Shown piece by piece: positions 1 through 64,000 of a stretch of 64,000 nt of DNA. The translations under genes and the position numbers were made by a program. Under the pieces are notes generated by a model. That model ran no database searches, was not told where the DNA came from, and saw only the letters and a list, made by a program, of their open reading frames with translations. How positions within the stretch are numbered: the stretch's first letter is position 1; every line of letters begins with the position of its first letter. The stretch comes from an uncultured Chloroflexia bacterium (lineage in GTDB: Bacteria > Chloroflexota > Limnocylindria > Limnocylindrales > CSP1-4), in assembly GCA_963809045.1 (NCBI GenBank), contig CAWEHW010000004.1, positions 2,007,594 to 2,071,593 of the forward strand, written 5' to 3'.

Positions 1-259
1 TGGCAAACGAGCCGTCGGCGATCGCCGCGTCGATCCTCGGCAGGTCCTGGAGCACCGGCCTGCCCGCGCCGAGGTTCAGGTGCCCCACCTCGGAATTGCC
101 CATCTGACCGGGTGGCAGCCCGACGGCGTCCTCGGAGGCGCGGAGGATCGAGTGGGGCCAGTCGCGCACGAGACCGCGCCACGCCGGCATCGGTGCCGCG
201 GCTATCGCATCGGTCGAGGGGTCCCCACCGATCCCGAACCCGTCGAGCACGACCAGCAC
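1..259 (-). CDS. gpmI: 2,3-bisphosphoglycerate-independent phosphoglycerate mutase, N-terminal fragment (gene continues beyond window start)
   Basis: Minus-strand translation of 1..259 gives ...IVLVVLDGFGIGGDPSTDAIAAAPMPAWRGLVRDWPHSILRASEDAVGLPPGQMGNSEVGHLNLGAGRPVLQDL..., the iPGM N-terminal signature (VLDGxG ... GQMGNSEVGHLNxGAGR). No ATG is present, so I assume a GTG start at 259. The gene lies directly downstream of tpiA. It is absent from the ORF track because the window edge leaves it without a stop. Confidence 0.7.
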   Translation of the reverse strand, partial: MLVVLDGFGIGGDPSTDAIAAAPMPAWRGLVRDWPHSILRASEDAVGLPPGQMGNSEVGHLNLGAGRPVLQDLPRIDAAIADGSFA

Positions 260-297
260 GATCGGTCTCGGTCGAGTCGACGCTGGATCCCTTACGG

Positions 298-1101
298 TCA
301 ACCCGCCATCCCGCGGGCGGCAGCCGTCACGCCCGCCCTGGCGACGATCCCGGCCATCTCGTCGGGCTTGAGCGAAGCACCCCCTACCAGCGCGCCATCG
401 ATCGACGGCTCCGCCATGAACTCGCCGATCGCGGCGGACGTGACGCTCCCCCCGTACAGCACCGGCGTCGACTCGGCGCGTTGCGGGAAGCCCAGGTCGG
501 CGAGGGTTTCGCGGATCAACCCGGCCATCGCCGCGGCGTCCGCTCCGGTTGCCGTTCGGCCGGTCCCGATGGCCCAGACGGGTTCGTATGCGATCACCAG
601 GCCAATCGCCACCATCGCCGCCGGGTCGAGCTCGGCCAGGGCGCCTCGGAGCTGGCTCCGCACGACGTCGCCCTCCCGGCCCGCTTCACGGTCGGCGAGC
701 TGCTCGCCGACACACAGGATCGGACGCAGGCCGGCATCGACCGCGCGGCGGAGCTTCCTCGCGATCAGCTCGTCGGTTTCGCCGGCGTCGCGTCGGCGTT
801 CGGAGTGTCCGATGATCACCCATGACGCCAGCCCGGCCAGCATCGTGGCGGAGACCTCGCCCGTGTAGGCGCCCTGGAGCTCGTGGTGGACGTTCTGGGC
901 TCCGATGCCCACGTCCGGGTCGAGCTCGGCGAGGGCGCCGCCGACGATCGCCAGGCTGACGAACGGGGGACAGATGACGCGCGTCACGCCGGACACGCGG
1001 GTTCGAGCGGCGATCGCTCGCGCGAGCTCGCCGGCCTCGGCGGGTGTCGTGTGCATCTTCCAGTTCGCGGCCACGATCACGTCGCGCATCGGAAGAATCA
1101 T
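298..1101 (-). CDS. tpiA: triosephosphate isomerase
   Basis: Carries the AANWKMH, IIGHSERR and YEPVWAIGTG motifs. It is 267 aa, typical for TIM. Confidence 0.95.
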   Translation of the reverse strand: MILPMRDVIVAANWKMHTTPAEAGELARAIAARTRVSGVTRVICPPFVSLAIVGGALAELDPDVGIGAQNVHHELQGAYTGEVSATMLAGLASWVIIGHSERRRDAGETDELIARKLRRAVDAGLRPILCVGEQLADREAGREGDVVRSQLRGALAELDPAAMVAIGLVIAYEPVWAIGTGRTATGADAAAMAGLIRETLADLGFPQRAESTPVLYGGSVTSAAIGEFMAEPSIDGALVGGASLKPDEMAGIVARAGVTAAARGMAG

Positions 1102-1955
1102 GCCAGAGCGGGACGCCGTTGACGCCCGGCGGCACGGTCGTTCCCGCTCACCCGAGGTCGGTACGGCCGTGCTGTCGGACTGCGCGGCGAATCCTCGTCC
1201 ATCGCGAGTCGCTCCAGTCGCTCGAGCGCGCGCTGGACCGCCGACCGATGGGCACCGAGCCGCTCGGCGAGGTCCGCGAGGCTCGCCTCGGGCGTCTCGC
1301 GCCTGGCATCGGCCACCCGACGGGTCACCGGGGACTGCTGGGCCAGCCGCCCGTCGGCGTCGAGCACGGCGATGGCATCGAGCTGGCGGCCCGCGGCGCT
1401 GACCGCGCGCTGCAGGTTCGCCGATTCGGCGTTGAGCACCCGGTTGAGCTCACCGCGCAACGCGCGTGAGACCTGCCGTGCTTCGAGTTCGAGGAGCGTC
1501 CCCGCCGCCCCGAGACGTCGGAAGAACGTCCCGACCGCATCGCCGCTCTTTGACGTCACCACGCCGCGACCCCGGCGGATCCGCCACGATGCGGGCAGGC
1601 CAAACTCGCCGAGACGCCCGGTGAGCCCTGGGGCCTCCTCCGGCGCGACCACGAACTCGAGATGGGTCCGGCCACCCGCCAGGCTGAGCGAGCCGCGGGC
1701 GAGGAACCGCCCGCGGAGCCACGCGGCGCGGCAATGGTCGGCGGCCGCGAGCCAGTCGAACGACGCCGGACTCGTCGGCTTGCCGTCGCCACCCCGACGG
1801 AGCCTCACGTTCAGGCGGGCGATGGAGGCGACCCGACCGACCGCGCCCGGGCCGAGACCCGCGGCCTCGGCCAGCCTGTCGCACGTGCGCGACGGATCCA
1901 CCGCCGCCAACTCGCCGCGGAGAGCGGTGACCAGGTCGCGTTCGGCCCGGCTCAC
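1098..1955 (-). CDS. whiA: sporulation/cell-division transcriptional regulator WhiA (LAGLIDADG-like domain plus C-terminal HTH)
   Basis: A C-terminal HTH (SLADLAERLGAHRSAVQRALERLERL) and a position downstream of rapZ-yvcK, as in Gram-positive bacteria. The longest ORF reaches 2090 but would overlap yvcK by about 120 nt. A GTG at 1955 aligns with the WhiA N-terminus (VTALRGELAAV...) and sits 13 nt after the yvcK stop. The start is uncertain within 1955..2090. The stop overlaps the tpiA start by 4 nt. Confidence 0.85.
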   Translation of the reverse strand: MSRAERDLVTALRGELAAVDPSRTCDRLAEAAGLGPGAVGRVASIARLNVRLRRGGDGKPTSPASFDWLAAADHCRAAWLRGRFLARGSLSLAGGRTHLEFVVAPEEAPGLTGRLGEFGLPASWRIRRGRGVVTSKSGDAVGTFFRRLGAAGTLLELEARQVSRALRGELNRVLNAESANLQRAVSAAGRQLDAIAVLDADGRLAQQSPVTRRVADARRETPEASLADLAERLGAHRSAVQRALERLERLAMDEDSPRSPTARPYRPRVSGNDRAAGRQRRPALA

Positions 1956-1968
1956 CCGGCGAGCCGAC

Positions 1969-3258
1969 TCACGCGGTGCGGCCCACCGACCGGCGGCGCA
2001 GTCGTGGCTCGCGCTCGAAGGCGCGGAGGACGCCCGCGGCAAGCCGACCCGGGTCGTGATGATGGGCGTTGTCGGGATCGACCACGTCATCGAGGACGAG
2101 CCGAGGAAGCGGTCGGAGGTCGGGCGGCCAGCGCAGCCGAACCGGCTCGGCCGGCCAATCGGCGGGTGTTTTCGCCGCGAAGGCGTTGTTGGCCAGGACC
2201 GTGTCGACGATCCCGGGGCTGGTATGGCCGGTCAGGACCTCGAGGTGCCGCGCCAGGTCGAACCCTGCCGTCTCGCCGACCTGCGTGGCCACGTTGCAGA
2301 CGAACATCCGCGGCGCTTCGGATGCCATGACGGCGTCGCGAATGGCCGGGATGAGGAGGCTCGGCAGGATGCTGGTGTAGAGGCTGCCGGGACCCAGCAC
2401 GACAAGATCCGCGTCTGCGATCGCCGCAACGGCCTCTTCGGATGCGGCCACGTCGGCCGGGGTCAGCCAGACGCGATCGATGCCAGGGGTCCGCATGATC
2501 AGGGATTGCCCGTCGACGACCGTCCCGTCGTGCAGTCGGGCGTGCAGCGTCAGCGGCGTGCCCGAAACGGGCAGGACCCGGCCACGGACGGCGAGGATCC
2601 GGTTCATCGCCCGGACGCCATCCTCGAAGTCGCCGCCCTCGACCTGGGTCACCGCCGCGATCAGGAGGTTGCCGAGGGCGTGACCGGCCAGGCCCTGGTC
2701 GCCGTCCGCCCCCTCGGGGAAGCGGTACTGGAGGACGTCGGTCATCAGGGGCTCGGCGTCGGCCAGGGCCGCGATGCAGTTGCGGATGTCGCCCACCGGC
2801 GGGATCCCCAGACCGGTCCGGAGAACGCCCGAGGATCCGCCGTCGTCCGCGACGGTGACGATGGCCGTCAGGTTGCTGGTGTGTTCCTTGAGGCCGCGGA
2901 GCAGCGTCGACAGCCCTGTGCCACCGCCGATCGCCACGATCCGGGGCCCCTTGGCGAGGAACCGCTTCTGGTAGATCAACTCGACCAGCGGCTGGTTGTC
3001 ACCGTCGCGCTGGAGAGGATCCATCAGGGCGCGGATCGTCCGGTACGCCCCGAACCCCACGAGCGCGAGCCCCACCACCGCCGCGATCAGCCCGCGCATG
3101 GCGAACGGCAGGAATTGCAGCGTCAGGACGTCGATGAGGATCCCGGCGGGGCCGGAAGGCTCCAGGTCGCGACCCACCTGGCGCAGGAAATGGGCGAACG
3201 CCATGGACAGCACCAGGAGGCCGGCGAACGTGACCAGCAGCCAGCGCTTGATCCCCAT
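1969..3258 (-). CDS. yvcK: gluconeogenesis factor YvcK/CuvA (UPF0052, CofD-like 2-phospho-L-lactate transferase fold) with N-terminal two-helix membrane extension
   Basis: IVAIGGGTGLSTLLRGLK...TAIVTVADDGGSSG is the YvcK/CofD signature. Two predicted TM helices (WLLVTFAGLLVLSMAF and LIAAVVGLALVGFGAY) precede the domain. The longest ORF (476 aa) reaches 3399. I chose the ATG at 3258 (MGIKRW), but the start is uncertain. Confidence 0.85.
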   Translation of the reverse strand: MGIKRWLLVTFAGLLVLSMAFAHFLRQVGRDLEPSGPAGILIDVLTLQFLPFAMRGLIAAVVGLALVGFGAYRTIRALMDPLQRDGDNQPLVELIYQKRFLAKGPRIVAIGGGTGLSTLLRGLKEHTSNLTAIVTVADDGGSSGVLRTGLGIPPVGDIRNCIAALADAEPLMTDVLQYRFPEGADGDQGLAGHALGNLLIAAVTQVEGGDFEDGVRAMNRILAVRGRVLPVSGTPLTLHARLHDGTVVDGQSLIMRTPGIDRVWLTPADVAASEEAVAAIADADLVVLGPGSLYTSILPSLLIPAIRDAVMASEAPRMFVCNVATQVGETAGFDLARHLEVLTGHTSPGIVDTVLANNAFAAKTPADWPAEPVRLRWPPDLRPLPRLVLDDVVDPDNAHHHDPGRLAAGVLRAFEREPRLRRRSVGRTA

Positions 3259-3284
3259 GCCCGGCGCGAGCCAGCGTCGGAGGT

Positions 3285-4190
3285 TCACGACCGGTCGAGC
3301 TCCCGGTGGAAGACGGCGACCGGGCCGAAATCCTGGTCCCGCAACCAGGACGCGAGCTCCTCGCCGATGACGATCGACCGGTGGTACCCGCCGGTGCACC
3401 CGAGCCCGATCGTCAGGCGCGTCTTGCCCTCGGCGATGTACGCCGGAATGGTGAACGTCAGGAACCGCTTGATGAAGTCGAGGAACTCCGTCGCCACCGC
3501 CTGGCCAAGCACGAAGGCCCGAACCTCGTCGGTCAGGCCCGACTGGCGCCGCAGCTCGGCGACGTAGTACGGGTTCTGCATGAACCGGACGTCGAACACG
3601 AGGTCCGCCTCGAGCGGGATGCCGTACTTGTACCCGAAGCTGATGATCTGGATCGACAGCTGGTCGGCCCGGACCTCGGAAGCCAGCTGGGCGAACAGCC
3701 GTTCCCGGAGCTGGCGCAACGACAGCTCCGAGGTGTCCAGGACGAGGTCGGACTCGGCGCGGACGGGCTCCAGGATGCGTCGCTCCTCTGAGATCGAGGT
3801 GGCGATTCCGTGCTCGTCCCCCAGCGGATGCCGGTGGCGCGTTTCGCTGAACCGGCGGATCAGGACGTCGTCGCTCGCTTCGAGGAAGACCACGCGGGGC
3901 CTGATCCCGCGGCCCTCGAGGGCGCCGCGCATGGCCGCCAGGGCGAGCGTGGCATCGCCCGCTCGGACGTCGAGGACAATCGCGATGTGGGCGAACCGCT
4001 GACGGTCGGCCGATACGAGCTCGGCCAGGTCCGGCAGCAGCTCGCCGGGCAGGTTGTCGACAACCGTGTACCCGAGGTCCTCGAACAGCTTGGCGGCCGC
4101 CGTTTTTCCTCCGCCCGACAGGCCCGTCAGGATCACGACCGTCGGCGCCGCGATAGCACCGGCCTCCCGCGCGTCGGCCGGTCCGGTCAC
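3285..4190 (-). CDS. rapZ: RNase adapter protein RapZ (YvcJ, P-loop NTPase)
   Basis: A Walker A motif (VVILTGLSGGGKTAAAK) and a length and position upstream of yvcK-whiA that match RapZ. The GTG start overlaps the tatC stop in a GTGA junction. Confidence 0.9.
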   Translation of the reverse strand: MTGPADAREAGAIAAPTVVILTGLSGGGKTAAAKLFEDLGYTVVDNLPGELLPDLAELVSADRQRFAHIAIVLDVRAGDATLALAAMRGALEGRGIRPRVVFLEASDDVLIRRFSETRHRHPLGDEHGIATSISEERRILEPVRAESDLVLDTSELSLRQLRERLFAQLASEVRADQLSIQIISFGYKYGIPLEADLVFDVRFMQNPYYVAELRRQSGLTDEVRAFVLGQAVATEFLDFIKRFLTFTIPAYIAEGKTRLTIGLGCTGGYHRSIVIGEELASWLRDQDFGPVAVFHRELDRS

Positions 4191-4975
4191 CGTCCGCTGC
4201 GCCTGATGAACAGGACGGTCAGCTCGAACAGGAGGTACATCGTCCCGCCCAGGACGAACGGGCTCACGAGGTCTCCGCCGGGTGTCGCGACGGCCGAGAA
4301 GATGGCGATCCCGAGGATGACGAACCGACGCGCGGCGGCCAGCCGCTGGGAGGTCAGGATGCCGACGCGCGACAGGCCGACAAGGAGGATCGGGAACTCC
4401 ATCACCAATCCGAACGCCAGGAACATCGTGGTCACGAAGTCGAAATAGGGGCCGGCCGTGATGAGCGCCTGGAGGTCAGCGGATTCGAAGCTGATGAGGA
4501 ACCCGGCGGCATATGGCAGCACGATCCAGGCGATCCCGACGCCTAGCGCGAAGAAGAACAGGGCGACCGGGATCCACGGCCGGGCGGCCCGACGTTCAGG
4601 GGGTGTCAGGCCGGGCGAGATGAACGCCCAGAGCTGGTACAGGAGCACCGGCATCGCCAGGATGACCCCGATCACGATCGCGATCTTGACCTTGATCACG
4701 AATGCGTCACCGAGACCGGTAAAGAAGAGCGGCTGATCGGTCGGGATGGCCGATCGCAGGATCGTGATCGCCTGGTCGGAAACCGCGAAACCAAGCACCG
4801 CGCCGACCGCGACCGCCAGGATCGAGCGGAACAGGCGGGTTCGCAGCTCGCCGAGATGGTCGACCAGCGACATGACCGACCCGTCCTTGGGCGCGGTCAC
4901 GGGCGGAGTCGGGGTGCTGGAGCCTTCGGGAAGCGCGGGGACGCCGGCCTCGCGCAACGCGTCCGCGTCAGCCAT
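4187..4975 (-). CDS. tatC: twin-arginine translocase subunit TatC
   Basis: A polytopic membrane protein with the TatC N-terminal motif (LVDHLGELRTRL) and six hydrophobic segments. An alternative start lies at the internal ATG at 4873. Confidence 0.9.
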   Translation of the reverse strand: MADADALREAGVPALPEGSSTPTPPVTAPKDGSVMSLVDHLGELRTRLFRSILAVAVGAVLGFAVSDQAITILRSAIPTDQPLFFTGLGDAFVIKVKIAIVIGVILAMPVLLYQLWAFISPGLTPPERRAARPWIPVALFFFALGVGIAWIVLPYAAGFLISFESADLQALITAGPYFDFVTTMFLAFGLVMEFPILLVGLSRVGILTSQRLAAARRFVILGIAIFSAVATPGGDLVSPFVLGGTMYLLFELTVLFIRRSGR

Positions 4976-4996
4976 GGTCGGCGGATGGCGCTTCGG

Positions 4997-5295
4997 CTAT
5001 TTCGGGACCGGGTTCGGATCGCCCGACGAGCCCGACACCACGGGCTCACCGGTGTCCGCCGCGGCGGGTGCGGGCGGCGGGATCGGGACGGCCGGGACCG
5101 CGCTCGATGGGGGCGGCAGCGGCGAGGTGTCGACGTTGACCTTGACCGCGTCCTGGACGTCGGACGACGCCTTCCGGAATTCGCGGATGCTCTTGCCCAG
5201 GGCAGAGCCAACATCGGGCAGCCTGCCGGGGCCTAGGATGAGCAGCGCGATCACGAGGATGATCACCAGCTCGAGGGGTCCGGGAGTCGGCATGG
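4997..5295 (-). CDS. tatA: twin-arginine translocase protein TatA/E
   Basis: MPTPGPLELVIILVIALLILGPGRLPDVGSALGKSIREFRKA is the canonical TatA TM helix plus amphipathic helix. I took the start at the internal ATG of the longer ORF (ORF track 4997..5596). Confidence 0.85.
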
Positions 5296-5372
5296 TTCGT
5301 GCGTGCTCCTGCGGGAGAGTGACAACGGTCCGCGGCGTCAGCGGTGACGTCCGCGAACGTCTGGCGCGGCGG

Positions 5373-6248
5373 CTAGGGTAGCACAGGGAGCCGCGCCGCC
5401 CAGTCACGGGCCGCGGCCGCAAGGCGTGCTTCGACGGTGTTCGCGACACCCGCCGGCGGTGGCTCCAGGGCCGAGCCGGCGATGCCTCGCGACACGTTGA
5501 CCAGGAGGGCGCCGCCCGCCTGCGCGCCGCCATCCGCACCTCGCGACGGCCCGTGGCGAAGGACCGCGTCGACGTCGCCGCCCTGGGTCCCGACACCGGG
5601 GATCAGGAACGGCAAGGCGGGCACGGCGGCGCGGATCTGCGACAACTCATCGGGGGCGGTGGCGCCGACCACCAAGCCGACCGTTCCACCCGGACCCCAT
5701 GCCGCAACGCGGCGGGCCACGCGCAGGTACAACGGCTCCTGCGGCGCGCCGGTCGCCGGGTCCGCCTCGATGGTGAGGCCCTGCAGCTCGGCCGCGCCCG
5801 GGTTCGACGTCCGGCACAGCACATAGGCGAACCCGTCCGGCCGAACGAAGAACGGCTCGAGGCCCTCCGCCCCGACATACGGACTGACCGTCACGGCATC
5901 GGCCCCGAGGACGTCGAACAACGCGATCGCCTGTCGCGCAGCCGTCGTGCTGATGTCACCGCGCTTCGCGTCGGCCACGACAGGGAGATCCGACGGGATC
6001 CTCGACCGGATCCGCTCGAGAGCGGCCATCCCGGCTGCTCCGAACGCCTCGAAGAATGCAAGGTTCGGCTTGATGGCCGCGGCATACGGCAACGTGGCCT
6101 CGACGAGGATCGTGGCGAACCGCTCGATCCCGGCCAGGTCACGCGAGAAGCCCTCCGGAAGGCGTTCAGGATCAGGGTCGATCCCGACGCACAGGACGGT
6201 CCCCACGGCCGCCGAGCGCTGCACGAGGCGCTCGAGGTAGGCAGTCAC
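5373..6248 (-). CDS. pyrF: orotidine 5'-phosphate decarboxylase (type 2, long form)
   Basis: Carries the VLCVGIDP, IKPNLAFFEA, DAKRGDI and IPGVGTQGG motifs. The GTG start at 6248 overlaps the stop of the upstream TolB-like gene (GTGA). Confidence 0.85.
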   Translation of the reverse strand: MTAYLERLVQRSAAVGTVLCVGIDPDPERLPEGFSRDLAGIERFATILVEATLPYAAAIKPNLAFFEAFGAAGMAALERIRSRIPSDLPVVADAKRGDISTTAARQAIALFDVLGADAVTVSPYVGAEGLEPFFVRPDGFAYVLCRTSNPGAAELQGLTIEADPATGAPQEPLYLRVARRVAAWGPGGTVGLVVGATAPDELSQIRAAVPALPFLIPGVGTQGGDVDAVLRHGPSRGADGGAQAGGALLVNVSRGIAGSALEPPPAGVANTVEARLAAAARDWAARLPVLP

Positions 6249-7465
6249 GGGGTGGCGGATCCGCCGGCACTGGGCGCGGCGCTCGGCGCGACGCTCGGTT
6301 CCGGCGTTGCCGGGAGGTCCTCGGGCGCCACGTACCAGTCGGGCCGCGACCCACCGTCCAGGCCTGAAACCTGGGTCAGGTCGACGGTCTCCCCGATCGT
6401 CCAACCCGGTGCGGTCCCGGTGAGCGTGGTCATCTTGAGATCGACGATGAGTCCCTCGCTGTGCAGGAACGCGATCGCATCGCCCGCCGGCGACCAGACG
6501 GGCGCCCACGACCGGCCGTCATCGGTGATCCGGAGGAGCTCGCGACCGTGCGCCGCATCGAGGATCACGACGTCGTTGCCGAAGGCGGTCGTCCGTGTCG
6601 CCGCAATGTACCGGCCATCCGGCGAGTACCGGGGCTCGAGATAGCCGGGTCCCGTGATCGGGATGGCTTCAGCGTCCCCGACACTCCAGCGGTAGACGAC
6701 GGGCGCGCCGCGCGAGCCGGACCGCCCGTTGGCGACATAGAGGAGGTATCGCCCGTCGAACCGCCATGACGGATCCTGATGGCCAAGCGGCACGTTCTCC
6801 GGGACGTCGGGCACCGTGCGCTCCTCGGTCGCGAGGTCGTAGAACTGGAGCACCGCATCGCGCTCGGTCGGATCGGGCCCATCCGAGATCATCGCCACCG
6901 TTGACCCGTCCGCCGAGAGGTCCGGCTGCCGGATCCAGTAGAACCACGATCGATCGTCGCGTCGAATACGGCCGGTCAGAAGCGTTTCCGGATCGTCCGA
7001 GCCGGAAACGCTCACGCCCATGAGTGCCGGAACGTCCATCCGGTAGTGGCGGTTGACCCCCTGGGCCGGCCAGAGACCCTGCTCCTCGGTGGTCCGGACG
7101 AACAGGACGCTCTGCCCATCGGGCGCCCAGGCGGGCATCGAGTCCCGCCCGCCGCTCGTCAGCTGCCGCGCATCGCCGCCACGTTGGACCCAGATGTTGC
7201 CGGCTTTCGCGTAGACGATGCTGCCGGGAAACGTGACCTCCGGCACGACCACAACGTTCGATGGAGCGGGGGTCCGGTTGGCGATGCCGCCCGGGCCACC
7301 GGATCCGCCGAGGAACGGGACGGACCCGTTCAACACGCTGAGCGTCAGCCACCCGACGATCAACAGGCCGACGACCGACAATCCGGGCGCCAACCAGGAA
7401 CGATCCGGCAGCAACCCGTACGGGTCGCGCGCGCGCGACGCTCGCCGGGCGGTCGAACGGCTCAC
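6245..7465 (-). CDS. membrane-anchored TolB-like beta-propeller (PD40/WD40-like repeat) protein
   Basis: An N-terminal TM helix (LSVVGLLIVGWLTLSVL) followed by repeated SPDG/APDG beta-propeller blade motifs (YSPDGRYIA, WSPAGDAIAF). A GTGA overlap with recJ lies upstream and with pyrF downstream. Confidence 0.75.
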   Translation of the reverse strand: MSRSTARRASRARDPYGLLPDRSWLAPGLSVVGLLIVGWLTLSVLNGSVPFLGGSGGPGGIANRTPAPSNVVVVPEVTFPGSIVYAKAGNIWVQRGGDARQLTSGGRDSMPAWAPDGQSVLFVRTTEEQGLWPAQGVNRHYRMDVPALMGVSVSGSDDPETLLTGRIRRDDRSWFYWIRQPDLSADGSTVAMISDGPDPTERDAVLQFYDLATEERTVPDVPENVPLGHQDPSWRFDGRYLLYVANGRSGSRGAPVVYRWSVGDAEAIPITGPGYLEPRYSPDGRYIAATRTTAFGNDVVILDAAHGRELLRITDDGRSWAPVWSPAGDAIAFLHSEGLIVDLKMTTLTGTAPGWTIGETVDLTQVSGLDGGSRPDWYVAPEDLPATPEPSVAPSAAPSAGGSATP

Positions 7466-9225
7466 CCGGCGACGGCCGCAGCGTGCGCCATCGCCACGGG
7501 TCCATCAAGGATCATCGCCGCCTCGACATGGCTTCCCGAGGTCGCGACGTCGCGGATGTCGAGTTGAAGCGATTCGAACCCCCCGAACACCCGGCTCGTC
7601 AGGCGCGCGACGACGTCAACACGATCGCCTTCCTGCACGACCTGGGCGATGTCCGATCGACCGAACGCAATGCCGTCCAGCACGTCCAGCCGCCGTCGGA
7701 GCGTGAGCTGGCTGTGCCCGCCGGCCGCCTCCCGGACCCTGGTCACGGTCAACCCCAGCACGGCCACCAGCGGATCCGGGTTCCCGGGACCGCACGGCGC
7801 AAGACCGCTCAGCTCGCGGAACAGCGCGTAGTCGACATCGAGGGCGGGTAACGCCAGGTCGATGGCCACGGAGCTACGCGGATCTGGCGGCGCCGATTCC
7901 GCGGCGATCGCGAGAAAACGCTCCTCGAACGAGGACCAGCGATCGCCGTCGATCTCGAAACCCGCCGCGCCGGCGTGGCCGCCGTAGCGGACGAACAGGT
8001 CCCGGCAGCGCTCGAGGGAGGCCCCGAGGTCGAGGCTGCCGTCGCTCCTGCAGGACGCTCGGATCACACTCCCGACCTCGGCCCCCACGACCGCCGGGCG
8101 GCCGCGGTCTTCGACGAGCCTGGACGCGACGAGCCCGACGATCCCGACCGGCCACGGTCCACGGACGATGCTGGCGGCGCCACTCGTCCCGGCAAGTCGC
8201 TCGCGGGCTTCGCCGATCACCGTCTTTGTGAGGTCGCGGCGGGCCAGGTTGGCGGTCTCGAGCGCATCGGCGTGAAGGGCTGCCTCGGCAGGATCCTCGG
8301 CCAGCAGGAGCTGCGCCGCCTGCATCGCTTCGCCCATCCGCCCGGCCGCGTTGAGTCGCGGCGCGAGCGAGAACGACACCGTTTCGAGATCGATGGCCGC
8401 CGGCGCAATCCTGGCCCGCTCGAGGAGGGCGGCCACTCCGGGCCGTGGTCGCTCCCGCAGGCGCTCGAGACCGATCCGGGCGATTGCCCGGTTTTCGCCG
8501 ACGATCGGTGCGAGATCCGCGACCGTCCCGATCGTCGCGAGGTCGGCCAGCTCGAGGGCGGCGGCCGGGCCGCCGTCGACCTCGGCGAGGAGGAGCTGGG
8601 CGATCTTGAACGCGACGCCACTCCCGGCCAGACGTGTATCCGGATAGGTCGAATCCGCACGATGGGGGTTGACGACCGCAAGCGCCGGCGGGAGCACCGG
8701 CGGGACCCGGTGATGGTCGGTCACGATGACGTCCAGCCCGCGCTCGTTCGCTGCGGCGATCTCCACCGCGCTCGACGTACCGCAGTCGACCGTCACGATG
8801 ACCGTCGCGCCGGAGGCAATCGCCGAGTCGATGGCGGCGAGTGACAAGCCGTGTCCTTCGTCCAGGCGGCTGGGTACGTAGGGCACGACGGCCAGCCCGA
8901 ACTGCCGCATGGCGAGGGCCAGGATGGCCAGCCCGGTCAGGCCGTCCGCATCGAAGTCGCCAAAGACCTGGACCAGCTCGCCTGCATCACGGGCTCGACG
9001 CAACCGGGACAGCAGGATTCCGGCATCCGGAAGCCGGTTCGGGTCGTGGAGGCCCGCCAGCGGCGCCGCGAACCATGCGCCGAGTTCCTGCACCGAGCCG
9101 ACCCCACGCCGCGCCAGGACGCCCGCGAGTCGGTCGGAGATGTTGTGCGCCGATGCAGCGGCTGCGAAGTCCGGGGAAAGCCCGACCGTCTCGGGAAAGA
9201 TCCAGCGGAAACGGGCCTCGACCAT
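7462..9225 (-). CDS. recJ: single-stranded-DNA-specific exonuclease RecJ
   Basis: DHH family motifs (DFDADGLTG, IVTVDCG, IVTDHH) and a DHHA1 region. It is 587 aa. Confidence 0.9.
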   Translation of the reverse strand: MVEARFRWIFPETVGLSPDFAAAASAHNISDRLAGVLARRGVGSVQELGAWFAAPLAGLHDPNRLPDAGILLSRLRRARDAGELVQVFGDFDADGLTGLAILALAMRQFGLAVVPYVPSRLDEGHGLSLAAIDSAIASGATVIVTVDCGTSSAVEIAAANERGLDVIVTDHHRVPPVLPPALAVVNPHRADSTYPDTRLAGSGVAFKIAQLLLAEVDGGPAAALELADLATIGTVADLAPIVGENRAIARIGLERLRERPRPGVAALLERARIAPAAIDLETVSFSLAPRLNAAGRMGEAMQAAQLLLAEDPAEAALHADALETANLARRDLTKTVIGEARERLAGTSGAASIVRGPWPVGIVGLVASRLVEDRGRPAVVGAEVGSVIRASCRSDGSLDLGASLERCRDLFVRYGGHAGAAGFEIDGDRWSSFEERFLAIAAESAPPDPRSSVAIDLALPALDVDYALFRELSGLAPCGPGNPDPLVAVLGLTVTRVREAAGGHSQLTLRRRLDVLDGIAFGRSDIAQVVQEGDRVDVVARLTSRVFGGFESLQLDIRDVATSGSHVEAAMILDGPVAMAHAAAVAG

Positions 9226-9282
9226 GCCGCTCAGGATGCCACGGGCCGCTTCACCGCGGATTGTCGACCGATGTCGCCGATC

Positions 9283-10407
9283 TCAGGACGCCGGGCGCCT
9301 GACCCGCGGTGCGCGGGTGGCGATGAGCCGCCCATGCCGTCGGTCGTCCCACAGCTGCCAGTCGACGAGGATGGGGCTCGCCACGAAGATCGACGAATAC
9401 GTCCCCGACACGATGCCGATCAACAGCGCCAGGATGAAGTCGCTGATGGCGGAGCCACCGAACAGGAACAGGGCGAGGAGCGTCAGGACGACGGTCAGGC
9501 TGGTCATGACCGAGCGGGCGAAGGTCTGCAGGATCGAGTGGTTCACGATCGCGTCGATCGGCTCCCCGGCATGGCGGGCCTTGTTCTCGCGGACGCGGTC
9601 GAACACCACGATCGTGTCGTGCACCGAGAAGCCGATGACGGTCAGCATTGCCGTGACGAACAGGGCGTCGATCTCGACGTGGAAGAACGTGCCGAGGATC
9701 GCGAACGCGCCGACCACGACGATCACGTCATGGAATAGCGAGACCAGTGCCGTGATCCCGAACTTGACGTCGCGGAACCGGTACGTGATCCAGAGCACGA
9801 TCCCGAGTGACCCGACGATGATCAGGATGATCGCCTGGCTGATCAGGTCGGAGCTCACGACGGCTCCGATCGTCGTCAGGCTCCGCTGCTCGGCAATCGG
9901 TCCGAGCGCCGCTTCCAGCGCATCGGCGACCTCCCCGAGCTTGCCCTCGGTCGGGATCTCGGTGTTGCCGGTGGGCGGTGCGGAGGCTTCGGGCGAGGCC
10001 CCGGGAGACGCGCCCGGCGAGGCCGAGGCGCCCGGCGACGCGGACGGATCGATCGATGCCGATGGCGCAGCCGATGCGGACGCGGACGGTCCGGCTGACG
10101 GTGCCGCCGTCGGAGCCGGAGCTTCCTGGAGCCCGACGATCTGCTCGGTCTTGATCTCGATGAACCCCGACTGGGTTGCCAGGGTGACGGCCTCGAGGCC
10201 CTGCTCGGCGAAGACTTCCTCGACCTGTTCCGGGGTGACCGCCGGATTCTCGAACCGGATCTCCCATCGGGTGCCGCCCGTGTAGTCGATCGTGAACTGG
10301 AGGCCGGCATCCGTGAACGGTGTCAGCAGGATGAAGACCAGGCCCGGGATGGTGATGACGGCCGAGAAGATGTAGAAGAAGCGCCGTTTGCCGATGACGT
10401 CAAACAC
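9283..10407 (-). CDS. secF: protein translocase subunit SecF (with Ala/Ser/Pro-rich insertion in periplasmic domain)
   Basis: SecF N-terminus and TM topology (MFDVIGKRRFFYIFSAVITIPGLVFIL). It overlaps the secD stop by 8 nt. Confidence 0.9.
   Translation of the reverse strand: MFDVIGKRRFFYIFSAVITIPGLVFILLTPFTDAGLQFTIDYTGGTRWEIRFENPAVTPEQVEEVFAEQGLEAVTLATQSGFIEIKTEQIVGLQEAPAPTAAPSAGPSASASAAPSASIDPSASPGASASPGASPGASPEASAPPTGNTEIPTEGKLGEVADALEAALGPIAEQRSLTTIGAVVSSDLISQAIILIIVGSLGIVLWITYRFRDVKFGITALVSLFHDVIVVVGAFAILGTFFHVEIDALFVTAMLTVIGFSVHDTIVVFDRVRENKARHAGEPIDAIVNHSILQTFARSVMTSLTVVLTLLALFLFGGSAISDFILALLIGIVSGTYSSIFVASPILVDWQLWDDRRHGRLIATRAPRVRRPAS
9967..10125 (-). repeat. low-complexity Ala/Ser/Pro-rich coding insertion (APAPTAAPSAGPSASASAAPSASIDPSASPGASASPGASPGASPEASAPP) inside secF
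   Basis: A compositionally biased segment of about 53 aa within the SecF periplasmic domain. Confidence 0.8.
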
Positions 10408-11758
10408 GCGCGCGCGCCTCGCGACGACTTGGTGGTCGCGTAGCCCCGAGGGCCGCGAACTCGTCGTCGCGCAGCCCGTATCGCGAGGCCTTCCGCGCCC
10501 AGCCCTGACGAACGACGACTCGGAGGATCGTTCGCGTCACGACGATGGCACTGAACATCGAGACCAGGACGCCGATGATCAGCACGAGCGCGAACCCGCG
10601 GATCACCGACGAGCCGAACATGTACAGAATGGTCGCCGTGATGAGGCTCGACACGTTCGAGTCGAGGATCGAGTTCCAGGCCCGGTTGAAGCCCGCTTCG
10701 ACGGCGGCAGGGAGCGACTTGCCGAGTCGCAGCTCCTCCTTCATCCGCTCGAAGATCAGGATGTTGGCGTCGACCGCCATGCCGATCGAGAGCACGAAGC
10801 CCGCCACCCCGGCGAGGGTCAGCGTGACCGGGATGAGCCGGAAGAGCCCGTACATCACCAGCGTGTAATAGACGAGCGCGAAGCTCGCCACGAGCCCCGT
10901 GAGCCGGTAGTAGCCCAGCATGAAGGTCACCACGAGGCCGATCCCGATGAGGCCGGCCAACAGGCTCTGGCTCAGGAACTGGCTGCCGAGCGTCGCGCTG
11001 ATCTGCTCGCTGGACAACTCCTCGATCGGGAATGGCAGCGACCCGAACTTCAGGACGGTGACGAGGTTCTGAGCCTCCTTGATCGGGAACCCGGCCGTGC
11101 CGCCCGTGATCTGTCCGCGACCGTCGGGGATGGCGCTCTGGATCACCGGTGCGGAGATCACGGACGCGTCGAGCGTGATGGCGAAGTACTCGCCGACGTG
11201 CGTGGCCGTGTAGTCCCCGAACAGCTTCGCGCCGTCGCCCTTCAGCACGAAGTCGACGGCGGGGCGTCCGTTCTGATCGGTCCCGACCGTCGCCGACTGG
11301 ACCTGATCGCCGCTGAACAACGGCGGGTTGGCATCGAGGTCGAGAGTTTGTCCGTCCTGGACCTGCTGCTGGCCGAGGGGCACGAAGTCGAGCCGCCCGG
11401 TCTGGCCGACGAGGCGCCGGACGGACTCGGGATCCGTGACCCCAGGCAGCTCGACGACGACCCGGTCGCTGCCCTGGGTCAGCACGATCGGTTCGGAAAC
11501 GCCGGTCTGGTTGACGCGCCGTTCGACGATGTCCTTGATCACCGACATGTCGCCCGGGCCGGGCGCCACACCATCGACCGGGATCGCCTGGTACTCGACC
11601 CGGAGGCCGCCCTCGAGGTCAAGTCCGAGCTTGGTGACGACCGGCCGCCACGTGCCGTCGGCGCTTTCGGAGTCGGGCAGCGACAGCCCGGGAAGGAAGT
11701 CGACGACCAGCGCGAGCACGCCGATCAGGAGAATCAGGAGGGGGCCGGCCTTGCGCAT
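10400..11758 (-). CDS. secD: protein translocase subunit SecD
   Basis: SecD periplasmic and TM domain organisation, located immediately upstream of secF. Confidence 0.9.
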   Translation of the reverse strand: MRKAGPLLILLIGVLALVVDFLPGLSLPDSESADGTWRPVVTKLGLDLEGGLRVEYQAIPVDGVAPGPGDMSVIKDIVERRVNQTGVSEPIVLTQGSDRVVVELPGVTDPESVRRLVGQTGRLDFVPLGQQQVQDGQTLDLDANPPLFSGDQVQSATVGTDQNGRPAVDFVLKGDGAKLFGDYTATHVGEYFAITLDASVISAPVIQSAIPDGRGQITGGTAGFPIKEAQNLVTVLKFGSLPFPIEELSSEQISATLGSQFLSQSLLAGLIGIGLVVTFMLGYYRLTGLVASFALVYYTLVMYGLFRLIPVTLTLAGVAGFVLSIGMAVDANILIFERMKEELRLGKSLPAAVEAGFNRAWNSILDSNVSSLITATILYMFGSSVIRGFALVLIIGVLVSMFSAIVVTRTILRVVVRQGWARKASRYGLRDDEFAALGATRPPSRREARARV

Positions 11759-11819
11759 CGAGGCGGGATGTTACACGGAATGCCCGCACTCCCATGCGCG
11801 GACAGGTCGACGGCCAGAC

Positions 11820-13673
11820 CTAGGCGTCGAGCGTGGCCTTGATCCTGGCGGCAAGGGACGATCCGATCCCGGGCACCGCGGCGATCTGTTCGACAGGCGC
11901 ATCGCGGACTCGCTTGATCGATCCGAACACCTTGAGGAGCTCGCGTTTGCGCTTCGGTCCCACCCCCGGCAGGTCGTCGAACGCTGACCGGACGGCGCGC
12001 CGAGCTCGAAGCCCACGGTGGTAGGTGATCGCGAACCGGTGTGCCTCGTCACGGAGCCGCTGCACCAGGTACAGCGCGGGCGATGTCGATGGCAGCACGA
12101 TCGGGTCCGAACGATCCGGCAGGAACAGCTCCTCGCGTTCCTTGGCGAGACCGGCCAGCGGCAGGTCGTGCAGACCGAGCGCGTCCAGGGTTTCCTTGGC
12201 AGCACTGACCTGGCCCTTGCCACCGTCGACGATCACGAGGTCGGGCATCGACCAGCGACGGGCCTCCTCGCTCCCCTCCTCGCCCGTCCGCACCGTCCGG
12301 AACCGCCGGCGCAACACCTCCTGGTGACTCGCGAAGTCGTTCGGGCCGGTCACCGTCTTGATCCGGAATCGACGGTACTCGCCGGAGCGCGGTTTCCCGT
12401 CCTCGAACACGACCATGCTGCCGACCGATTCGCTGCCCTGGAAGTTGCTGATGTCGTAGCACTCGATCCGCAGGGGCGGCCCGGTCAAGCCGAGTGCGTC
12501 GGCCAGTTCTTCGAGGGCCGCCAGGGTCTTGCCGTGATCGGCCAGCCAGCGGGCCTGCTCCCGCGCGAGGGTCTCGCTGGCGTTGCGCGTGGCCAGGGCC
12601 ATGAGCTCGCGCTTCTCGCCGCGTTGCGGAATTCGCACGTGCACCGGGCCGCCTCGGCGCTCCGCCAGGAAGGTCTCCAGGACGCTGCCATCGAGCGTCA
12701 CGGTCGGGACGTAGATCTCGCGCGGAATGGACCCGGCACGCGTGTAGTACTGCTCGAGAAAGCTCGTCAGCACTTCGTCGTCCGATGCCTCCCGGACCGC
12801 GTCCAGGAGGAACACGTCCCGGCCGACCATCTGGCCGTTGCGGATCGCAAAGAGCTGGATCGCGGCCTGGTTGTCCTGTCGCGCGACCCCGACGAGGTCG
12901 AGCTCGGTACGCGCGAACGCCGCCATCTTCTGGCTCTCCATCGTGCGCTCGATCGCGCGAATCTTGTCTCGCGCGGTGGCGGCGCGCTCGTACTCCATCC
13001 GGTCCGCGGCGACGCGCATCTCGCGTCCGAGCGCCTTCACCAGCGACTCCTGGCGGCCCTCGAGGAACTGCTCCACCTGGTCGATGTCGGCGCGGTAGGC
13101 ATCCTTCGAGATCGCTTCGATGCAGGGGCCCTGGCAGCGCTTGATGTGGTAGAGCAGGCACGGCCGCTGGAGCGCCCGCTCGCCCTCGCGGATGTCGATC
13201 GTGCAGGTGCGGAACGGAAAGAGCCGCCGGACGAGGTTCATCGATTCGTCGACGCTCGAGGCCGATCCGTACGGCCCGAAGTACCGGCTGCCGTCGTTGA
13301 CCAGCTTCCGGGTCCGTTCGACGCGCGGGAAGTCGTCGCTGAGCGTGACCTTGATGTACGGATAGCTCTTGTCGTCCTTGAGGCGGACGTTGAAGCGCGG
13401 TCGATAACGCTTGATCAGGTTCATCTCGAGGAGGAGCGCCTCGGAGACCGAGTCGGTCTGGGTTACTTCGACGTCGACGATCCGGTCGATGACGGCGCGG
13501 ATCCGGTGTCCCTCGAGCGGGCCGGCGTGGCCCTTCTGCCAATAGCTCCGGACGCGGTGCTTGAGGCTCTGCGCCTTGCCGACGTACACGACATCGCCCC
13601 GGTCGTCCTTCATGAGGTAGACGCCGGGTTTGTCGGGCAGCTTGGCGAGGGCCGACGCGAGCTCGGGGGTCAC
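11820..13673 (-). CDS. uvrC: excinuclease ABC subunit C
   Basis: An N-terminal GIY-YIG nuclease (KPGVYLMKDDRGDVVYVGKAQSLKHRVRSY), a UVR domain and a C-terminal RNaseH-like/HhH region. It is 617 aa. Confidence 0.95.
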   Translation of the reverse strand: MTPELASALAKLPDKPGVYLMKDDRGDVVYVGKAQSLKHRVRSYWQKGHAGPLEGHRIRAVIDRIVDVEVTQTDSVSEALLLEMNLIKRYRPRFNVRLKDDKSYPYIKVTLSDDFPRVERTRKLVNDGSRYFGPYGSASSVDESMNLVRRLFPFRTCTIDIREGERALQRPCLLYHIKRCQGPCIEAISKDAYRADIDQVEQFLEGRQESLVKALGREMRVAADRMEYERAATARDKIRAIERTMESQKMAAFARTELDLVGVARQDNQAAIQLFAIRNGQMVGRDVFLLDAVREASDDEVLTSFLEQYYTRAGSIPREIYVPTVTLDGSVLETFLAERRGGPVHVRIPQRGEKRELMALATRNASETLAREQARWLADHGKTLAALEELADALGLTGPPLRIECYDISNFQGSESVGSMVVFEDGKPRSGEYRRFRIKTVTGPNDFASHQEVLRRRFRTVRTGEEGSEEARRWSMPDLVIVDGGKGQVSAAKETLDALGLHDLPLAGLAKEREELFLPDRSDPIVLPSTSPALYLVQRLRDEAHRFAITYHRGLRARRAVRSAFDDLPGVGPKRKRELLKVFGSIKRVRDAPVEQIAAVPGIGSSLAARIKATLDA

Positions 13674-13731
13674 GCTTCGATCCTAGGGCAAGATCGCGCG
13701 TGGAGTCGTCAGGAACCCGACGGGCAAACGA

Positions 13732-13755
13732 AGGCCGGCCCTCGCGGGCCGGCCT
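13732..13755 (-). terminator. GC-rich hairpin (10-bp stem AGGCCGGCCC/GGGCCGGCCT, 4-nt loop) downstream of the 5'-nucleotidase gene
   Basis: A perfect stem between the nucleotidase stop (13777) and the uvrC start (13673). No T-tract follows, as is common in high-GC genomes. Confidence 0.45.
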
Positions 13756-13776
13756 CGGGTGAGCGTCCGGAGGACG

Positions 13777-15534
13777 CTACGGGATACGGGTGATCTGGTT
13801 CAGCACCGCGACCGGCGTGTATGGGTCGTGGGCGGCCAGATACTGCTCGAGCGCGACCAGGTCGTCCAGGCCCGTCTGCTCCGCGGTCCCAACCGTGAAG
13901 CCCGGGAAGTCGTCCCCACCTCCGGCCAGGAAGTTGTTGGCGGTTACGCGGTAGGTCGCGACGGGATCGATAGCGACGCCGTTCAGCATCATGTTGCTGA
14001 CCTTGCTGCCGATCGCCGCCGATGCGGTCCAGGTGTACGTGAAGCCAGCCGACACCGGCAGGACAAGCGTCCTGGGATTGCCGGCCTGGGCGCCGGAGCT
14101 GACCACGAACTGCTGTTCGAGAATGGTCTTGATCTGGGCGCCTGTAAAGGTCTTGGTCGTGACGATGTTGCTGAACGGCTGGACGCCGAACGCTTCGCCA
14201 TGGGTGACCTCTTCTGGCCCAGGCGCCAGGAACGCCAGGTCGGAGCGCATCCCACCCGGGTTCATGAACGCGATCTGCGCACCAGCCCCAAGCGACGATT
14301 CGAGCTGTGCGTCCGCGATGAGGCGGCCCATCGTCGACTCACCCGCTGCATTCGCGGCCCGGGTCAACGGCCCGGTGATATGGCCGACGACTTCGGCGGC
14401 GATCGGACCGGCGAACACGTTGTACTCCGCAACCAGCGCGGTCAGGTCCGCCGCCTTCGCGACGTCCTGGGTCACGATCCGGTTGTTGACCAGGATCGGT
14501 CCGACGATGTCCTTCGTCGCACGGCTGACCGTGATGTCGATATCCGTGATGAGCCGACCCTGGGCGGCGGCTCCGGTGACGACCTTGCCATCGATGACGC
14601 AGTTGACGGCCCAGTTGGTGTGGCCGGTGATCACGATGTCGATCTCGTCATCCATCGCGTCGACGATCGGCGGCAGGGCACCCGTGGGGTTGTTGCAGCT
14701 GTTGATGGCGTTGACGTCGCCCGCACCATTGCCGGCCGCGCCGATGGTGCCGCCCTCGTGGAGGAGCACGATGATCGTCTCGATGCCTTGCCCCTGAAGC
14801 ACGGGGACGAGCGCGTTGACGCTCTCGGCCTCGTCGAGGAAGTTGACGCTGGCGATCCCGCTGGGCGAGACGATGAGCGGCGTGCCCTCGAGGGTCATGC
14901 CGACGAACGCGACCTTGACGCCGTTGAAGTGGCGGATCGCGTACGGCGGGAAAATCGTTTCACCAGTGTCCTTGTAGGCCACGTTTGCCGCGAGGAACTG
15001 GAACTCCGCGCCATCGAAGCCGTCACCGTCGCCGCACCCGTCCACCGGGTGGCAGCCGCCGTTCTGCATCCGCAGGAGCTCGTCGACGCCCTCGTCGAAC
15101 TCGTGGTTCCCGACCCCGTTGTAGTCGAGGTCCATCAGGTTGAACGCCTCGATCGAAGGCTCGTCGTGGAACAGCGCCGACAGCAGCGGTGTGGCGCCGA
15201 TCAGGTCGCCCGCCGAGACGAAGACCGTGTTCTCGTTCTCGGCGCGGAGGTTCCGCACGTGGGTGGCGAGATACTCGACGCCGCCGGCCGGGATACAGGC
15301 GGGGGCGACGCACTGGCCCGACGTCAACGCCCCGATGCGACCACTCGAGCTGGCGGTTGGCGGCACGACCTCGAGCTGGCCGTGGAAGTCGTTCAGGCCA
15401 AGGATCTGGATCTGGGTCGTCTTGGCGCGTGATGCGGCTCGTCCATCGTCCGGAGCGTTCGCGGACGTGATCGGGGCACCCACGCCAATCACAAGCGCGG
15501 CGAACAAGACTGTGGCTGCTCGCAGTCGTTTCAT
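13777..15534 (-). CDS. secreted 5'-nucleotidase / 2',3'-cyclic-nucleotide phosphodiesterase (calcineurin-like metallophosphatase plus 5'-nucleotidase C-terminal domain)
   Basis: A signal peptide (MKRLRAATVLFAALVIGVGAPITSANA), metallophosphatase motifs (LGLNDFHG, GNHEFD, GHTN) and a UshA-like C-terminal domain. Confidence 0.85.
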   Translation of the reverse strand: MKRLRAATVLFAALVIGVGAPITSANAPDDGRAASRAKTTQIQILGLNDFHGQLEVVPPTASSSGRIGALTSGQCVAPACIPAGGVEYLATHVRNLRAENENTVFVSAGDLIGATPLLSALFHDEPSIEAFNLMDLDYNGVGNHEFDEGVDELLRMQNGGCHPVDGCGDGDGFDGAEFQFLAANVAYKDTGETIFPPYAIRHFNGVKVAFVGMTLEGTPLIVSPSGIASVNFLDEAESVNALVPVLQGQGIETIIVLLHEGGTIGAAGNGAGDVNAINSCNNPTGALPPIVDAMDDEIDIVITGHTNWAVNCVIDGKVVTGAAAQGRLITDIDITVSRATKDIVGPILVNNRIVTQDVAKAADLTALVAEYNVFAGPIAAEVVGHITGPLTRAANAAGESTMGRLIADAQLESSLGAGAQIAFMNPGGMRSDLAFLAPGPEEVTHGEAFGVQPFSNIVTTKTFTGAQIKTILEQQFVVSSGAQAGNPRTLVLPVSAGFTYTWTASAAIGSKVSNMMLNGVAIDPVATYRVTANNFLAGGGDDFPGFTVGTAEQTGLDDLVALEQYLAAHDPYTPVAVLNQITRIP

Positions 15535-15744
15535 TCGATACCTCTACCTCAGCCGGGTGACCCGGGCTCGTCCAGTGCGCCGATCTGGTCGCAGCAGGAC
15601 GGCAATGCTACCTATCCCCACCGAACCCCACCATCAGCGGGCTTCACCACGCCGTTAACGTTTCGTGCACGGATCGCACGGACCGGTGCGTCCAGGCACC
15701 GGATTGATGATCGCCACGAAAGGCACGCCAACTACCGTGCCCGC

Positions 15745-17391
15745 GTGGAGCTCCCAGTGCCCGTGGCCGAACGATTGGCGAGGCTGGCGCCCGACCAGCG
15801 TGCGGCCGCCACGGCCCCGCCTGGACCATCGCTGTGCATCGCGCCGGCGGGTTCCGGCAAGACCACGACGCTCGTCGCCAGGGCGGCCTGGCTGATCGCA
15901 ACCGGGACGCCGCCGGGATCGATCCGGGCGATCACGTTCAACAAACGGGCCGCAATCGAGATGACCGAACGGCTGGACGCTGCCATTCAGCCACTCGGAG
16001 TCGCGCCGGGGACCGTCCGCGTCCGGACGTTCCATGCGCTTGGGCGGGAGATCCTCCGCGACTCTGACGTGCCAGTGGGCACGATGGTGAACCGCGGAGC
16101 CATCCTCCGCGACGTCGCACCATGGGCCGACGAGGCCGCCCTGCGCCGGCTCGACACGATCATCTCGCGCCTGAAGGTCGAGCTCGCCGTATCCGCGGCA
16201 GATGTGGCAAGCGACCCTGATGCTGGCCCCAACGCGCGGGCATTCGTGGCGTACGAGTCGGCCGTCGCCGCCGCCGGTGGGCTGGATTTCGACGACCTCA
16301 TCCTGCGCGCGATCGACTGTCTCGAGCGGGACCCGGGACTCCTCGATCGCTGGCGGGCGCGCTGCGTCGAGCTCCTGGTCGACGAAGTCCAGGACGTGGA
16401 CCGGGCCCAGTTGCGGCTCGCCTTGTTGCTGGCTGCGCCGGCAAACCGGATCTTCCTGGTTGGCGATGACGACCAGTCGATCTACGGGTGGCGCCTCGCC
16501 GACGTGCGGCGGATCCTCGGCTTGGCGGACCAACTGCCCGGTCTTGGGCGCGTGGACCTCGAGGTGAACTACCGGTGCCCGCGCGTGGTCGTGGACCGGG
16601 CCGTCCGGCTCGTGGCACACAATCGCGAGCGGTTCCCGAAGCGCATCCGAGCTGGCCCGGCAGCGACCGGAAGCCTTGTCCTGGCGCCCGATGCCGCCGA
16701 TGAGACGGTCCGTCTGGAGCGCGCCATTCGGACCTGGCCGGAGGATGGTTCGACACGGGCGGTTCTCGCTCGGACGAACCGCGAGCTGCTCCCCGCAGTC
16801 GCCGTGGCGCTTGACCTCGGCTTGCCGTTTCGGGCGCCCCGGATCGAGCTGCTGCTCGACTCACCTCTTCTCGACGATCTCCTCGAACGTGCCGGCCGAC
16901 CCGATCTGGCGGCCGCGCCGCTCCTCGTTGCCCTCGGGCGCGTCAACCGAGACCTCAGGCTGGCGTCCGGGTCGACGCGAGTCGAGCACGAGCTGGCAAC
17001 GGCGATCCAGGCGTGGGCGGTCGGCCACGACCACCTGGCATCATTGATTGCCGCCGTCAACGCGGCGCGCGGCCGGCTGGCGGACCTGCGTCGCGACGAT
17101 GCCGCCCTGACCCTCGCGACCGCCCACGCGACAAAGGGCCTCGAGTTCGACCACGTGATCGTCGTCGGGATGGAGGCGGGCCGGTTCCCGAGCGGACGGA
17201 CCGTCGCGGAGGCCGAGGAACCGGCCCGTGCTTACGAGGAGGAGCGCCGCCTCGCCTACGTCGCGTGGACCAGGGCGCGTCGGACGCTCACCCTCCTGTA
17301 TGACCCGGCGGTCCCCTCCCCATTCCTGCTCGAAGCGTTCACCGCCGAGGAGCTGGGCCTCAGCCCCGCGCCCGAAGCAGTTCGCGGTTGA
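15745..17391 (+). CDS. UvrD/Rep-family superfamily-1 DNA helicase (compact 548-aa form)
   Basis: Walker A (APAGSGKTTTL), motif Ia (TFNKRAA), motif II (LLVDEVQDVD), motif III (GDDDQSIYGWR) and motifs V/VI (TAHATKGLEFDHVIV, VAWTRARRTL). It is much shorter than canonical UvrD/PcrA, so accessory 1B/2B domains appear reduced. Confidence 0.8.
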   Translation: MELPVPVAERLARLAPDQRAAATAPPGPSLCIAPAGSGKTTTLVARAAWLIATGTPPGSIRAITFNKRAAIEMTERLDAAIQPLGVAPGTVRVRTFHALGREILRDSDVPVGTMVNRGAILRDVAPWADEAALRRLDTIISRLKVELAVSAADVASDPDAGPNARAFVAYESAVAAAGGLDFDDLILRAIDCLERDPGLLDRWRARCVELLVDEVQDVDRAQLRLALLLAAPANRIFLVGDDDQSIYGWRLADVRRILGLADQLPGLGRVDLEVNYRCPRVVVDRAVRLVAHNRERFPKRIRAGPAATGSLVLAPDAADETVRLERAIRTWPEDGSTRAVLARTNRELLPAVAVALDLGLPFRAPRIELLLDSPLLDDLLERAGRPDLAAAPLLVALGRVNRDLRLASGSTRVEHELATAIQAWAVGHDHLASLIAAVNAARGRLADLRRDDAALTLATAHATKGLEFDHVIVVGMEAGRFPSGRTVAEAEEPARAYEEERRLAYVAWTRARRTLTLLYDPAVPSPFLLEAFTAEELGLSPAPEAVRG

Positions 17392-17707
17392 GCTCGCGGA
17401 GCAACCGGTCGATCGACTCGAGGAAGGGCTCGGTCAACTCCGCAGGCAACGCGTCGCGTACCGAGTCGTTGGCGCCGTAGGCCGCCCGACTACGCAGCGC
17501 TGTCGACCGGAGCGCGGCAGGATCCTCGTCCCGAAGGCGATCCGGGAGGGCCTCGAAGAAGGTGACCCACCGCGCCAGCCCACGGGCACGAGCCTCGGCG
17601 ATCAGCCGGTCCGCGTGTCGTGCGGCGGCAAGTCCTGCCTCATCGATCGTCGGACGTTCATGCCGCGAGACCTTCAGGCTCGATCCGCGTCGACTGCCCT
17701 CAGTCAT
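17360..17707 (-). CDS. hypothetical protein (about 115 aa, Arg/Ala-rich, no recognised domain)
   Basis: An ORF with reasonable third-position GC bias, located immediately downstream of the 149-aa hypothetical gene with an 8-nt ATGACTGA start/stop overlap. Its 3' end overlaps the convergent helicase gene by about 30 nt. The start could alternatively be at 17725. Confidence 0.4.
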   Translation of the reverse strand: MTEGSRRGSSLKVSRHERPTIDEAGLAAARHADRLIAEARARGLARWVTFFEALPDRLRDEDPAALRSTALRSRAAYGANDSVRDALPAELTEPFLESIDRLLRELNRELLRARG

Positions 17708-18149
17708 CCGCTGGCTTTGTCCCAATCCCTTCGCCGGTCGAGCCGACGTCCGCCGGCGCCAGGAGCAACAGCGGCAGGCGCTTGCGCTCGGAACCGTTGA
17801 CCAGGATCCGGAAGGAGTAGTCGCCCGGGGCAGGGAACGTCAGGTTCCACAGGTCGATCGAGAACGTCAGGACGGCATCGCGCCCATCCCGCTGGCTTCG
17901 TGCGGACAGGCTTCCCGTTGCCCCGGCGACCTCCCCGCCATCGGGATCGAGGAGCACGAATCGGATCTCGTGCTCGCGGTCTGTCTCGGGGGCGGTGATC
18001 TGGAGCCCGATGATCAGGGCCAGGTGCGGATGGCGGAGTGGGAACCGCCGGCCGCCGATGCGGGCGATCCCGCCGCCCAGCACGTGGAACTTCTGGCCAG
18101 GGACCGTCTCCGCGGCATCGGCGAGAAACGCAAAGTCGATGTCTGGCAC
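17700..18149 (-). CDS. hypothetical protein (149 aa, predicted beta-rich, no recognised domain)
   Basis: Strong GC3 codon bias and a varied, non-low-complexity sequence (…FHVLGGGIARIGGRRFPLRHPHLALIIGLQITAPETDREHEIRFVLLDPDGGEV…). The upstream region 18150..18305 is free for a promoter. Confidence 0.65.
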   Translation of the reverse strand: MPDIDFAFLADAAETVPGQKFHVLGGGIARIGGRRFPLRHPHLALIIGLQITAPETDREHEIRFVLLDPDGGEVAGATGSLSARSQRDGRDAVLTFSIDLWNLTFPAPGDYSFRILVNGSERKRLPLLLLAPADVGSTGEGIGTKPADD

Positions 18150-18305
18150 GTTCGTATGCTAGACCTGCCGGAGCGTTAACAACACGATGCGATCAGGGAT
18201 ATCGTAGGACGGCACAGTCCGGGGGCCACATCGATGACACGCATCGTCATCAGTGGTCGTTGACGCATCCGGCAGCTCCGGTGCAGCAGATCAAGGAGGC
18301 GTCCC

Positions 18306-19583
18306 ATGCCCCGATCTTCCCGCCTCGCGATTCTCGCCGCGTTGCTCGTGATGACCGCCGCCTTGCCGGCCGCGGTCAGTGCCAGGCCGGAGGTCGTCCG
18401 GTTCGCCACGTTCAACGCGTCACTCAATCGAACCGCCGCGGGTCAGGCCCTGGCCGACATGTCCGTCCCGGGCAATCCGCAAGCCAACGCCGTGGCCGAG
18501 ATCATCCAGCGCATCCGCCCGGACGTCCTGCTCATCAACGAATTCGATTACTACGCGCCGACGGCGGACCATCCCGACGGGCCCCTCGTCGACGCGTTCC
18601 GTGACAACTACCTCGCCATCGCGCACAACGGCGCGGCGCCGATCGACTATCCGCACTCGTTCGTGGCCGAGTCCAACACCGGCATCTCGTCGGGGTTTGA
18701 CCTCAACAACAACGGGGTCACCGACACGACGCTTGGCGACGGCCCGTACGGCGACGACAGCTTCGGGTTCGGCATGTTCCCCGGCCAGTTCGGGCTTGTC
18801 GTGCTGTCCCGATACCCGATCGATGACGCCGCGATCCGGACGTTCCAGTACTTCCTCTGGAAGGACATGCCCGGCGCCCTGCTGCCGGACGATCCGGCCA
18901 CCCCGGCGCCCGCCGACTGGTACTCGCCGGCCGAGCTGGCGGTCTTCCGCCTCTCCTCCAAGAGTCATTGGGATGTCCCGGTCGACATCGACGGAACGAC
19001 GGTCCACTTCCTCGTCAGCCATCCGACCCCTCCCGTGTTCGACGGGCCGGAGGACCGCAACGGCACGCGGAACAACGACGAGATCCGGCTCTGGGCGGAC
19101 TACATCACGCCCGGACCGACGTCGGCCTACATCTATGACGACGATGGCGTCTTCGGCGGCCTCAAGCCCGGAGCGAGGTTCGTGATCGCGGGGGACCAGA
19201 ACAGCGACCCGCTCGACGGCGACAGCATCCCCGGGTCCATCCAGCAATTGCTCGACCATCCGCTGGTCAACACCAAGGACACGCCGACGAGCGCCGGCGG
19301 GCCTTACTGGGCCGACGTGCAGGGAGCCCTGAACGACGTCCACGAGAGTGATCCCGCGTTCGACACGGCGGACTTCTGTGACACGCCAGCCTTCCCGCCG
19401 TGCAGCGGACCGGGCAACCTTCGAGCGGACTACGTCCTGCCGCGCAAGAGTCTGCGGATCGTTGACGCGGGCGTTTTCTGGCCGACCGCGACGGACTCCC
19501 TCGTGTACCTGACCGGGACCGGCTTCCCGGTGCCGAGCTCGGACCACCGCGCCGTCTGGGTCGACGTGACCGTCCCCGGCTGA
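18306..19583 (+). CDS. secreted endonuclease/exonuclease/phosphatase (EEP) family protein
   Basis: A signal peptide (MPRSSRLAILAALLVMTAALPAAVSA), then FATFNASLNR...LLINEFDYY and a C-terminal SDHRAVWVDV, typical of the EEP (DNase I-like) fold. A strong AGGAGG RBS lies 9 nt upstream of the ATG. Confidence 0.8.
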   Translation: MPRSSRLAILAALLVMTAALPAAVSARPEVVRFATFNASLNRTAAGQALADMSVPGNPQANAVAEIIQRIRPDVLLINEFDYYAPTADHPDGPLVDAFRDNYLAIAHNGAAPIDYPHSFVAESNTGISSGFDLNNNGVTDTTLGDGPYGDDSFGFGMFPGQFGLVVLSRYPIDDAAIRTFQYFLWKDMPGALLPDDPATPAPADWYSPAELAVFRLSSKSHWDVPVDIDGTTVHFLVSHPTPPVFDGPEDRNGTRNNDEIRLWADYITPGPTSAYIYDDDGVFGGLKPGARFVIAGDQNSDPLDGDSIPGSIQQLLDHPLVNTKDTPTSAGGPYWADVQGALNDVHESDPAFDTADFCDTPAFPPCSGPGNLRADYVLPRKSLRIVDAGVFWPTATDSLVYLTGTGFPVPSSDHRAVWVDVTVPG

Positions 19584-19612
19584 ACGGCCCTCGGGCCTGG
19601 CGGACCTTCGGC

Positions 19613-22600
19613 CTAGCGGGCTTTCGCTGCGGCGACGGCTCGCTTCGTCGAGGGTTTGATCCGGACACCGGGTCGCTCGCCATGACCATTGGTCCGGCCC
19701 CGACCCGCTTCCTCCGCGAAGGTGATGTCGGACAACGGGACGAGAGGCTCCCCGCGCAGGACCCGGGCCAGGTACTCCCCGGTTGCCGATCCTTCCACCC
19801 GGGCCACCTGTTCCGGCGTTCCCTTCGCGATGATCCGACCGCCGCGATCGCCGCCTTCAGGACCGAGGTCCACGATCCAGTCCGCGGTCTTGATCACGTC
19901 CAGGTTGTGCTCGATGACGAGGACCGTGTTGCCGCCGTCGACCAGCCGATGCAGGACCTCGAGGAGCTTCTCCACGTCGGCGAAATGCAGCCCGGTCGTC
20001 GGTTCGTCGAGGACGTACAGGGTCCGCCCGGTCGCCCGCCGCGACAGCTCCGTCGAGAGCTTCACGCGCTGGGCTTCACCGCCGGACAGCGTCGTCGCGG
20101 GCTGCCCGAGGTGGACGTATCCCAGGCCCACGTCGTTCAGCGTCTGGAGTTTGGCCCGCACGTTCGGGACCGCACTGAAGAAGTCGAGCGCCTCTGCGAT
20201 CGTCATCTCGAGCACGTCGGCGATCGACTTGCCCTTGAAGTGGATCTCGAGCGCTTCCCGGTTGTACCGCTTGCCGTGGCAGACCTCGCACGAGACGTAG
20301 ACGTCGGGCAGGAACTGCATCTCGATCTTGAGGATCCCGTCGCCCTTGCAGTTCTCGCAGCGGCCGCCCTTGACGTTGAAGCTGAACCGGCCGGGCGTGT
20401 ACCCACGGACTCGCGCCTCCGGAACGCCCGCGAACAACTCCCGGATTGGCGTGAACAGGCCGACGTAGGTCGCCGGGTTGGATCTCGGCGTCCGCCCGAT
20501 CGGGCTCTGGTCGATCTCGATGATCTTGTCGACGTGTTCGGCGCCCTTGAGCGAGTCGTGGGCGCCGACCGGCTCGCGTGATCCGTTCAACTCGCGGGCG
20601 AGCCCCCGGTACAGGACATCCGTGACGAGCGTGCTCTTGCCGCTCCCCGAAACGCCGGTGACGGCCACGAACGTGCCGAGTGGCACCGTGAAGTCGACGC
20701 TTCGGAGGTTGTGCTCGCGAGCCCCGCGAACCGCCAGGGTCTTGGCATTGCCTTTTCGGCGTGCCTTGGGGATCGGGACGGACCGGTCGCCGCGCAGGAA
20801 CGCCCCCGTGATGGAGCGCGGTTCGGTTAGAACCGCTTCGAGCGGGCCGTTCGCGATGATCTCGCCGCCGTGCTCCCCGGCTCCGGGACCGATGTCGACC
20901 ACCCAGTCCGCCGTCCTGATCGTTTCCTCGTCGTGCTCCACGACCAGGACCGTGTTCCCGAGGTCTCGCAATCGGGTGAGGGTCGCGATCAGCTTGGCGT
21001 TGTCGCGCTGGTGGAGCCCGATCGACGGCTCGTCAAGGATGTACAGGACGCCCATGAGCGTGGTGCCGATCTGGGTTGCCAGCCGGATCCGCTGGGCTTC
21101 GCCACCCGACAGCGTTACGCTCGTCCGGTCGAGGGTGAGGTAGTCGAGCCCGACGTCGACCAGGAAGCCGAGCCGGGCCACGATCTCCTTGAGGAGCTGC
21201 TGGGCGATCGTGCGCTCGCGTTCGGTCAGCGTCCTGGTCAGGTTCGTCGCCCAGTCCAGCGCGTCCGTGATCGACAGCGTCGAGATGTCCCAGACGTTCT
21301 GGTCGCCGATGGTCACTCCCAGGATCTCGGGCCTGAGTCGCTTGCCGCCGCAGGTGGGACACGGCCGCGTGACCATGTACTTCTCGAGCTCGGTCTTGAC
21401 GTAGTCCGAGTCGGTTTCGCGATAGCGCCGTTCGAGGTTGGTCACGGCACCTTCGAACGTTGCCGTGTAGGTGTTCTCGCCACGCTCGTGGCGGTAGCGA
21501 ACGACGACCTTCTCGTCCTTCTTGGCGTACAGGACGTAGTCGACCGCTTCGGCGGGCAGACTCCGGACGGGCGCCTTGACGTCCCACCCATGGGCCGAGC
21601 AGATCGCCTCGAGGATCTTCAGCCGCCACGAGGCATCCGTCGGCATCTTGGCCCACGGCACCAGGGCGCCGTTGAGCAGGCTCTTCGATCGGTCCGGGAT
21701 GACAAGCCCCGGATCGATTTCCAGCCTGGTGCCGAGCCCCGTGCACGAGGGGCATGCGCCGTGGGGTGAGTTGAAGGAGAAGCTGCGCGGCTCGAGCTCG
21801 TCGACGGTGAAGTCGTCGTATGGGCAGCTGTACTTCTCGCTGTAGCGCCGCTCCTCGAAGGCCGGCGGCTCGTCGTCGCGCGGCGCCGGAGCAATCTGGA
21901 CAACGCCCTCACCGAGGCGGAGCGCCGTCTCGATCGAGTCGGCCAATCGGCCGGCGTCCGGGTCCGGAATGACCACACCGGTCGCCGGGTCGATCGGCCG
22001 GCCGTCCTGTGCGTGCTGCGCGCCGTCGGGCGCCTCGGCGTGACGCACGATGTAGCGATCCACCACGACTTCGATCGTGTGGCGCTTGTACTTGTCGAGC
22101 GTTGGTGCCTCGGCGATGTCGTAGAGCTCGCCATCGACGCGGAGCCGGACGTATCCCTGACGCCGCGCGGCGTCGAACACCCGGTCACCTTCGGTCTTGC
22201 GGTCCTTGATCAGTGGGCCAAGGACCAGCAGCCGGGTGCCTTCGGGCAGTTCCAGGACCTGGTCGACGATCTGCTGGACCGACTGGCGCTCGATCGCATG
22301 GCCATTTGGACAGTGCGGGATGCCGATCCGGGCAAACAGCAGCCGGAGATGATCGTAGATCTCGGTGACCGTCCCGACCGTCGAACGGGGGTTGCGCGAC
22401 GCGCCCTTCTGGTCGATCGAGATGGCCGGTGACAGGCCGTCGATCTGGTCGACGTCCGGCTTCTCCATCTGCCCGAGGAACTGCCGGGCGTAGGCGCTCA
22501 GGCTCTCGACATATCGACGCTGGCCCTCCGCGTAGATGGTGTCGAAGGCCAGGCTGCTCTTGCCCGAGCCGGACAGCCCGGTGATGACGACCAACCGGTC

Positions 22601-22675
22601 CCGCGGGAATGCGACGTCGACATTCTTGAGGTTGTGTTCGCGCGCTCCACGCACGACGAGCTGATCCTGGGGCAC
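19613..22675 (-). CDS. uvrA: excinuclease ABC subunit A
   Basis: GAREHNLKN, duplicated ABC ATPase modules ([25 protein letters not shown]), a zinc-finger CxxC pair and LSGGEAQR signature motifs. It is 1020 aa with a roughly 50-60 aa C-terminal tail, and has a GTG start. Confidence 0.95.
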
Positions 22676-22704
22676 ACCTCAAGTCTAGCGGATCACGAGC
22701 CTTT

Positions 22705-22717
22705 CGAACAAGTGTTC
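22705..22717. promoter_or_regulatory. candidate LexA/SOS box (Cheo-box type CGAACAAGTGTTC) upstream of uvrA
   Basis: GAAC-N4-GTTC with RNRY spacer, 30 nt upstream of the uvrA GTG. It is followed 18 nt later (gene strand) by a TAGACT -10-like hexamer. Confidence 0.6.
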
Positions 22718-22765
22718 CGTTACGCACCGTCCTCCGCCGCGCAGGTAGTAGCGGATGCGAAGGAA

Positions 22766-22793
22766 GGCCCGCCGGTCTTGCGGCCGGCGGGCC
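22766..22793 (-). terminator. GC-rich hairpin (10-bp stem GGCCCGCCGG/CCGGCGGGCC) downstream of the VWA surface-protein gene
   Basis: A perfect 10-bp stem about 40 nt after the stop at 22832 and upstream of the uvrA SOS box. It is likely to insulate uvrA from read-through. Confidence 0.45.
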
Positions 22794-22831
22794 ATCTGCG
22801 TGTTGGCAGGAGGGCGTGAGCCGCCCCTGGG

Positions 22832-24748
22832 TTAGCGGCGCCGGGTCGGCGTTGCGAGCCGCATCCTGCGCGGGGTCACGAACGCGACGATCAGCGCGGT
22901 CGCGGCCAATGCGAGGATTGGAAGGAGGAGCGAAGGCTCGTCGCCAACGGCTCCGTTCATGACCGAGTCGGTCGGTGGGAGCGTGAGCGCCGGTGTGGCG
23001 ACCTCGGAGAGGACTTCGCCCGTTGGCGTGGGCTCAGGCGTCGGCTCCGGGGTCGGAGACGGCGTTGGCTGAGGCGTAGGAGTTGGCGTCGGCTGCGGCG
23101 TCGGCTCAGGCGTGGGCGTCGGCTCAGGCGTTGGCGTCGGGGTCGGCTCCGGGGTCGGAGTCGGCGTAGGCTCCGGCGTTGGCGTCGGGGTCGGCTCCGG
23201 GGTCGGCGTTGGCGTCGGCTCCGGTGTCGGCGTGGGTTCAGGCGTGGGGGTTGGTGTCTGCTCCGGGGTCGGAGTTGGCGTGGGCTCAGGCGTCGGCGTT
23301 GGTGTCGGCTCGGGTGTCGGGGTTGGCGTCGGTTCAGGCGTGGGCGTTGGTGTCGGCTCCGGGGTCGGAGTCGGCGTCGGCTCAGGCGTGGGCGTGGGCG
23401 TCGGCTCAGGCGTGGGCGTTGGTGTCGGCTCCGGGGTCGGAGTCGGCGTGGGTGTCGGGGTCGGCTCCGGGCAACCAATCGCCCGGAACAGGTCGCTGGT
23501 GAAGCCCGTGAAGTCTGCCGGCAGGAAGGCGTCGCCTCCGCCGATCTGGGTCATGACGGCCTGCGCCCAGGCGGCATCGCCCGCGGCCGAGAACGGCAGG
23601 TTCGTGTCGCCGGGATCGCCGGCGGTGCTGAGGTAGACGGCCTTGACGATGTACTGGCTGGCCCCCGTGCGCGCGTCGTCGGCGGCGCCGATCGCGGCGT
23701 TGGCAGCCTGAAGCCACGTGTTCGGATTGCCCTGGTCGTCGCTGTGGGAATTCGGCTTGTTGGGTGACCCGTCGGTGACGACGAACATGACGTTCGGGGC
23801 ACCGGCGCGGTCGTTGCCGGCGTTGCCGGCGCCGGTCGTGATGCCGGCAGACGTTGGCGTCAGGCCGGTTGGGCCGGACAGCGCCGTTACTTGTGCATTG
23901 AAAGCGGCGGCATCGACGTAACCGGCGGTCAGCGTGGAGGCAGAGCTCCCGTTGAACCGCGTCCCCGAGTAGAGGCCCGAGCCGCCACCCGCCTCGAACG
24001 CGGTCACGAAGCCGTTGATGCCGTTCTTGAGCTGCGCCAGGTTCGACGGGACTGAGCCCTGGGCACCGATCGAGCCCGACATGTCGATCACGAAGTTGAA
24101 GTCGGCCGTGTTGCAGACGTCTGCGGTGATCGCCGGGTTGGAGGCTGAGCTCTGGTTGATCGACTGGTATGAAACGGTTACCTCGAGACGGTCGACCTTT
24201 CCGATCGCCGAGTCGGTGCAGTTGCTGCCATCCTGGAACTGGAGCTTGACCCGGAAGGTGCCGTTCGATAGGTCGTTCGCGTCCCAGACCCTCGACCACG
24301 TGTCGGATGCTCCGCCGGCCGTGAGCCAGCTCTGGCTGTTCGTCAGGTTGACCGTTTTCGCGGACGTATAGCTGCTGCCGCCATTGGCGGAGAGGCGAAC
24401 GTCGATCTGGCATCCGGACGTGTCGCCATCCGAAAAGGCCTCGAGACGGACGGTGATGCCATCCACGATCGAACCTGCCGGAACGACCAGGCTGAAGTCG
24501 CGATACGCCTGCTCTTCGTTGTCCGTCGGCGTGGACGCGTACGCGTTGTCATCGGCGGCCCCGACCGCGTTGGCGGGGTTGTCCCACTGGTTGGGTGCGG
24601 TCGCGGCGCCGGCCGGCTGGGCACTGGTGTTGGCGGCCAGCGCGGTCGCCGTGAAGGCCATGGCCATCGCCATGGTGAGGATGAGTGTCGAGCCGCCAAG
24701 AGCAGCCATACGGCCGCGCAGGCGATGCGTGCGAAGTCCCCCGAACAT
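22832..24748 (-). CDS. secreted cell-surface protein: N-terminal beta-rich domain, von Willebrand factor A domain, (EPTPTPTP)n linker, C-terminal TM anchor with basic tail
   Basis: A signal peptide ([38 protein letters not shown]). A VWA region ([12 protein letters not shown]...[10 protein letters not shown]). About 150 aa of EPTPTPTP repeats. A C-terminus [32 protein letters not shown]. The ORF track starts at 24877, and I chose the ATG at 24748 preceding the signal peptide. Confidence 0.8.
23019..23474 (-). repeat. in-frame tandem repeat of about 24 nt encoding roughly 19 copies of (EPTPTPTP) within the VWA surface-protein gene
   Basis: The protein shows [10 protein letters not shown]...(EPTPTPTP)n...PTG. 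The same DNA read on the plus strand gives the spurious (GVGSGVGV)n ORF 23112..23636. Confidence 0.9.
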
Positions 24749-24920
24749 GAAACACCTCGATGGATGAGTGCTGGCCGGTAGTACGTACCGACACTCGTCC
24801 CCGAGACGAGCAAGGCGACTATCTGGAGCGGTCCTGGTGCTGTCCAGTACCTTCGGCTGAGCGCGAGTCCACCGCACTGCTACCCAGGGCTCCGGTCCGT
24901 TCGGATCGGCCCTCCGATTG

Positions 24921-24938
24921 CGTTGCCATAGGGCAACG
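24921..24938 (-). terminator. hairpin CGTTGCC-ATAG-GGCAACG downstream of uvrB
   Basis: A 7-bp perfect stem about 80 nt after the uvrB stop and upstream of the VWA gene start. Confidence 0.35.
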
Positions 24939-25015
24939 AACGGCCTAACGGCGCGACACGAAAGTCCTGCCCTGGTCCTCCCCCGAGCCGGGCGGTCTGG
25001 CTCGACGGGCCCCGG

Positions 25016-27379
25016 TCACCGCCGTCGGCGTCCCGAACGGGCGGGCCGGGAGCCGGTCCGCTTGATGACATTCGGCGTGACCGTGCGGTCCCACGTCGGG
25101 CGGTCGAGCCAGCGCGCTTGCCAGCCGCCGTCGTCGTCATGCTCGTCCCGGATCCCTGGCAGCCAGTCGGCGACCGTGCCTTCGTCGATCCCGGGCACCC
25201 CATCGGCGTTGTCCGCGGGTTCCTCGTCCGCAGGGAGGACGGTCACGCTGGTGACTTCGAACGCGGGCCCCGCAGCGGCCCGTTCAGCGGTGCGCCGGCT
25301 GCGGTTGCGATCGGCGGCCCCCGTCAATCCCCGGCCGGCCGCTTCCCGGGCGGCCCGTTCCGCGGCCCGGCCCACGGTGATCGAGGCATCCTGCTCGAGG
25401 ACGCGCATCCGGATCTGCTGGATCTCATCACGGAGCGCCGCGGCCCGCTCGAACTCCAGCTGCTTGGCCGCGTTCTTCATCTCGGCTTCCATCCGCGAGA
25501 CCAACGCCTCGATCTTGCCCCGGTCCGCCTCGCTGAATTCGCCGCCCCGCTCGGAGCTGTACATCGTGGTCGACTCGGCGACGGCTCGGAGACGCTCGTT
25601 GAGGTCACGGATGCCCTTGATGATCGTCGTGGGCTCGATGCCCCGTTCGAGGTTGTACTTCGTCTGGTAGATCCGCCGGCGCTCCGTCTCGTCCATGGCG
25701 ACCCGCATCGATTCGGTGACCGTGTCCGCGTACATGATCACCTCGCCCCCGATGTTCCTGGCCGCCCGGCCGATCATCTGGATCAGCGACCAGGCGGACC
25801 GCAGGAAGCCCTCCTTGTCGGCATCGAGGATCGCGACGAGCGTCACCTCCGGCAGGTCGATGCCTTCCCGGAGCAGGTTGATCCCGACCAGGACGTCGAA
25901 CACGCCCAGGCGGAGGTCGCGCAGGATCGCCACGCGCTCGAGGGTGTCGACCTCGCTGTGGAGGTACTGGACCTTGACGCCGAGCTCCTTGAGGTAGTCG
26001 GTGAGGTCCTCGGACATCTTCTTGGTCAGCGTGGTGACCAGGGCGCGCTCGCCTCGTTCCACGCGCGTCCGGATCTCCTCGAGGAGGTCGTCGATCTGGC
26101 CCTCGGTCGGGCGGACGGTGATCGGCGGATCGACGATCCCGGTTGGCCGGATCAGCTGCTGGACGTTGCGCTGGCTGCGTTCCAGCTCGTACGGCCCGGG
26201 CGTCGCGCTCATGTAGATCGCCTGGTGGACGGTCGCCTCGAACTCCTCGAACGTCAGTGGCCGGTTGTCGAGCGCGGACGGCAGGCGGAAACCGAAGTCG
26301 ACCAGGATCTCCTTGCGGGTTCGGTCGTTCTTGTACATGCCCACGACCTGCGGGATCGTCATGTGCGACTCGTCGACGACGAGCAACCAGTCCGGCGGGA
26401 AGTAGTCGAGCAGGGTCCACGGCCGCGAGCCCGCCTCGCGTCGCGCGAGATGGCGCGAGTAGTTCTCGATCCCGGTGCAGTAGCCGAGCTCACGCATCAT
26501 TTCGAGGTCGAACGTCGTCCGCTGGCGCAGCCTCGCGCCCTCGAGGGCCCGGCCCTCGGCTTCAAGCTCGCCGACGCGGACCTCCATCTCGGCGTCGATG
26601 TCGACGATGGCTTCCTTGAGCTTGTCCGCCGGCGTGACGTAGTGGGTCGCCGGGTAGACGTTGGTTTCCTTGCGCTCCGCCAGGAGCTCGCCGGTCAGCG
26701 GGTCAAGCTCGGTGATCCGCTCGACGCTGTCGCCGAAGAACTCGATCCGGACGATGTGCTCCTCCGATGCCGGTTGGAGCTCGAGCGTGTCGCCCCGAAC
26801 ACGGAAGCGCGCGCGGCTGAGGGCCTGGTCGTTGCGCTGGTACTGGAGGTCGACCAGGTGTCGGAGCACGGCGTCGCGGCGGTACTGCCCGCCGACCCGG
26901 AGCTTGAGCACCGTTGCGCCGTAGTCGACCGGGGCGCCCAGGCCGTAGATGCACGACACCGATGCGACGATGATCACGTCGCGACGCTCGAACAGGGCGT
27001 GCGTCGCCGCATGCCTGAGCCGGTCGATCTCGTCGTTCCGGCTCGAGTCCTTCTCGATGTAGGTGTCGCTGCGAGGCAGGTAGGCCTCGGGCTGGTAGTA
27101 GTCGAAGTAGCTGACGAAGTACTCGACCGCGTTCTCGGGGAAGAACTCGCGGAACTCGGCATACAGCTGCGCGGCAAGCGTCTTGTTGTGGGCGAGGACG
27201 AGCGTCGGGCGGTTTGCCCGAGCGATCAAATGACTCATCGAGAACGTCTTGCCCGAGCCTGTGACTCCGAGGAGGACCTGGTGGTTGAAGCCCTTCTCGA
27301 CGCCATCGACCAGCGCCTCGATTGCCGCCGGCTGGTCGCCGGTCGGCTCAAATGGGGCGACGAGCTTGAAGTCGGGCAT
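25016..27379 (-). CDS. uvrB: excinuclease ABC subunit B (with about 120-aa C-terminal extension)
   Basis: A helicase core ([12 protein letters not shown]), a beta-hairpin region and a UVR domain ([21 protein letters not shown]). It is 787 aa versus about 670-700 typical. Confidence 0.95.
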
Positions 27380-27409
27380 CAGGTCCAGTTTACCCTGTCG
27401 GGCACAAAC

Positions 27410-27422
27410 CGAACAGGTGTTC
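27410..27422. promoter_or_regulatory. candidate LexA/SOS box (CGAACAGGTGTTC) upstream of uvrB
   Basis: The same motif at the same relative position (about 31 nt upstream of the uvrB ATG), followed after 18 nt by a TAAACT -10-like hexamer. Confidence 0.6.
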
Positions 27423-27710
27423 TGTCGCTGCCCGGCTGGCTCACGCGGGCCTCAAGGCTCCAGGCGCTGGTGGCTCGAGCGTTTCTTGCGTCCCACGCAA
27501 GAACCTTGCTCCGGCGTGCGTGGCATGCGCGAATGAGCCGCCGAGGGTGCGGAGGCGACCGGTGCGGGTGCTTCCGCGGCAAGAAACCCGCCTTCATGGG
27601 CGAAATCGATCCAGATCGTGCATGGGATGCAGTTCCGCAACAGATTTGAGGACCTGGTCGGCTGCCGACTGACTACTCGTGCATCTGGTGCAAGCCAGCG
27701 GGTCGGGGGC

Positions 27711-28352
27711 TCACGGGGCGCGGTTCAGCGCGGCGTCCAGCGCAGCCTCGACGTCGCGCCGCGTCCTCTCGACGGGACCGGACGTGTCGATCGATCGGGT
27801 CGCAATCGGTGCGAGGTTCCTGGCTACGTCGCCCTGGGCCGCGACCCGCTGTGTCGCGTCTCCGGATGACGTGCCGCGACCGACCAGGCGCGTCAGCTGG
27901 ACATCCGGATCGCAGGTGACCAGCCAGACCTCGTCGCACGCATCGGCCAGCCCGCCTTCAACAAGCTTGATCGCCTCGATGACGACCGCCAAAGCGCCCG
28001 CGTCGTCCGCCGCGGCCGCCGCAGCCAGGATCCTCGGCCTGACGGCCGGGTGCACGATCGACTCCAGGTCGCGCAATGCCGCCGGATCACCGAAGACGAG
28101 TCGGCCGAGCGCCGCGCGGTCGAGCTCACCGTTCGCCTGCAGGAAACGTTCCCCGAATCGGGCGATCACGGCGTCGAGGGCCGGCTCGCCTGCGTCGAGG
28201 ACTTCGCGAGCAACCCGATCCGCGTCGACGACCGACACGCCGGAGCGTTCGCCAACCCAGCGCGCAACGGTCGACTTGCCGCAACCGATGGGACCGGTGA
28301 GCCCGATCCTGACCGCCCTGGTGCCCGCGGGCCCCGAGTCCTCGGGACTCAC
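27711..28352 (-). CDS. coaE: dephospho-CoA kinase
   Basis: A P-loop (IGLTGPIGCGKST) and the conserved position upstream of uvrB seen in Actinobacteria. The GTG start overlaps the abcF stop (GTGA). Confidence 0.9.
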   Translation of the reverse strand: MSPEDSGPAGTRAVRIGLTGPIGCGKSTVARWVGERSGVSVVDADRVAREVLDAGEPALDAVIARFGERFLQANGELDRAALGRLVFGDPAALRDLESIVHPAVRPRILAAAAAADDAGALAVVIEAIKLVEGGLADACDEVWLVTCDPDVQLTRLVGRGTSSGDATQRVAAQGDVARNLAPIATRSIDTSGPVERTRRDVEAALDAALNRAP

Positions 28353-30445
28353 GGCGCACGTTCCTCGAGCTCGAGCCAGGCATCCTCCGCGACCGCCAGG
28401 GCGGTCTCGACGTCGGCTAGCTCACTCGTGACCCGCCGCATCTCGACATAGTTCCCGGCCACGGCGGGATCGCCCATCGCCAGCTCGAGGTGGTTCTTCC
28501 GAAGGTTCAACCGGGTCAGATCGGCCTCGACGACCGCCTTCTGCCGCCGGTAGGCATCCTTCGAGAGCTTGACCTTTTTCACCCGAACCCGTGGGGTAGG
28601 CGGTGCGGTGGCAACTGCGGCGGCGTCGGGCGAACTCGCGGACGAGCCGCCGACCGAAGCCTGACCGCCAGACGCCCGACCTGAGCGACCATTGGGCGCC
28701 GCGCCGTAGGAAGCGGTGGTCGGGTGGCTGGCGGGCCGGCGGGTCGCGCCCCGCATCCTCACGGCCTCGACCTCCAGCGCCCCTGCCACCGTCCACCCAC
28801 CCGCCACCGCCTGGCGCCACGCTCGGTACCCGCCATCAAACGACACTGCCGCACCGTCGTCGACGACCCAGAGCTTCTCGCACACGGTTTCGAGAAGACG
28901 GCGGTCATGCGAGACCACCAGCAGCGTCGCCGACGAGTCCGCCATGAACGATTCGATCGCCTCGCGCGCCGGGATGTCCAGGTGGTTGGTGGGCTCGTCG
29001 AGCAGGAGCAGGTTGGCGGGCATGATCCCGAGGAGGGCCAGCTCGAGCCGCGACCGTTCGCCGCCCGACAGCGCCCGCACCTCCTTGAACGCGTCATCGC
29101 CACGGAACAGGAAGCGGGCGAGATAGCCTCGCGCCTCTCCGGCGGTCACCGGGATCGCCTCGAGGAGCGCATCGAGCACGGTCGTTCCCGCGATTGCGGC
29201 CCCGCGCAACTGGGCGAGGTAGCCGATCTGCGCGGCGTGGCCGAACGTGATGGCACCGTCGAGTGGCGGCAGCTCGCCGGCGATGGTGCGCAGGAGCGTC
29301 GTCTTGCCCGCACCGTTGGGTCCGACGATCCCGATGCGCTCCCCACGTTGCGCGGCGAGGAACGGGGCACGCGCCACGACATGCGGTTCGGCGGCCGGCG
29401 AGCCATCGGCGTCGACCGCCCCACGCCCCGGCAGGTAGCCCACCGTGAGGGCCTCGGCCCGGACAACGATCTCTCCGGATCGTGACGGTCCGGCGCCCGC
29501 GAGGGCCGCCGTCGGGATCGCGAGACGGCGGCCCGCGCGTGGCGCCTCGCGACGGTCGGCCTCCAATCGCTCGAGCCGCGCCTCGTGCTCATGCATCTTG
29601 CTGAACTTGCGATGGCTCCGGTACCGCTGGACGAGCTCGCGCTCGCGCGCGATCGATTCGGCCTGCGTCTCCACGTCCTTCACGGTCCGCGCATCCCGCT
29701 CCTCGCGCTGACGGTGATAGGCGGTGTAGTCACCGCGGAACGCCGTCAGCCGCCGGTCGCGCAGCTCCCAGATCCGGGTGACCGTGGCGTCCAGGAACGC
29801 CCGGTCGTGCGAGGCGACCAGGAGTGAGCCGCTCCGCCGCCGGAGATGCTCCTCGAGCCATTCGAGCGCGTCGAGGTCCAGGTGGTTCGTGGGTTCGTCG
29901 AGCAGCAGCAGGTCGGGATCGGCGATCACCAGGCGCGCAAGCGAAGCCCTCGTCTGCTCGCCGCCGGACAGGGCCGACGGAGGCTTCGACCACTCGGCCC
30001 GGCTGAACCCGAGACCGCTCAGCGCCGTGTCCACGCGCTGGTCGAGCGTGTACCCGCCGAGGACCTCGTATTGGTGCTGCAGCTCGGCGTACGCCGCCTC
30101 GGTCACGCGACCGTCGCGTTCGAAGGCGGCCAGTCGCTCGGCCATCGTCTCGAGGTGGGCCGCTCCCGTCCGGACCGCCTGGCGCAGGTCCACGGAGGCC
30201 ATAAAGGCGGCATCGAAATGGGCTTCCTGGGCAAGCAACCCGAGGGTCAGGCCGCGCTTCCGGTGGACCTCACCCCGATCCGGCTCGTCGCGCCCCGACG
30301 CGAGGCGAAGGAGGGTCGTCTTTCCCGCACCGTTGGGACCCACCAGCCCGATCCGATCCCCCAGCGCGATGGACGCGTCAATCGAGTCGAGGATCACGAG
30401 CGTCCCGACCTCGCGGGTCACGCCGGACAGACGAAGGAGGCTCAC
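28349..30445 (-). CDS. ABC-F family ATPase (Uup/EttA-like, two ABC cassettes plus C-terminal coiled-coil extension)
   Basis: Two NBDs (GLVGPNGAGKTTLL and GIVGPNGAGKTTLL, LSGGEQTR/LSGGERSR signatures) and no TM domain. A C-terminal Lys-rich coiled-coil segment resembles the Uup C-terminal domain. I chose the GTG start at 30445, overlapping the fpg stop (GTGA). The longest ORF extends to 30688. Confidence 0.85.
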   Translation of the reverse strand: MSLLRLSGVTREVGTLVILDSIDASIALGDRIGLVGPNGAGKTTLLRLASGRDEPDRGEVHRKRGLTLGLLAQEAHFDAAFMASVDLRQAVRTGAAHLETMAERLAAFERDGRVTEAAYAELQHQYEVLGGYTLDQRVDTALSGLGFSRAEWSKPPSALSGGEQTRASLARLVIADPDLLLLDEPTNHLDLDALEWLEEHLRRRSGSLLVASHDRAFLDATVTRIWELRDRRLTAFRGDYTAYHRQREERDARTVKDVETQAESIARERELVQRYRSHRKFSKMHEHEARLERLEADRREAPRAGRRLAIPTAALAGAGPSRSGEIVVRAEALTVGYLPGRGAVDADGSPAAEPHVVARAPFLAAQRGERIGIVGPNGAGKTTLLRTIAGELPPLDGAITFGHAAQIGYLAQLRGAAIAGTTVLDALLEAIPVTAGEARGYLARFLFRGDDAFKEVRALSGGERSRLELALLGIMPANLLLLDEPTNHLDIPAREAIESFMADSSATLLVVSHDRRLLETVCEKLWVVDDGAAVSFDGGYRAWRQAVAGGWTVAGALEVEAVRMRGATRRPASHPTTASYGAAPNGRSGRASGGQASVGGSSASSPDAAAVATAPPTPRVRVKKVKLSKDAYRRQKAVVEADLTRLNLRKNHLELAMGDPAVAGNYVEMRRVTSELADVETALAVAEDAWLELEERAP

Positions 30446-31518
30446 TGGACCGGGCCCGAACCGGACATCGCCGACCGCGCCGCCGCCCGCCGCGTGGCCG
30501 CGGCGCGTTTCGTGCGCTCCGTCCGCGACGTCGCGGCGACCTTCGCCGCCTCGGCGGGCGTCAGACCCAGCGCTCCTTCGCCGGCGATCTCCGTCCAGCG
30601 CCGGCCCGCCCGTCGACGTCCGCCGGTCATCCCGCGCAGGATCGCGGCGGCGGCCCTTCGATCGACCGAAGGCAGCCGCTGGCACCACGAGCAGAGATGG
30701 GTCGAGCGCGCTCCGATGACGATCCGCTTGACCGGGTTCCCGCAGCGCGGACAGGGTTCACCGGTCCGCTGGTACACCTGCAGGCGCTCCTGCATCGATC
30801 CGTCCCCGTCCGGTGCCGTGTAGTCGTCGATGGAACTGCCGCGACGATCGATCGCCTCGCGCAGGATCGACCGGACTGCCTCGAACAACCGGCGTTCATC
30901 AGCGGGGCGGAGGGTGCGTGCCGTCCGGAGCGGGTGCAGCCGCGCCGTCCAGAGGGCCTCGTCCGCATAGATGTTGCCCACCCCGGCAAGAAATGACTGG
31001 TCGAGAAGCAACGACTTGAGCCGGCCCTTGCGCCGGCGCAGCCGCTGGCGGAACTCACGCAGCCCAAAGGCCGGATCCAGCGGCTCGGGTCCGAAGACGG
31101 CGAACACGGCGGTCCCACCAACCTCGGTTGTCAGTTCGCCGGTCCCGGCATCGCGGCCGTAGAGCCCGATCCTCCCGAACTTCCGGATGTCGCGGAACCG
31201 CACCTCGCGACCATCGGCGAGCTCCAGCACGACGCGGACGTACGGATCCTCCGGGGCGTCCGCCGGCACGACGAAGAGCTGGCCGGTCATCTTGAGGTGG
31301 ATCGTCAGTGCCGCGTCACCGGACAGGTGCACCACGACGAGCTTCGCGCGACGACCGACCGACTCGACCCGTCGCCCGGCCACGGCCTCCCCGAACGCCT
31401 CGGGCGTATGCGTCCGCAGGCTCCGGGCCCAGCTGCAACGAGCGCCGACGATCGTCGCGCCGACGATGCGCGGGCGGAGGTCGCGCGCGACCGTCTCGAC
31501 CTCGGGTAATTCGGGCAT
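30442..31518 (-). CDS. mutM: formamidopyrimidine-DNA glycosylase (Fpg/MutM) with basic Ala/Arg-rich C-terminal tail
   Basis: An N-terminal PELPEVE catalytic motif, H2TH and a C-terminal zinc finger (CPRCGNPV...CSWCQ). About 80 extra residues follow the zinc finger. Confidence 0.9.
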   Translation of the reverse strand: MPELPEVETVARDLRPRIVGATIVGARCSWARSLRTHTPEAFGEAVAGRRVESVGRRAKLVVVHLSGDAALTIHLKMTGQLFVVPADAPEDPYVRVVLELADGREVRFRDIRKFGRIGLYGRDAGTGELTTEVGGTAVFAVFGPEPLDPAFGLREFRQRLRRRKGRLKSLLLDQSFLAGVGNIYADEALWTARLHPLRTARTLRPADERRLFEAVRSILREAIDRRGSSIDDYTAPDGDGSMQERLQVYQRTGEPCPRCGNPVKRIVIGARSTHLCSWCQRLPSVDRRAAAAILRGMTGGRRRAGRRWTEIAGEGALGLTPAEAAKVAATSRTERTKRAAATRRAAARSAMSGSGPVQ

Positions 31519-31527
31519 CGACGGAGC

Positions 31528-34473
31528 CTACCCGGCGATCGGGGCGATCGGTGCCTCGATGGGCAGCTCGTCCGCCTCGGCGGCGATCGCGTCGGCGCGG
31601 GTCAGCGGCGTCATCGATTCCCAATCGTCCCCGACCTTGACGTCGACGATCAGGGGGATCGACAGCGGCAGCGCGCCTTCCATGGTCTCGCGCACCAGCG
31701 CGGCTAGCGGCTCCACCTCCGCGCGCGGGACCTCGAACAACAACTCGTCGTGGACCGACAGCAGCAGCCGGGCTCGGGAACCTTCGGCCGCGAGGCGCTC
31801 CGCGACGCGGATCATCGCGATCTTCTGGATGTCCGCGGCCGTGCCCTGGATCGGCATGTTGATCGCCATCCGCTCCCCCGCCCCGCGCAACGCCGGGTTC
31901 GATGCGCGTAGCTCCGGGATCTGGCGCTTCCGCCCGAGCAACGTCTCGACGAACCCCTGCGCCTTGGCCTGTTCCTTGATCGCCATCATGTAATAGCTGA
32001 TGCCGGAGTAGGCTGCGAAATAGCTGTTGATGAACTCCTGGGCCTCGTTCCGCGGGATGTTCGCCCGCGAGGCCAGGCCGAAGTCGCTCATCCCGTACGC
32101 GAGCCCGAAGTTGACCATCTTGGCCATCGACCGTTCGTCCTTCGTGATCGCGTCGGGATCCTTGTGCAGCACGCGGGCCGCCGTTTCGCGATGGATGTCC
32201 GCCTTGCGGGCGAAGGCGTCCTTGAGGTGCTCGTCGCCGGACACGTGGGCCAGGATCCGCAACTCGATCTGGGAGTAGTCGGCGGCCAGCAGGACCAGGT
32301 CGGGCTCGCCGGCCACGAACGCCCGACGGATCTTGCGCCCGAGCTCGGTGCGGATCGGGATGTTCTGCAGGTTCGGGTCCGATGAGGACAGGCGGCCGGT
32401 GGAAGCCACGGCCTGGTGGAACGTGGTGTGGAGCCGTCCGTCCGCCGCCATCAGGCTGGGCAGGGCCTCGACGTACGTCGAACGGAGCTTCGTGTACACC
32501 CGCCACGCGAGCAGCTTGTCGATCATCGGGTGCGCGGGGCGGAGCTCCTCGAGGACGGAGGCATCGGTCGAGTACCCCGTCTTGGTTCGCTTGCCCTTGG
32601 GCAGGTTCAGCTCGAAGAACAGGATCTGCTCGAGCTGCTTCGGGCTGCCGAGGTTGAACTCGTGACCGACGTCGACGTAGATCTCCTGCTCGAGCCTGGT
32701 GATCTCTGCGCCGAACTCGCGGTCGAGCAGCTCCAGGGCGGCGAGATCAAGCGCGACGCCCGTCGCCTCCATCCGGGCGAGCACGGGGATCAACGGCAGC
32801 TCCACCTCCTGGAAGAGGCGATCGAGCTTGACCTCCTCGAGGCGGCGCTCGAGCGGCTCACGAACCGCGATCGCCGACAGGGCTTCGAGCCCGGCGCGTG
32901 CCGTCGCCGGGAGCTCGGCGGGCGGCGGCAGGATCTGGTCGAGGTTCTCGGCGAGGATGTCCGCGATCGTCTGACTGCGCAGGGCCGCGTTGAGGATGTA
33001 CGCCGCGATCTGCGTGTCGAAGGCAATCGGGTGGGGCGTCGACGAGGGGTCGTCCGCAAATGCCGCCACGAGGACCGACTTGACTTCGTGCCCCACGAGC
33101 TGGCTGCCGAGTCGATGCAGGAGCTGTCGGAGCGCGGTCGAGGCCTCGGGTCCGTCCGCCGCGACCACGCGACCGTCCGACCCGGCGACCGCCAGCGCCA
33201 GCGGGGTGCCGCGTCGCGGCCTTGGATCGTCCGCCTGCAGGGCCACGCCGACCGCCGGCTGCGCCTCGAGCCACGGGGCGAGGTCTTCGATCCGGTCTGC
33301 GCCACGGACCTCGATCCGCCCCGGGTCCACGATCGCCGCGGCCAGGGCTGTGGGCAGGTCCTCCGCCGGTTCGTATGGCTGATTCGCGGCACCATTGATG
33401 CCGTTGGCCGAGTGGTCGCTCTGAACCGGCCCGGCCACCGCATCGAAATCGAGCCTGAGCTGGAGCTCACCACCCGCCTGCCGGGATACGGTCCGGCTCG
33501 CCCCCCAGCCGTCGGGGCGTCCCGCCACTCGTGCCGCCGGGACGTAGCCGCTCTCGGCGACCGTCTTGAGCCGCTCGGATCGGAGCTCGGGCGACTCGCC
33601 GGCCATCGGTGGCAGCCGCTCGATCAGCGTCCGGAACTCGTACTCGCGGAAGAGCCGGACGACCGTGTCCCGGTCGTAGTCGCCGAGACGGGCCGCTTCG
33701 AGGTCCAGCTCGACCGGCAGGTCGCGGATGATCCGCGACAGCTCGTGGCCCATCGCGATCTGCTCGCGGTGCTCGAGGAGCTTGTCGCGCAGCTTCTCCG
33801 GCTTCACGTCGTCGATCCGGGCGAACAGCGTGTCGAGGTCGCCGAATTCGGCGATCAGCCTGGCCGCGGTTTTCTCCCCGACCCCTGGCACGCCCGGGAT
33901 GTTGTCGGTCGGGTCGCCCTTGAGTGCCTTGTAGTCGATCATCTGGTCGGGTCGCAGCCCGAACCGCTCGTTGATCCGGTCGATGTCGTACATGACCGTG
34001 TTCTCGACGCCGGATCGCGTCGTCATCAACCGGACACGCGGCGTGACCAGTTGGAGCATGTCCAGGTCGACGGTCACGATGGTGGTTTCCAGATCGTCGT
34101 TCGAGTCGAGCTTCTGGGTGATCGTGCCGATCACATCGTCCGCCTCGTAGCCCTGCATCTCGTAGACCGGGATCCGGAGCGCTTTGACGACCTCCCGGAC
34201 CTTGGGGAACTGGTCGCGCAGGTCGTCGGGCATCTTCTGGCGGGTGGCCTTGTAGGCCGCGAATTGCTCGTGGCGGAAGGTCGGCCCGGGCAGGTCGAAC
34301 GAGACGGCAAGGTAGTCCGGCTGGAGGTCGGCGATGCCGCGCAGGACGATGCTGGCGAAACCGAAGACGCCGTTGACGAGCTCGCCACGGGAGGTCGTCA
34401 GCGGTGGAAGGGCGAAGTAGCCGCGATAGACGAGCCCGTAGCCGTCGAGCAGCATCAGGCGTTCGGTGGGCAC
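31528..34473 (-). CDS. polA: DNA polymerase I
   Basis: An N-terminal 5'-3' exonuclease (LLDGYGLVYRGYFA), a 3'-5' exo-like region and polymerase motifs (DYSQIELRILAH, QVHDELLFE). It is 981 aa. Confidence 0.95.
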   Translation of the reverse strand: MPTERLMLLDGYGLVYRGYFALPPLTTSRGELVNGVFGFASIVLRGIADLQPDYLAVSFDLPGPTFRHEQFAAYKATRQKMPDDLRDQFPKVREVVKALRIPVYEMQGYEADDVIGTITQKLDSNDDLETTIVTVDLDMLQLVTPRVRLMTTRSGVENTVMYDIDRINERFGLRPDQMIDYKALKGDPTDNIPGVPGVGEKTAARLIAEFGDLDTLFARIDDVKPEKLRDKLLEHREQIAMGHELSRIIRDLPVELDLEAARLGDYDRDTVVRLFREYEFRTLIERLPPMAGESPELRSERLKTVAESGYVPAARVAGRPDGWGASRTVSRQAGGELQLRLDFDAVAGPVQSDHSANGINGAANQPYEPAEDLPTALAAAIVDPGRIEVRGADRIEDLAPWLEAQPAVGVALQADDPRPRRGTPLALAVAGSDGRVVAADGPEASTALRQLLHRLGSQLVGHEVKSVLVAAFADDPSSTPHPIAFDTQIAAYILNAALRSQTIADILAENLDQILPPPAELPATARAGLEALSAIAVREPLERRLEEVKLDRLFQEVELPLIPVLARMEATGVALDLAALELLDREFGAEITRLEQEIYVDVGHEFNLGSPKQLEQILFFELNLPKGKRTKTGYSTDASVLEELRPAHPMIDKLLAWRVYTKLRSTYVEALPSLMAADGRLHTTFHQAVASTGRLSSSDPNLQNIPIRTELGRKIRRAFVAGEPDLVLLAADYSQIELRILAHVSGDEHLKDAFARKADIHRETAARVLHKDPDAITKDERSMAKMVNFGLAYGMSDFGLASRANIPRNEAQEFINSYFAAYSGISYYMMAIKEQAKAQGFVETLLGRKRQIPELRASNPALRGAGERMAINMPIQGTAADIQKIAMIRVAERLAAEGSRARLLLSVHDELLFEVPRAEVEPLAALVRETMEGALPLSIPLIVDVKVGDDWESMTPLTRADAIAAEADELPIEAPIAPIAG

Positions 34474-34536
34474 GGTCCAAGTGTAGCCGCGGACCCTGCC
34501 GACCGAGGTCCACGAGACCGGTTCAGCGGCGCTTGG

Positions 34537-35646
34537 TCAGCCGTCTCCGAGGCGTCGTGCCGTCCAGCGGAGGCCGAACAGCACGAGACCGATGACGAGG
34601 AGAGCCGAGGCAAGGACGATCGTCGTCGAGCGGGTGAATGGGCCCTCGCTCGCGGTGTTCAGGGTGACGTCATCGCGCCCGTCGGCCTCGCCGGGGAGTG
34701 GGCTCGTCTCGCCCTCGCCGTAGAACACCTGACCGTCATCCCCGGCCCGTTCGGTGAACGGGTCCACCGTCGGCTGCGGAAACGCCTCCGGGGCCGCGGA
34801 TGGCGCGGAAGATGGTGCCGCGGCGGCGGCCGGTCCGGATTGGGCGGTGGCGGCGGGTGCCTCGGGCGCCATCGAGATGGCGTCGGGCGGCGCGCCACCG
34901 GCAGCGTCGCGAACGGCTTGCTCGGTGGCCATCAGGTTCGGGCCGCTGGCCGCACCCCCGGACGCCATGAAGAAGGTCGGAACGGTGGCCACCATCAGCC
35001 CGGCCAGGCCAATGGTCGTCAAGCCCATGGCGAGCGGGCGGCTGAAGACGTCGCGGGACGAACCGATCGCGCCGAGAAGCCGCCGCCAGCCGCGTACGCG
35101 GAGACGCTCGGCGTCGGCTTCGGAAAGCGTGAACTCGCGCGGTCGCACTGGGACGCTCATCGCACGCGTCGCGGCGCTCAAGGCGACGAGGTCGTCATAG
35201 AGCTGTTCGCAGTCGCGGCACGCGGCGAGCAATTCCTCCGCGCGCGACCGTTCCGCCTCGTCAACGGACCGATCGACGAGGTTGGCAACGAGGAGGCGGT
35301 CGTGGGCATCGTGCCGGGATCGAGAAGTGGGCATGTCATCACTCAGACGAGCCGCAGCCGGCACCGGTTCCCCAGTACGCTCCGATGCCAGCGCGGCCGC
35401 GACGTCCGACGTCAGCGTGAAGTCCCGCACGCGAGCCGGTGTCGGCGCTGCTTTCGTGGCCCGAGCGAGGGCGACGAGGTCCTGATGCAGGGTGGCGCAA
35501 GCCGTGCAGCGGGTCACCATCGTCTCGGCCGCGACCCGGTCGGCGTCGGCCAGGTCCCGGTCCAGCAGGGCGACGATCAGCTTGGGATCGTGAGCCGCAT
35601 GGTCGCTGGGCACAGATCCACCCGCGGGCGACCGCGGATCAGCCAC
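34537..35646 (-). CDS. membrane-spanning anti-sigma factor with two tandem zf-HC2-like anti-sigma domains
   Basis: Two internally repeated roughly 65-aa segments, each with a CxxC (TRCTACATLHQDLVAL and ACRDCEQLYDDLVAL), then a TM helix (MGLTTIGLAGLMVATVPTFF) and a second C-terminal TM. The start overlaps the ECF sigma stop by 8 nt. Confidence 0.8.
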   Translation of the reverse strand: MADPRSPAGGSVPSDHAAHDPKLIVALLDRDLADADRVAAETMVTRCTACATLHQDLVALARATKAAPTPARVRDFTLTSDVAAALASERTGEPVPAAARLSDDMPTSRSRHDAHDRLLVANLVDRSVDEAERSRAEELLAACRDCEQLYDDLVALSAATRAMSVPVRPREFTLSEADAERLRVRGWRRLLGAIGSSRDVFSRPLAMGLTTIGLAGLMVATVPTFFMASGGAASGPNLMATEQAVRDAAGGAPPDAISMAPEAPAATAQSGPAAAAAPSSAPSAAPEAFPQPTVDPFTERAGDDGQVFYGEGETSPLPGEADGRDDVTLNTASEGPFTRSTTIVLASALLVIGLVLFGLRWTARRLGDG

Positions 35647-36298
35647 GGAACAGCTCCATGCGGTTCTCGAGCAGCGCGCGCAGCGCGAGCCGGCCGCGGT
35701 GGATCCGGGACTTGACGGTGCCGAGCGAGACGCCGGTCATCTCCGCGATCTCGAGGTAGTCGTAGCCCTCGACGTCGTAGAGGACGATCGCCGCACGCTG
35801 GTCATCCGTGATCATCGCGAGCGCCGCCGACAGCTCGCGGGTGCGCTCGCTGAGAACCGCCGTCCGCTCGGGATCGGCGTCGTCGCCGGCCGGCGGCTGC
35901 CAGCTGTCGTCCTCGAGCTCCGGGTACGGCTGGACGGGACGGCGCTTCCGGGCCCGTTGCGTGTCCATCGCACCGTTGACCGCGATCCGGTTCAGCCAGG
36001 ACTTGACGCTCCCACCGCGGAACGCGTCGAGGTGCTTGTACGCGGAGAAGAAGGCCTCCTGGACGACGTCGGCCGCCTGGTCGCGATCGGGGACCATCCG
36101 TACGATCAGCGCGAACAGCGCGTCCTGGTAGAGCCGGACGAGATCGTTGAACGCGTCGAGATCGCCCTCGCGAGCGCGCTCGAGCAGGATGAGATCGCGG
36201 CGCTGGACGGGGTCGTCGACGACCGTCGTCGAGCGAAGGTCCTCCACGGTCGGGGGGTCCCTCCGGACGGCGATTGTGAGGCGCGGCGAGTCTAGCAT
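35639..36298 (-). CDS. ECF (sigma-70 family group 4) RNA polymerase sigma factor
   Basis: Sigma-2 (LVRLYQDALFALIVRMV...DVVQEAF) and sigma-4 (YDVEGYDYLEIAEMTGVSLGTVKSRIHRGR) regions. The longest ORF (to 36421) would run across the tRNA-Leu gene on the opposite strand, so I took the start at the internal ATG at 36298. Confidence 0.85.
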   Translation of the reverse strand: MLDSPRLTIAVRRDPPTVEDLRSTTVVDDPVQRRDLILLERAREGDLDAFNDLVRLYQDALFALIVRMVPDRDQAADVVQEAFFSAYKHLDAFRGGSVKSWLNRIAVNGAMDTQRARKRRPVQPYPELEDDSWQPPAGDDADPERTAVLSERTRELSAALAMITDDQRAAIVLYDVEGYDYLEIAEMTGVSLGTVKSRIHRGRLALRALLENRMELFRG

Positions 36299-36369
36299 CG
36301 GTTCCGCAGCGAGACGCCGCGGGACCGGGCGGAGTTCCACGGAGGCGGTACGATGCCCGGCGGCGCCCG

Positions 36370-36455
36370 GCCGAAGTGGCGGAATGGCAGACGCGACGGT
36401 CTCAAACACCGTTGAGTGCAAGCTCGTGAGGGTTCGAGTCCCTCCTTCGGCACCA
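36370..36455 (+). tRNA. tRNA-Leu (anticodon CAA), type II with long variable arm, CCA encoded
   Basis: Manual cloverleaf. The acceptor stem GCCGAAG pairs with CTTCGGC. The D arm has a GG in its loop. The anticodon stem ACGGT pairs with ACCGT around the loop CTCAAAC (U33, CAA, A37). A 15-nt variable arm is present. The T arm is GAGGG-TTCGAGT-CCCTC. A discriminator A and CCA follow. Confidence 0.9.
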
Positions 36456-36487
36456 AAACCGTCGGGCGAACGTCAGAGGGATTGACC

Positions 36488-37630
36488 ATGGCGCTCTCCC
36501 ATGCCCGTCGATCGCTCGCCGCCCTCGTACTGGCCGGAGTCCTGCAAGGCGCGGCCATGCCCTGGCCGGCCGCGACCACCGCCGCCGACGCCGTGCTCAT
36601 GCGTCTCCTCTTCTGGGACATGCCGACGGAGGTCTTCGCCGGGCGAACGTTCCAGGTCGTGGTCGCGATCGTCGGCTTCCCGGACAGCCTCGGCGTGATC
36701 GTCACGGAAGGCACGAGCGCGACCGTGACCCTGTCGATGGAGTCGAGTCCGGTCCCTGGTGCCTCGCTTTCGTGCGCCAGCGGCATGACGCTGCCGACCG
36801 AGACGACCGGCGCGCACGCGGGCACCGTGACGTTCTCGGGCTGCACGATCGATCAGGTCGGTGAGCCGTACGCGCTCAAGGCCGTCGCCTCGAACGTGAT
36901 GTCGACGACAACGCCCGCACCGGCGCTCGCCGAGGTGACGTCGCAGCACTACGGCCCGGTTCGGGTGCGACCGGCCATCGAGGCCCCGCAGGACAGCATC
37001 CAGGTCTCGGTCACGCACAATGGCACCGCGGATTGGGTGACTTGGGGCGACACCGTCACCGTCCGCGTCGAGTTCACGGAGAACGGTGCCGGCAAGGCGT
37101 TCCAGCTGCAGCAGACGACCCGGCAGATGTCCACCTGGACACCCCTCGCCGATCTCGTCACGGACGCGAATGGCATCGCCACCCTTTCCTACCGACCGAC
37201 GGTGACCGCCCGCTTCCGCGTGGTCTTTCCCGGCACAGCGGACCTGCCCGCCGGCACGAGCGCGACGCCGGGCTTCCTGCTGTATGCGTGGGCGAAGCAG
37301 AGCCCGACCCTCTCGACGCCGAAGGTGATCCGCCGGGGCACGTCCGTGGCGTTCACGACGACCGTCCGTCCCCTGCTTCCCGACCTGCCAGCGGCGCGGG
37401 TGGCCTTCCTGATCTACCACCGACACGGCGGTGTCTGGAAGCTGGTCTCCCAACGCCTCAGGACGGTCGATTCGAGCGGTGTTGCCCGGCTGACCCTCAA
37501 GTTCGGGGGCGTGGGCGCGTGGCAGGTACGGTCGAAGGCCTTCCCGAGGTGGGCCGGCGAGCAGGAACTGGCCCCGGCCGTCTCCTGGGCCAGTCGCCTC
37601 CTCCCGGTTGCCCGCTATACCGTGCGATAG
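36488..37630 (+). CDS. secreted hypothetical protein (predicted beta-sandwich/Ig-like repeats)
   Basis: A signal peptide (MALSHARRSLAALVLAGVLQGAAMPWPAATTAADA) and a Thr/Val/Ser-rich sequence with repeated beta-strand-like segments. No catalytic motif was recognised. I chose the ATG at 36488 (ORF track start 36416). Confidence 0.7.
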   Translation: MALSHARRSLAALVLAGVLQGAAMPWPAATTAADAVLMRLLFWDMPTEVFAGRTFQVVVAIVGFPDSLGVIVTEGTSATVTLSMESSPVPGASLSCASGMTLPTETTGAHAGTVTFSGCTIDQVGEPYALKAVASNVMSTTTPAPALAEVTSQHYGPVRVRPAIEAPQDSIQVSVTHNGTADWVTWGDTVTVRVEFTENGAGKAFQLQQTTRQMSTWTPLADLVTDANGIATLSYRPTVTARFRVVFPGTADLPAGTSATPGFLLYAWAKQSPTLSTPKVIRRGTSVAFTTTVRPLLPDLPAARVAFLIYHRHGGVWKLVSQRLRTVDSSGVARLTLKFGGVGAWQVRSKAFPRWAGEQELAPAVSWASRLLPVARYTVR

Positions 37631-37695
37631 GCCGACGCCACTCGGGGATAGACTCCCTGCCAGACCCACGCCATGCGATTCCTAGGGAGACCTTG

Positions 37696-38268
37696 ATGTT
37701 CCGTCGTTTCCTCGGTGCGGGCGCGCCCGCAGCCGCTGAGCCGGTCGAACGACCGGCCGTCTCCGACTCGGACCCTGCCGGCGAGACCGCGACCGTTCGG
37801 CGAATCGTGGCCCGGCTCGACGCGATGCCGGCCGAGCGGGCGCGCCTCATCGCCTCGGCCGCGTACACCCTGGCGCGCGCGGCGCATGCCGACCTCGAGA
37901 TCAGCGACGACGAGACGACCGCCATCGAGGCGGAACTCCAGCGCGACGGCGCACTCGACGAGGCGACGGCCGTGCTGGTCACCCAGATGGCGAAGCTTCA
38001 GGCGAAGACCGTCGGCGGGACCGAGGACTACGTCGTCACCCGCGAATTCAAGGCCATCGCGACGCCGGAGCAGCGACTCGACGTCATGCGGGCGTGCTTC
38101 GCGATCGGGGCCGCAAGTGGCACGATCTCGGCCGAGGAGACCGCGGTCCTCAACCAGATCGCCGGCGAGCTCGACATCGACGCCGCATCCCTGAACGGGA
38201 TTCGCGCCGAGTACCACGATCGGCTGTCGGCCGTTCGCCAGCTTCGCCGGATTTCCGGGACGAGCTGA
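37696..38268 (+). CDS. TerB-like (tellurite-resistance TerB / DjlA N-terminal-like) domain protein
   Basis: Two TerB-type helical repeats (ISDDETTAIEAELQRDGALDE and ISAEETAVLNQIAGELDID). A GGGAGA RBS lies 6 nt upstream of the ATG at 37696. This is the internal start of the longer ORF 37033..38268. Confidence 0.75.
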   Translation: MFRRFLGAGAPAAAEPVERPAVSDSDPAGETATVRRIVARLDAMPAERARLIASAAYTLARAAHADLEISDDETTAIEAELQRDGALDEATAVLVTQMAKLQAKTVGGTEDYVVTREFKAIATPEQRLDVMRACFAIGAASGTISAEETAVLNQIAGELDIDAASLNGIRAEYHDRLSAVRQLRRISGTS

Positions 38269-38280
38269 CCGAGGGCCCTG

Positions 38281-41200
38281 TCAGGCGCTGGCGAGGTGGA
38301 TCTCGACCAGGCCGTCACCCAGGCGCCGGCGGATCTCGGCCAGCAGCTCGGCGTCATAGGCCACGCCGCGACGCAATTCCATCGGCAAGGGGACGCCCCC
38401 ACCGGGACCGGGCACGTGGATGATCACCCGGGTCTCGCCGGGCCGATCGCGCAGGACGGTCTTGAAGGTCTCCATCGCGCCGATCACCCGGTCACTTGGC
38501 GCGATCGAGGCGAACTTCACGTGCAGGACCGTGTTCGGCCCGACATCGATCGGGGTCTCGGAGCTCGCGTCGGCGACGATCTTTGCCCGGGCCTCGTCCG
38601 GGACCGCCGGCTCGTCGTGACCGTCGTCCGGCGGGAGGCCCCCGCGCAGCTCGACGTGGGCGCCGATCGGCTCGGCGGGGGCGATCTGGGGCAGGTCTGC
38701 GACGGGGCCTGAACCGCCGCGGCGAGGCGAGACATAGGGGACCACGAGCGCCGGAGCGCCATCCGGCGGCACGCTCCTGGCCGGGCCCGCACTCACGGGC
38801 ACCCCGCCCGGTGGAACGCGTGCCGGGTCGCCCGGCCCGGGTCCGACGGGCACGAGCGGGCGGCCTGGTTGACCGCTTGGAGCAAGCCCAGGGGTTCCCG
38901 ACGTTGCCTGGGGTGCACCACGCGGCGGGCCCGCCCACGTCGCTCCGTTGCCTCCGGGTGCCGGCGGCCGCCGTCCCGATCCGCGGTCGGCCAGCGCAAC
39001 CTGGCGAGCGAATGCCTCCGCGCCGATGGCCGACGCCTCGTCCCAATCGGACACCAGGTCGGCCAGCAGCGAGATCTCCTCACCCTTGTGATCGACTCGA
39101 CCCGCGACGAGGAGGATCGCGCCGTCGCGCCACGTTGGGCCGGTCTGCTCGTAGAGGCGCGGGAAGACGACGACCTCGATGCTGCCCTGGAGGTCTTCCA
39201 TCGTCACGATGGCCATCACGGCCTTCGCCTTGGTCACGACGATCCGGCGACCGGTGACGATGCCTGCCACGACGACCCGCTGGCCGTCGAGCGTCTCGTC
39301 GCGCAGGTCCGTCGAATACGCCGAGACGAACTGGCTGACCCGTTCGGCGACTTCGCCCATCGGATGCTCCGACAGGTAGAGCCCCAGGAGCTCCTTCTCC
39401 CAGCGCAGTCGCTCGCGGACCGGCACTTCGGTGGCGGTTGGCAGCGGCCGCTCGAAGGCGGTGGCATCCGCAGCACCAAGGTCGAACAGCGAGGTCTGAC
39501 CCGAGATCTTGTCGCGCTGGGTGGCCTGGGCTGATGCGACGGCGTCCTCGAGCCCAAGCAGGATCTGGGCCGGGTGACCGAACGCATTGAGCGCACCGAC
39601 CTTGGCCAGCGCCTCGAGGACCTTGCGGTTCGCCAGCCGCAGGTCGATCCGGGTGCAGAAGTCCGTCAGCGATCGGAAGCTCTCACCATCCTCGCGCGCC
39701 ACGAGGATGGATTCGATCGCCCCCTGACCGACGTTCTTGACCGCCAGCAGCCCGAACCGGATGGCGTCGCCCTCCACCGTGAACTCGAGGTGGCTCCGGT
39801 GAACGTCGGGCGGCAGGACCTCGATCCCCATTCGACGACATTCGGCGACCGCGGCGGCGACCTTCTCCTCGTTCGAACGGAAGGCGGTGAGCACCGCGGT
39901 CATGTAGTCGACGGTGTGGTTGGCCTTCATGTACGCCGTCTGGTAGGCGATCAAGCCATAGCAGGTGGCGTGGGCCTTGTTGAAGCCATAGCGTTCGAAC
40001 GGCTCGAAGGCCTTGAACACGGCATCGATGACATCGGCGGCGACGCCCCGCTGCGCCGCCTGGGTGACGAACCGCTCCTTCTGGGCGCGCAGGACCGCCG
40101 ACTTCTTCTTGCGGATCGCGTAGCCAAGGGTGTCCGCCTCCGGCCCGGTGAACCCGCCGAGGGCCATGGCCGCGGACATGATGTCCTCCTGGTAGACAAA
40201 GATCCCGTAGGTCTTCTCCAGGTACGGCTCGAGCAGCGGGTGGAGGTAGGTGACCGGCTCCTGGCCGTGCTTGCGTCGGATGTAGGCCGGGATGTTGTCC
40301 ATCGGGCCGGGGCGATAGAGCGCCACCATCGCCGCAAGGTCGTACACGGACGTCGGGCGCAGGTCGCGGACGTATCGCCGCATGCCGGCCGACTCCAGCT
40401 GGAAGATGCCCGTGGTCTCGCCCGAGGCCAGGAGCTCAAACGTCGTCGCGTCGTCCAGCGGGATCGTGTCCAGGTCGATCTCGACGCCGCGGTTCGCGCG
40501 GACGAGGTCCACCGCCTGGCGGAGGATCGTCAGGTTCGACAGGCCGAGGAAGTCGAACTTGAGCAGACCGAGCGCCTCGATCGCGTGCATCTCGTACTGG
40601 CTCATCAGCCCGTCGGAGTTGGTCGCTTTCTGGAGCGGCATCAGCTCGGTCAGGGGCTCGCGGCTGATCACGACGCCGGCTGCGTGCGTGGAGGCGTTCC
40701 TTGCCACGCCCTCGAGATGCCGGGCGAAGTCGGTGATCCGCTTGACCGATGGGTCGCCTTCGACCAGACCGCGGAGCTCGGACGAGGATCCGATGGCCTC
40801 GTCGAGCCGGATGCCCAGCTGGTTCGGGACGGCCTTGGCGATGCGGTCGACCTCGCCGTAGGAATGCCCGAGGACCCGTCCGACGTCCCGGATTGCGGCG
40901 CGGGCCAGCATCGTGCCGAAGGTGATGATCTGCGCGACGTGGTCCTGGCCGTACTTGCGCCCGACGTAGGCGATGACCTCCTCGCGTCGGCCGTCCTCGA
41001 AGTCCACGTCGATGTCCGGCATCGTGACCCGGTCCGGGTTGAGGAACCGTTCGAACGGCAGCTGGTACAGGATCGGGTCGACCGGCGTGATCCCCAGCGT
41101 GTAGGTCACGATCGAACCCGGCGCCGAGCCCCGGCAGGTCGTCTGGATCCCCTGCTCTCGGGCAAACCGGATGAAGTCCGCCACGATCAGGAAGTAGCCG

Positions 41201-42222
41201 GCATAGCCCATCGCCAGGATCACGCCGAGCTCGTAGTCGAGCCGGGTCTGGAGCTCCGGCGTGACGGTCCCGTACCGGAACTCCAGCCCGCGCTGGCATT
41301 CCGCCCGGAGCCAGCTCTCGACCGTGTGGCCGTCCGGCACCGGGAAGTGCGGGATCCGCAGCTGGCCAAGGGGCAGGGTCACGTCGGTCATCTCGGCGAT
41401 CCGCCGCGTGTTGCGGATGGCGTCGGGGTGGTCCGGGAACAGGGCAGCCATCTCGGCGGCCGACTTCACGTAGAACTGCGGCGTCTCGAACCGAAGCCGG
41501 TTGGGGGTGTCGAGGTTGTTCCCGGTTCCCACGCACAACAGGACGTCGTGGGCCTCGGCCTGGTCCGGTCGGACGTAATGCAGGTCGTTGGTGACGACCA
41601 GCGGCAGGCCCGCCTCCGGTCCGAGCCGCATGAGCTGCTCGTTCAAACGGCGCTGTTCGGGCAGCCCGTGATCCTGGAGCTCGAGGTAGAACCGGTCCTT
41701 TCCGAAGATGTCGCCGTATTCGCCGGCCAGGCTCCGCGCCAGCTCCCAGTCGTCGGTCTCGAGCGCCTTGGGGATCTCGCCGCCGAGACAGGCCGACAGG
41801 CCGATCAACCCGGCGCTGTGCCGCGCAAGATGCTCCCGGTCGATCCGCGGCTTGTAGTAGTAGCCGTCGATATGGGCGTCCGTGATCAGCCGGCACAGGT
41901 TCTGGTAGCCGGTCCAGTCCTGGGCGAGCAGGATCAAGTGGAAGGGCTGCGCGTCGGCCTTGCCCTCCTTGTCCGTCATCGATCGGCGGGCGACGTACGT
42001 CTCGACGCCGATGATCGGCTTGATCCCCTTGTTCTTCGCGGCCTGGTAGAAGGCGACGGCTCCGTAGAGCGCCCCATGGTCGGTCAGGGCCAGCGAATCC
42101 ATGCCCTGCTGGGCCGCCGCGTCGACCAGCTCGGTGATCCGTCCGAGGCCGTCGAGCAGGCTGAACTCGGAGTGGACGTGGAGGTGGGTGAAGTCATTCG
42201 GGGCGATCGACACGGGTGTCAA
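38281..42222 (-). CDS. dnaE: DNA polymerase III alpha subunit DnaE (with C-terminal Pro/Gly-rich linker and extra C-terminal domain)
   Basis: An N-terminal PHP domain (THLHVHSEFSLLDGLG), a polymerase core and an OB fold. It is 1313 aa versus about 1160-1190 typical. The start is TTG at 42222 or GTG at 42213. Confidence 0.95.
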   Translation of the reverse strand: MTPVSIAPNDFTHLHVHSEFSLLDGLGRITELVDAAAQQGMDSLALTDHGALYGAVAFYQAAKNKGIKPIIGVETYVARRSMTDKEGKADAQPFHLILLAQDWTGYQNLCRLITDAHIDGYYYKPRIDREHLARHSAGLIGLSACLGGEIPKALETDDWELARSLAGEYGDIFGKDRFYLELQDHGLPEQRRLNEQLMRLGPEAGLPLVVTNDLHYVRPDQAEAHDVLLCVGTGNNLDTPNRLRFETPQFYVKSAAEMAALFPDHPDAIRNTRRIAEMTDVTLPLGQLRIPHFPVPDGHTVESWLRAECQRGLEFRYGTVTPELQTRLDYELGVILAMGYAGYFLIVADFIRFAREQGIQTTCRGSAPGSIVTYTLGITPVDPILYQLPFERFLNPDRVTMPDIDVDFEDGRREEVIAYVGRKYGQDHVAQIITFGTMLARAAIRDVGRVLGHSYGEVDRIAKAVPNQLGIRLDEAIGSSSELRGLVEGDPSVKRITDFARHLEGVARNASTHAAGVVISREPLTELMPLQKATNSDGLMSQYEMHAIEALGLLKFDFLGLSNLTILRQAVDLVRANRGVEIDLDTIPLDDATTFELLASGETTGIFQLESAGMRRYVRDLRPTSVYDLAAMVALYRPGPMDNIPAYIRRKHGQEPVTYLHPLLEPYLEKTYGIFVYQEDIMSAAMALGGFTGPEADTLGYAIRKKKSAVLRAQKERFVTQAAQRGVAADVIDAVFKAFEPFERYGFNKAHATCYGLIAYQTAYMKANHTVDYMTAVLTAFRSNEEKVAAAVAECRRMGIEVLPPDVHRSHLEFTVEGDAIRFGLLAVKNVGQGAIESILVAREDGESFRSLTDFCTRIDLRLANRKVLEALAKVGALNAFGHPAQILLGLEDAVASAQATQRDKISGQTSLFDLGAADATAFERPLPTATEVPVRERLRWEKELLGLYLSEHPMGEVAERVSQFVSAYSTDLRDETLDGQRVVVAGIVTGRRIVVTKAKAVMAIVTMEDLQGSIEVVVFPRLYEQTGPTWRDGAILLVAGRVDHKGEEISLLADLVSDWDEASAIGAEAFARQVALADRGSGRRPPAPGGNGATWAGPPRGAPQATSGTPGLAPSGQPGRPLVPVGPGPGDPARVPPGGVPVSAGPARSVPPDGAPALVVPYVSPRRGGSGPVADLPQIAPAEPIGAHVELRGGLPPDDGHDEPAVPDEARAKIVADASSETPIDVGPNTVLHVKFASIAPSDRVIGAMETFKTVLRDRPGETRVIIHVPGPGGGVPLPMELRRGVAYDAELLAEIRRRLGDGLVEIHLASA

Positions 42223-42234
42223 TGGTAGCCGCGG

Positions 42235-42669
42235 GTGGCGGTCGGGGTGGTCGTGGAAGACGGCCCGACCACGACCGACTATCGTCAGGCGATGGACGGG
42301 TCAACCCCCACCGATACCGACCTCGAAGCGCTGGTCATCGACGCCCTCGACCAGCTGCCGGCGCCGTTTCGCGACCAGCTCGGAAGCGTGGCGATCGTGA
42401 TCGAGGACGAAGCCAGCGCAGCCGAGCTCGCGTCAGTCGGCGCCCATGGGTTGTTCGGCCTGTACCACGGGATCCCGCGCACCGCGCTGTCCGCTCATGC
42501 GGCGCCGTCCCCGAGCAAGATCACGATCTACCGCGGTCCGCTCACCCGGGCTTACCGTGAGCCGGCGGCACTCGCAGCGGCGGTCACGGACACCGTGTAC
42601 CACGAGATCGCCCACCACTTCGGGATCTCCGATGCGCGGCTGATGGAGCTCAAGCGCCCCCGGGACTGA
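42235..42669 (+). CDS. zincin-like metallopeptidase-fold protein (DUF1025-type, HExxH)
   Basis: A C-terminal YHEIAHHFG HExxH motif typical of the small possible-zinc-metallopeptidase family. The start is uncertain, either GTG 42235 or ATG 42292. It is divergent from dnaE. Confidence 0.7.
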   Translation: MAVGVVVEDGPTTTDYRQAMDGSTPTDTDLEALVIDALDQLPAPFRDQLGSVAIVIEDEASAAELASVGAHGLFGLYHGIPRTALSAHAAPSPSKITIYRGPLTRAYREPAALAAAVTDTVYHEIAHHFGISDARLMELKRPRD

Positions 42670-43372
42670 CCGGACGCGCCCCATCACGGCCCAGCAACCG
42701 TTCGACGACGGGCAGGATCCGCTGGACCCACGCGGCGTACTGCTGCCCGCTCGGATGCAACCCGTCGTCGGCTACGAGCGATCGATCCTGGGCCACCTGG
42801 AGCGAGATGTCGAACGTGTCGACATAGGCAATCGCCCGATCCACCGCCCGCCGGGCCATGACCGCGTTGTTGGACACGATGCCGTCGTGCTGGCGGCGCG
42901 GGTCGCCGTAGTCCGAACCGGCGGGCGTCACCGTGTAGTCGGGAATGGCGACCGTCACGATCCGGCTCGCGGGGAGTCGTGCCAGCAGGTTGTCGAGGAT
43001 GGTCACGACGTTTGCTTCGTACACCGCCGTCCCGACGCCCTGCACCACATCGTTGACGCCGATCAGCACGGAAACGAATTCGGGGTCGAGCTCCTCGAGT
43101 GCCGGGAGCTCGTCCCGGATCAGGTCGCGCGACGTGTAGCCATTGACCCCGAGGTTGGCGACCAACCGGAGGGTTGGCGGCTGCGGGCCGAGCGCGTCGA
43201 CGAGCAGGTCCGGCCATCGCTCGGTCGCGCGTATCGACGTGCCAATCGTGTAGGAATCACCCAGCGCGACGTAGCGCAGCGGGCGTTCTTCTCGTGGATC
43301 GACTGGCACATCACGAGTATGCGTGACCGCAGAACCAATGCTGTACGATGCCCCATCGGTGCCAGCCTGCAT
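42650..43372 (-). CDS. SGNH/GDSL-family hydrolase (esterase/lipase-like)
   Basis: Block I (VALGDSYTIG), block III (VSVLIGVNDV) and block V (DGLHPS). It is 240 aa. Confidence 0.8.
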   Translation of the reverse strand: MQAGTDGASYSIGSAVTHTRDVPVDPREERPLRYVALGDSYTIGTSIRATERWPDLLVDALGPQPPTLRLVANLGVNGYTSRDLIRDELPALEELDPEFVSVLIGVNDVVQGVGTAVYEANVVTILDNLLARLPASRIVTVAIPDYTVTPAGSDYGDPRRQHDGIVSNNAVMARRAVDRAIAYVDTFDISLQVAQDRSLVADDGLHPSGQQYAAWVQRILPVVERLLGRDGARPVSPGGA

Positions 43373-43440
43373 GCGCGGGCCGGCTCGGTCCCATGTCGCT
43401 TTCGTGCCGTCAGCCGGGCGACAGGCTTGGAGGAGGATCT

Positions 43441-44622
43441 ATGCACAAGCGTTCGGGCCTGACCCTGTTCGCGGGTATGGCCATTCTGGTCGCCGCGTGC
43501 GGCGGTGGAGCCGCCACCACAGCACCCTCGGCAGCCCCGTCGGCGGCGCCATCGTCCGCCCCGTCGGACGCGGCGTCGGAGGCGCCGTCGGCCGAGCCTT
43601 CGTCCGCCCTGACGCCGCTCAAGGTCGGCGTCGTGACCGACGTCGGACAGCTCGAGGACAAGTCGTTCAACCAGTCGTCCAACGAAGGCGCCCTCGCGGC
43701 CGCCGAGGCGACCGGCGGCTCGCACGACGTCATCGTGACCCAGGCGATCTCGGACTACGCGGCCAACATCCAGACGCTGATCGACAACGATTTCGACGTC
43801 ATCGTGACCGTCGGCTTCCTGATCGGGACGGACACGGCGATCGCCGCCAAGGCGAACCCGGACATCAAGTTCGTCGGCGTCGACCAGGGCGTCTGCGTGG
43901 ACGCCGAGGGCGTCCCGGATCCGACGTTCGCATGCGCCGGTGACGCGGCAGCCCTGCTCCCCAACTACCAGGGCATCGTCTTCGCGGAGGCGCAGCCCGG
44001 CTACCTCGCCGGCATCGTGGCCGCCAGCCTCAGCGAGTCCGGCACCATCGGTGCCGTCGGCGGAACCAACGTCCCGGCTGTCGTCAACTACTGGCGCGGA
44101 TACGAGAACGGCGCCAAGTCCGTGAACCCGGACATCGAGATCCTCTACCAGGAGACCGACCCGAACCCGGCCGTTGGCTTCAACGACCAGGCCAAGGGCC
44201 GGGCGATCGCCGGGCAGTTCATCGGCCAGGGTGCCGACGTCCTGTTCCAGGTCGCCGGCCTGACCGGTGTAGGCGTCCTCGAGGCGGCCTGCGATGCGGG
44301 CATCCACGGCATCGGCGTCGACGTCGACCAGGCGGTCAGCCTGCCGAACCTCTCGGCATGCATCGTCACCAGCGCCGAGAAGAAGCTCACCGACACGGTC
44401 CAGGCCGTCGTCATGAGCGCCGCGGACGGGACCTTCAAGGCCGGGACGGTCGCCTACGACGCGTCGTCCACGCCGCCGGCCATCGGCCTTTCCGACTACC
44501 ACGACAATGCCGCGCTCATCACCCCCGAAATCCAGGCGTTGCTGGACACCGCGCTGGCTGGCTTCGAGGCCGGCTCGCTCGATGCTTGCGCGCCGGTCAA
44601 GTGCACGGTGAGCGGCAGCTGA
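43441..44622 (+). CDS. BMP-family (PnrA-like) ABC transporter substrate-binding lipoprotein, probable nucleoside-binding
   Basis: A lipobox (LVAACGG), an Ala/Pro/Ser linker, then a BMP/basic-membrane-protein fold (LKVGVVTDVGQLEDKSFNQS). A strong GGAGGAGGA RBS is present. The longest ORF starts at 43348. Confidence 0.85.
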   Translation: MHKRSGLTLFAGMAILVAACGGGAATTAPSAAPSAAPSSAPSDAASEAPSAEPSSALTPLKVGVVTDVGQLEDKSFNQSSNEGALAAAEATGGSHDVIVTQAISDYAANIQTLIDNDFDVIVTVGFLIGTDTAIAAKANPDIKFVGVDQGVCVDAEGVPDPTFACAGDAAALLPNYQGIVFAEAQPGYLAGIVAASLSESGTIGAVGGTNVPAVVNYWRGYENGAKSVNPDIEILYQETDPNPAVGFNDQAKGRAIAGQFIGQGADVLFQVAGLTGVGVLEAACDAGIHGIGVDVDQAVSLPNLSACIVTSAEKKLTDTVQAVVMSAADGTFKAGTVAYDASSTPPAIGLSDYHDNAALITPEIQALLDTALAGFEAGSLDACAPVKCTVSGS

Positions 44623-44764
44623 CCTCCGGATCACCGATACGGAGCAACTCCCCGAGAGGCGGTCGCAGGACCGCCTCTCGGTCGTTCTGGCGGGCGTTTA
44701 TCATGCGCTGCACTCCGGACCTGCAGCATCCGTCATCCCCGTCGATGAGAAGCCCGAGGCCGCC

Positions 44765-46354
44765 GTGACCGAGATCGTCAGCGCCCCTGCGTTGGAGATG
44801 CGCGGGATCACCAAGCGCTATCCCGGCGTGGTCGCCAACGACGGGATCGACCTCGAGATCAAGCCCGGTGAGATCCACGCGCTCCTCGGCGAGAACGGCG
44901 CCGGCAAGTCGACCCTGATGAACATCCTGTACGGGCTCGCGACGCCCGACTCGGGCGAGATCCTCCTCGACGGCCAGGCGGTCACGATCGACGGCCCGGC
45001 CGACGCGATCGCCCGCGGGATCAGCATGGTCCACCAGCACTTCATGCTCGTGCCGGTGCTGTCGGTCGCCGACAACATCCTCCTCGGCGAAGAAACCATG
45101 GCGAACCGGATCTTCATCGACCGCGGGGAAGCCCACCGCCGGATCGTCGAGCTCGGCAAGCGGTTTGGCTTCGACATCGTCCCGGAGATGCAGGTCGGAT
45201 CCTTGTCGGTGGGCTGGCAACAGCGGGTCGAGATCCTCAAGGCGCTCTACCGCGACGCCCGCATTCTCGTCCTCGACGAGCCCACGGCCGTGCTGACGCC
45301 GCAGGAGACAAAGGAAATTTTCACCGTGCTGCGGCGCCTGGCGGATGAAGGCCACTCGATCATCTTCATCAGCCACAAGCTCTTCGAGGTCCTCGAGATT
45401 GCCGACCGGATCACGGTCATTCGGCGCGGCCGCGTCGTCGGCTCGCGCATCCCTTCCGAGACGAACGAGGACGATCTCGCGGAGCTGATGGTCGGCCGCA
45501 ACGTCCAGCTCGTGGTCGATCGCGGCGAGTCCCATCCGGCGGAGCCGGCGTTGACGGTCAGCGACCTTCGCGTCGCCGACGACCGCGGGCAGGAGTCCGT
45601 CAAGGGCGTCAGCTTCGAGGTCCGCGCCGGGGAGATCTTCGGGATCGCCGGCGTCGCAGGCAACGGCCAGGAGGAGCTCGTCGAGGCCCTGACGGGCCTT
45701 CGTAACCCCGCCTCGGGAACCGTCACCATGGGCGGCCATGATGTCACCCGGTTCGGACCCAGAGCGCTCCAGCGGGCGGGCATGTCGTTCGTCCCCGGGG
45801 ACCGGCATCGGTTCGGCCTGGTGCTCTCGTTCCCGCTGGAAGACAACCTGATCCTGACCCAGTACGACGAGGCACCCTACTCCAAGGGCTTCGTGCGCAA
45901 CGACAGCGCGATCGAAGCGTGGGCGAAGCAGGCCATCGCCGAGTACGACATCCGGACGCCGTCCGCGACGGTCAATGCCGGGACGCTGTCGGGCGGGAAC
46001 CAGCAGAAGGCCGTCGTCGCCCGCGAGTTCAGCAGACAACTCACCGCGCTGATCCTCGATCAGCCGACACGAGGCCTCGACGTCGGGAGCATCGAGTTCA
46101 TCCATCGCCAGGTCATCGCCAAGCGGGACGCGGGAGCTGCCATCCTGCTCGTCTCGGCCGAGCTGGACGAGGTGCTCGAGCTGTCCGACCGGGTCGCCAT
46201 CATGTACCGGGGCGAGATCGTCGCGGTGGTCGATGGCCCAACCGCCGAACGGGAAGAAGTGGGCCTGCTGATGGCCACCGGTCGCCGGGGAGCAGCGGCC
46301 CAGGAAGCGCTCGCGGCGGTCACGCACGTCGCAACCCCGGGCGACGTCGCGTGA
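44765..46354 (+). CDS. ABC transporter ATP-binding protein (tandem NBDs, nucleoside/sugar type)
   Basis: Two ABC cassettes (GENGAGKSTLMNIL...LSVGWQQRVEIL and a second with LSGGNQQKAVVA), which fits the RbsA/nucleoside ABC ATPase type. The stop overlaps the permease GTG start (GTGA). Confidence 0.9.
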   Translation: MTEIVSAPALEMRGITKRYPGVVANDGIDLEIKPGEIHALLGENGAGKSTLMNILYGLATPDSGEILLDGQAVTIDGPADAIARGISMVHQHFMLVPVLSVADNILLGEETMANRIFIDRGEAHRRIVELGKRFGFDIVPEMQVGSLSVGWQQRVEILKALYRDARILVLDEPTAVLTPQETKEIFTVLRRLADEGHSIIFISHKLFEVLEIADRITVIRRGRVVGSRIPSETNEDDLAELMVGRNVQLVVDRGESHPAEPALTVSDLRVADDRGQESVKGVSFEVRAGEIFGIAGVAGNGQEELVEALTGLRNPASGTVTMGGHDVTRFGPRALQRAGMSFVPGDRHRFGLVLSFPLEDNLILTQYDEAPYSKGFVRNDSAIEAWAKQAIAEYDIRTPSATVNAGTLSGGNQQKAVVAREFSRQLTALILDQPTRGLDVGSIEFIHRQVIAKRDAGAAILLVSAELDEVLELSDRVAIMYRGEIVAVVDGPTAEREEVGLLMATGRRGAAAQEALAAVTHVATPGDVA

Positions 46355-47529
46355 GGACGGCTCGTCGGCTCTGGGCGCTGGCCATCATCCCGCTGGCGTC
46401 GATCGTTCTCGCCCTGCTCCTCGGCTCGGTGCTGATCATCCTGTCCAGCCTGGCGACCGGGGAATCGCTCGATTTCCTGTTGCCGGTCGTGGCCTACGAG
46501 AGCCTCCTGGAGGGCGCGACCGGCCTCAACCTGATCGATCTCGATGCTGCCGGAGCACCGAGCCTGACGTTGTCGGTCGACGTCGAGCGTGCCCTTCGCG
46601 CCCTCACCAGCACCGTCGCAGCGGCGGCGCCGCTGGTCCTGACCGGGCTTGCCGTCGGGGTCGGGTTCAAGGCCGGCCTGTTCAACATCGGTGGCACGGG
46701 CCAGGTGCTGGTCGGCGGGTTCATCGCAGCCCTTGCCGGCGCCGCGGTCGCCGAGCAGCCCGTCCCCGTGGCCGTCACCATCGCCCTGCTGGCGGGCGCC
46801 CTCGGCGGAGCCCTCTACGGGTTCATCCCCGGCGCGCTCAAGGCGTTCACGGGCGCCCACGAAGTCGTGTCGACGATCATGCTCAACTCGCTGGCGGCGT
46901 TCATCATCGTCGGCCTCGTCAACGACATCTTCAAGATCGCCGGGCCGTCCTTCGCGCGCACGGCCGACGTCGGGAACGCGGCACTGCCGATCCTGTTCGG
47001 GCGGAACGGGCACCTGGGCGTGCTGATTGCTCTCGCCGTCATCCCGGTCACCTACTTCCTGATCTACCGGACCACCCTCGGCTTCGAGATCCGGACCGTG
47101 GGCGCGAACCCGAGCGCGGCGCGCTATGCCGGGATGAGCCCGCGGCGGCTGATCGTCCTGACGATGAGCCTGTGCGGACTGTTCGCCGGCCTGGGCGGGG
47201 CGATCGAGATCCTGACCCTCGGGTACTACCCAGCCGTCTTCGGGACCTCGATCGGCTTCGCGGGCATCACCGTCGCGCTCCTCGGGCGCGCCCATCCCGT
47301 CGGCATCCTCCTGGCCGGTCTCCTGCTCGGGGCGATGCGCGCCGGCGCTCCGGCGATGCAGATCAATGCGAACGTGCCGATCGAGATCATCGACGTGCTC
47401 CAGGGCCTGATCCTGCTGTTCCTGGCGGCCGAGATCGTCATCCGGCGACTCCTGCGGATCCGGGCCGAGCGGGTCACCCCCGGTGAGCTCGGGACCGTGG
47501 CAAAGACGTACGGCGAGGGCACGGTCTGA
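46351..47529 (+). CDS. ABC transporter permease (BMP-family transporter, permease 1)
   Basis: A polytopic membrane protein. Its GTG start at 46351 overlaps the ATPase stop. It is the C-terminal part of the longer ORF 45919..47529. Confidence 0.85.
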   Translation: MRTARRLWALAIIPLASIVLALLLGSVLIILSSLATGESLDFLLPVVAYESLLEGATGLNLIDLDAAGAPSLTLSVDVERALRALTSTVAAAAPLVLTGLAVGVGFKAGLFNIGGTGQVLVGGFIAALAGAAVAEQPVPVAVTIALLAGALGGALYGFIPGALKAFTGAHEVVSTIMLNSLAAFIIVGLVNDIFKIAGPSFARTADVGNAALPILFGRNGHLGVLIALAVIPVTYFLIYRTTLGFEIRTVGANPSAARYAGMSPRRLIVLTMSLCGLFAGLGGAIEILTLGYYPAVFGTSIGFAGITVALLGRAHPVGILLAGLLLGAMRAGAPAMQINANVPIEIIDVLQGLILLFLAAEIVIRRLLRIRAERVTPGELGTVAKTYGEGTV

Positions 47530-48617
47530 TGGACTTCCTGCTCGACATCCCGGTCCTCGGGTTCGTCTTCCAGTTCATCGCCTACCTGATCGACTCGATC
47601 ACGACGACCAGCCTGGCGCCACAGACCCTCCAGCTGGCCACGCCCATCGCGCTGGGCGCCTTGTGCGGCGTGATGAACGAGCGGAGCGGCATCGTCAACA
47701 TCGGGATCGAGGGCATGATGCTGACGTCAGCATTCGTGGGCTTCATGGTCGCGATGGTCGTCCACGAAGCCATGCCCGCGACCGAGCCGACGGCGATCTT
47801 CGGGTTCACCCCGGCGATCGTGGTCGGGATCCTGGCCGCCATGGGGGCGGGCATGCTCGTCTCGACGCTGCACGCGTGGCTGTGCATCAGCGTCCGAGCC
47901 GACCAGATCATCAGCGGCACGGTCATCAACATCATCGCTCTCGGCCTCACCGGCTACCTCAACCGGCTGATCCAGCCGTCGGGAAGCGCCGGCACGCTCG
48001 ATCCATTCCGGCCCCCGGCCGAGCTGATCGAGCTGCCCGTGGTCGGCTGGCTCTTCCGGATGTTCCTCGCGGTCGGGCCGATCACGATGTCGGTCATCGT
48101 CCTCGTGATCGTGATGCAGATCCTCCTGTTCCGATCCCGCTGGGGCCTGCGAACTCGGGCGGTTGGCGAGCACCCACGGGCCGCCGACACGGTCGGCATC
48201 GATGTCATCCGCCTTCGCTACCGGAACGTGATCCTTGGCGGCATCTTCGCCGGCCTGGCCGGGGCCTGGCTCACCCTCGAGTTCAACCAGTCCTTCCAGA
48301 ACGGGATGTCGGCCAACCGCGGGTTCATCGCGCTCGCGGCCGTGATCTTCGGGCGCTGGACCCCGATCGGGGCCTTTGGCGGCGCGCTGCTGTTCATGTT
48401 CTCCGAGGCCCTGGGCATCGCGATCCGGTCCAATCCCCCGCCGGGCGACCTCGGCGTGTTCCTGTCGGGCATCCAGGCGCAGTTCCCCAGCCTCTACAAC
48501 AACGCCTTTGGCGCCCTGCCCTACCTGCTGACGATCATCGTGCTGGCCGGTGTCGTCGGCCGCAGCATGGCCCCGGCCGCCGTCGGCAGACCCTACGTCA
48601 AGGAAGGCGCGAGCTGA
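47529..48617 (+). CDS. ABC transporter permease (BMP-family transporter, permease 2)
   Basis: A polytopic membrane protein. Its ATG overlaps the preceding stop by 1 nt (TGATG). Confidence 0.85.
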   Translation: MDFLLDIPVLGFVFQFIAYLIDSITTTSLAPQTLQLATPIALGALCGVMNERSGIVNIGIEGMMLTSAFVGFMVAMVVHEAMPATEPTAIFGFTPAIVVGILAAMGAGMLVSTLHAWLCISVRADQIISGTVINIIALGLTGYLNRLIQPSGSAGTLDPFRPPAELIELPVVGWLFRMFLAVGPITMSVIVLVIVMQILLFRSRWGLRTRAVGEHPRAADTVGIDVIRLRYRNVILGGIFAGLAGAWLTLEFNQSFQNGMSANRGFIALAAVIFGRWTPIGAFGGALLFMFSEALGIAIRSNPPPGDLGVFLSGIQAQFPSLYNNAFGALPYLLTIIVLAGVVGRSMAPAAVGRPYVKEGAS

Positions 48618-48694
48618 CGGACGACGCTGCCCGGCGTCAGGCCGAGCGCCAGCGGACGATCGCCTACCTGGACCTGGCCGAGGGACGAGGGCCC

Positions 48695-49135
48695 GTGCCG
48701 GTGCTCGACGACGACGGGATCGAGCGCGTCCTCAGGACAACCCGTCGGATCGCGGTGATCGGCGCGTCATCCGACGAGCGGCGACCATCGTTCGATGTCT
48801 TCAACTTCCTCCTGCGCAACGGCTTCGAGTGCGTCCCGGTCAATCCGAACGAGCGCGCGGTCCTTGGCGTGACGGCCTATCCGAGCCTCGCCGAGGCCAC
48901 GGCGGCCACCGGCACCTTCGACCTCGTCGATGTCTTCCGCCGCCCGGATCTCTGCGTTCCGCACGCTCACGAGGCTGTGGCGTCGGGCGCCCGGACCTTC
49001 TGGCTCCAGCTTGGCGTCGTGAACTGGGAGGCGGCCGGGGTCGCATCCAGTGGCGGCCTTGCCGTGGTCATGAACCGGTGCACCGCGATCGAAGTGCGGC
49101 GCGTGGGGCTGCAGGACGGGCGCGTCGGACGCTGA
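48695..49135 (+). CDS. CoA-binding domain protein (YccU/YneT-like)
   Basis: RRIAVIGASSDERRPSFDVFNFLLRNGFECVPVNPN...FDLVDVFRRPD is the CoA_binding_2 pattern. No ATG is available. A GTG at 48695 gives 146 aa. The alternative CTG/TTG start overlaps the permease stop at about 48614. Confidence 0.7.
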   Translation: MPVLDDDGIERVLRTTRRIAVIGASSDERRPSFDVFNFLLRNGFECVPVNPNERAVLGVTAYPSLAEATAATGTFDLVDVFRRPDLCVPHAHEAVASGARTFWLQLGVVNWEAAGVASSGGLAVVMNRCTAIEVRRVGLQDGRVGR

Positions 49136-49149
49136 GCCGCGCCGATCGG

Positions 49150-50119
49150 CTAGGCGAAGCGCTCGCGAAGGGAAGCGAGCGTCGACGGCTCCGCGAACGC
49201 GACCTGGGCCGCCGTCCGATGGACATCGCGTAACTGGTCGGGCGTCAGGACGCCCTCCTCGACCAGCAGCCGCTCCTCCGCGCCGAGGCGTTGACCCGTC
49301 GTGATCGGGTCGTCATCACCCAGGACCACGCGGCACCCGGCGGCCAGCATCGCCCGCATCGGATGATCGGCGATGGTTCGCGCTGCCCCGGTGAGCAGGT
49401 TCGAGGTCGGGCACACTTCGAATGCGATCCCCCGTTCCGCCGCCCAGGCCAGCGTGCCGGGGTCGTCGACCACCCGGGACCCGTGCCCGATCCGAGCTGA
49501 CGCCCAGGATGTCGACCGCATCCACGACGCTGGACGGCGGCCCGGCCTCAGCGGCATGTGCGGTCAGCCCCAGACCGGCCGCTCCAGCAATGGCATACCC
49601 CTCGCGATACGGTGCCTGCGATGGGTAGACCAGCTCATCCCCGGCGATGTCGAGGCCGACGACGCCCTTGCCGGCAGCGCCGGCCGCGGCTCGGGAGACG
49701 GCGAGGTTCGTCTCGGGGTCGGTGTGTCGCAGCATCGCGACGACCAGGCCGGCCGGCAGCCCCGTCGCCGCGGTCCCTTCCTGCAGACCGGCGCATGCTG
49801 CGGCGACCACCGCCGGGAGATCGAACCCCGGACGACGATGGGTCGCCGGGCCAAACCGGATCTCGAGGTAGTGGCACCCGTCCGCCGCAGCGTCCTCCAC
49901 CGCCTCGCGGGCCACGCGCCGCAGCGCATCCGGGGATCCCAGCACGGGATAGACGGCCGCCACGTGGGCGAGGAAGACCGTCAGGTCGGCCGGATGGTCC
50001 ATGCGCAGCGCGCGTTCCCAGCCGCCTGGAGGATCCGGGACGCCCGCGGTGGCGGCGAGCTCCGCCGCGGTCTCCGGGCGCACGCACCCTTCGAGATGGG
50101 TATGCAGGTTGAGGCCCAT
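49150..50119 (-). pseudogene. add: adenosine deaminase, frameshifted (two ORFs, 50119..49316 and 49557..49150, in different frames)
   Basis: The N-terminal part (MGLNLHTHLEG...AEAGPPSSVVDAVDILG) and the C-terminal part (RIGHGSRVV...FEVCPTSNLLTGA...VVLGDDDPI) are clearly one adenosine deaminase split by a single-nucleotide frame change near 49495-49505 (ILGVS / ARIGHG junction). Confidence 0.8.
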
Positions 50120-50121
50120 GG

Positions 50122-50889
50122 CTACAGCGACAGGCGCGCGGCCGTCTCGAGCGCGGTCTCGATGCTGGCGCGCCAGCCGACGGCGAGCCGGGCGTGGGCG
50201 TCGCCGGAGTACACGCTCGTCCCCGCCACCAGATTGCTCGACACGGCGCAGATCATCGCGGCCCGGAGCCGGCGCTGGCGGGCGATCACGAACAGGGCCG
50301 ACGATTCCATCTCGACGTTGAGGAGGCCGAGACCCGACATCTGCATCGTCCACTCGGGTGACTCGGCGTAGAACGCGTCGTCGGTCACGTTCAGCCCGGC
50401 GTGGACCGCCAGGCCATGCGCCGGCGCGCGTTCCCGGGCCACTCGTTCGAGCTCCAGCGTGATCTCGAGGTCCGGGACCGCGGGATACCCGGCGGGGACG
50501 TAGGCCGCCGTGGTCCCGTCGTTGCGGAACGAACCCTGGCTGATCACGAGGTCACCGGGCGCGAGATCGGCCTGGAGCGCACCGGTGCTGCCGACGCGGA
50601 TGAACGACGTCACGCCGCATCGCGCCAGCTCCTCGATCGCGATCGCCGTCGACGGGCAGCCCATCCCAGTCGAGGTGACCGTCACGTCACGACCCTTGTA
50701 CGACCCGATCATCGTCCGGTGTTCGCGCTGGTGGGCGACGTCCCGCGCGTCCGTGAGGTACTCCGCCACGAGCGGAACGCGGAATGGGTCGCCCGGCATC
50801 AACACCACGGTGCTCACCTCGCCGGGAGCCACCCCGACGTGGAATTGCCGGCCGCCGATGCCGATGCTGCTCTTGTCGACGATGCTCAA
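50122..50889 (-). CDS. nucleoside phosphorylase, PNP/UDP family 1 (DeoD/Udp-like)
   Basis: GDPFRV, TSTGMGCPSTAIAIEEL and VEMESSALF motifs. It is 255 aa and its stop lies 2 nt from the add start. Confidence 0.85.
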   Translation of the reverse strand: MSIVDKSSIGIGGRQFHVGVAPGEVSTVVLMPGDPFRVPLVAEYLTDARDVAHQREHRTMIGSYKGRDVTVTSTGMGCPSTAIAIEELARCGVTSFIRVGSTGALQADLAPGDLVISQGSFRNDGTTAAYVPAGYPAVPDLEITLELERVARERAPAHGLAVHAGLNVTDDAFYAESPEWTMQMSGLGLLNVEMESSALFVIARQRRLRAAMICAVSSNLVAGTSVYSGDAHARLAVGWRASIETALETAARLSL

Positions 50890-50901
50890 GGGATACTCCG
50901 T

Positions 50902-51174
50902 TCAGCGAACAAGGAAGCCGACAAACACCAGGACGAAACCGACGATCATGATGAGCCCCGCCGTCTGTGCTTGCCGGCGGAGGATGGCCATGGCCACGGA
51001 CGCACCGGTCGTGCCGTCGTCGCGGACTCCGCCGCGCCAGGCCTCGTACCGGGCCACGTTGGCGTCCTGCACCTTCAGCGCCTGGTAGCGCGCCCACGGC
51101 CGCCTCGCCCGGCGATACCCGATCGCGATGAGCGCGGCGCCGGCAAGCCACAACGCCAGGTTGAGCACGCTCAC
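50902..51174 (-). CDS. small membrane protein (two predicted TM helices), unknown function
   Basis: A 90-aa ORF with strong GC3 bias and hydrophobic segments at both ends (LNLALWLAGAALIAIGY and LIMIVGFVLVFVGFLV), wedged between gatB and the phosphorylase gene. Confidence 0.55.
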   Translation of the reverse strand: MSVLNLALWLAGAALIAIGYRRARRPWARYQALKVQDANVARYEAWRGGVRDDGTTGASVAMAILRRQAQTAGLIMIVGFVLVFVGFLVR

Positions 51175-51189
51175 GGTCGGCGTCGGCCC

Positions 51190-52659
51190 CTAGTCCGCGC
51201 GATCGAGGTGCCGTCGGAGGGCATCCTGGACGAGCGCCGCGTTGGCCTGGCCACGGGTGGCCTTCATGACCTGGCCGACGAGGAACCCGACCGCCTGCGC
51301 CTTGCCAGCGCGGTAGTCGCTGACGGCCGCGGGATTGGCGGCGATAGCCTCCTCGATCGCCGCTTCGACGACCGAATCGTCCGTGATCTGGGTGAACCCG
51401 CGCGCGGTGATGATCTCGCGCGTTCGGCTTCCGCTGGCCACGTGCTCCTCGAGCACCTGTCGACCCTGGGCGCGCGAGATCGAGCCTTCTGTCACCGCCC
51501 TGACGATCGCGGCGAGCTCGGCTGGGTCGACCCGTGGCGGCTGGCCGGCTGCGTTGCGCAGGCGGAGGTAGTCCCCGAGGACCCAGTTGGCAACCGGCTT
51601 TGGCTCGAGTCCTGAATCGCTCGCCATGGTCGCTTCGAACAGGGCCGTCGCGTCCGGATCGGCCACCAGGACACCGGCGTCGTAGGCGCTCAGCCCGATG
51701 TCATCGCGGTACCGGCGCCGGCGCGCACCCGGCAGTTCCGGAAGGCGCGCCTGCAGCTCGGCCAACCAGGCAGGGTCCAGGTGCAGCGGCGGGAGGTCGG
51801 GCTCCGGGAAGTACCGGTAATCGTCCGAGGTCTCCTTGACCCGCATCCGGTACGTCGATCCGCGTTCCTCGGACCAGCCCCGCGTCTCCTGCAGCAGCGG
51901 CTCGCCGGCGTCGAGCGCCGCCGCCTGCCGTTCGATCTCGAAGTCGATCGCCCGTTCGACGGCCCGGAACGAGTTCATGTTCTTGACCTCGATCCGCGTC
52001 CCGTACGGTTCCGTGCCACGGGGGCGGAGCGACACGTTGGCCTCGACCCGCATCTGGCCCCGCTCCATATCCGCGTCGGATGCGCCGATCGAGCGCAACA
52101 GCAGTTGCAGCTCCTCGGCATACCGGCGCGCCTGCTCCGCGGTGCGGATGTCAGGCTCGGTCACGATCTCCATGAGCGGTGCCCCGGACCGGTTGAAGTC
52201 GACCAGGCTGACACGCCGCCCGGCGTCGTCCGTGGCATGGACCAGCTTGGCGGTGTCTTCCTCGAGGTGCGCCCGCGTGATGGTCACCGTGAATGGGCCG
52301 TCGGATGTGTCGAAAGTCAACCGGCCGCGCGACGCGAGTGGCAGGTCGTACTGGCTGATCTGGTAGCCCTTCGGAAGGTCCGGGTAGAAGTAGTTCTTGC
52401 GGTCCCAACGCGTGGCCCCTGGTGCGGTCGCCTCGATCGCCGCGCCGGTGGTCAGGACGTGTTCGACTGCCTGCTTGTTGATCGTTGGCAGCGCCCCGGG
52501 CAACCCGAGACAGACCGGGCAGACGTGCGTGTTCGGTGACGCCCCGTCGTAGTCGGTCGAGCAGCCGCAGAACATCTTCGAGGCGGTCCGAAGTTGCGAA
52601 TGCACCTCGATCCCGATCACCGCTTCGTAGCGATCGAGCGCGGTCGTGCCGTCAGCCAC
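51190..52659 (-). CDS. gatB: aspartyl/glutamyl-tRNA(Asn/Gln) amidotransferase subunit B
   Basis: YEAVIGIEVHSQL, CGCSTDY...CPVCLGLPGALP and a C-terminal YqeY-like tail. It is 489 aa. Confidence 0.95.
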   Translation of the reverse strand: MADGTTALDRYEAVIGIEVHSQLRTASKMFCGCSTDYDGASPNTHVCPVCLGLPGALPTINKQAVEHVLTTGAAIEATAPGATRWDRKNYFYPDLPKGYQISQYDLPLASRGRLTFDTSDGPFTVTITRAHLEEDTAKLVHATDDAGRRVSLVDFNRSGAPLMEIVTEPDIRTAEQARRYAEELQLLLRSIGASDADMERGQMRVEANVSLRPRGTEPYGTRIEVKNMNSFRAVERAIDFEIERQAAALDAGEPLLQETRGWSEERGSTYRMRVKETSDDYRYFPEPDLPPLHLDPAWLAELQARLPELPGARRRRYRDDIGLSAYDAGVLVADPDATALFEATMASDSGLEPKPVANWVLGDYLRLRNAAGQPPRVDPAELAAIVRAVTEGSISRAQGRQVLEEHVASGSRTREIITARGFTQITDDSVVEAAIEEAIAANPAAVSDYRAGKAQAVGFLVGQVMKATRGQANAALVQDALRRHLDRAD

Positions 52660-52733
52660 GCCGCGACCGTCCCGTGCTTGCTGGTTTCACGGTTCGTAGT
52701 TTGGCAGGGCCGCCGCCGGTCCGCCGGGTCTGA

Positions 52734-53678
52734 CTAGGGCGCCGCCTGGTAGATCCTCACGTAGTCCACCACCATCGATGCTGGGAACTCGGTGTCGGGT
52801 GAGACCGGGCCGCCGAAATTGCCGCCCACGGCCAGGTTGAGCAGGAGGTAGAACGGGTGGTTGTACGCCCATTCGTTCGGAGCGACGTCCGCTGGTGTGG
52901 CCGTGTGGTATTCGGTCCCATCAACCGTCCAGACGATGTGATCCTCCTCCCAGTCGACGGCGAAAACGTGAAAGTCGTCGGCGACAGGCGCCGGCAGATC
53001 GATGGTCGTGCCGTACCCGTTCGACCCCGAGTACCCCGGTCCGTGGAGCGTCCCGTACAGCTTGTTCGGTTGCCGGCCGACGTTCTCCATGACATCGATT
53101 TCGCCGGAAGCGGGCCACCCCACGCTGCCGATGTTGGCCCCGAGCATCCAGAATGCCGGCCACAACCCAACGCCCGATGGGACCTTGATGCGCGCCTCGA
53201 CGCGGCCGTAAGTCAGCTCGTACAGGCCACGCGTCAGCAACCGCGCGGACGTGTACTTGCACGGACCGTAGTAGCAATCGAGCCCCGGCTCGGCGGCACG
53301 GGCGGTGATGACGAGGTTCCCGGCACCGTCGGTCGCTGCGTTCTCAAGGTCCTCGGTGTAGTACTCCAGCTCGTTGTTGCCCCATCCCGCGACGCTCTCG
53401 GCGGTCCCGTCACCGTGCTCGTAGCCCCAGTGTTCCGGGTTTGGCGGCGTACCGGCAGGCTCGTCGAACTCGTCGCCCCACACGAGCGCCAGGCCGTTCG
53501 GCGCCGCCGAGACGGCCGGCGATGAGGTGGGCACGGCTGTTGGGCTCGCCGTGGCTGGGGCAGTCGGTGGTTCGGTTGGCTGAGTCACGTTCGATCCTCC
53601 GCATGCGACGACGGTGGCAGCGAGCGCGACAGCCGCCACGCTCGCGACCGGATGCCGCCATCCGTTCCGGTCAGCCAT
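52734..53678 (-). CDS. secreted glycoside hydrolase family 16 endo-beta-1,3-glucanase (laminarinase-like) lipoprotein
   Basis: A lipoprotein signal (VAAVALAATVVACGG), a Pro/Thr/Ala linker and the GH16 catalytic motif EIDVME. I chose the ATG at 53678 (ORF track start 53831). Confidence 0.85.
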   Translation of the reverse strand: MADRNGWRHPVASVAAVALAATVVACGGSNVTQPTEPPTAPATASPTAVPTSSPAVSAAPNGLALVWGDEFDEPAGTPPNPEHWGYEHGDGTAESVAGWGNNELEYYTEDLENAATDGAGNLVITARAAEPGLDCYYGPCKYTSARLLTRGLYELTYGRVEARIKVPSGVGLWPAFWMLGANIGSVGWPASGEIDVMENVGRQPNKLYGTLHGPGYSGSNGYGTTIDLPAPVADDFHVFAVDWEEDHIVWTVDGTEYHTATPADVAPNEWAYNHPFYLLLNLAVGGNFGGPVSPDTEFPASMVVDYVRIYQAAP

Positions 53679-56088
53679 TCGACGGTCCCACCGCGAACCC
53701 GTTGCGTTGCCGGATGGCGTACTCGAGCGCCCAGATCGCGAGCGGCCGCAGATACAGGCTGGCGCGGAAGTTGCCGTCGATGTCATACGCCTCGGGGGTC
53801 CTGAACCAGAACCCGCGGCGGTAGGTGACATCCTGGGCGCCCCACGCCGTACGCCAGGCCTCCTCGACCAGGCCGCGCCCGAACATGCACGCCGCCAATG
53901 CGTATGTCACGCCAACCCAGACCTCCGCCGACTGGAGGCTGGAATCGTCAACAGATCCGTCGGCTCGGACACCGTTGACCGCGCCCATCTCCCCCGCCGC
54001 GAACCCCATCACGTTGGCGGCAAAGATCGTCCGCAGGGTCGTCGCCACGCGATCTGGAGCGACGAGATCGCCGAGGCCCGTGGCGTCGGCGTACCACTGG
54101 CCGGCGAGCTGACCGGCCATGACCGACGATGCCGATGGACCGTCGCTCGTGTCAAACCGATAGTGCGACCCGGTCCACAACTTCGCCTCGAACGCGGCCC
54201 GGGCATGGGCTTCTAGCCTCCGAAGTCGTTCAACTGTCGACGTATCGCGCGCGATGGTCCCGATCTCGGTCGCCGCACGCAGCGCCGCCAGCCAGAGCGC
54301 ACCGCTGTAGGCGCTCGGGCCGCGCATCGCCCACGTGTCGAAGGTCTGATCAGGCACGCCGTCGTGCTCGGGCAGGCCGTCGCCGTCACGGTCAAAGCCC
54401 TCGATGTAGTCGAGGGCCTGCCGAACGGCCGGCCAGGCTTGCCGCGCAAGGGCTTCGTCGCGGAGGACGAGCACGTCGCGCCAGACGTGGAGCACGAACT
54501 TGCTGTTGAGGTCCTTCCAGATGTTGGTGTCCTGGTAGTGGTAGTGGTTCGGGCGGAGGAAGGGATCGCCCCCGGGACCGCCGACGTCGTGGGGCGCGGC
54601 ACCGGCGACCTTTCGGACCGCCGTGAGTCCGTCCGCCTCGAGCCTGACGACTTCGGGATCATCGATGGCGATGGTCTCGACCAAATCGCCGATGACCTGG
54701 CGTTCGAGCTGCGGCCAGAGCATCAGGAGCGCCCATGATGCGTAGAAGTTGACGTCGACCGTGTTGTAGAACTGGTAGTCGAGACACTCGAGGATCGCGA
54801 ACCGGCCAAGGTCGCCCTGGCTCAGGGTAGTGGTCCCGCTCGACCCCGCCAGCGACCCGGCAGGGCCGGTTGCCGACGTCGGCGTTCCGTCCGTCCAGAC
54901 GGTTCCGCCATCGACGAGGTAGTACAGCTCGTTGAGGAGGGCGGCCTTGTACCACTCCGGTCGATCGGGCGCGTCGAGGATTGGCGCCTGCCAGGCATCG
55001 ATCGCGATTGCCCATTCGGTGCGCCGCTGGAGCGCCTCCGTGGCCATCGTCCAGGCGCGCTGGCCGTCTTCGCCATAGAACTTCGTGTATCGCCGGCGCC
55101 AGCGCGTCCCAGCGCCGAACTCGACGAGCGGCAGGTCCCAGGCTAGGGCGAATGCGAGTTCCCGTGACTCGCCCGGGGCGAGGTCCACGGTTGCGGCGAT
55201 GGCGGAACCGACGGCCTGTCCAGGCCGGCTGGTGGCGCGTGTCGACGTGGCGGACGAGAGGCGACCGTCGTCGGCGAAGTCCGCCCAGAGCGCACCGGCG
55301 CCGTCGATCTCGAAGATTTCATGACGCGTGATCTGGACGCCCTCGGCGTTGGGCGCGACGACCGCGAACGACCCGTTCCAGGCTTCGCCCTCCGCCCCCT
55401 CCGGCCCGAACATCAGCACGCCCGAGACATCGTCGCGGTCGATCCCCTCGTGACGATGGCCTCCGACACGGTCGCAGCCCTGCGCGCGACCAATCACGTT
55501 CTGCCAGGTGAACATCAGCCCAACCTTGACCGGGTCCGGGCCGATGTTGTCGACCCGCCACTCGAAGACTGCGACCGGGTAGCTGCTCTCCCGGTAGTTG
55601 CCCGGGATGATCGGGCTGAATTGCTTCTGGACCAGGCGCACCGGCAGGGCATCCCAGTCGTACTCGAACCAGGCGCTCGGAAACAGGCCGTGATAGGTCC
55701 CCGCCCCGATCGGCCAGTCCCAGCCCCACTCTGGCAGCGTCCCCGGGTCGGGACGGAACGTCGTCAGGACGTGAGCGGATCGTGCCATGCCTTCCCGATC
55801 TTCGGACGACCGCTCGACGAAGAGCGAGAACTGGCTGGCGGCGATCGATTCGAAGCGGTGATCTCCGGGATCCAGGTGCCAGCGAGCGAAGTCGCCGCGA
55901 TGCGTCCGCCCGATGCTCCCGGCGCCCAAACCCCCCAGCGGGACGCCGCCCCACGGCCCGTCGTCGATCAGGGGTTCTCCGTCGGTCACCCGTGGATGGC
56001 CTGCGGCATCGAAGGGTAGCCCGAGGGGCCGGCGCCAGGCGATGGCCGGCAGGCCCCGGTCACCGTCTCGTGCCGACGAGTCACCCAC
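53671..56088 (-). CDS. glycoside hydrolase family 116 (GBA2-type beta-glucosidase/glucosylceramidase-like)
   Basis: The GH116 N-terminal domain signature (WGGVPLGGLGAGSIGRTHRGDFARWHLDPG) and a C-terminal (alpha/alpha)6 catalytic domain. It is 805 aa with no signal peptide. Confidence 0.8.
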   Translation of the reverse strand: MGDSSARDGDRGLPAIAWRRPLGLPFDAAGHPRVTDGEPLIDDGPWGGVPLGGLGAGSIGRTHRGDFARWHLDPGDHRFESIAASQFSLFVERSSEDREGMARSAHVLTTFRPDPGTLPEWGWDWPIGAGTYHGLFPSAWFEYDWDALPVRLVQKQFSPIIPGNYRESSYPVAVFEWRVDNIGPDPVKVGLMFTWQNVIGRAQGCDRVGGHRHEGIDRDDVSGVLMFGPEGAEGEAWNGSFAVVAPNAEGVQITRHEIFEIDGAGALWADFADDGRLSSATSTRATSRPGQAVGSAIAATVDLAPGESRELAFALAWDLPLVEFGAGTRWRRRYTKFYGEDGQRAWTMATEALQRRTEWAIAIDAWQAPILDAPDRPEWYKAALLNELYYLVDGGTVWTDGTPTSATGPAGSLAGSSGTTTLSQGDLGRFAILECLDYQFYNTVDVNFYASWALLMLWPQLERQVIGDLVETIAIDDPEVVRLEADGLTAVRKVAGAAPHDVGGPGGDPFLRPNHYHYQDTNIWKDLNSKFVLHVWRDVLVLRDEALARQAWPAVRQALDYIEGFDRDGDGLPEHDGVPDQTFDTWAMRGPSAYSGALWLAALRAATEIGTIARDTSTVERLRRLEAHARAAFEAKLWTGSHYRFDTSDGPSASSVMAGQLAGQWYADATGLGDLVAPDRVATTLRTIFAANVMGFAAGEMGAVNGVRADGSVDDSSLQSAEVWVGVTYALAACMFGRGLVEEAWRTAWGAQDVTYRRGFWFRTPEAYDIDGNFRASLYLRPLAIWALEYAIRQRNGFAVGPSNG

Positions 56089-56962
56089 GCAGCGATCCCG
56101 CTGTGAACCCGCCGATGATGTACCGCTGCAGGAACAGGTACAGGACGACCATGGGCGCCGCGAGCATCAGGACGGCGGCCGACAGGAGCGGCCAATCGTT
56201 GCCGTAGATGCCGGTGAAGACGATGAGCCCACGCGTGATCGGGTAGTAGTTCTCGTTGGTCAGGTAAATGTTGGCCAGGACGAGCTCGTTCCAGACGCCG
56301 ATGGCGTGCAGGATCGCGACCGTTGCGAGCGCCGGCTTGGTCAGGGGCAGGACGATCCGGACCAGGTACCGGATGTAGCCGGATCCCTCGAGCGCGGCGG
56401 CCTCGTCCAGCTCGCGCGGGATCGTCCGGATGTATCCCACGAGGATCAGCACGCCGATCGGGTTCGTGAGAAACAGGAGGATGTAGCCGATCTGCGTGTT
56501 GTAGAGGCGCAGGTTGAGGAGGAGCTGGAACTGCGGGATCAGCGCGACCGGGAGGAACAGCGCGATCACGAACAGCAGGTACAGCCAGTTCCAGCCGCGA
56601 ACGAACCGTCGGGCGATGGCGACCGACAACGGGAAGGCCGCCGCGAGGTAGACGATCGTCGCCACCGCGGCGTACAGGATCGTGTTGACCAGGTACCGCG
56701 GAAAATCGGCCTTGTCCCACGCCTCGGCAAAGTTCTCGATGGAGAACGTGGTCGTCAACGCCACCGGATCCTTCGCGAACTCCGGCGACGTCTTGAGGGC
56801 GGTGTTGATCAGCATCAGCATCGGCCCGATGTAGAGGACCGCGAGCGCGATCAGCAAGGCGTAGGTGCCGACGGTCCACCAATCGAGACGCCGACGACCG
56901 GGGCGGACGCGCGCTGCCCGGCTCGTCGTGGCCAGTGGATCGGCCGCAGCGACGCTGTTCAT
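56081..56962 (-). CDS. carbohydrate ABC transporter permease (MalG-like)
   Basis: An EAA-type loop (LDEAAALEGSG) and six TM segments. I chose the internal ATG at 56962 (ORF track start 57184), which abuts the upstream permease stop. Confidence 0.85.
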   Translation of the reverse strand: MNSVAAADPLATTSRAARVRPGRRRLDWWTVGTYALLIALAVLYIGPMLMLINTALKTSPEFAKDPVALTTTFSIENFAEAWDKADFPRYLVNTILYAAVATIVYLAAAFPLSVAIARRFVRGWNWLYLLFVIALFLPVALIPQFQLLLNLRLYNTQIGYILLFLTNPIGVLILVGYIRTIPRELDEAAALEGSGYIRYLVRIVLPLTKPALATVAILHAIGVWNELVLANIYLTNENYYPITRGLIVFTGIYGNDWPLLSAAVLMLAAPMVVLYLFLQRYIIGGFTAGSLRG

Positions 56963-57888
56963 CCCAGCAACCGCTCTTCCCGGCGGCGCAGCAGGTACTG
57001 CGCGGTGACGCCGACGACGAAGACGACGACGAACAGCACCACCGCGGCGGCCGCCCCGTACCCCTGCCGGAAGCTGTTGGAGGTCGTGCTGCCGGACGTC
57101 TGGCCGAATGCCTGGGCGTAGACGACATAACCGAGCACCTGCGTGCCGGGCCGGTAGTTGATCAGGACCAGGAACAACTGCCACGCCTGGAGCGAGCCGA
57201 TGATGCTGAGGATGAGGTTGGTCGTCACGGCGGGGGTCAGGAGCGGCCAGGTGACGTGCCAGAACGACTGCCGGCGGCTCGCACCGTCGATCCGGGCCGC
57301 CTCATGGAGCTCGTCCGGGATGGTCTGCAAGCCGGCCAGGAAGATGACCATCGTGATTCCCATGTTCGACCAGATCTGGACGATCGTGACCCACAGGAAC
57401 GCGCCGAGACCGGCGCCACCCAGCAGTTCGGACTCGATGCCGAACACCTGGAGGACCGAGTCGACCGGACCGTCCAGCGGATAGAGGAACAGGCGCCAGA
57501 CCAGGCCCTGGATGGTCACGCCCAGGATGACCGGCAGGAAGAACAACGCCCGGAACCAGCGGGTGCCCGCCAGCCGCTGGTTCAAGAGGATCGCGGCCAG
57601 CAGTCCGAGGACGAACTGGACCACCGTCACGAGAACGCAGAACAGGATCGTCCGCAGGAGCGCTTCGAGATTCTCCTGCGCGGCGGCCCCCCGGAACAGG
57701 AACTCCTCGTAGTTGTCGAGGCCGATGAAGTTGAGCGGCTTCGGGGTCAGGCCATTGGTGTCCGTCAGCGAATACAGGACGGTCGCGAGCGACGGTAGAA
57801 GCGCGAACACCAGGTACAGCAGCAGACCCGGAACGACGAGGCCGTACGGGATCGCGCGGGCCGCACCCTGGCCGAACAGGTACCTCAT
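56959..57888 (-). CDS. carbohydrate ABC transporter permease (MalF-like)
   Basis: A polytopic protein with an EAA loop (LHEAARIDGAS). It is 309 aa. Confidence 0.85.
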   Translation of the reverse strand: MRYLFGQGAARAIPYGLVVPGLLLYLVFALLPSLATVLYSLTDTNGLTPKPLNFIGLDNYEEFLFRGAAAQENLEALLRTILFCVLVTVVQFVLGLLAAILLNQRLAGTRWFRALFFLPVILGVTIQGLVWRLFLYPLDGPVDSVLQVFGIESELLGGAGLGAFLWVTIVQIWSNMGITMVIFLAGLQTIPDELHEAARIDGASRRQSFWHVTWPLLTPAVTTNLILSIIGSLQAWQLFLVLINYRPGTQVLGYVVYAQAFGQTSGSTTSNSFRQGYGAAAAVVLFVVVFVVGVTAQYLLRRREERLLG

Positions 57889-57978
57889 CGCTCCTCGTCC
57901 ACGGTCGGTGGCAGTGAGGATCGGCCCCGCTGGAGGAAACGGGGCCGATCCATCGGTTGGAGTACGGTGATCGTCGGG

Positions 57979-59346
57979 CTAGTTGGCGTCCAGGCCAGCC
58001 TGCAGGTCCGCTTGCGCGGCGTCTGCGGCCTGCTGGGCGGTGTCGAACTCGCCGAACGGCTTGAAGAACGATGCGTACGGGAAGGCGAACTGGCCGGCTC
58101 CGGTGGGCGGGATCCAGTACCGCTCCCAGCCGATCCGGAAATCACCGAGGCTTGGAGCAATCGCGCGGCCAAGCGCCGTGTCGAGCGTCGCTCCAGGCTG
58201 GGTCGGGATCGCCCCGACGGCGGTCACGAACTCCTGGTAGGTCGCGGGCTCGGAGAACTCCGCGAGATAGGCCAGCGCAGCGTCCCTGTTGGGCGTGTCG
58301 GCAGCGATCGTCCAGCCCTGGTCGTACTTGCCGAAGACGTACTTGTTTTCGGCGGCGTTGTCGGTACCCGGGAACGCAATGAACGTCCAGTTGAAGGCCG
58401 GCTCGGCCGCTTCGATCGCCGGCGCCAGCCAGGTGAAGCCCGACAGGGTGGCGACCTCGCCCGATGCGAATCGGCCCGGAGCTCCGTCGGCCGGGATGCC
58501 CGTGGCGCCCGACTCGATCATCTCGGTGGAGAGGATCCGCAGCTTCTCCCACATTTCGAGGCTGGTCGCGTCGTTCCACTTGATGGTGCCGGTCCAGAGG
58601 CCTTCGACGAGGGCGGCCTGGTCCGGGTACGCGGATCCGAGGATCCCGTAGCCGGTCACGAAGATCGGCCAGACATCCTGACCACCTGCGGTCATGCACG
58701 GAATTCCAGCCGCATCGAAGGCCTGGCAGGCGGCGACCAGCTCGCTCCATGTGGTTGGGACCGTGACGTTGTGAGCGGCAAAGAGATCCTGGTTGACGTA
58801 CAGGCCGCTGAAGCCGACGCGTCCGAGGTTGATCTCGTAGACCTTGCCGTTGTATGTGCCGGCATCGCGGATCGCCGCCTCGTCGTACAGATCGACAAAC
58901 GGCTGATCGGTGAGGTCCATGAGGCTGCCGGCATCGGCCAGCGTCTGCCAGATCGGCGGGGTCACGCCCTGCATGTACGGCTGGACGCCGGTGTCGAAGG
59001 CAAACATGTCGACGACGTCGACATCCTTGGCGGCCAATCGGGTCTGCGTGATCGTCGCGAGCTCGTTGGGAGCAACGATCGCCATGTCCACGGTGACACC
59101 GGGATGGGCCGCCTCGAACCGGTCGTTGAACGCTTCCATGAAGTCGGTGAACGGCGGGTTCTGGTGGACCAGCACGCGTAGCGTGCCTTCCGGCAGGGCC
59201 GCGCCGCCGTCTGCGCTCGGGCTGGCCACATCGGCGCTCGCCGGCGCATCCGTGCCGGCGATTGGTGGGTCCGTTGGTGCCGTCGTGCCTCCGCACGCGA
59301 CCAACGCGATCGAAGCGGTGAGTAGGAACGCCAGGATCTTCCGCAC
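57979..59346 (-). CDS. extracellular solute-binding protein family 1 (sugar ABC transporter substrate-binding lipoprotein)
   Basis: A lipobox (LVACGG) and an SBP_bac_1-type sequence. The GTG start is preceded by GGAGGAGGA at 7-nt spacing. Confidence 0.85.
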   Translation of the reverse strand: MRKILAFLLTASIALVACGGTTAPTDPPIAGTDAPASADVASPSADGGAALPEGTLRVLVHQNPPFTDFMEAFNDRFEAAHPGVTVDMAIVAPNELATITQTRLAAKDVDVVDMFAFDTGVQPYMQGVTPPIWQTLADAGSLMDLTDQPFVDLYDEAAIRDAGTYNGKVYEINLGRVGFSGLYVNQDLFAAHNVTVPTTWSELVAACQAFDAAGIPCMTAGGQDVWPIFVTGYGILGSAYPDQAALVEGLWTGTIKWNDATSLEMWEKLRILSTEMIESGATGIPADGAPGRFASGEVATLSGFTWLAPAIEAAEPAFNWTFIAFPGTDNAAENKYVFGKYDQGWTIAADTPNRDAALAYLAEFSEPATYQEFVTAVGAIPTQPGATLDTALGRAIAPSLGDFRIGWERYWIPPTGAGQFAFPYASFFKPFGEFDTAQQAADAAQADLQAGLDAN

Positions 59347-59414
59347 GGCTGTTGTCCTCCTCCTGCTCGAGTCCGGACCCGCGAGGTTCGTGGGTGACGG
59401 ACGTCCTGGACTTG

Positions 59415-59435
59415 TGCGGCCGCCCAGCGGCCGCA
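59415..59435 (-). terminator. hairpin TGCGGCCGC-CCA-GCGGCCGCA (9-bp stem built from two NotI-type palindromes) between lacI and the sugar-binding protein gene
   Basis: A perfect 9-bp stem with a 3-nt loop, lying between the lacI stop (59457) and the SBP start (59346). Confidence 0.4.
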
Positions 59436-59456
59436 GGTTTGGTTGACGGTCGCGAA

Positions 59457-60512
59457 TCAGGTCTCGTTCGTGGGCAGCCCTCCGGTTGACTCCCTGACCA
59501 CGAGCTCCACCGCAAGGACGACCTTTCGAGCGACGTCCTCGGGCGCTTCGATGTCTGCAAGCAGGAGGCTCACCAGTTCGCGGCCCATCACGTCCAGCGA
59601 CTGCTTGATGCTTGACAGCGTCGGCCGGGTCGTTCGCGCGATCGGCGAGTCATCGAACCCGATCACGGCGACGTCACCCGGGACACGCCGGCCCGATTCG
59701 GCGAGCACCGCCAGCGCGCCGGCCCCCATCAGGTCATTGGCCGCGAAGACGGCGTCGAGGCCGGGCTCGCGCCTGAGCAGCTCGGCCATGGCCTGGGCGC
59801 CACTCTCCTCGGTGAAATCGCCCGCTACGACGAGCGCGTCGTCGAATGGCAGGTTGGCCTGCAACAGGGCGTCCCGATAGCCCTCGCATCGATCGTTCGC
59901 GGCGCCCATGTCCGCTGGGCCGCTGATCGTCGCAATGCGCCGCCGACCCAGTCCGACGAGATGGCGTGTGGCGAGCAGCCCGCCGCCCCGGTTGTCGTTG
60001 TCCACGTAGCTCACGCGTGCGCCAGTCGGCGGTCGACCGCCGACGACGACCGGGACGCCCCTGCGGCGAAGCCGCTCCGGGAGAGGGTCGTCCCCGTGAA
60101 GCGAGTACATGATCACGCCGTCAACGTGGCCGGCCAGCAGGTACGGCTGCAGCTCCCGCTCCTCCGCGTCGCCCTGCGGGAGGAAGAGGACGAGCTTCTG
60201 GCGGCGGGTCGTGAGTGCCGCGCTGACGCCGCGGAGCACCTGGGCGAAGAACGGGTCACCAAAGACCCGCGACGTCGGCTCGGGGATGAGCACGCCGATG
60301 GAGTCGCTTCGCCTGGTGACCAGGCTCCGTGCGGCGACGTTCGGCACGAACCCGAGTCGTTCGATCGTGCGCTCAACGGCACGCTTCGTCGCCGAGTTGA
60401 CCCGCGGGTTGCCATTGACGACGCGCGACACGGTCGCCTGCGAGACACCGGCCGCCTTTGCGACCTCGTCCATCGTGACGCCGCGGTTGTTGCCGTCCTG
60501 CTTGGTCGACAT
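59457..60512 (-). CDS. LacI-family transcriptional regulator
   Basis: An N-terminal HTH (TMDEVAKAAGVSQATVSRVVNG) and a periplasmic-binding-like sugar domain. It is 351 aa. Confidence 0.9.
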   Translation of the reverse strand: MSTKQDGNNRGVTMDEVAKAAGVSQATVSRVVNGNPRVNSATKRAVERTIERLGFVPNVAARSLVTRRSDSIGVLIPEPTSRVFGDPFFAQVLRGVSAALTTRRQKLVLFLPQGDAEERELQPYLLAGHVDGVIMYSLHGDDPLPERLRRRGVPVVVGGRPPTGARVSYVDNDNRGGGLLATRHLVGLGRRRIATISGPADMGAANDRCEGYRDALLQANLPFDDALVVAGDFTEESGAQAMAELLRREPGLDAVFAANDLMGAGALAVLAESGRRVPGDVAVIGFDDSPIARTTRPTLSSIKQSLDVMGRELVSLLLADIEAPEDVARKVVLAVELVVRESTGGLPTNET

Positions 60513-60544
60513 CCGGCGAGCCGACTCCCTCTATTGGCGCCCTT

Positions 60545-60560
60545 GTGAATGCGCATTCAC
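60545..60560. promoter_or_regulatory. LacI-type operator, perfect 16-bp palindrome GTGAATGCGCATTCAC
   Basis: A perfect inverted repeat about 33 nt upstream of the minus-strand lacI start (60512). Confidence 0.6.
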
Positions 60561-60667
60561 CGATTGATTCGCAACGATACAGCCACGTGTCAAGAGAGCG
60601 CATTCACGCCCGATTCCTCGCCCCGACCGGATCTCCGACGAGCTGCAAACCAGGCGTGGTCCGCCTT

Positions 60668-60679
60668 GAGAGCGCTCTC
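60668..60679. promoter_or_regulatory. LacI-type operator core, perfect 12-bp palindrome GAGAGCGCTCTC (flanked by TTGACA)
   Basis: A perfect palindrome in the divergent lacI intergenic region. A hybrid half-site GAGAGCGCATTCAC also occurs at 60594..60607. Confidence 0.5.
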
Positions 60680-60710
60680 TTGACAGACCGTGATATGGTC
60701 CGTCACAAGC

Positions 60711-60726
60711 GTGAGAGCGCTCTCAC
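60711..60726. promoter_or_regulatory. LacI-type operator, perfect 16-bp palindrome GTGAGAGCGCTCTCAC
   Basis: A perfect inverted repeat 19 nt upstream of the plus-strand lacI start (60745). Confidence 0.6.
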
Positions 60727-60744
60727 AACTGGAGACCGAACGGC

Positions 60745-61797
60745 GTGACCCCGAGCAGCGACCGCACCCGTCGCAACGGCACGACCCTCGAGAACGTCGC
60801 CCTTCAGGCCGGCGTCTCGCGAGCCACCGTTTCGCGCGTGGTCAACGGCTCGCCGAAGGTCAGCCCCGATGTCCGGCGCGACGTCGAAGCCGCGATCGAG
60901 CGCCTCGGCTATGTCCCCAATCGTGCCGCTCGCAGCCTCGTCACCCGGCGCAGCGGCTCGATCGGACTGGTCATCACGGAGCCCACCGGCCGCCTGTTCT
61001 CGGACCCGTTCTTCCCGCGAGTCCTGCGCGGGATCAGCGCGGAACTGACCGCTCGCGACCTGCAGCTGATCCTGCTCATCCCGAACTCACAGGCCGACGT
61101 CCGCCGGACGGGCGACTATCTCTCGGCCGGGCACGTCGACGGGGCCGTGCTCGTCAGTCTCCACGGCGAGGATCCACTCCCCGAGCGCTTGTCCCAGGCG
61201 GGCATTCCGCTGGTGCTCGTCGGCCGCCCACTCCGTGGCGTCTCGGCCAGCTACGTCGATGTCGACAACCGCCAGGGTGCGCGGAGCGCGGTCGAACACC
61301 TCATCGCGACAGGACGCCGCGCGATCGCGACGATCGCCGGTCCCCAGGACATGGCCCCCGGCGTCGACCGGCTGGCCGGCTACCGGGAAGCCATCGGCGA
61401 CGCGTTCCGGGCGACCGATCCCGCCCTCGAGGCAACCAGCGACTTCACGCAAGAGGGCGGCGCCAAGGCGATGAGCCGGCTGCTCACGAAGCGTCCCGAT
61501 CTCGATGCGGTCTTCGCGGCCTCCGACCTGATCGCGGCCGGCGCCTTGTCGAGCCTGACCGCGGCCGGGCGACGTGTTCCGGACGACGTGGCGATCGTCG
61601 GCTACGACGACTCGCCGGTCGCGACGTCCACCCACCCACAACTTTCGAGTGTTCGTCAGCCGATCGAGGAGATGGGCCGCGAGGTGGCCCGCCTGCTCGT
61701 CGAAGCGGTCGAAGGCACGGACCGGGTCCAACGGCGCGTGATCCTGGCCACCGAGCTGGTGAAGCGCGCCTCGAGCGCCGGGAGGCCTTCGCCCTGA
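60745..61797 (+). CDS. LacI-family transcriptional regulator
   Basis: An N-terminal HTH (TLENVALQAGVSRATVSRVVNG). It is 350 aa and divergent from the other lacI. Confidence 0.9.
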   Translation: MTPSSDRTRRNGTTLENVALQAGVSRATVSRVVNGSPKVSPDVRRDVEAAIERLGYVPNRAARSLVTRRSGSIGLVITEPTGRLFSDPFFPRVLRGISAELTARDLQLILLIPNSQADVRRTGDYLSAGHVDGAVLVSLHGEDPLPERLSQAGIPLVLVGRPLRGVSASYVDVDNRQGARSAVEHLIATGRRAIATIAGPQDMAPGVDRLAGYREAIGDAFRATDPALEATSDFTQEGGAKAMSRLLTKRPDLDAVFAASDLIAAGALSSLTAAGRRVPDDVAIVGYDDSPVATSTHPQLSSVRQPIEEMGREVARLLVEAVEGTDRVQRRVILATELVKRASSAGRPSP

Positions 61798-61909
61798 GCC
61801 GGCCGGCGCCCGGCGGGCGGCCATCGATGCGAGGCCACCCTAACCATCAGTCCAGGTTCCTGGAGAGGAGAGATCAGATCGATCTCTGTATCGCGTGGAG
61901 GAGTCTGCA

Positions 61910-63355
61910 GTGAAACACCGAACAAGGTCTGCGCCACAAACCCTGCTCGTCCTGGTCGGCATCATGGCCCTCCTGGTCGCAGCCTGCGGTGGTGGCACCG
62001 CGACCACCGCACCGTCCGCGGCGCCGTCACAGGCCGCGGCCACACCTGAGCCCACGGCGGCCGAATCGACGGCAGCGGAGCCGGTCGAGATCGAATGGTT
62101 CGTCGGTCTCGGGACGGGCGAGAACGAGGAACAGATCCCGATCGAGGAAGCCGTGGTCGCGGCGTTCAACGAGTCCCAGGACGCCGTCGAGCTGATCCTC
62201 ACGGTCGTCGACAACACCGAGGCGTCCGACACGCTCGCCACCCGGATCGCCGCCGGCGACTCGCCGGACATCATCGGACCGATCGGCGTTCGCGGCCTGC
62301 AGTCGTTCGGCGACCAGCTGCTGGACATCAGCCCGTACATCGGCAGCGTCGACCTTTCGGAGATCGACCCCGCGCTGATCGATGTCTACAACGTCGGCGG
62401 CAAGCAGATCGGTATCCCGATGGCCGTCTACTCGTCGTTCTTCTACTACAACAAGTCGCTCTTCGACGAGGCCGGCCTGGCCTATCCGCCCCATGAGATC
62501 GGGGCCCAGTACGACGGCAAGGAATGGAACTGGGCGACCGTTCGCGAGCTCGCCATGAAGCTGACCGTCGATGGCAGCGGCAACGATGCCACGAGCAGCG
62601 ATTTCGACCCGGCGGACATCGTCCAGTACGGCCTCGACGCCCAGTTCACCGAGAACGACGCGCGGGCTTGGTCGACGATCTTCGGCGGCTCAGGCTCGGC
62701 CGTGGCCGACGACGGCACGACGGCCCAGTGGCCGGACAACTGGCGCACCGGGCTCCAGTTCATGTACGACGGCATCCATACCGACCACTTCATCCCCGAC
62801 CAGACGGCCGTGCAGGCCCTGGCGGATGGCAACACCTTCCAGTCAGGCCGGATCGCGATGGATGTCGTGCACCAGTGGTACACCTGCTGCGTCTACCCGG
62901 GTGAAGGCGATCCAGCCGTCTCCGACTGGGATATCGCGGTCCTGCCCGTCGGACCGGATGGCAACATCACGTCCAAGCTGCATGCCGACACGATCGGAAT
63001 CATGGACAGCACGGCAGACCCCGAAGCCGCGTTCGCGGCGCTGTCCTTCCTCGCCGCGTCCCCGGAGCTGATCCAGACGTGGGGCGCCATGCCGGCGGTC
63101 GAGAGCCAGCGACCGACCTTCTTCGCCGGACTCCAGGAGCGCTTCGCGCCGCTCGAGATCGACTGGAACGTCTCGTCGTTGATGCTCCAGCACCCCGACA
63201 ATCCCAGCCATGAAGCGTTCATGCCGAACTTCCAGGAGGCCGACTCGGCCAACAAGGATCTCGGCAGCAAGATCTGGACGACCCCGGGACTCGACCTGGG
63301 CTCCGAGATCGATGCCCACGTGGAGACGCTCCAGGGCATCTTCGCCGGAGGCTAG
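61910..63355 (+). CDS. extracellular solute-binding protein family 1 (sugar ABC transporter substrate-binding lipoprotein)
   Basis: A lipobox (LVAACGG). The GTG at 61910 is preceded by GGAGGAG at 7-nt spacing. The ORF track start of 61895 lacks an RBS. Confidence 0.85.
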   Translation: MKHRTRSAPQTLLVLVGIMALLVAACGGGTATTAPSAAPSQAAATPEPTAAESTAAEPVEIEWFVGLGTGENEEQIPIEEAVVAAFNESQDAVELILTVVDNTEASDTLATRIAAGDSPDIIGPIGVRGLQSFGDQLLDISPYIGSVDLSEIDPALIDVYNVGGKQIGIPMAVYSSFFYYNKSLFDEAGLAYPPHEIGAQYDGKEWNWATVRELAMKLTVDGSGNDATSSDFDPADIVQYGLDAQFTENDARAWSTIFGGSGSAVADDGTTAQWPDNWRTGLQFMYDGIHTDHFIPDQTAVQALADGNTFQSGRIAMDVVHQWYTCCVYPGEGDPAVSDWDIAVLPVGPDGNITSKLHADTIGIMDSTADPEAAFAALSFLAASPELIQTWGAMPAVESQRPTFFAGLQERFAPLEIDWNVSSLMLQHPDNPSHEAFMPNFQEADSANKDLGSKIWTTPGLDLGSEIDAHVETLQGIFAGG

Positions 63356-63372
63356 CCAGCTCCTCCTCCTCA

Positions 63373-63405
63373 ACCGACGCGCCGGGGCTCCCTCGGCGCG
63401 TCGGT
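63373..63405 (+). terminator. hairpin (12-bp stem ACCGACGCGCCG/CGGCGCGTCGGT, 9-nt loop) after the second sugar-binding protein gene
   Basis: A perfect 12-bp stem 18 nt after the stop at 63355 with no U-tract. It may act as an attenuator between the SBP and permease genes. Confidence 0.45.
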
Positions 63406-63457
63406 CACCGCCATCATCCAGTCCGTTCTCCCCCTCATGTGAGGCGCAGGCATCGAC

Positions 63458-64000
63458 ATGGGCATGATCAGCACGCCCGGCAGGCCGATCGCGGCCGTCA
63501 TCCCGCCGAAACGATCACGGTGGAGCGGCCTCACGGATCGGGAATCGGTGACCGGTCTCCTGTACGTCTCCCCGTTCATCATCGGGTTCGTCCTGTTCGC
63601 GGCCATCCCGATGCTCGCCTCATTCGTCCTGTCGATGACGAACTTCGATCCTCGCGAGCCCGACGAGATCGTGTTCATCGGCCTCGACAACTACGCCCGG
63701 CTCCTGAACGACCCGGTGGTCGCGGAATCGCTCTGGGTCACCCTGCGGTTCGCGGCGATGGTCGTCCCGCTCTCGCTCGTGGCCGCCCTCGGCATCGCCA
63801 TGCTCGTCAACAGCAAGCTCCTGGTCGGGCGGAACGCGTTCCGGACGCTCTTCTACCTGCCGATCCAGATCCCGATCGTGGCCAGCACGCTGGTCTGGAT
63901 CGGCGTCCTCCACGCCACGACCGGCTGGCTCAACCTGTCACTCGGCGCGATCGGCATCGAAGGACCCAACTGGCTCCAGAGCACGACCTGGGTCGGCCCG
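63458..64000 (+). CDS. carbohydrate ABC transporter permease (MalF-like), 5' fragment running off window end
   Basis: Manual translation from the ATG at 63458 gives MGMISTPGRP...LLYVSPFIIGFVLFAAIPMLASFVLSMTNFD...NYARLLNDPVVAESLWVTLRF..., the typical first TM and loop of a sugar permease. It has no stop within the window and is therefore absent from the ORF track. Confidence 0.75.
   Translation, partial: MGMISTPGRPIAAVIPPKRSRWSGLTDRESVTGLLYVSPFIIGFVLFAAIPMLASFVLSMTNFDPREPDEIVFIGLDNYARLLNDPVVAESLWVTLRFAAMVVPLSLVAALGIAMLVNSKLLVGRNAFRTLFYLPIQIPIVASTLVWIGVLHATTGWLNLSLGAIGIEGPNWLQSTTWVGP

Follow-up and report, generated by a model that had tools for sequence, protein, structure and literature searches.

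What kind of regulation governs uvrA and uvrB, and from what kind of promoter, in a bacterium of the Limnocylindria, an abundant, uncultured soil and freshwater class of Chloroflexota? The question is raised by a 64-kb stretch of DNA (hereafter the window; G+C content 68.6%) in which each of the two genes is preceded by a palindrome with the core GAAC-N4-GTTC. This core is the LexA motif of Firmicutes and Actinobacteria, and variants of it are found in Chloroflexi (PMC4951493). An initial annotation of the window had read the palindromes as LexA boxes that control near-leaderless transcripts. On the evidence set out below, we consider it very probable that they are LexA (SOS) operators and that LexA bound to them occludes the -35 region, in promoters of a -10-only, leaderless or near-leaderless type.

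The LexA-type 13-mers that had been reported upstream of the two genes are both found exactly where they were placed, CGAACAAGTGTTC on the plus strand at 22705-22717, upstream of uvrA, and CGAACAGGTGTTC on the plus strand at 27410-27422, upstream of uvrB. Both genes are encoded on the minus strand. The uvrA coding sequence (19613-22675) specifies a 1020-aa protein with the Pfam domains UvrA_DNA-bind, UvrA_inter and ABC_tran, and begins with a GTG at 22675; we placed this start through relatives, whose homologous codon is ATG or GTG and precedes CCCCAGGA. Read in gene orientation, the uvrA promoter consists of the box GAACACTTGTTC (22706-22717), 18 nt, the -10 hexamer TAGACT (22687-22682), 6 nt and the GTG. 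The uvrB coding sequence (25016-27379; 787 aa; Pfam UvrB_inter, Helicase_C, UvrB and UVR) starts with an ATG at 27379, and the N-terminus of the protein is kept in relatives. Its promoter has the same order of elements: the box GAACACCTGTTC (27411-27422), 18 nt, the -10 hexamer TAAACT (27392-27387), 7 nt and the ATG. The gap of exactly 18 nt between box and hexamer, a claim of the initial annotation, is thus confirmed at both genes. The accompanying claim that the hexamer lies 7-8 nt from the start holds only if the count takes in the first base of that codon, the actual gaps being 6 nt at uvrA and 7 nt at uvrB. With respect to the extended consensus (CGAACRNNYGTTCG or TCGAAC-N4-GTTCGA), one flank matches per site, the ends reading TCGAAC...GTTCCG at uvrA and CCGAAC...GTTCTG at uvrB.

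Both proteins carry extra sequence at the C-terminus. In UvrA, about 45 aa follow the part to which proteins of other phyla align. In UvrB, some 130 residues with no Pfam match follow the UVR motif (25016-25400, minus strand; residues ~660-787); relatives in the lineage align to residue ~780, and proteins of other phyla only to ~657.

Both promoters lie downstream of terminator-like hairpins. The one on the uvrA side (22766-22793, minus strand) is GC-rich, has 13-nt arms that are 92% complementary, folds with z = -3.9 and is followed by UUCCUU; the upstream vWA gene ends in it, and it would insulate the uvrA promoter. The other, which has a T-run (27587-27604, minus strand), lies 3' of the gene that precedes uvrB and 5' of the uvrB promoter. 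With a terminator-like hairpin 5' of each promoter, uvrA and uvrB would each need a promoter of their own and be transcribed independently. Searching the whole window against Rfam returned only a tRNA, with no structured RNA in either uvr intergenic region. A 94-nt tRNA-Pro called by ARAGORN at 14983-15076 (minus strand), within a 5'-nucleotidase coding sequence, is a probable false positive, as Rfam does not support it. Upstream of the uvrB box, at a distance of about 60 nt, there is a perfect 9-bp inverted repeat with a 3-nt loop (TTCTTGCGT / ACGCAAGAA, 27483-27503). The gene between uvrA and uvrB (22832-24877, minus strand) encodes a secreted vWA-domain protein with a C-terminal hydrophobic anchor and a Pro/Thr/Glu repeat of about 190 aa; its DNA carries a tandem repeat at 23025-23470 with a period of 24/72.

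Might the two palindromes be functionless chance matches? Shuffling the window gave an expectation of 0.94 GAAC-N4-GTTC cores, which agrees with the earlier estimate of about one by chance. The same estimate had been set beside a count of one other core, in rapZ; the window actually holds four cores and not three, one at 14107-14118 having been missed. Of the two cores away from the uvr genes, that at 3693-3704 lies inside rapZ, a gene confirmed by Pfam, and that at 14107-14118 inside the 5'-nucleotidase gene. We ruled both out as operators, since they are intragenic and fit the chance expectation, and the one close relative whose flanks could reach as far as 14107 (L001) has no core except that at uvrA. 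The copies of the motif that LexA leaves unbound in M. tuberculosis are all intragenic (PMC3381160). These two chance-like sites are what an explanation by accident can draw on for the other two. Against it, the joint probability of finding by chance a core no more than 60 nt upstream of both uvrA and uvrB is about 8e-7, and the boxes are conserved in orthologous promoters whose background has diverged. We regard the chance explanation as having practically no likelihood; in practice it is already refuted.

The extent of this conservation became apparent from a comparison of upstream regions. A scan of one genome per species gave Chloroflexota MAGs as the closest UvrA relatives, L001 at 89%, L034 at 86% and L002 at 81% ('Candidatus Limnocylindrales'), with the rest at 66% or less; the Limnocylindrales are placed in the class Candidatus Limnocylindria of the Chloroflexota, so that the window comes from a Limnocylindria-like bacterium and not from an actinobacterium. 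Neither the UvrA nor the UvrB of the window had an exact match on record. To these genome loci we added 80 metagenome loci retrieved with UvrB. At uvrA, the box, 18 nt and a TAnAnT hexamer are present in 9/9 loci (the window and eight relatives with at least 76% UvrA identity), and in the relatives the hexamer stands 6-10 nt ahead of the ATG or GTG at the homologous codon. Column identity in the alignment of the uvrA promoters reaches 0.99 in the box core and 0.87 in the -10, compared with 0.59 in the spacer and 0.49 in the 5' flank, and the T, A, A and T of the -10 are invariant across the nine sequences. When we searched 322 kb of lineage DNA for the whole module (a box with at most one mismatch, 17-19 nt, TAnnnT), it occurred 20 times, in every case directly upstream of uvrA or uvrB; four other exact cores were present, all intragenic, with about 4.7 expected by chance. 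The sequence elements and their spacing are conserved in the lineage and, in the DNA sampled, are associated exclusively with uvrA and uvrB.

The same comparison altered how the inside of the box is to be read. Importance had been attached to the identical composition of N4 (A-R-G-T) in the two boxes, a point that we do not uphold: because the two central positions vary among relatives, the identity is not meaningful in itself. What is conserved inside N4 is its outer pair: box position 5 is a purine and position 8 a pyrimidine in 20/20 lineage sites, as they are in the LexA consensus of Gram-positive bacteria. The reading of the palindromes as LexA boxes is upheld, by the match to the motif, by their location at the promoters of classical SOS genes and by their conservation in the lineage amid diverging surroundings.

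The box at uvrB has a more varied history. Among the 19 lineage loci with at least 73% UvrB identity whose 5' end was included, 11 have a box, which lies 17-23 nt ahead of the -10 and most often 18 nt ahead of it. The box is absent from the other eight (73-90% UvrB identity, L102 having 90%) within the 300 nt examined, or 140 nt for L086. These box-less loci are L102, L084, L085, L086, L097 and L093-L095, and each has a -10 near the uvrB start. Control through the box is thus dispensable for uvrB. From this distribution, the uvrB operator appears to have been repeatedly lost or gained, and the uvrA operator to have been kept. In L088-L090, the uvrB promoter retains the module of box, 18 nt and -10 despite a leader of 25-27 nt with a GAGG, so that the operator/-10 module is the conserved unit and the leaderless state varies. 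Beyond the lineage, boxes are found at uvrA or uvrB, 0-19 nt from the -10, in more distant Chloroflexota, in one Dormibacterota MAG and in actinobacterial MAGs. In a sister clade of Chloroflexota (L006, L008, L099-L101 and L103), the uvrB box directly abuts the -10, as GAACGCCTGTTC followed by TAGAAT, and uvrA has neither a box nor an obvious promoter, which suggests that this clade may have a different operon layout.

We next consider the promoters themselves. TAnnnT hexamers are rare in the window, with 61 on both strands of 64 kb, and about ten of them lie 6-9 nt ahead of the start codons of long ORFs, including those of uvrC, polA and a DUF6941 gene; examples near such starts are at 13685(-), 18161(-), 31530(-), 34485(-), 42227(-), 42280(+) and 36349(+). 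Leaderless-type -10 geometry is present at 5/31 first start codons, against 0.06 expected. The uvrC gene (11820-13682, minus strand, assigned by Pfam) has TAGGAT, 6 nt and GTG, and polA (31528-34473, minus strand, also assigned by Pfam) has TACACT, 6 nt and GTG; neither has a box. One further TAnnnT hexamer lies 15 nt ahead of tRNA-Leu. The other leaderless-type promoters in the window have neither the box nor a recognisable -35, and a scan with the sigma-70 consensus did not call the uvrA and uvrB promoters because they contain no -35 match. Judged by their sequences, the promoters of this genome appear to be -10-only and of leaderless type as a habit.

This habit qualifies one of the arguments for a special uvrA/uvrB architecture. 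The matched distance from -10 to start codon had been taken as peculiar to the two genes, but it recurs at uvrC, polA and about six other box-less genes. The -10-to-start geometry is therefore a general feature of promoters here, and the spacing between box and -10 alone is specific to uvrA and uvrB. The near-leaderless reading itself stands, as the -10 hexamer and the gap of 6-10 nt to the start are conserved. A GAGG is present only 1 nt ahead of the uvrA GTG, too close to act as a ribosome-binding site. We predict leaderless or near-leaderless transcripts for uvrA and uvrB, since the geometry fits and there is no usable Shine-Dalgarno.

A rival reading, which would account for the fixed 18-nt spacing, takes the box as a positive element of the promoter instead of a repressor site: it would stand in for a -35, or bind an activator at a site whose centre is near -36.5. 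An 18-nt spacing in every uvrA promoter compared, and as the mode at uvrB, is tighter than simple occlusion requires, and other promoters in the window have no recognisable -35. Those other leaderless-type promoters, however, do without anything of the kind, and uvrB is driven without the box in eight relatives. Moreover, the box lies 0, 2, 4, 12, 22 or 23 nt from the -10 in relatives, a variability at odds with both a phased activator and a -35 element. We consider a positive element most unlikely. The strict 18-bp phasing of palindrome and -10, common to two unrelated promoters and retained across the lineage, could also mark a dedicated SOS promoter design, in which the operator doubles as an upstream contact for polymerase or is read by a regulator that is not a canonical LexA; to this we give a small chance.

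The reading that we prefer is repression by LexA. The box, which spans about -42 to -31 when numbered from the predicted transcription start, would occupy the usual place of a -35 element, so that LexA bound there as a dimer would deny RNA polymerase access to the promoter. Once DNA damage had activated RecA, RecA-stimulated self-cleavage of LexA would lift the block. Transcription would then begin 6-7 nt past the TAnnnT, on the GTG or ATG itself or no more than a few bases from it, and the products would be leaderless or near-leaderless uvrA and uvrB mRNAs. That the protein bound there is LexA we infer from the motif, from the two genes concerned and from precedents published for the phylum; we likewise infer repression, induction by damage and the exact transcription start at uvrA and uvrB.

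A search for the regulator gene bears on whether another protein could be responsible. Neither lexA nor recA is present in the 64-kb window or in the lineage loci examined, which comprise uvr-region DNA only. A tblastn search of 161 loci and the window, in which LexA of E. coli and of B. subtilis and RecA of E. coli (approximate sequences) were the queries, matched only an unrelated MAG, L015. A profile search with B. subtilis and M. tuberculosis LexA returned mycobacterial matches only. A search among representatives at 50% identity gave 150 LexA clusters, of which 30 were named, all of them from Actinomycetota, Streptomyces, Corynebacterium or Firmicutes and none from this lineage. A second LexA profile, built from three equidistant, composition-matched representatives, led again to Acidimicrobiales, and one further LexA subfamily resides in a locus of actinobacterial type, lexA-LysM-nrdR. 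The supplementary material published with a study of Verrucomicrobia LexA contains no Chloroflexi LexA sequence, and our literature search found no paper tying Limnocylindria to LexA. The failure to retrieve a lexA from the lineage reflects the fact that the lineage DNA searched consists of uvr regions only, and is not evidence of absence.

An actinobacterial-type locus, L161 (ENA ERZ28669063 ctg97109), served as a positive control for the motif: it has three exact cores in 14.5 kb, all at lexA/recA promoters, with those at 5387, 5420 and 13589 divided between the lexA/LysM intergenic region (two) and recA (one). In the same locus, the LysM and nrdR genes are divergent from lexA, and recA contains an intein.

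A rival reading would assign the boxes to a different DNA-binding protein, one that has GAAC-N4-GTTC specificity, is not LexA and governs the nucleotide excision repair genes. Such a protein would be in keeping with the lack of lexA in the lineage DNA examined and with LexA searches that reached Actinomycetota and Firmicutes only, and other high-GC bacteria do have damage regulators besides LexA, for example PafBC. But the missing lexA is explained by the limits of the search; the core, the spacing and the purine and pyrimidine positions are identical to those of the LexA motif that experiments have defined in related phyla; and uvrA and uvrB are canonical SOS genes. We think a regulator of this kind decidedly unlikely, and retain LexA as the protein that would bind the boxes.

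The arrangement can be set beside known systems. In the work of Fernandez de Henestrosa et al. (2002), LexA of D. ethenogenes reportedly recognised GAAC-N4-GTTC at the promoter of lexA itself and at uvrA, and did not bind at recA. In S. venezuelae, uvrA has a LexA ChIP peak and is bound by LexA in vitro (PMC9380542). The boxes described here have the same 12-bp core as the Cheo box or SOS box operators of B. subtilis uvrBA and recA, S. venezuelae uvrA, and Dehalococcoides ethenogenes uvrA and lexA, and also have in common with those LexA operators the inner purine and pyrimidine of positions 5 and 8, the promoter-proximal location and the target genes. They differ from known LexA operators in belonging to a Limnocylindria-like class, in their conserved 18-nt phasing, in their predicted leaderless transcripts and in agreeing with the extended consensus on a single flank of each site.

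The lexA gene of M. tuberculosis is translated from a leaderless transcript (PMC2897130); there, as is predicted here, an SOS box adjoins a promoter whose transcription start is the start codon. The induction of M. tuberculosis uvrA, on the other hand, is independent of RecA and LexA (PMC3381160), unlike the present case, in which both uvrA and uvrB bear the box. LexA control of uvrA is thus lineage-dependent, and LexA control of nucleotide excision repair is not universal in high-GC Terrabacteria. For the promoters, the closest likeness is to genomes with many leaderless mRNAs such as that of Deinococcus deserti, in which a large proportion of genes have a TAnnnT -10 a few nucleotides ahead of their AUG or GUG (PMC4007540). 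In promoter geometry the window is similar, with TAnnnT close to the starts of about ten genes.

We conclude that the evidence supports a conventional SOS operator arrangement, newly documented in a poorly known class of Chloroflexota, with two modest additions, the conserved 18-bp phasing of operator and -10 and the plasticity of uvrB control. The current understanding of the SOS response is unchanged. With this finding, the range of the Gram-positive-type LexA motif, and of LexA control over nucleotide excision repair, comes to include the Limnocylindria, and -10-only, leaderless-type promoters are documented as common in the lineage. It also provides a clean operator model for genome scans: GAACR-NN-YGTTC, 18 nt, TAnnnT. 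For the lineage itself, uvrA would be a stable member of the regulon, and control of uvrB one that has repeatedly been gained or lost.

Follow-up and report, generated by a model that had tools for sequence, protein, structure and literature searches.

The intergenic region at positions 60513-60744 of the window, i.e., the whole stretch of 64,000 nucleotides that was analysed, probably carries two self-contained autoregulatory modules of the LacI family, which came to lie back to back by genome rearrangement. As read from sequence comparison, each module would have two operators of its own, and a hybrid site in the region would be an auxiliary relic. As a device, the locus is ordinary, i.e., LacI-family autoregulation of sugar-uptake operons via palindromic operators, with the exception of its oddly spaced promoter.

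Two LacI-family genes, lacI_1 and lacI_2, lie back to back in divergent orientation and flank the 232-bp region. Both proteins showed the domain order of the LacI/GalR family, i.e., the helix-turn-helix PF00356 (E = 7.7e-16 and 4.8e-17 for the two proteins) followed by a periplasmic-binding-protein-like effector domain, and Peripla_BP_1/3/4 were matched over the full length in Pfam. The two proteins are 55% identical. No NCBIfam equivalog model scored above the cut-off for either regulator. The lacI_1 gene heads an operon with the order lacI_1, SBP, permease, permease, GH116, and GH16. The genes are located as follows.

59457-60512, minus strand, lacI_1, 351 aa, recognition helix GVSQATVSRV, Pfam LacI and Peripla_BP_1/3/4
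57979-59346, SBP of the lacI_1 operon
56959-57888, permease 1 of the lacI_1 operon
about 56081-56962, permease 2 of the lacI_1 operon; the listed ORF, 56081-57184, overruns into the preceding gene
53671-56088, GH116 of the lacI_1 operon
52734-53831, GH16 of the lacI_1 operon
60745-61797, plus strand, lacI_2, 350 aa, recognition helix GVSRATVSRV, assigned by Pfam
61895-63355, SBP after lacI_2
from about 63460, permease after the lacI_2 SBP, which leaves the window

From its GH116 and GH16 neighbours, lacI_1 would be concerned with products released from beta-1,3 or mixed-linkage glucan. The genomic context, i.e., ABC transporter, GH116, and GH16, suggests a beta-glucan-derived oligosaccharide as the predicted effector. 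The lacI_2 operon, earlier described as the second sugar transporter, probably serves for beta-glucosides or cello-oligosaccharides, with another GH116 gene at its end. In relatives, the lacI_2-type operons consist of lacI, SBP, permease, permease, and GH116.

The two promoters are mirrored and share a common layout. In gene direction, it is composed of a distal operator, TTGACA, 8 nt, TAnnGT, 11-13 nt, a perfect 16-bp proximal operator, and the lacI gene. The plus strand reads TTGAGAGCGCTCTC-TTGACA-gaccgtga-TATGGT-N11-GTGAGAGCGCTCTCAC-N18-GTG into lacI_2, and the minus strand reads GTGAATGCGCTCTC-TTGACA-cgtggctg-TATCGT-N13-GTGAATGCGCATTCAC-N32-ATG into lacI_1. On re-reading of 60400-60900, the palindromes, the hybrid, and the TTGACA of the preliminary description were all exact in sequence and position. 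The repeat scan and the TTGACA scan gave a further TTGACA (60593->60588, minus strand), which had been missed there, and the TAnnGT hexamer 8 nt downstream of each TTGACA had likewise gone unnoticed. This second TTGACA makes the hybrid the distal operator of the lacI_1 module and assigns the central palindrome to the same place in the lacI_2 module. The elements are listed below.

60545-60560, proximal operator of lacI_1, class 1, perfect 16-bp palindrome GTGAATGCGCATTCAC, invariant at 16 of 16 positions in 19 distinct lacI_1-type upstream regions
60574-60579, minus strand, -10-like hexamer TATCGT of the lacI_1 promoter (ACGATA on the plus strand), preceded by TG, with a putative -10 role
60588-60593, minus strand, TTGACA of the lacI_1 module (TGTCAA on the plus strand), abutting the hybrid and invariant in 19 lacI_1-type sequences, which were gathered by matching TTGAC followed by any base
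60593-60607, distal operator of lacI_1, i.e., the hybrid, with GTGAATGC and GCTCTCt as its halves in the minus-strand reading, containing GAGAGCGCATTCAC at 60594-60607
60608-60665, junction between the modules, conserved neither in sequence nor in length
60666-60681, distal operator of lacI_2, class 2, with tTGAGAGC and GCTCTCtt as its halves, the final two bases being the TT of TTGACA
60680-60685, plus strand, TTGACA of the lacI_2 module
60691-60699, plus strand, extended -10-like TGaTATGGT (TGnTAnnGT, the consensus of 42 lacI_2-type sequences) of the lacI_2 promoter
60711-60726, proximal operator of lacI_2, class 2, perfect 16-bp palindrome GTGAGAGCGCTCTCAC, identical or 1 base off in 42 distinct regions

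Inside the lacI_2 distal operator, a perfect 12-bp core, GAGAGCGCTCTC, was located at 60668-60679, and the 14-mer TGAGAGCGCTCTCT at 60667-60680 matched the class-2 palindrome at 13 of 14 positions. The earlier statement that TTGACA overlaps the central operator holds in a narrower sense. TTGACA abuts the 12-bp palindrome, and the overlap with the 14-mer or 16-mer is only 1-2 bp. The two halves of the hybrid belong to different classes, the promoter-distal one to class 1, whereas the one on the promoter side has the exact class-2 sequence.

Both 16-bp palindromes have the form of LacI/GalR operators, i.e., a palindrome of about 14-20 bp that is centred on CG and belongs to the promoter of the regulator itself or of a neighbouring operon. 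The distance to the start codon downstream is 32 bp for lacI_1 and 18 bp for lacI_2. The lacI_1 proximal operator, 11-13 nt past the -10-like hexamer, would cover the transcript start. For lacI_2, we infer a start site near 60706-60707, at a conserved C-purine. The conserved C(A/G)AGC before the lacI_2 proximal operator, recognized by eye and untallied, fits a start 7-8 nt after TAnnGT, which would place the proximal operator at about +5 to +20 and the centre of the distal operator near -34. No operator was found in either gap between lacI and SBP, and the lacI_1-SBP gap held only a GC hairpin with no T-run on the coding strand.

The closest genomes are of uncultured Chloroflexota, i.e., MAGs recorded as 'uncultured Chloroflexia' and Candidatus Limnocylindrales, and the DNA does not come from an actinobacterium. 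Orthologues of lacI_1 with 64-87% identity were found in L001-L008 and L035, heading the same operon of SBP, permease, permease, and GH116/GH16 with its gene order kept. Further lacI_1-type loci (L121-L133) were examined, and the relatives of lacI_2 were 80 soil-metagenome loci with 59-97% identity. All 19 distinct lacI_1-type regions (proteins 64-100% identical) had TTGACA-N8-TAT(c)GT-N11-13-GTGAATGCGCATTCAC with the 16-mer invariant, and TAT(c)GT stood at a fixed 8 nt from TTGACA in every lacI_1-type locus. The 42 distinct compact lacI_2-type regions (proteins 59-97% identical) had GCGCTCTC-TTGACA-N8-(TGn)TAnnGT-N11-12-GTGAGAGCGCTCTCAC. Their distal block, GCGCTCTC-TTGACA, was present in 41 of the 42, with variation mostly in the left half, and one sequence departs in this block. 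About 50 lacI_2-type regions carried GTGAGAGCGCTCTCAC or a one-base variant of it. Because the intergenic surroundings are saturated with substitutions, the conserved blocks are considered to be under selection.

The two modules differ in operator class. The earlier proposal that each LacI paralogue has its own operator type was supported by the comparative set, in which Q went with class 1 and R with class 2. The lacI_1 orthologues (63-100% identity) always had GTGAATGCGCATTCAC and the helix GVSQ[AS]TVSRV, with His in one homologue, P0058. The lacI_2 orthologues and the wider R-type family had the helix GVSRAT[VA]SRV, and nearly all had GTGAGAGCGCTCTCAC or a close variant. The recognition helix was surveyed in 120 homologues, with identity measured to LacI_1. 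At 63% identity or more, all of the 78 homologues listed had Q at the first helix position, except one with H. At 62% or less, all had R where the DNA-binding end was present, two N-terminally truncated homologues being unreadable. Every Q protein with DNA examined has a class-1 proximal operator, and every close R protein has a class-2 one.

By alignment, the first residue of the recognition helix corresponds to Tyr17 of E. coli LacI, i.e., AA-15 of Camas et al., and is Gln in LacI_1 and Arg in LacI_2. A further difference lies at the position that aligns with LacI Leu6, where LacI_1 has Met and LacI_2 has Leu. Counted from the dyad, NT-4 is G in class 2 and A in class 1, and NT-3 is A in class 2 and T in class 1. 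The half-sites, TGAATGC (class 1) and TGAGAGC (class 2), differ at 2 of 7 positions. Both proteins have TVSRV and both classes have G at NT-6, as in the TVSR subgroup, where Arg AA-20 is paired with G at NT-6. The class-2 core GAGAGCGCTCTC was also present near several actinobacterial homologues (L014-L030), and the helices that were read there were SR[AS]T.

In the recognition code of the LacI family, AA-15/16 co-vary with NT-5/4 family-wide, and G at NT-6 is the partner of the conserved Arg AA-20 (PMC2978694). In the code table of Camas et al., there is no entry for (R,A) or (Q,A) (PMC2978694). Therefore, the code is unusable as an independent prediction here, and the pairing of Arg with G and of Gln with A is proposed from general protein-DNA chemistry. 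The present locus would add these two classes to the published table, the bases read at NT-5/NT-4 being AG for (R,A) and AA for (Q,A). In an NJ tree, which carries no support values, the Q-type proteins are nested in the R-type diversity, and one Q-type group (P0050, P0057, and P0071) falls among R-type sequences. Because of this nesting, class 2 is probably the ancestral class.

The side-by-side position of the two modules is secondary. Of the 80 metagenome loci, 25 have lacI_2 divergent from gatB, as does L135, and in the window the whole lacI_1 cassette (52734-60512) sits between gatB (51190-52659) and lacI_2. Since lacI_2 usually faces gatB, the lacI_1 cassette was inserted here. Among the loci examined, the pairing of lacI_1 with lacI_2 was found only in the window, L009, L041, L043, and L121. 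The lacI_1 cassette stands alone, with no lacI_2 neighbour, in L001-L008, L035, and L122-L133, and its other neighbours elsewhere are DUF2461, TetR-family, and guanylate-cyclase-domain genes. The distance from the hybrid to the lacI_2 distal operator, centre to centre, is 73 bp in the window, 71 bp in L041, 138 bp in L121, 140 bp in L043, and 151 bp in L009, and the spacers between the paired modules are unrelated sequences in the five divergent loci. A fixed phasing of the hybrid and the central operator, which lie 73 bp or about 7 helical turns apart in the window, was considered and rejected, because the other four divergent loci have 71-151 bp.

The hybrid was found in loci where lacI_2 is not adjacent. 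L122/L123 and L127 have the exact GTGAATGCGCTCTC-TTGACA, and (A/G)TGTATGCGCTCTC-TTGACA was read in L001, L004, L005, L008, L128, and L129/L130. The promoter-side half of the lacI_1 distal operator is CTCTC in 12 of 19 sequences, CATTC in 3, and other in 4; CTATC, CATGC, CAGTC, and CAATC were read in this half in other lineages. In the GVSQS subclade (L006, L007, and L131-L133), the distal site is fully class 1 (CATTC). The lacI_2 side has no reciprocal hybrid, its distal site being class 2 in both halves. From these comparisons, the most plausible reading of the hybrid is an ancestral class-2 operator that survives as a half-converted relic, i.e., a weakly constrained auxiliary site of lacI_1. 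Since almost all R-type relatives have GCTCTC-TTGACA, the simplest history is that the lacI_1 ancestor had a class-2 distal site. The promoter-distal half would then have converted to class 1, and the promoter-side half would afterwards have stayed as it was, drifted, or been converted at a later point.

In the preliminary description, the hybrid had been taken as a site that permits heterologous or heterodimeric binding, by which the two repressors would cross-regulate both operons, i.e., the beta-glucan locus and the second transporter. A perfect class-1 half is indeed joined to a perfect class-2 half, mixed dimers are conceivable for proteins that are 55% identical, and in the simulation of a duplicated lac pair, non-palindromic operators are predicted as a transient state, with heterodimers as their best binders (PMC1464816). 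The exact GCTCTC is also kept in 12 of 19 lacI_1 distal sites, and this retention could reflect selection, e.g., for contact with LacI_2, instead of inertia. However, the same or a nearly identical site is kept in loci with no adjacent lacI_2, and the class-2-like half decays or becomes the class-1 CATTC while the operon persists. Cross-regulation is further opposed by the lack of conserved spacing or shared sequence between the modules, by the origin of the divergent pairing from a secondary insertion, and by the absence of a reciprocal hybrid at lacI_2. Neither part of the proposal is upheld, and joint control of both operons through a functional mixed site is regarded as unlikely. The sequence comparison gave no supporting evidence for heterodimers, and the data do not require them. 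That the half-converted distal operator has been kept as a LacI_1/LacI_2 heterodimer site is likewise improbable, and less likely than the reading of its TTGACA as part of a novel promoter logic. If true, it would represent an intermediate of repressor-operator co-divergence that has been frozen in nature.

Another explanation is that the two systems are not insulated at all. Both repressors would read both classes, which would be affinity variants, and the co-regulation would be redundant, like that of GntR on IdnR sites. The class half-sites differ at just two of seven positions, close LacI-family paralogues are documented to cross-recognise sites (PMC4052901), and the LacI recognition code has been called degenerate (PMC2978694). 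Against this stands the strict one-to-one match of protein type and operator class, i.e., Q and class 1 or R and class 2, over about 60 distinct promoters, with no mixed-type proximal operators. The perfect proximal palindromes are also invariant or nearly so within each class, which argues for selection on class-specific NT-4 and NT-3. Redundant reading of both classes is thus given little credence. The palindromes could also be chance features of GC-rich intergenic DNA with no regulatory role, because perfect palindromes of 12-16 bp are common in the window. With arms of at least 6 nt, 53 were counted versus about 42 expected from shuffles, and with arms of at least 8 nt, 8 versus about 3.8. 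Palindrome statistics were therefore rejected as proof of function, and the functional case rests on the clustering of matches and on conservation in dozens of related loci. With up to 3 mismatches allowed, either 14-mer was matched in the 64 kb only inside this one 232-bp region, and the 16-mers are unchanged or nearly so over dozens of loci in which the flanking intergenic sequence is saturated by changes. A chance origin has practically no probability left. A genome search for further palindrome copies upstream of other sugar genes had been proposed; carried out within the 64 kb window, it gave no copies beyond the intergenic region and none before the SBP genes.

Two self-contained modules remain the preferred reading, and they would work as follows. 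The core promoter, i.e., TTGACA, 8 nt, and the extended -10-like TAnnGT, would be bracketed by two operators for the repressor whose gene follows directly downstream. The distal operator lies against TTGACA and would occupy the place of the -35 region of a TAnnGT promoter, and the proximal operator, the perfect 16-bp palindrome, would lie just past the start site. When inducer is absent, each repressor dimer would bind its own two sites and keep off its own gene with the co-transcribed ABC-transporter and glycosidase genes. LacI_1 would thereby control the beta-glucan operon (GH116/GH16), and LacI_2 the second, beta-glucoside-type operon. The two circuits would be insulated by the swap of Arg (LacI_2) and Gln (LacI_1), matched by G or A at position 4 and A or T at position 3 from the dyad. 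Autoregulation via palindromic sites was reported for 72% of the LacI-family regulators studied (PMC4052901). The locus may serve as a clean natural example of the insulation of a duplicated repressor and operator, with a single Arg/Gln swap, two operator positions, and an auxiliary site that is half-converted.

The compressed promoter is the sole feature that may be puzzling to a specialist. The spacer between the hexamers is 8 nt in both modules, not the 16-18 bp of canonical sigma-70 promoters. In the 778 kb examined, the 8-nt spacing was found in 62 distinct sequences beside these operators and once elsewhere, and the other TTGACA/TAnnnT pairs in the same loci showed a spacing peak at 16-18 nt. 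The promoter scan found no sigma-70-type site with a 16-18 bp spacer in 59300-62000. A pairing of TTGACA with the hexamer 17-18 nt downstream was considered and rejected by eye, since that hexamer is not -10-like and is unconserved in the orthologues. A genome-wide promoter type of the TTGACA-N8 form was also rejected, because the spacing is the canonical 16-18 nt outside the LacI modules, including two examples in the related MAG L008. In some more distant relatives (L098, L117, L119, L120, and the TASR group), the hexamers have the canonical spacing of 17-18 nt and lie between two operators.

By established promoter geometry, one sigma-70 holoenzyme would be unable to contact both hexamers when they are 8 nt apart. 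As the N8 spacing misfits a single sigma-70 complex, the -35/-10 assignment and the operator positions relative to +1 are uncertain. From its conservation, the compressed TTGACA-N8-TAnnGT appears to be a stable, selected variant. It is possible, although doubtful, that the TTGACA fused to the distal operator is a functional element of an undescribed promoter logic, neither a normal -35 nor a leftover. In that case, RNA polymerase might bind in either of two mutually exclusive registers, which would be offset by about one helical turn and chosen by repressor occupancy, or TTGACA might be a docking site for a further factor.

The modules resemble E. coli LacI and GalR/GalS in several points. The proteins share the dimeric helix-turn-helix with a periplasmic-binding-protein fold, and the operators are palindromic with a central CG. 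The Arg of TVSR reads G at NT-6, and helix residues 1-2 set the specificity at NT-4/5 (PMC2978694). A main operator near +11 is accompanied by an upstream auxiliary operator. Unlike in these E. coli systems, the auxiliary operator here is only 45-48 bp from the main one. The proteins of 350-351 aa align end to end with no obvious extra C-terminal tetramerisation segment, so looping is not implied. Unlike in E. coli LacI and GalR/GalS, the repressor gene here heads its own operon. GalR and GalS share operators, whereas LacI_1 and LacI_2 appear insulated.

The history of the locus can be compared with the simulation of Poelwijk, Kiviet and Tans 2006, in which a duplicated lac repressor-operator pair diverged, asymmetry was transient, and palindromes were recovered (PMC1464816). 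In both, a duplicated pair diverged at a key recognition residue and at operator bases, with a half-converted non-palindromic operator as an intermediate. Unlike in the simulation, the asymmetric site here persists in many lineages and only at the auxiliary position, and the main operators are fully converted.

A close parallel in operator sequence and gene content is CebR/CelR of Streptomyces and Thermobifida, a LacI-family regulator of a cello-oligosaccharide uptake and cellulase regulon. The CebR box is TGGGAGCGCTCCCA, as quoted in PMC4358012. The class-2 sequence TGAGAGCGCTCTCA matches the box at 12 of 14 positions with the same core, GAGCGCTC, and the class-1 sequence TGAATGCGCATTCA matches it at 8 of 14. 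Neither class has the exact TGGGAGCGCTCCCA, so this is resemblance and not identity. The position of the regulator beside an ABC sugar transporter and a beta-glucosidase is also shared. However, the present locus belongs to Chloroflexota, NT-5 is A and not G, the glucosidase is GH116, and no NCBIfam equivalog is above the cut-off. For the use of beta-glucan, the operons described here provide predicted regulons of uncultured Limnocylindria-like Chloroflexota from soil. In more distant relatives, the site is GTGAGAGCGCTCCCAC, of which one half is CebR-type. In the scan of related loci, a GH6 cellulase gene was the sole non-LacI target. It lies divergently in the relative L134, under the same operator type, and carries TGAAAGCGCTCTC-TTGACG-N7-TAGATT, which suggests a CebR-like cello-oligosaccharide or beta-glucoside regulon.

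In both modules of the window, a TAnnGT hexamer was located just 8 nt downstream of a consensus TTGACA, at the following positions.

60588-60593, minus strand: TTGACA of the lacI_1 module
60574-60579, minus strand: TAnnGT of the lacI_1 module
60680-60685, plus strand: TTGACA of the lacI_2 module
60694-60699, plus strand: TAnnGT of the lacI_2 module

The same arrangement was present in the related loci L001-L009, L035, L041-L092, and L121-L133, its 8-nt spacing was constant across 62 distinct sequences, and in the lacI_2 family TGn accompanies TAnnGT. From promoter geometry, such a gap is incompatible with one single sigma-70 complex. The remaining TTGACA/TAnnnT pairs of these loci were spaced 16-18 nt apart.

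A non-LacI gene, the GH6 cellulase gene of the related locus L134, was found with the same type of operator in front as in these modules, arranged as operator-TTGACG-N7-TAGATT.

L134, about 9860-9890, minus strand: operator-TTGACG-N7-TAGATT, upstream of the GH6 gene (8498-9772)

Judging from this arrangement, in that relative the GH6 gene probably belongs to the regulon as well.

The window region 51190-60512 was compared with L044-L092 and L135. Because the divergent partner of lacI_2 is normally gatB, whereas in the window the entire lacI_1/SBP/permease/GH116/GH16 cassette separates the two genes, the gene order indicates that the lacI_1 cassette was inserted or translocated between them.

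Two inverted repeats were identified in and after lacI_1.

60025-60044: perfect 20-bp palindrome GTCGGCGGTCGACCGCCGAC, within the lacI_1 coding sequence; the longest perfect palindrome of the window
59415-59435: GC-rich hairpin TGCGGCCGC-nnn-GCGGCCGCA, within the 110 bp that separate lacI_1 from the SBP gene

The hairpin could modulate read-through, but it was ruled out as a canonical terminator because the coding (minus) strand has no T-run there.

With tblastn, SBP1 (the SBP gene of the cassette) and LacI_1 matched the MAG contigs of L001, L008, L009, and L035 in several separate pieces, which suggests frameshift errors of assembly, not real pseudogenes.

The homologues P0050, P0057, and P0071 (loci L129/L130) share the DNA-binding end of the LacI_1 type (GVSQATVSRV), and their genes are preceded by a class-1 operator. 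In the NJ tree, they were clustered with the R-type proteins (Arg at the first recognition-helix residue). This placement may come from domain shuffling between paralogues or be a tree artefact. Downstream of these genes, a 509-aa gene without Pfam match occupies the SBP position. P0058 was the sole LacI_1-type homologue with His replacing Gln at the specificity position (GVSHATVSRV).
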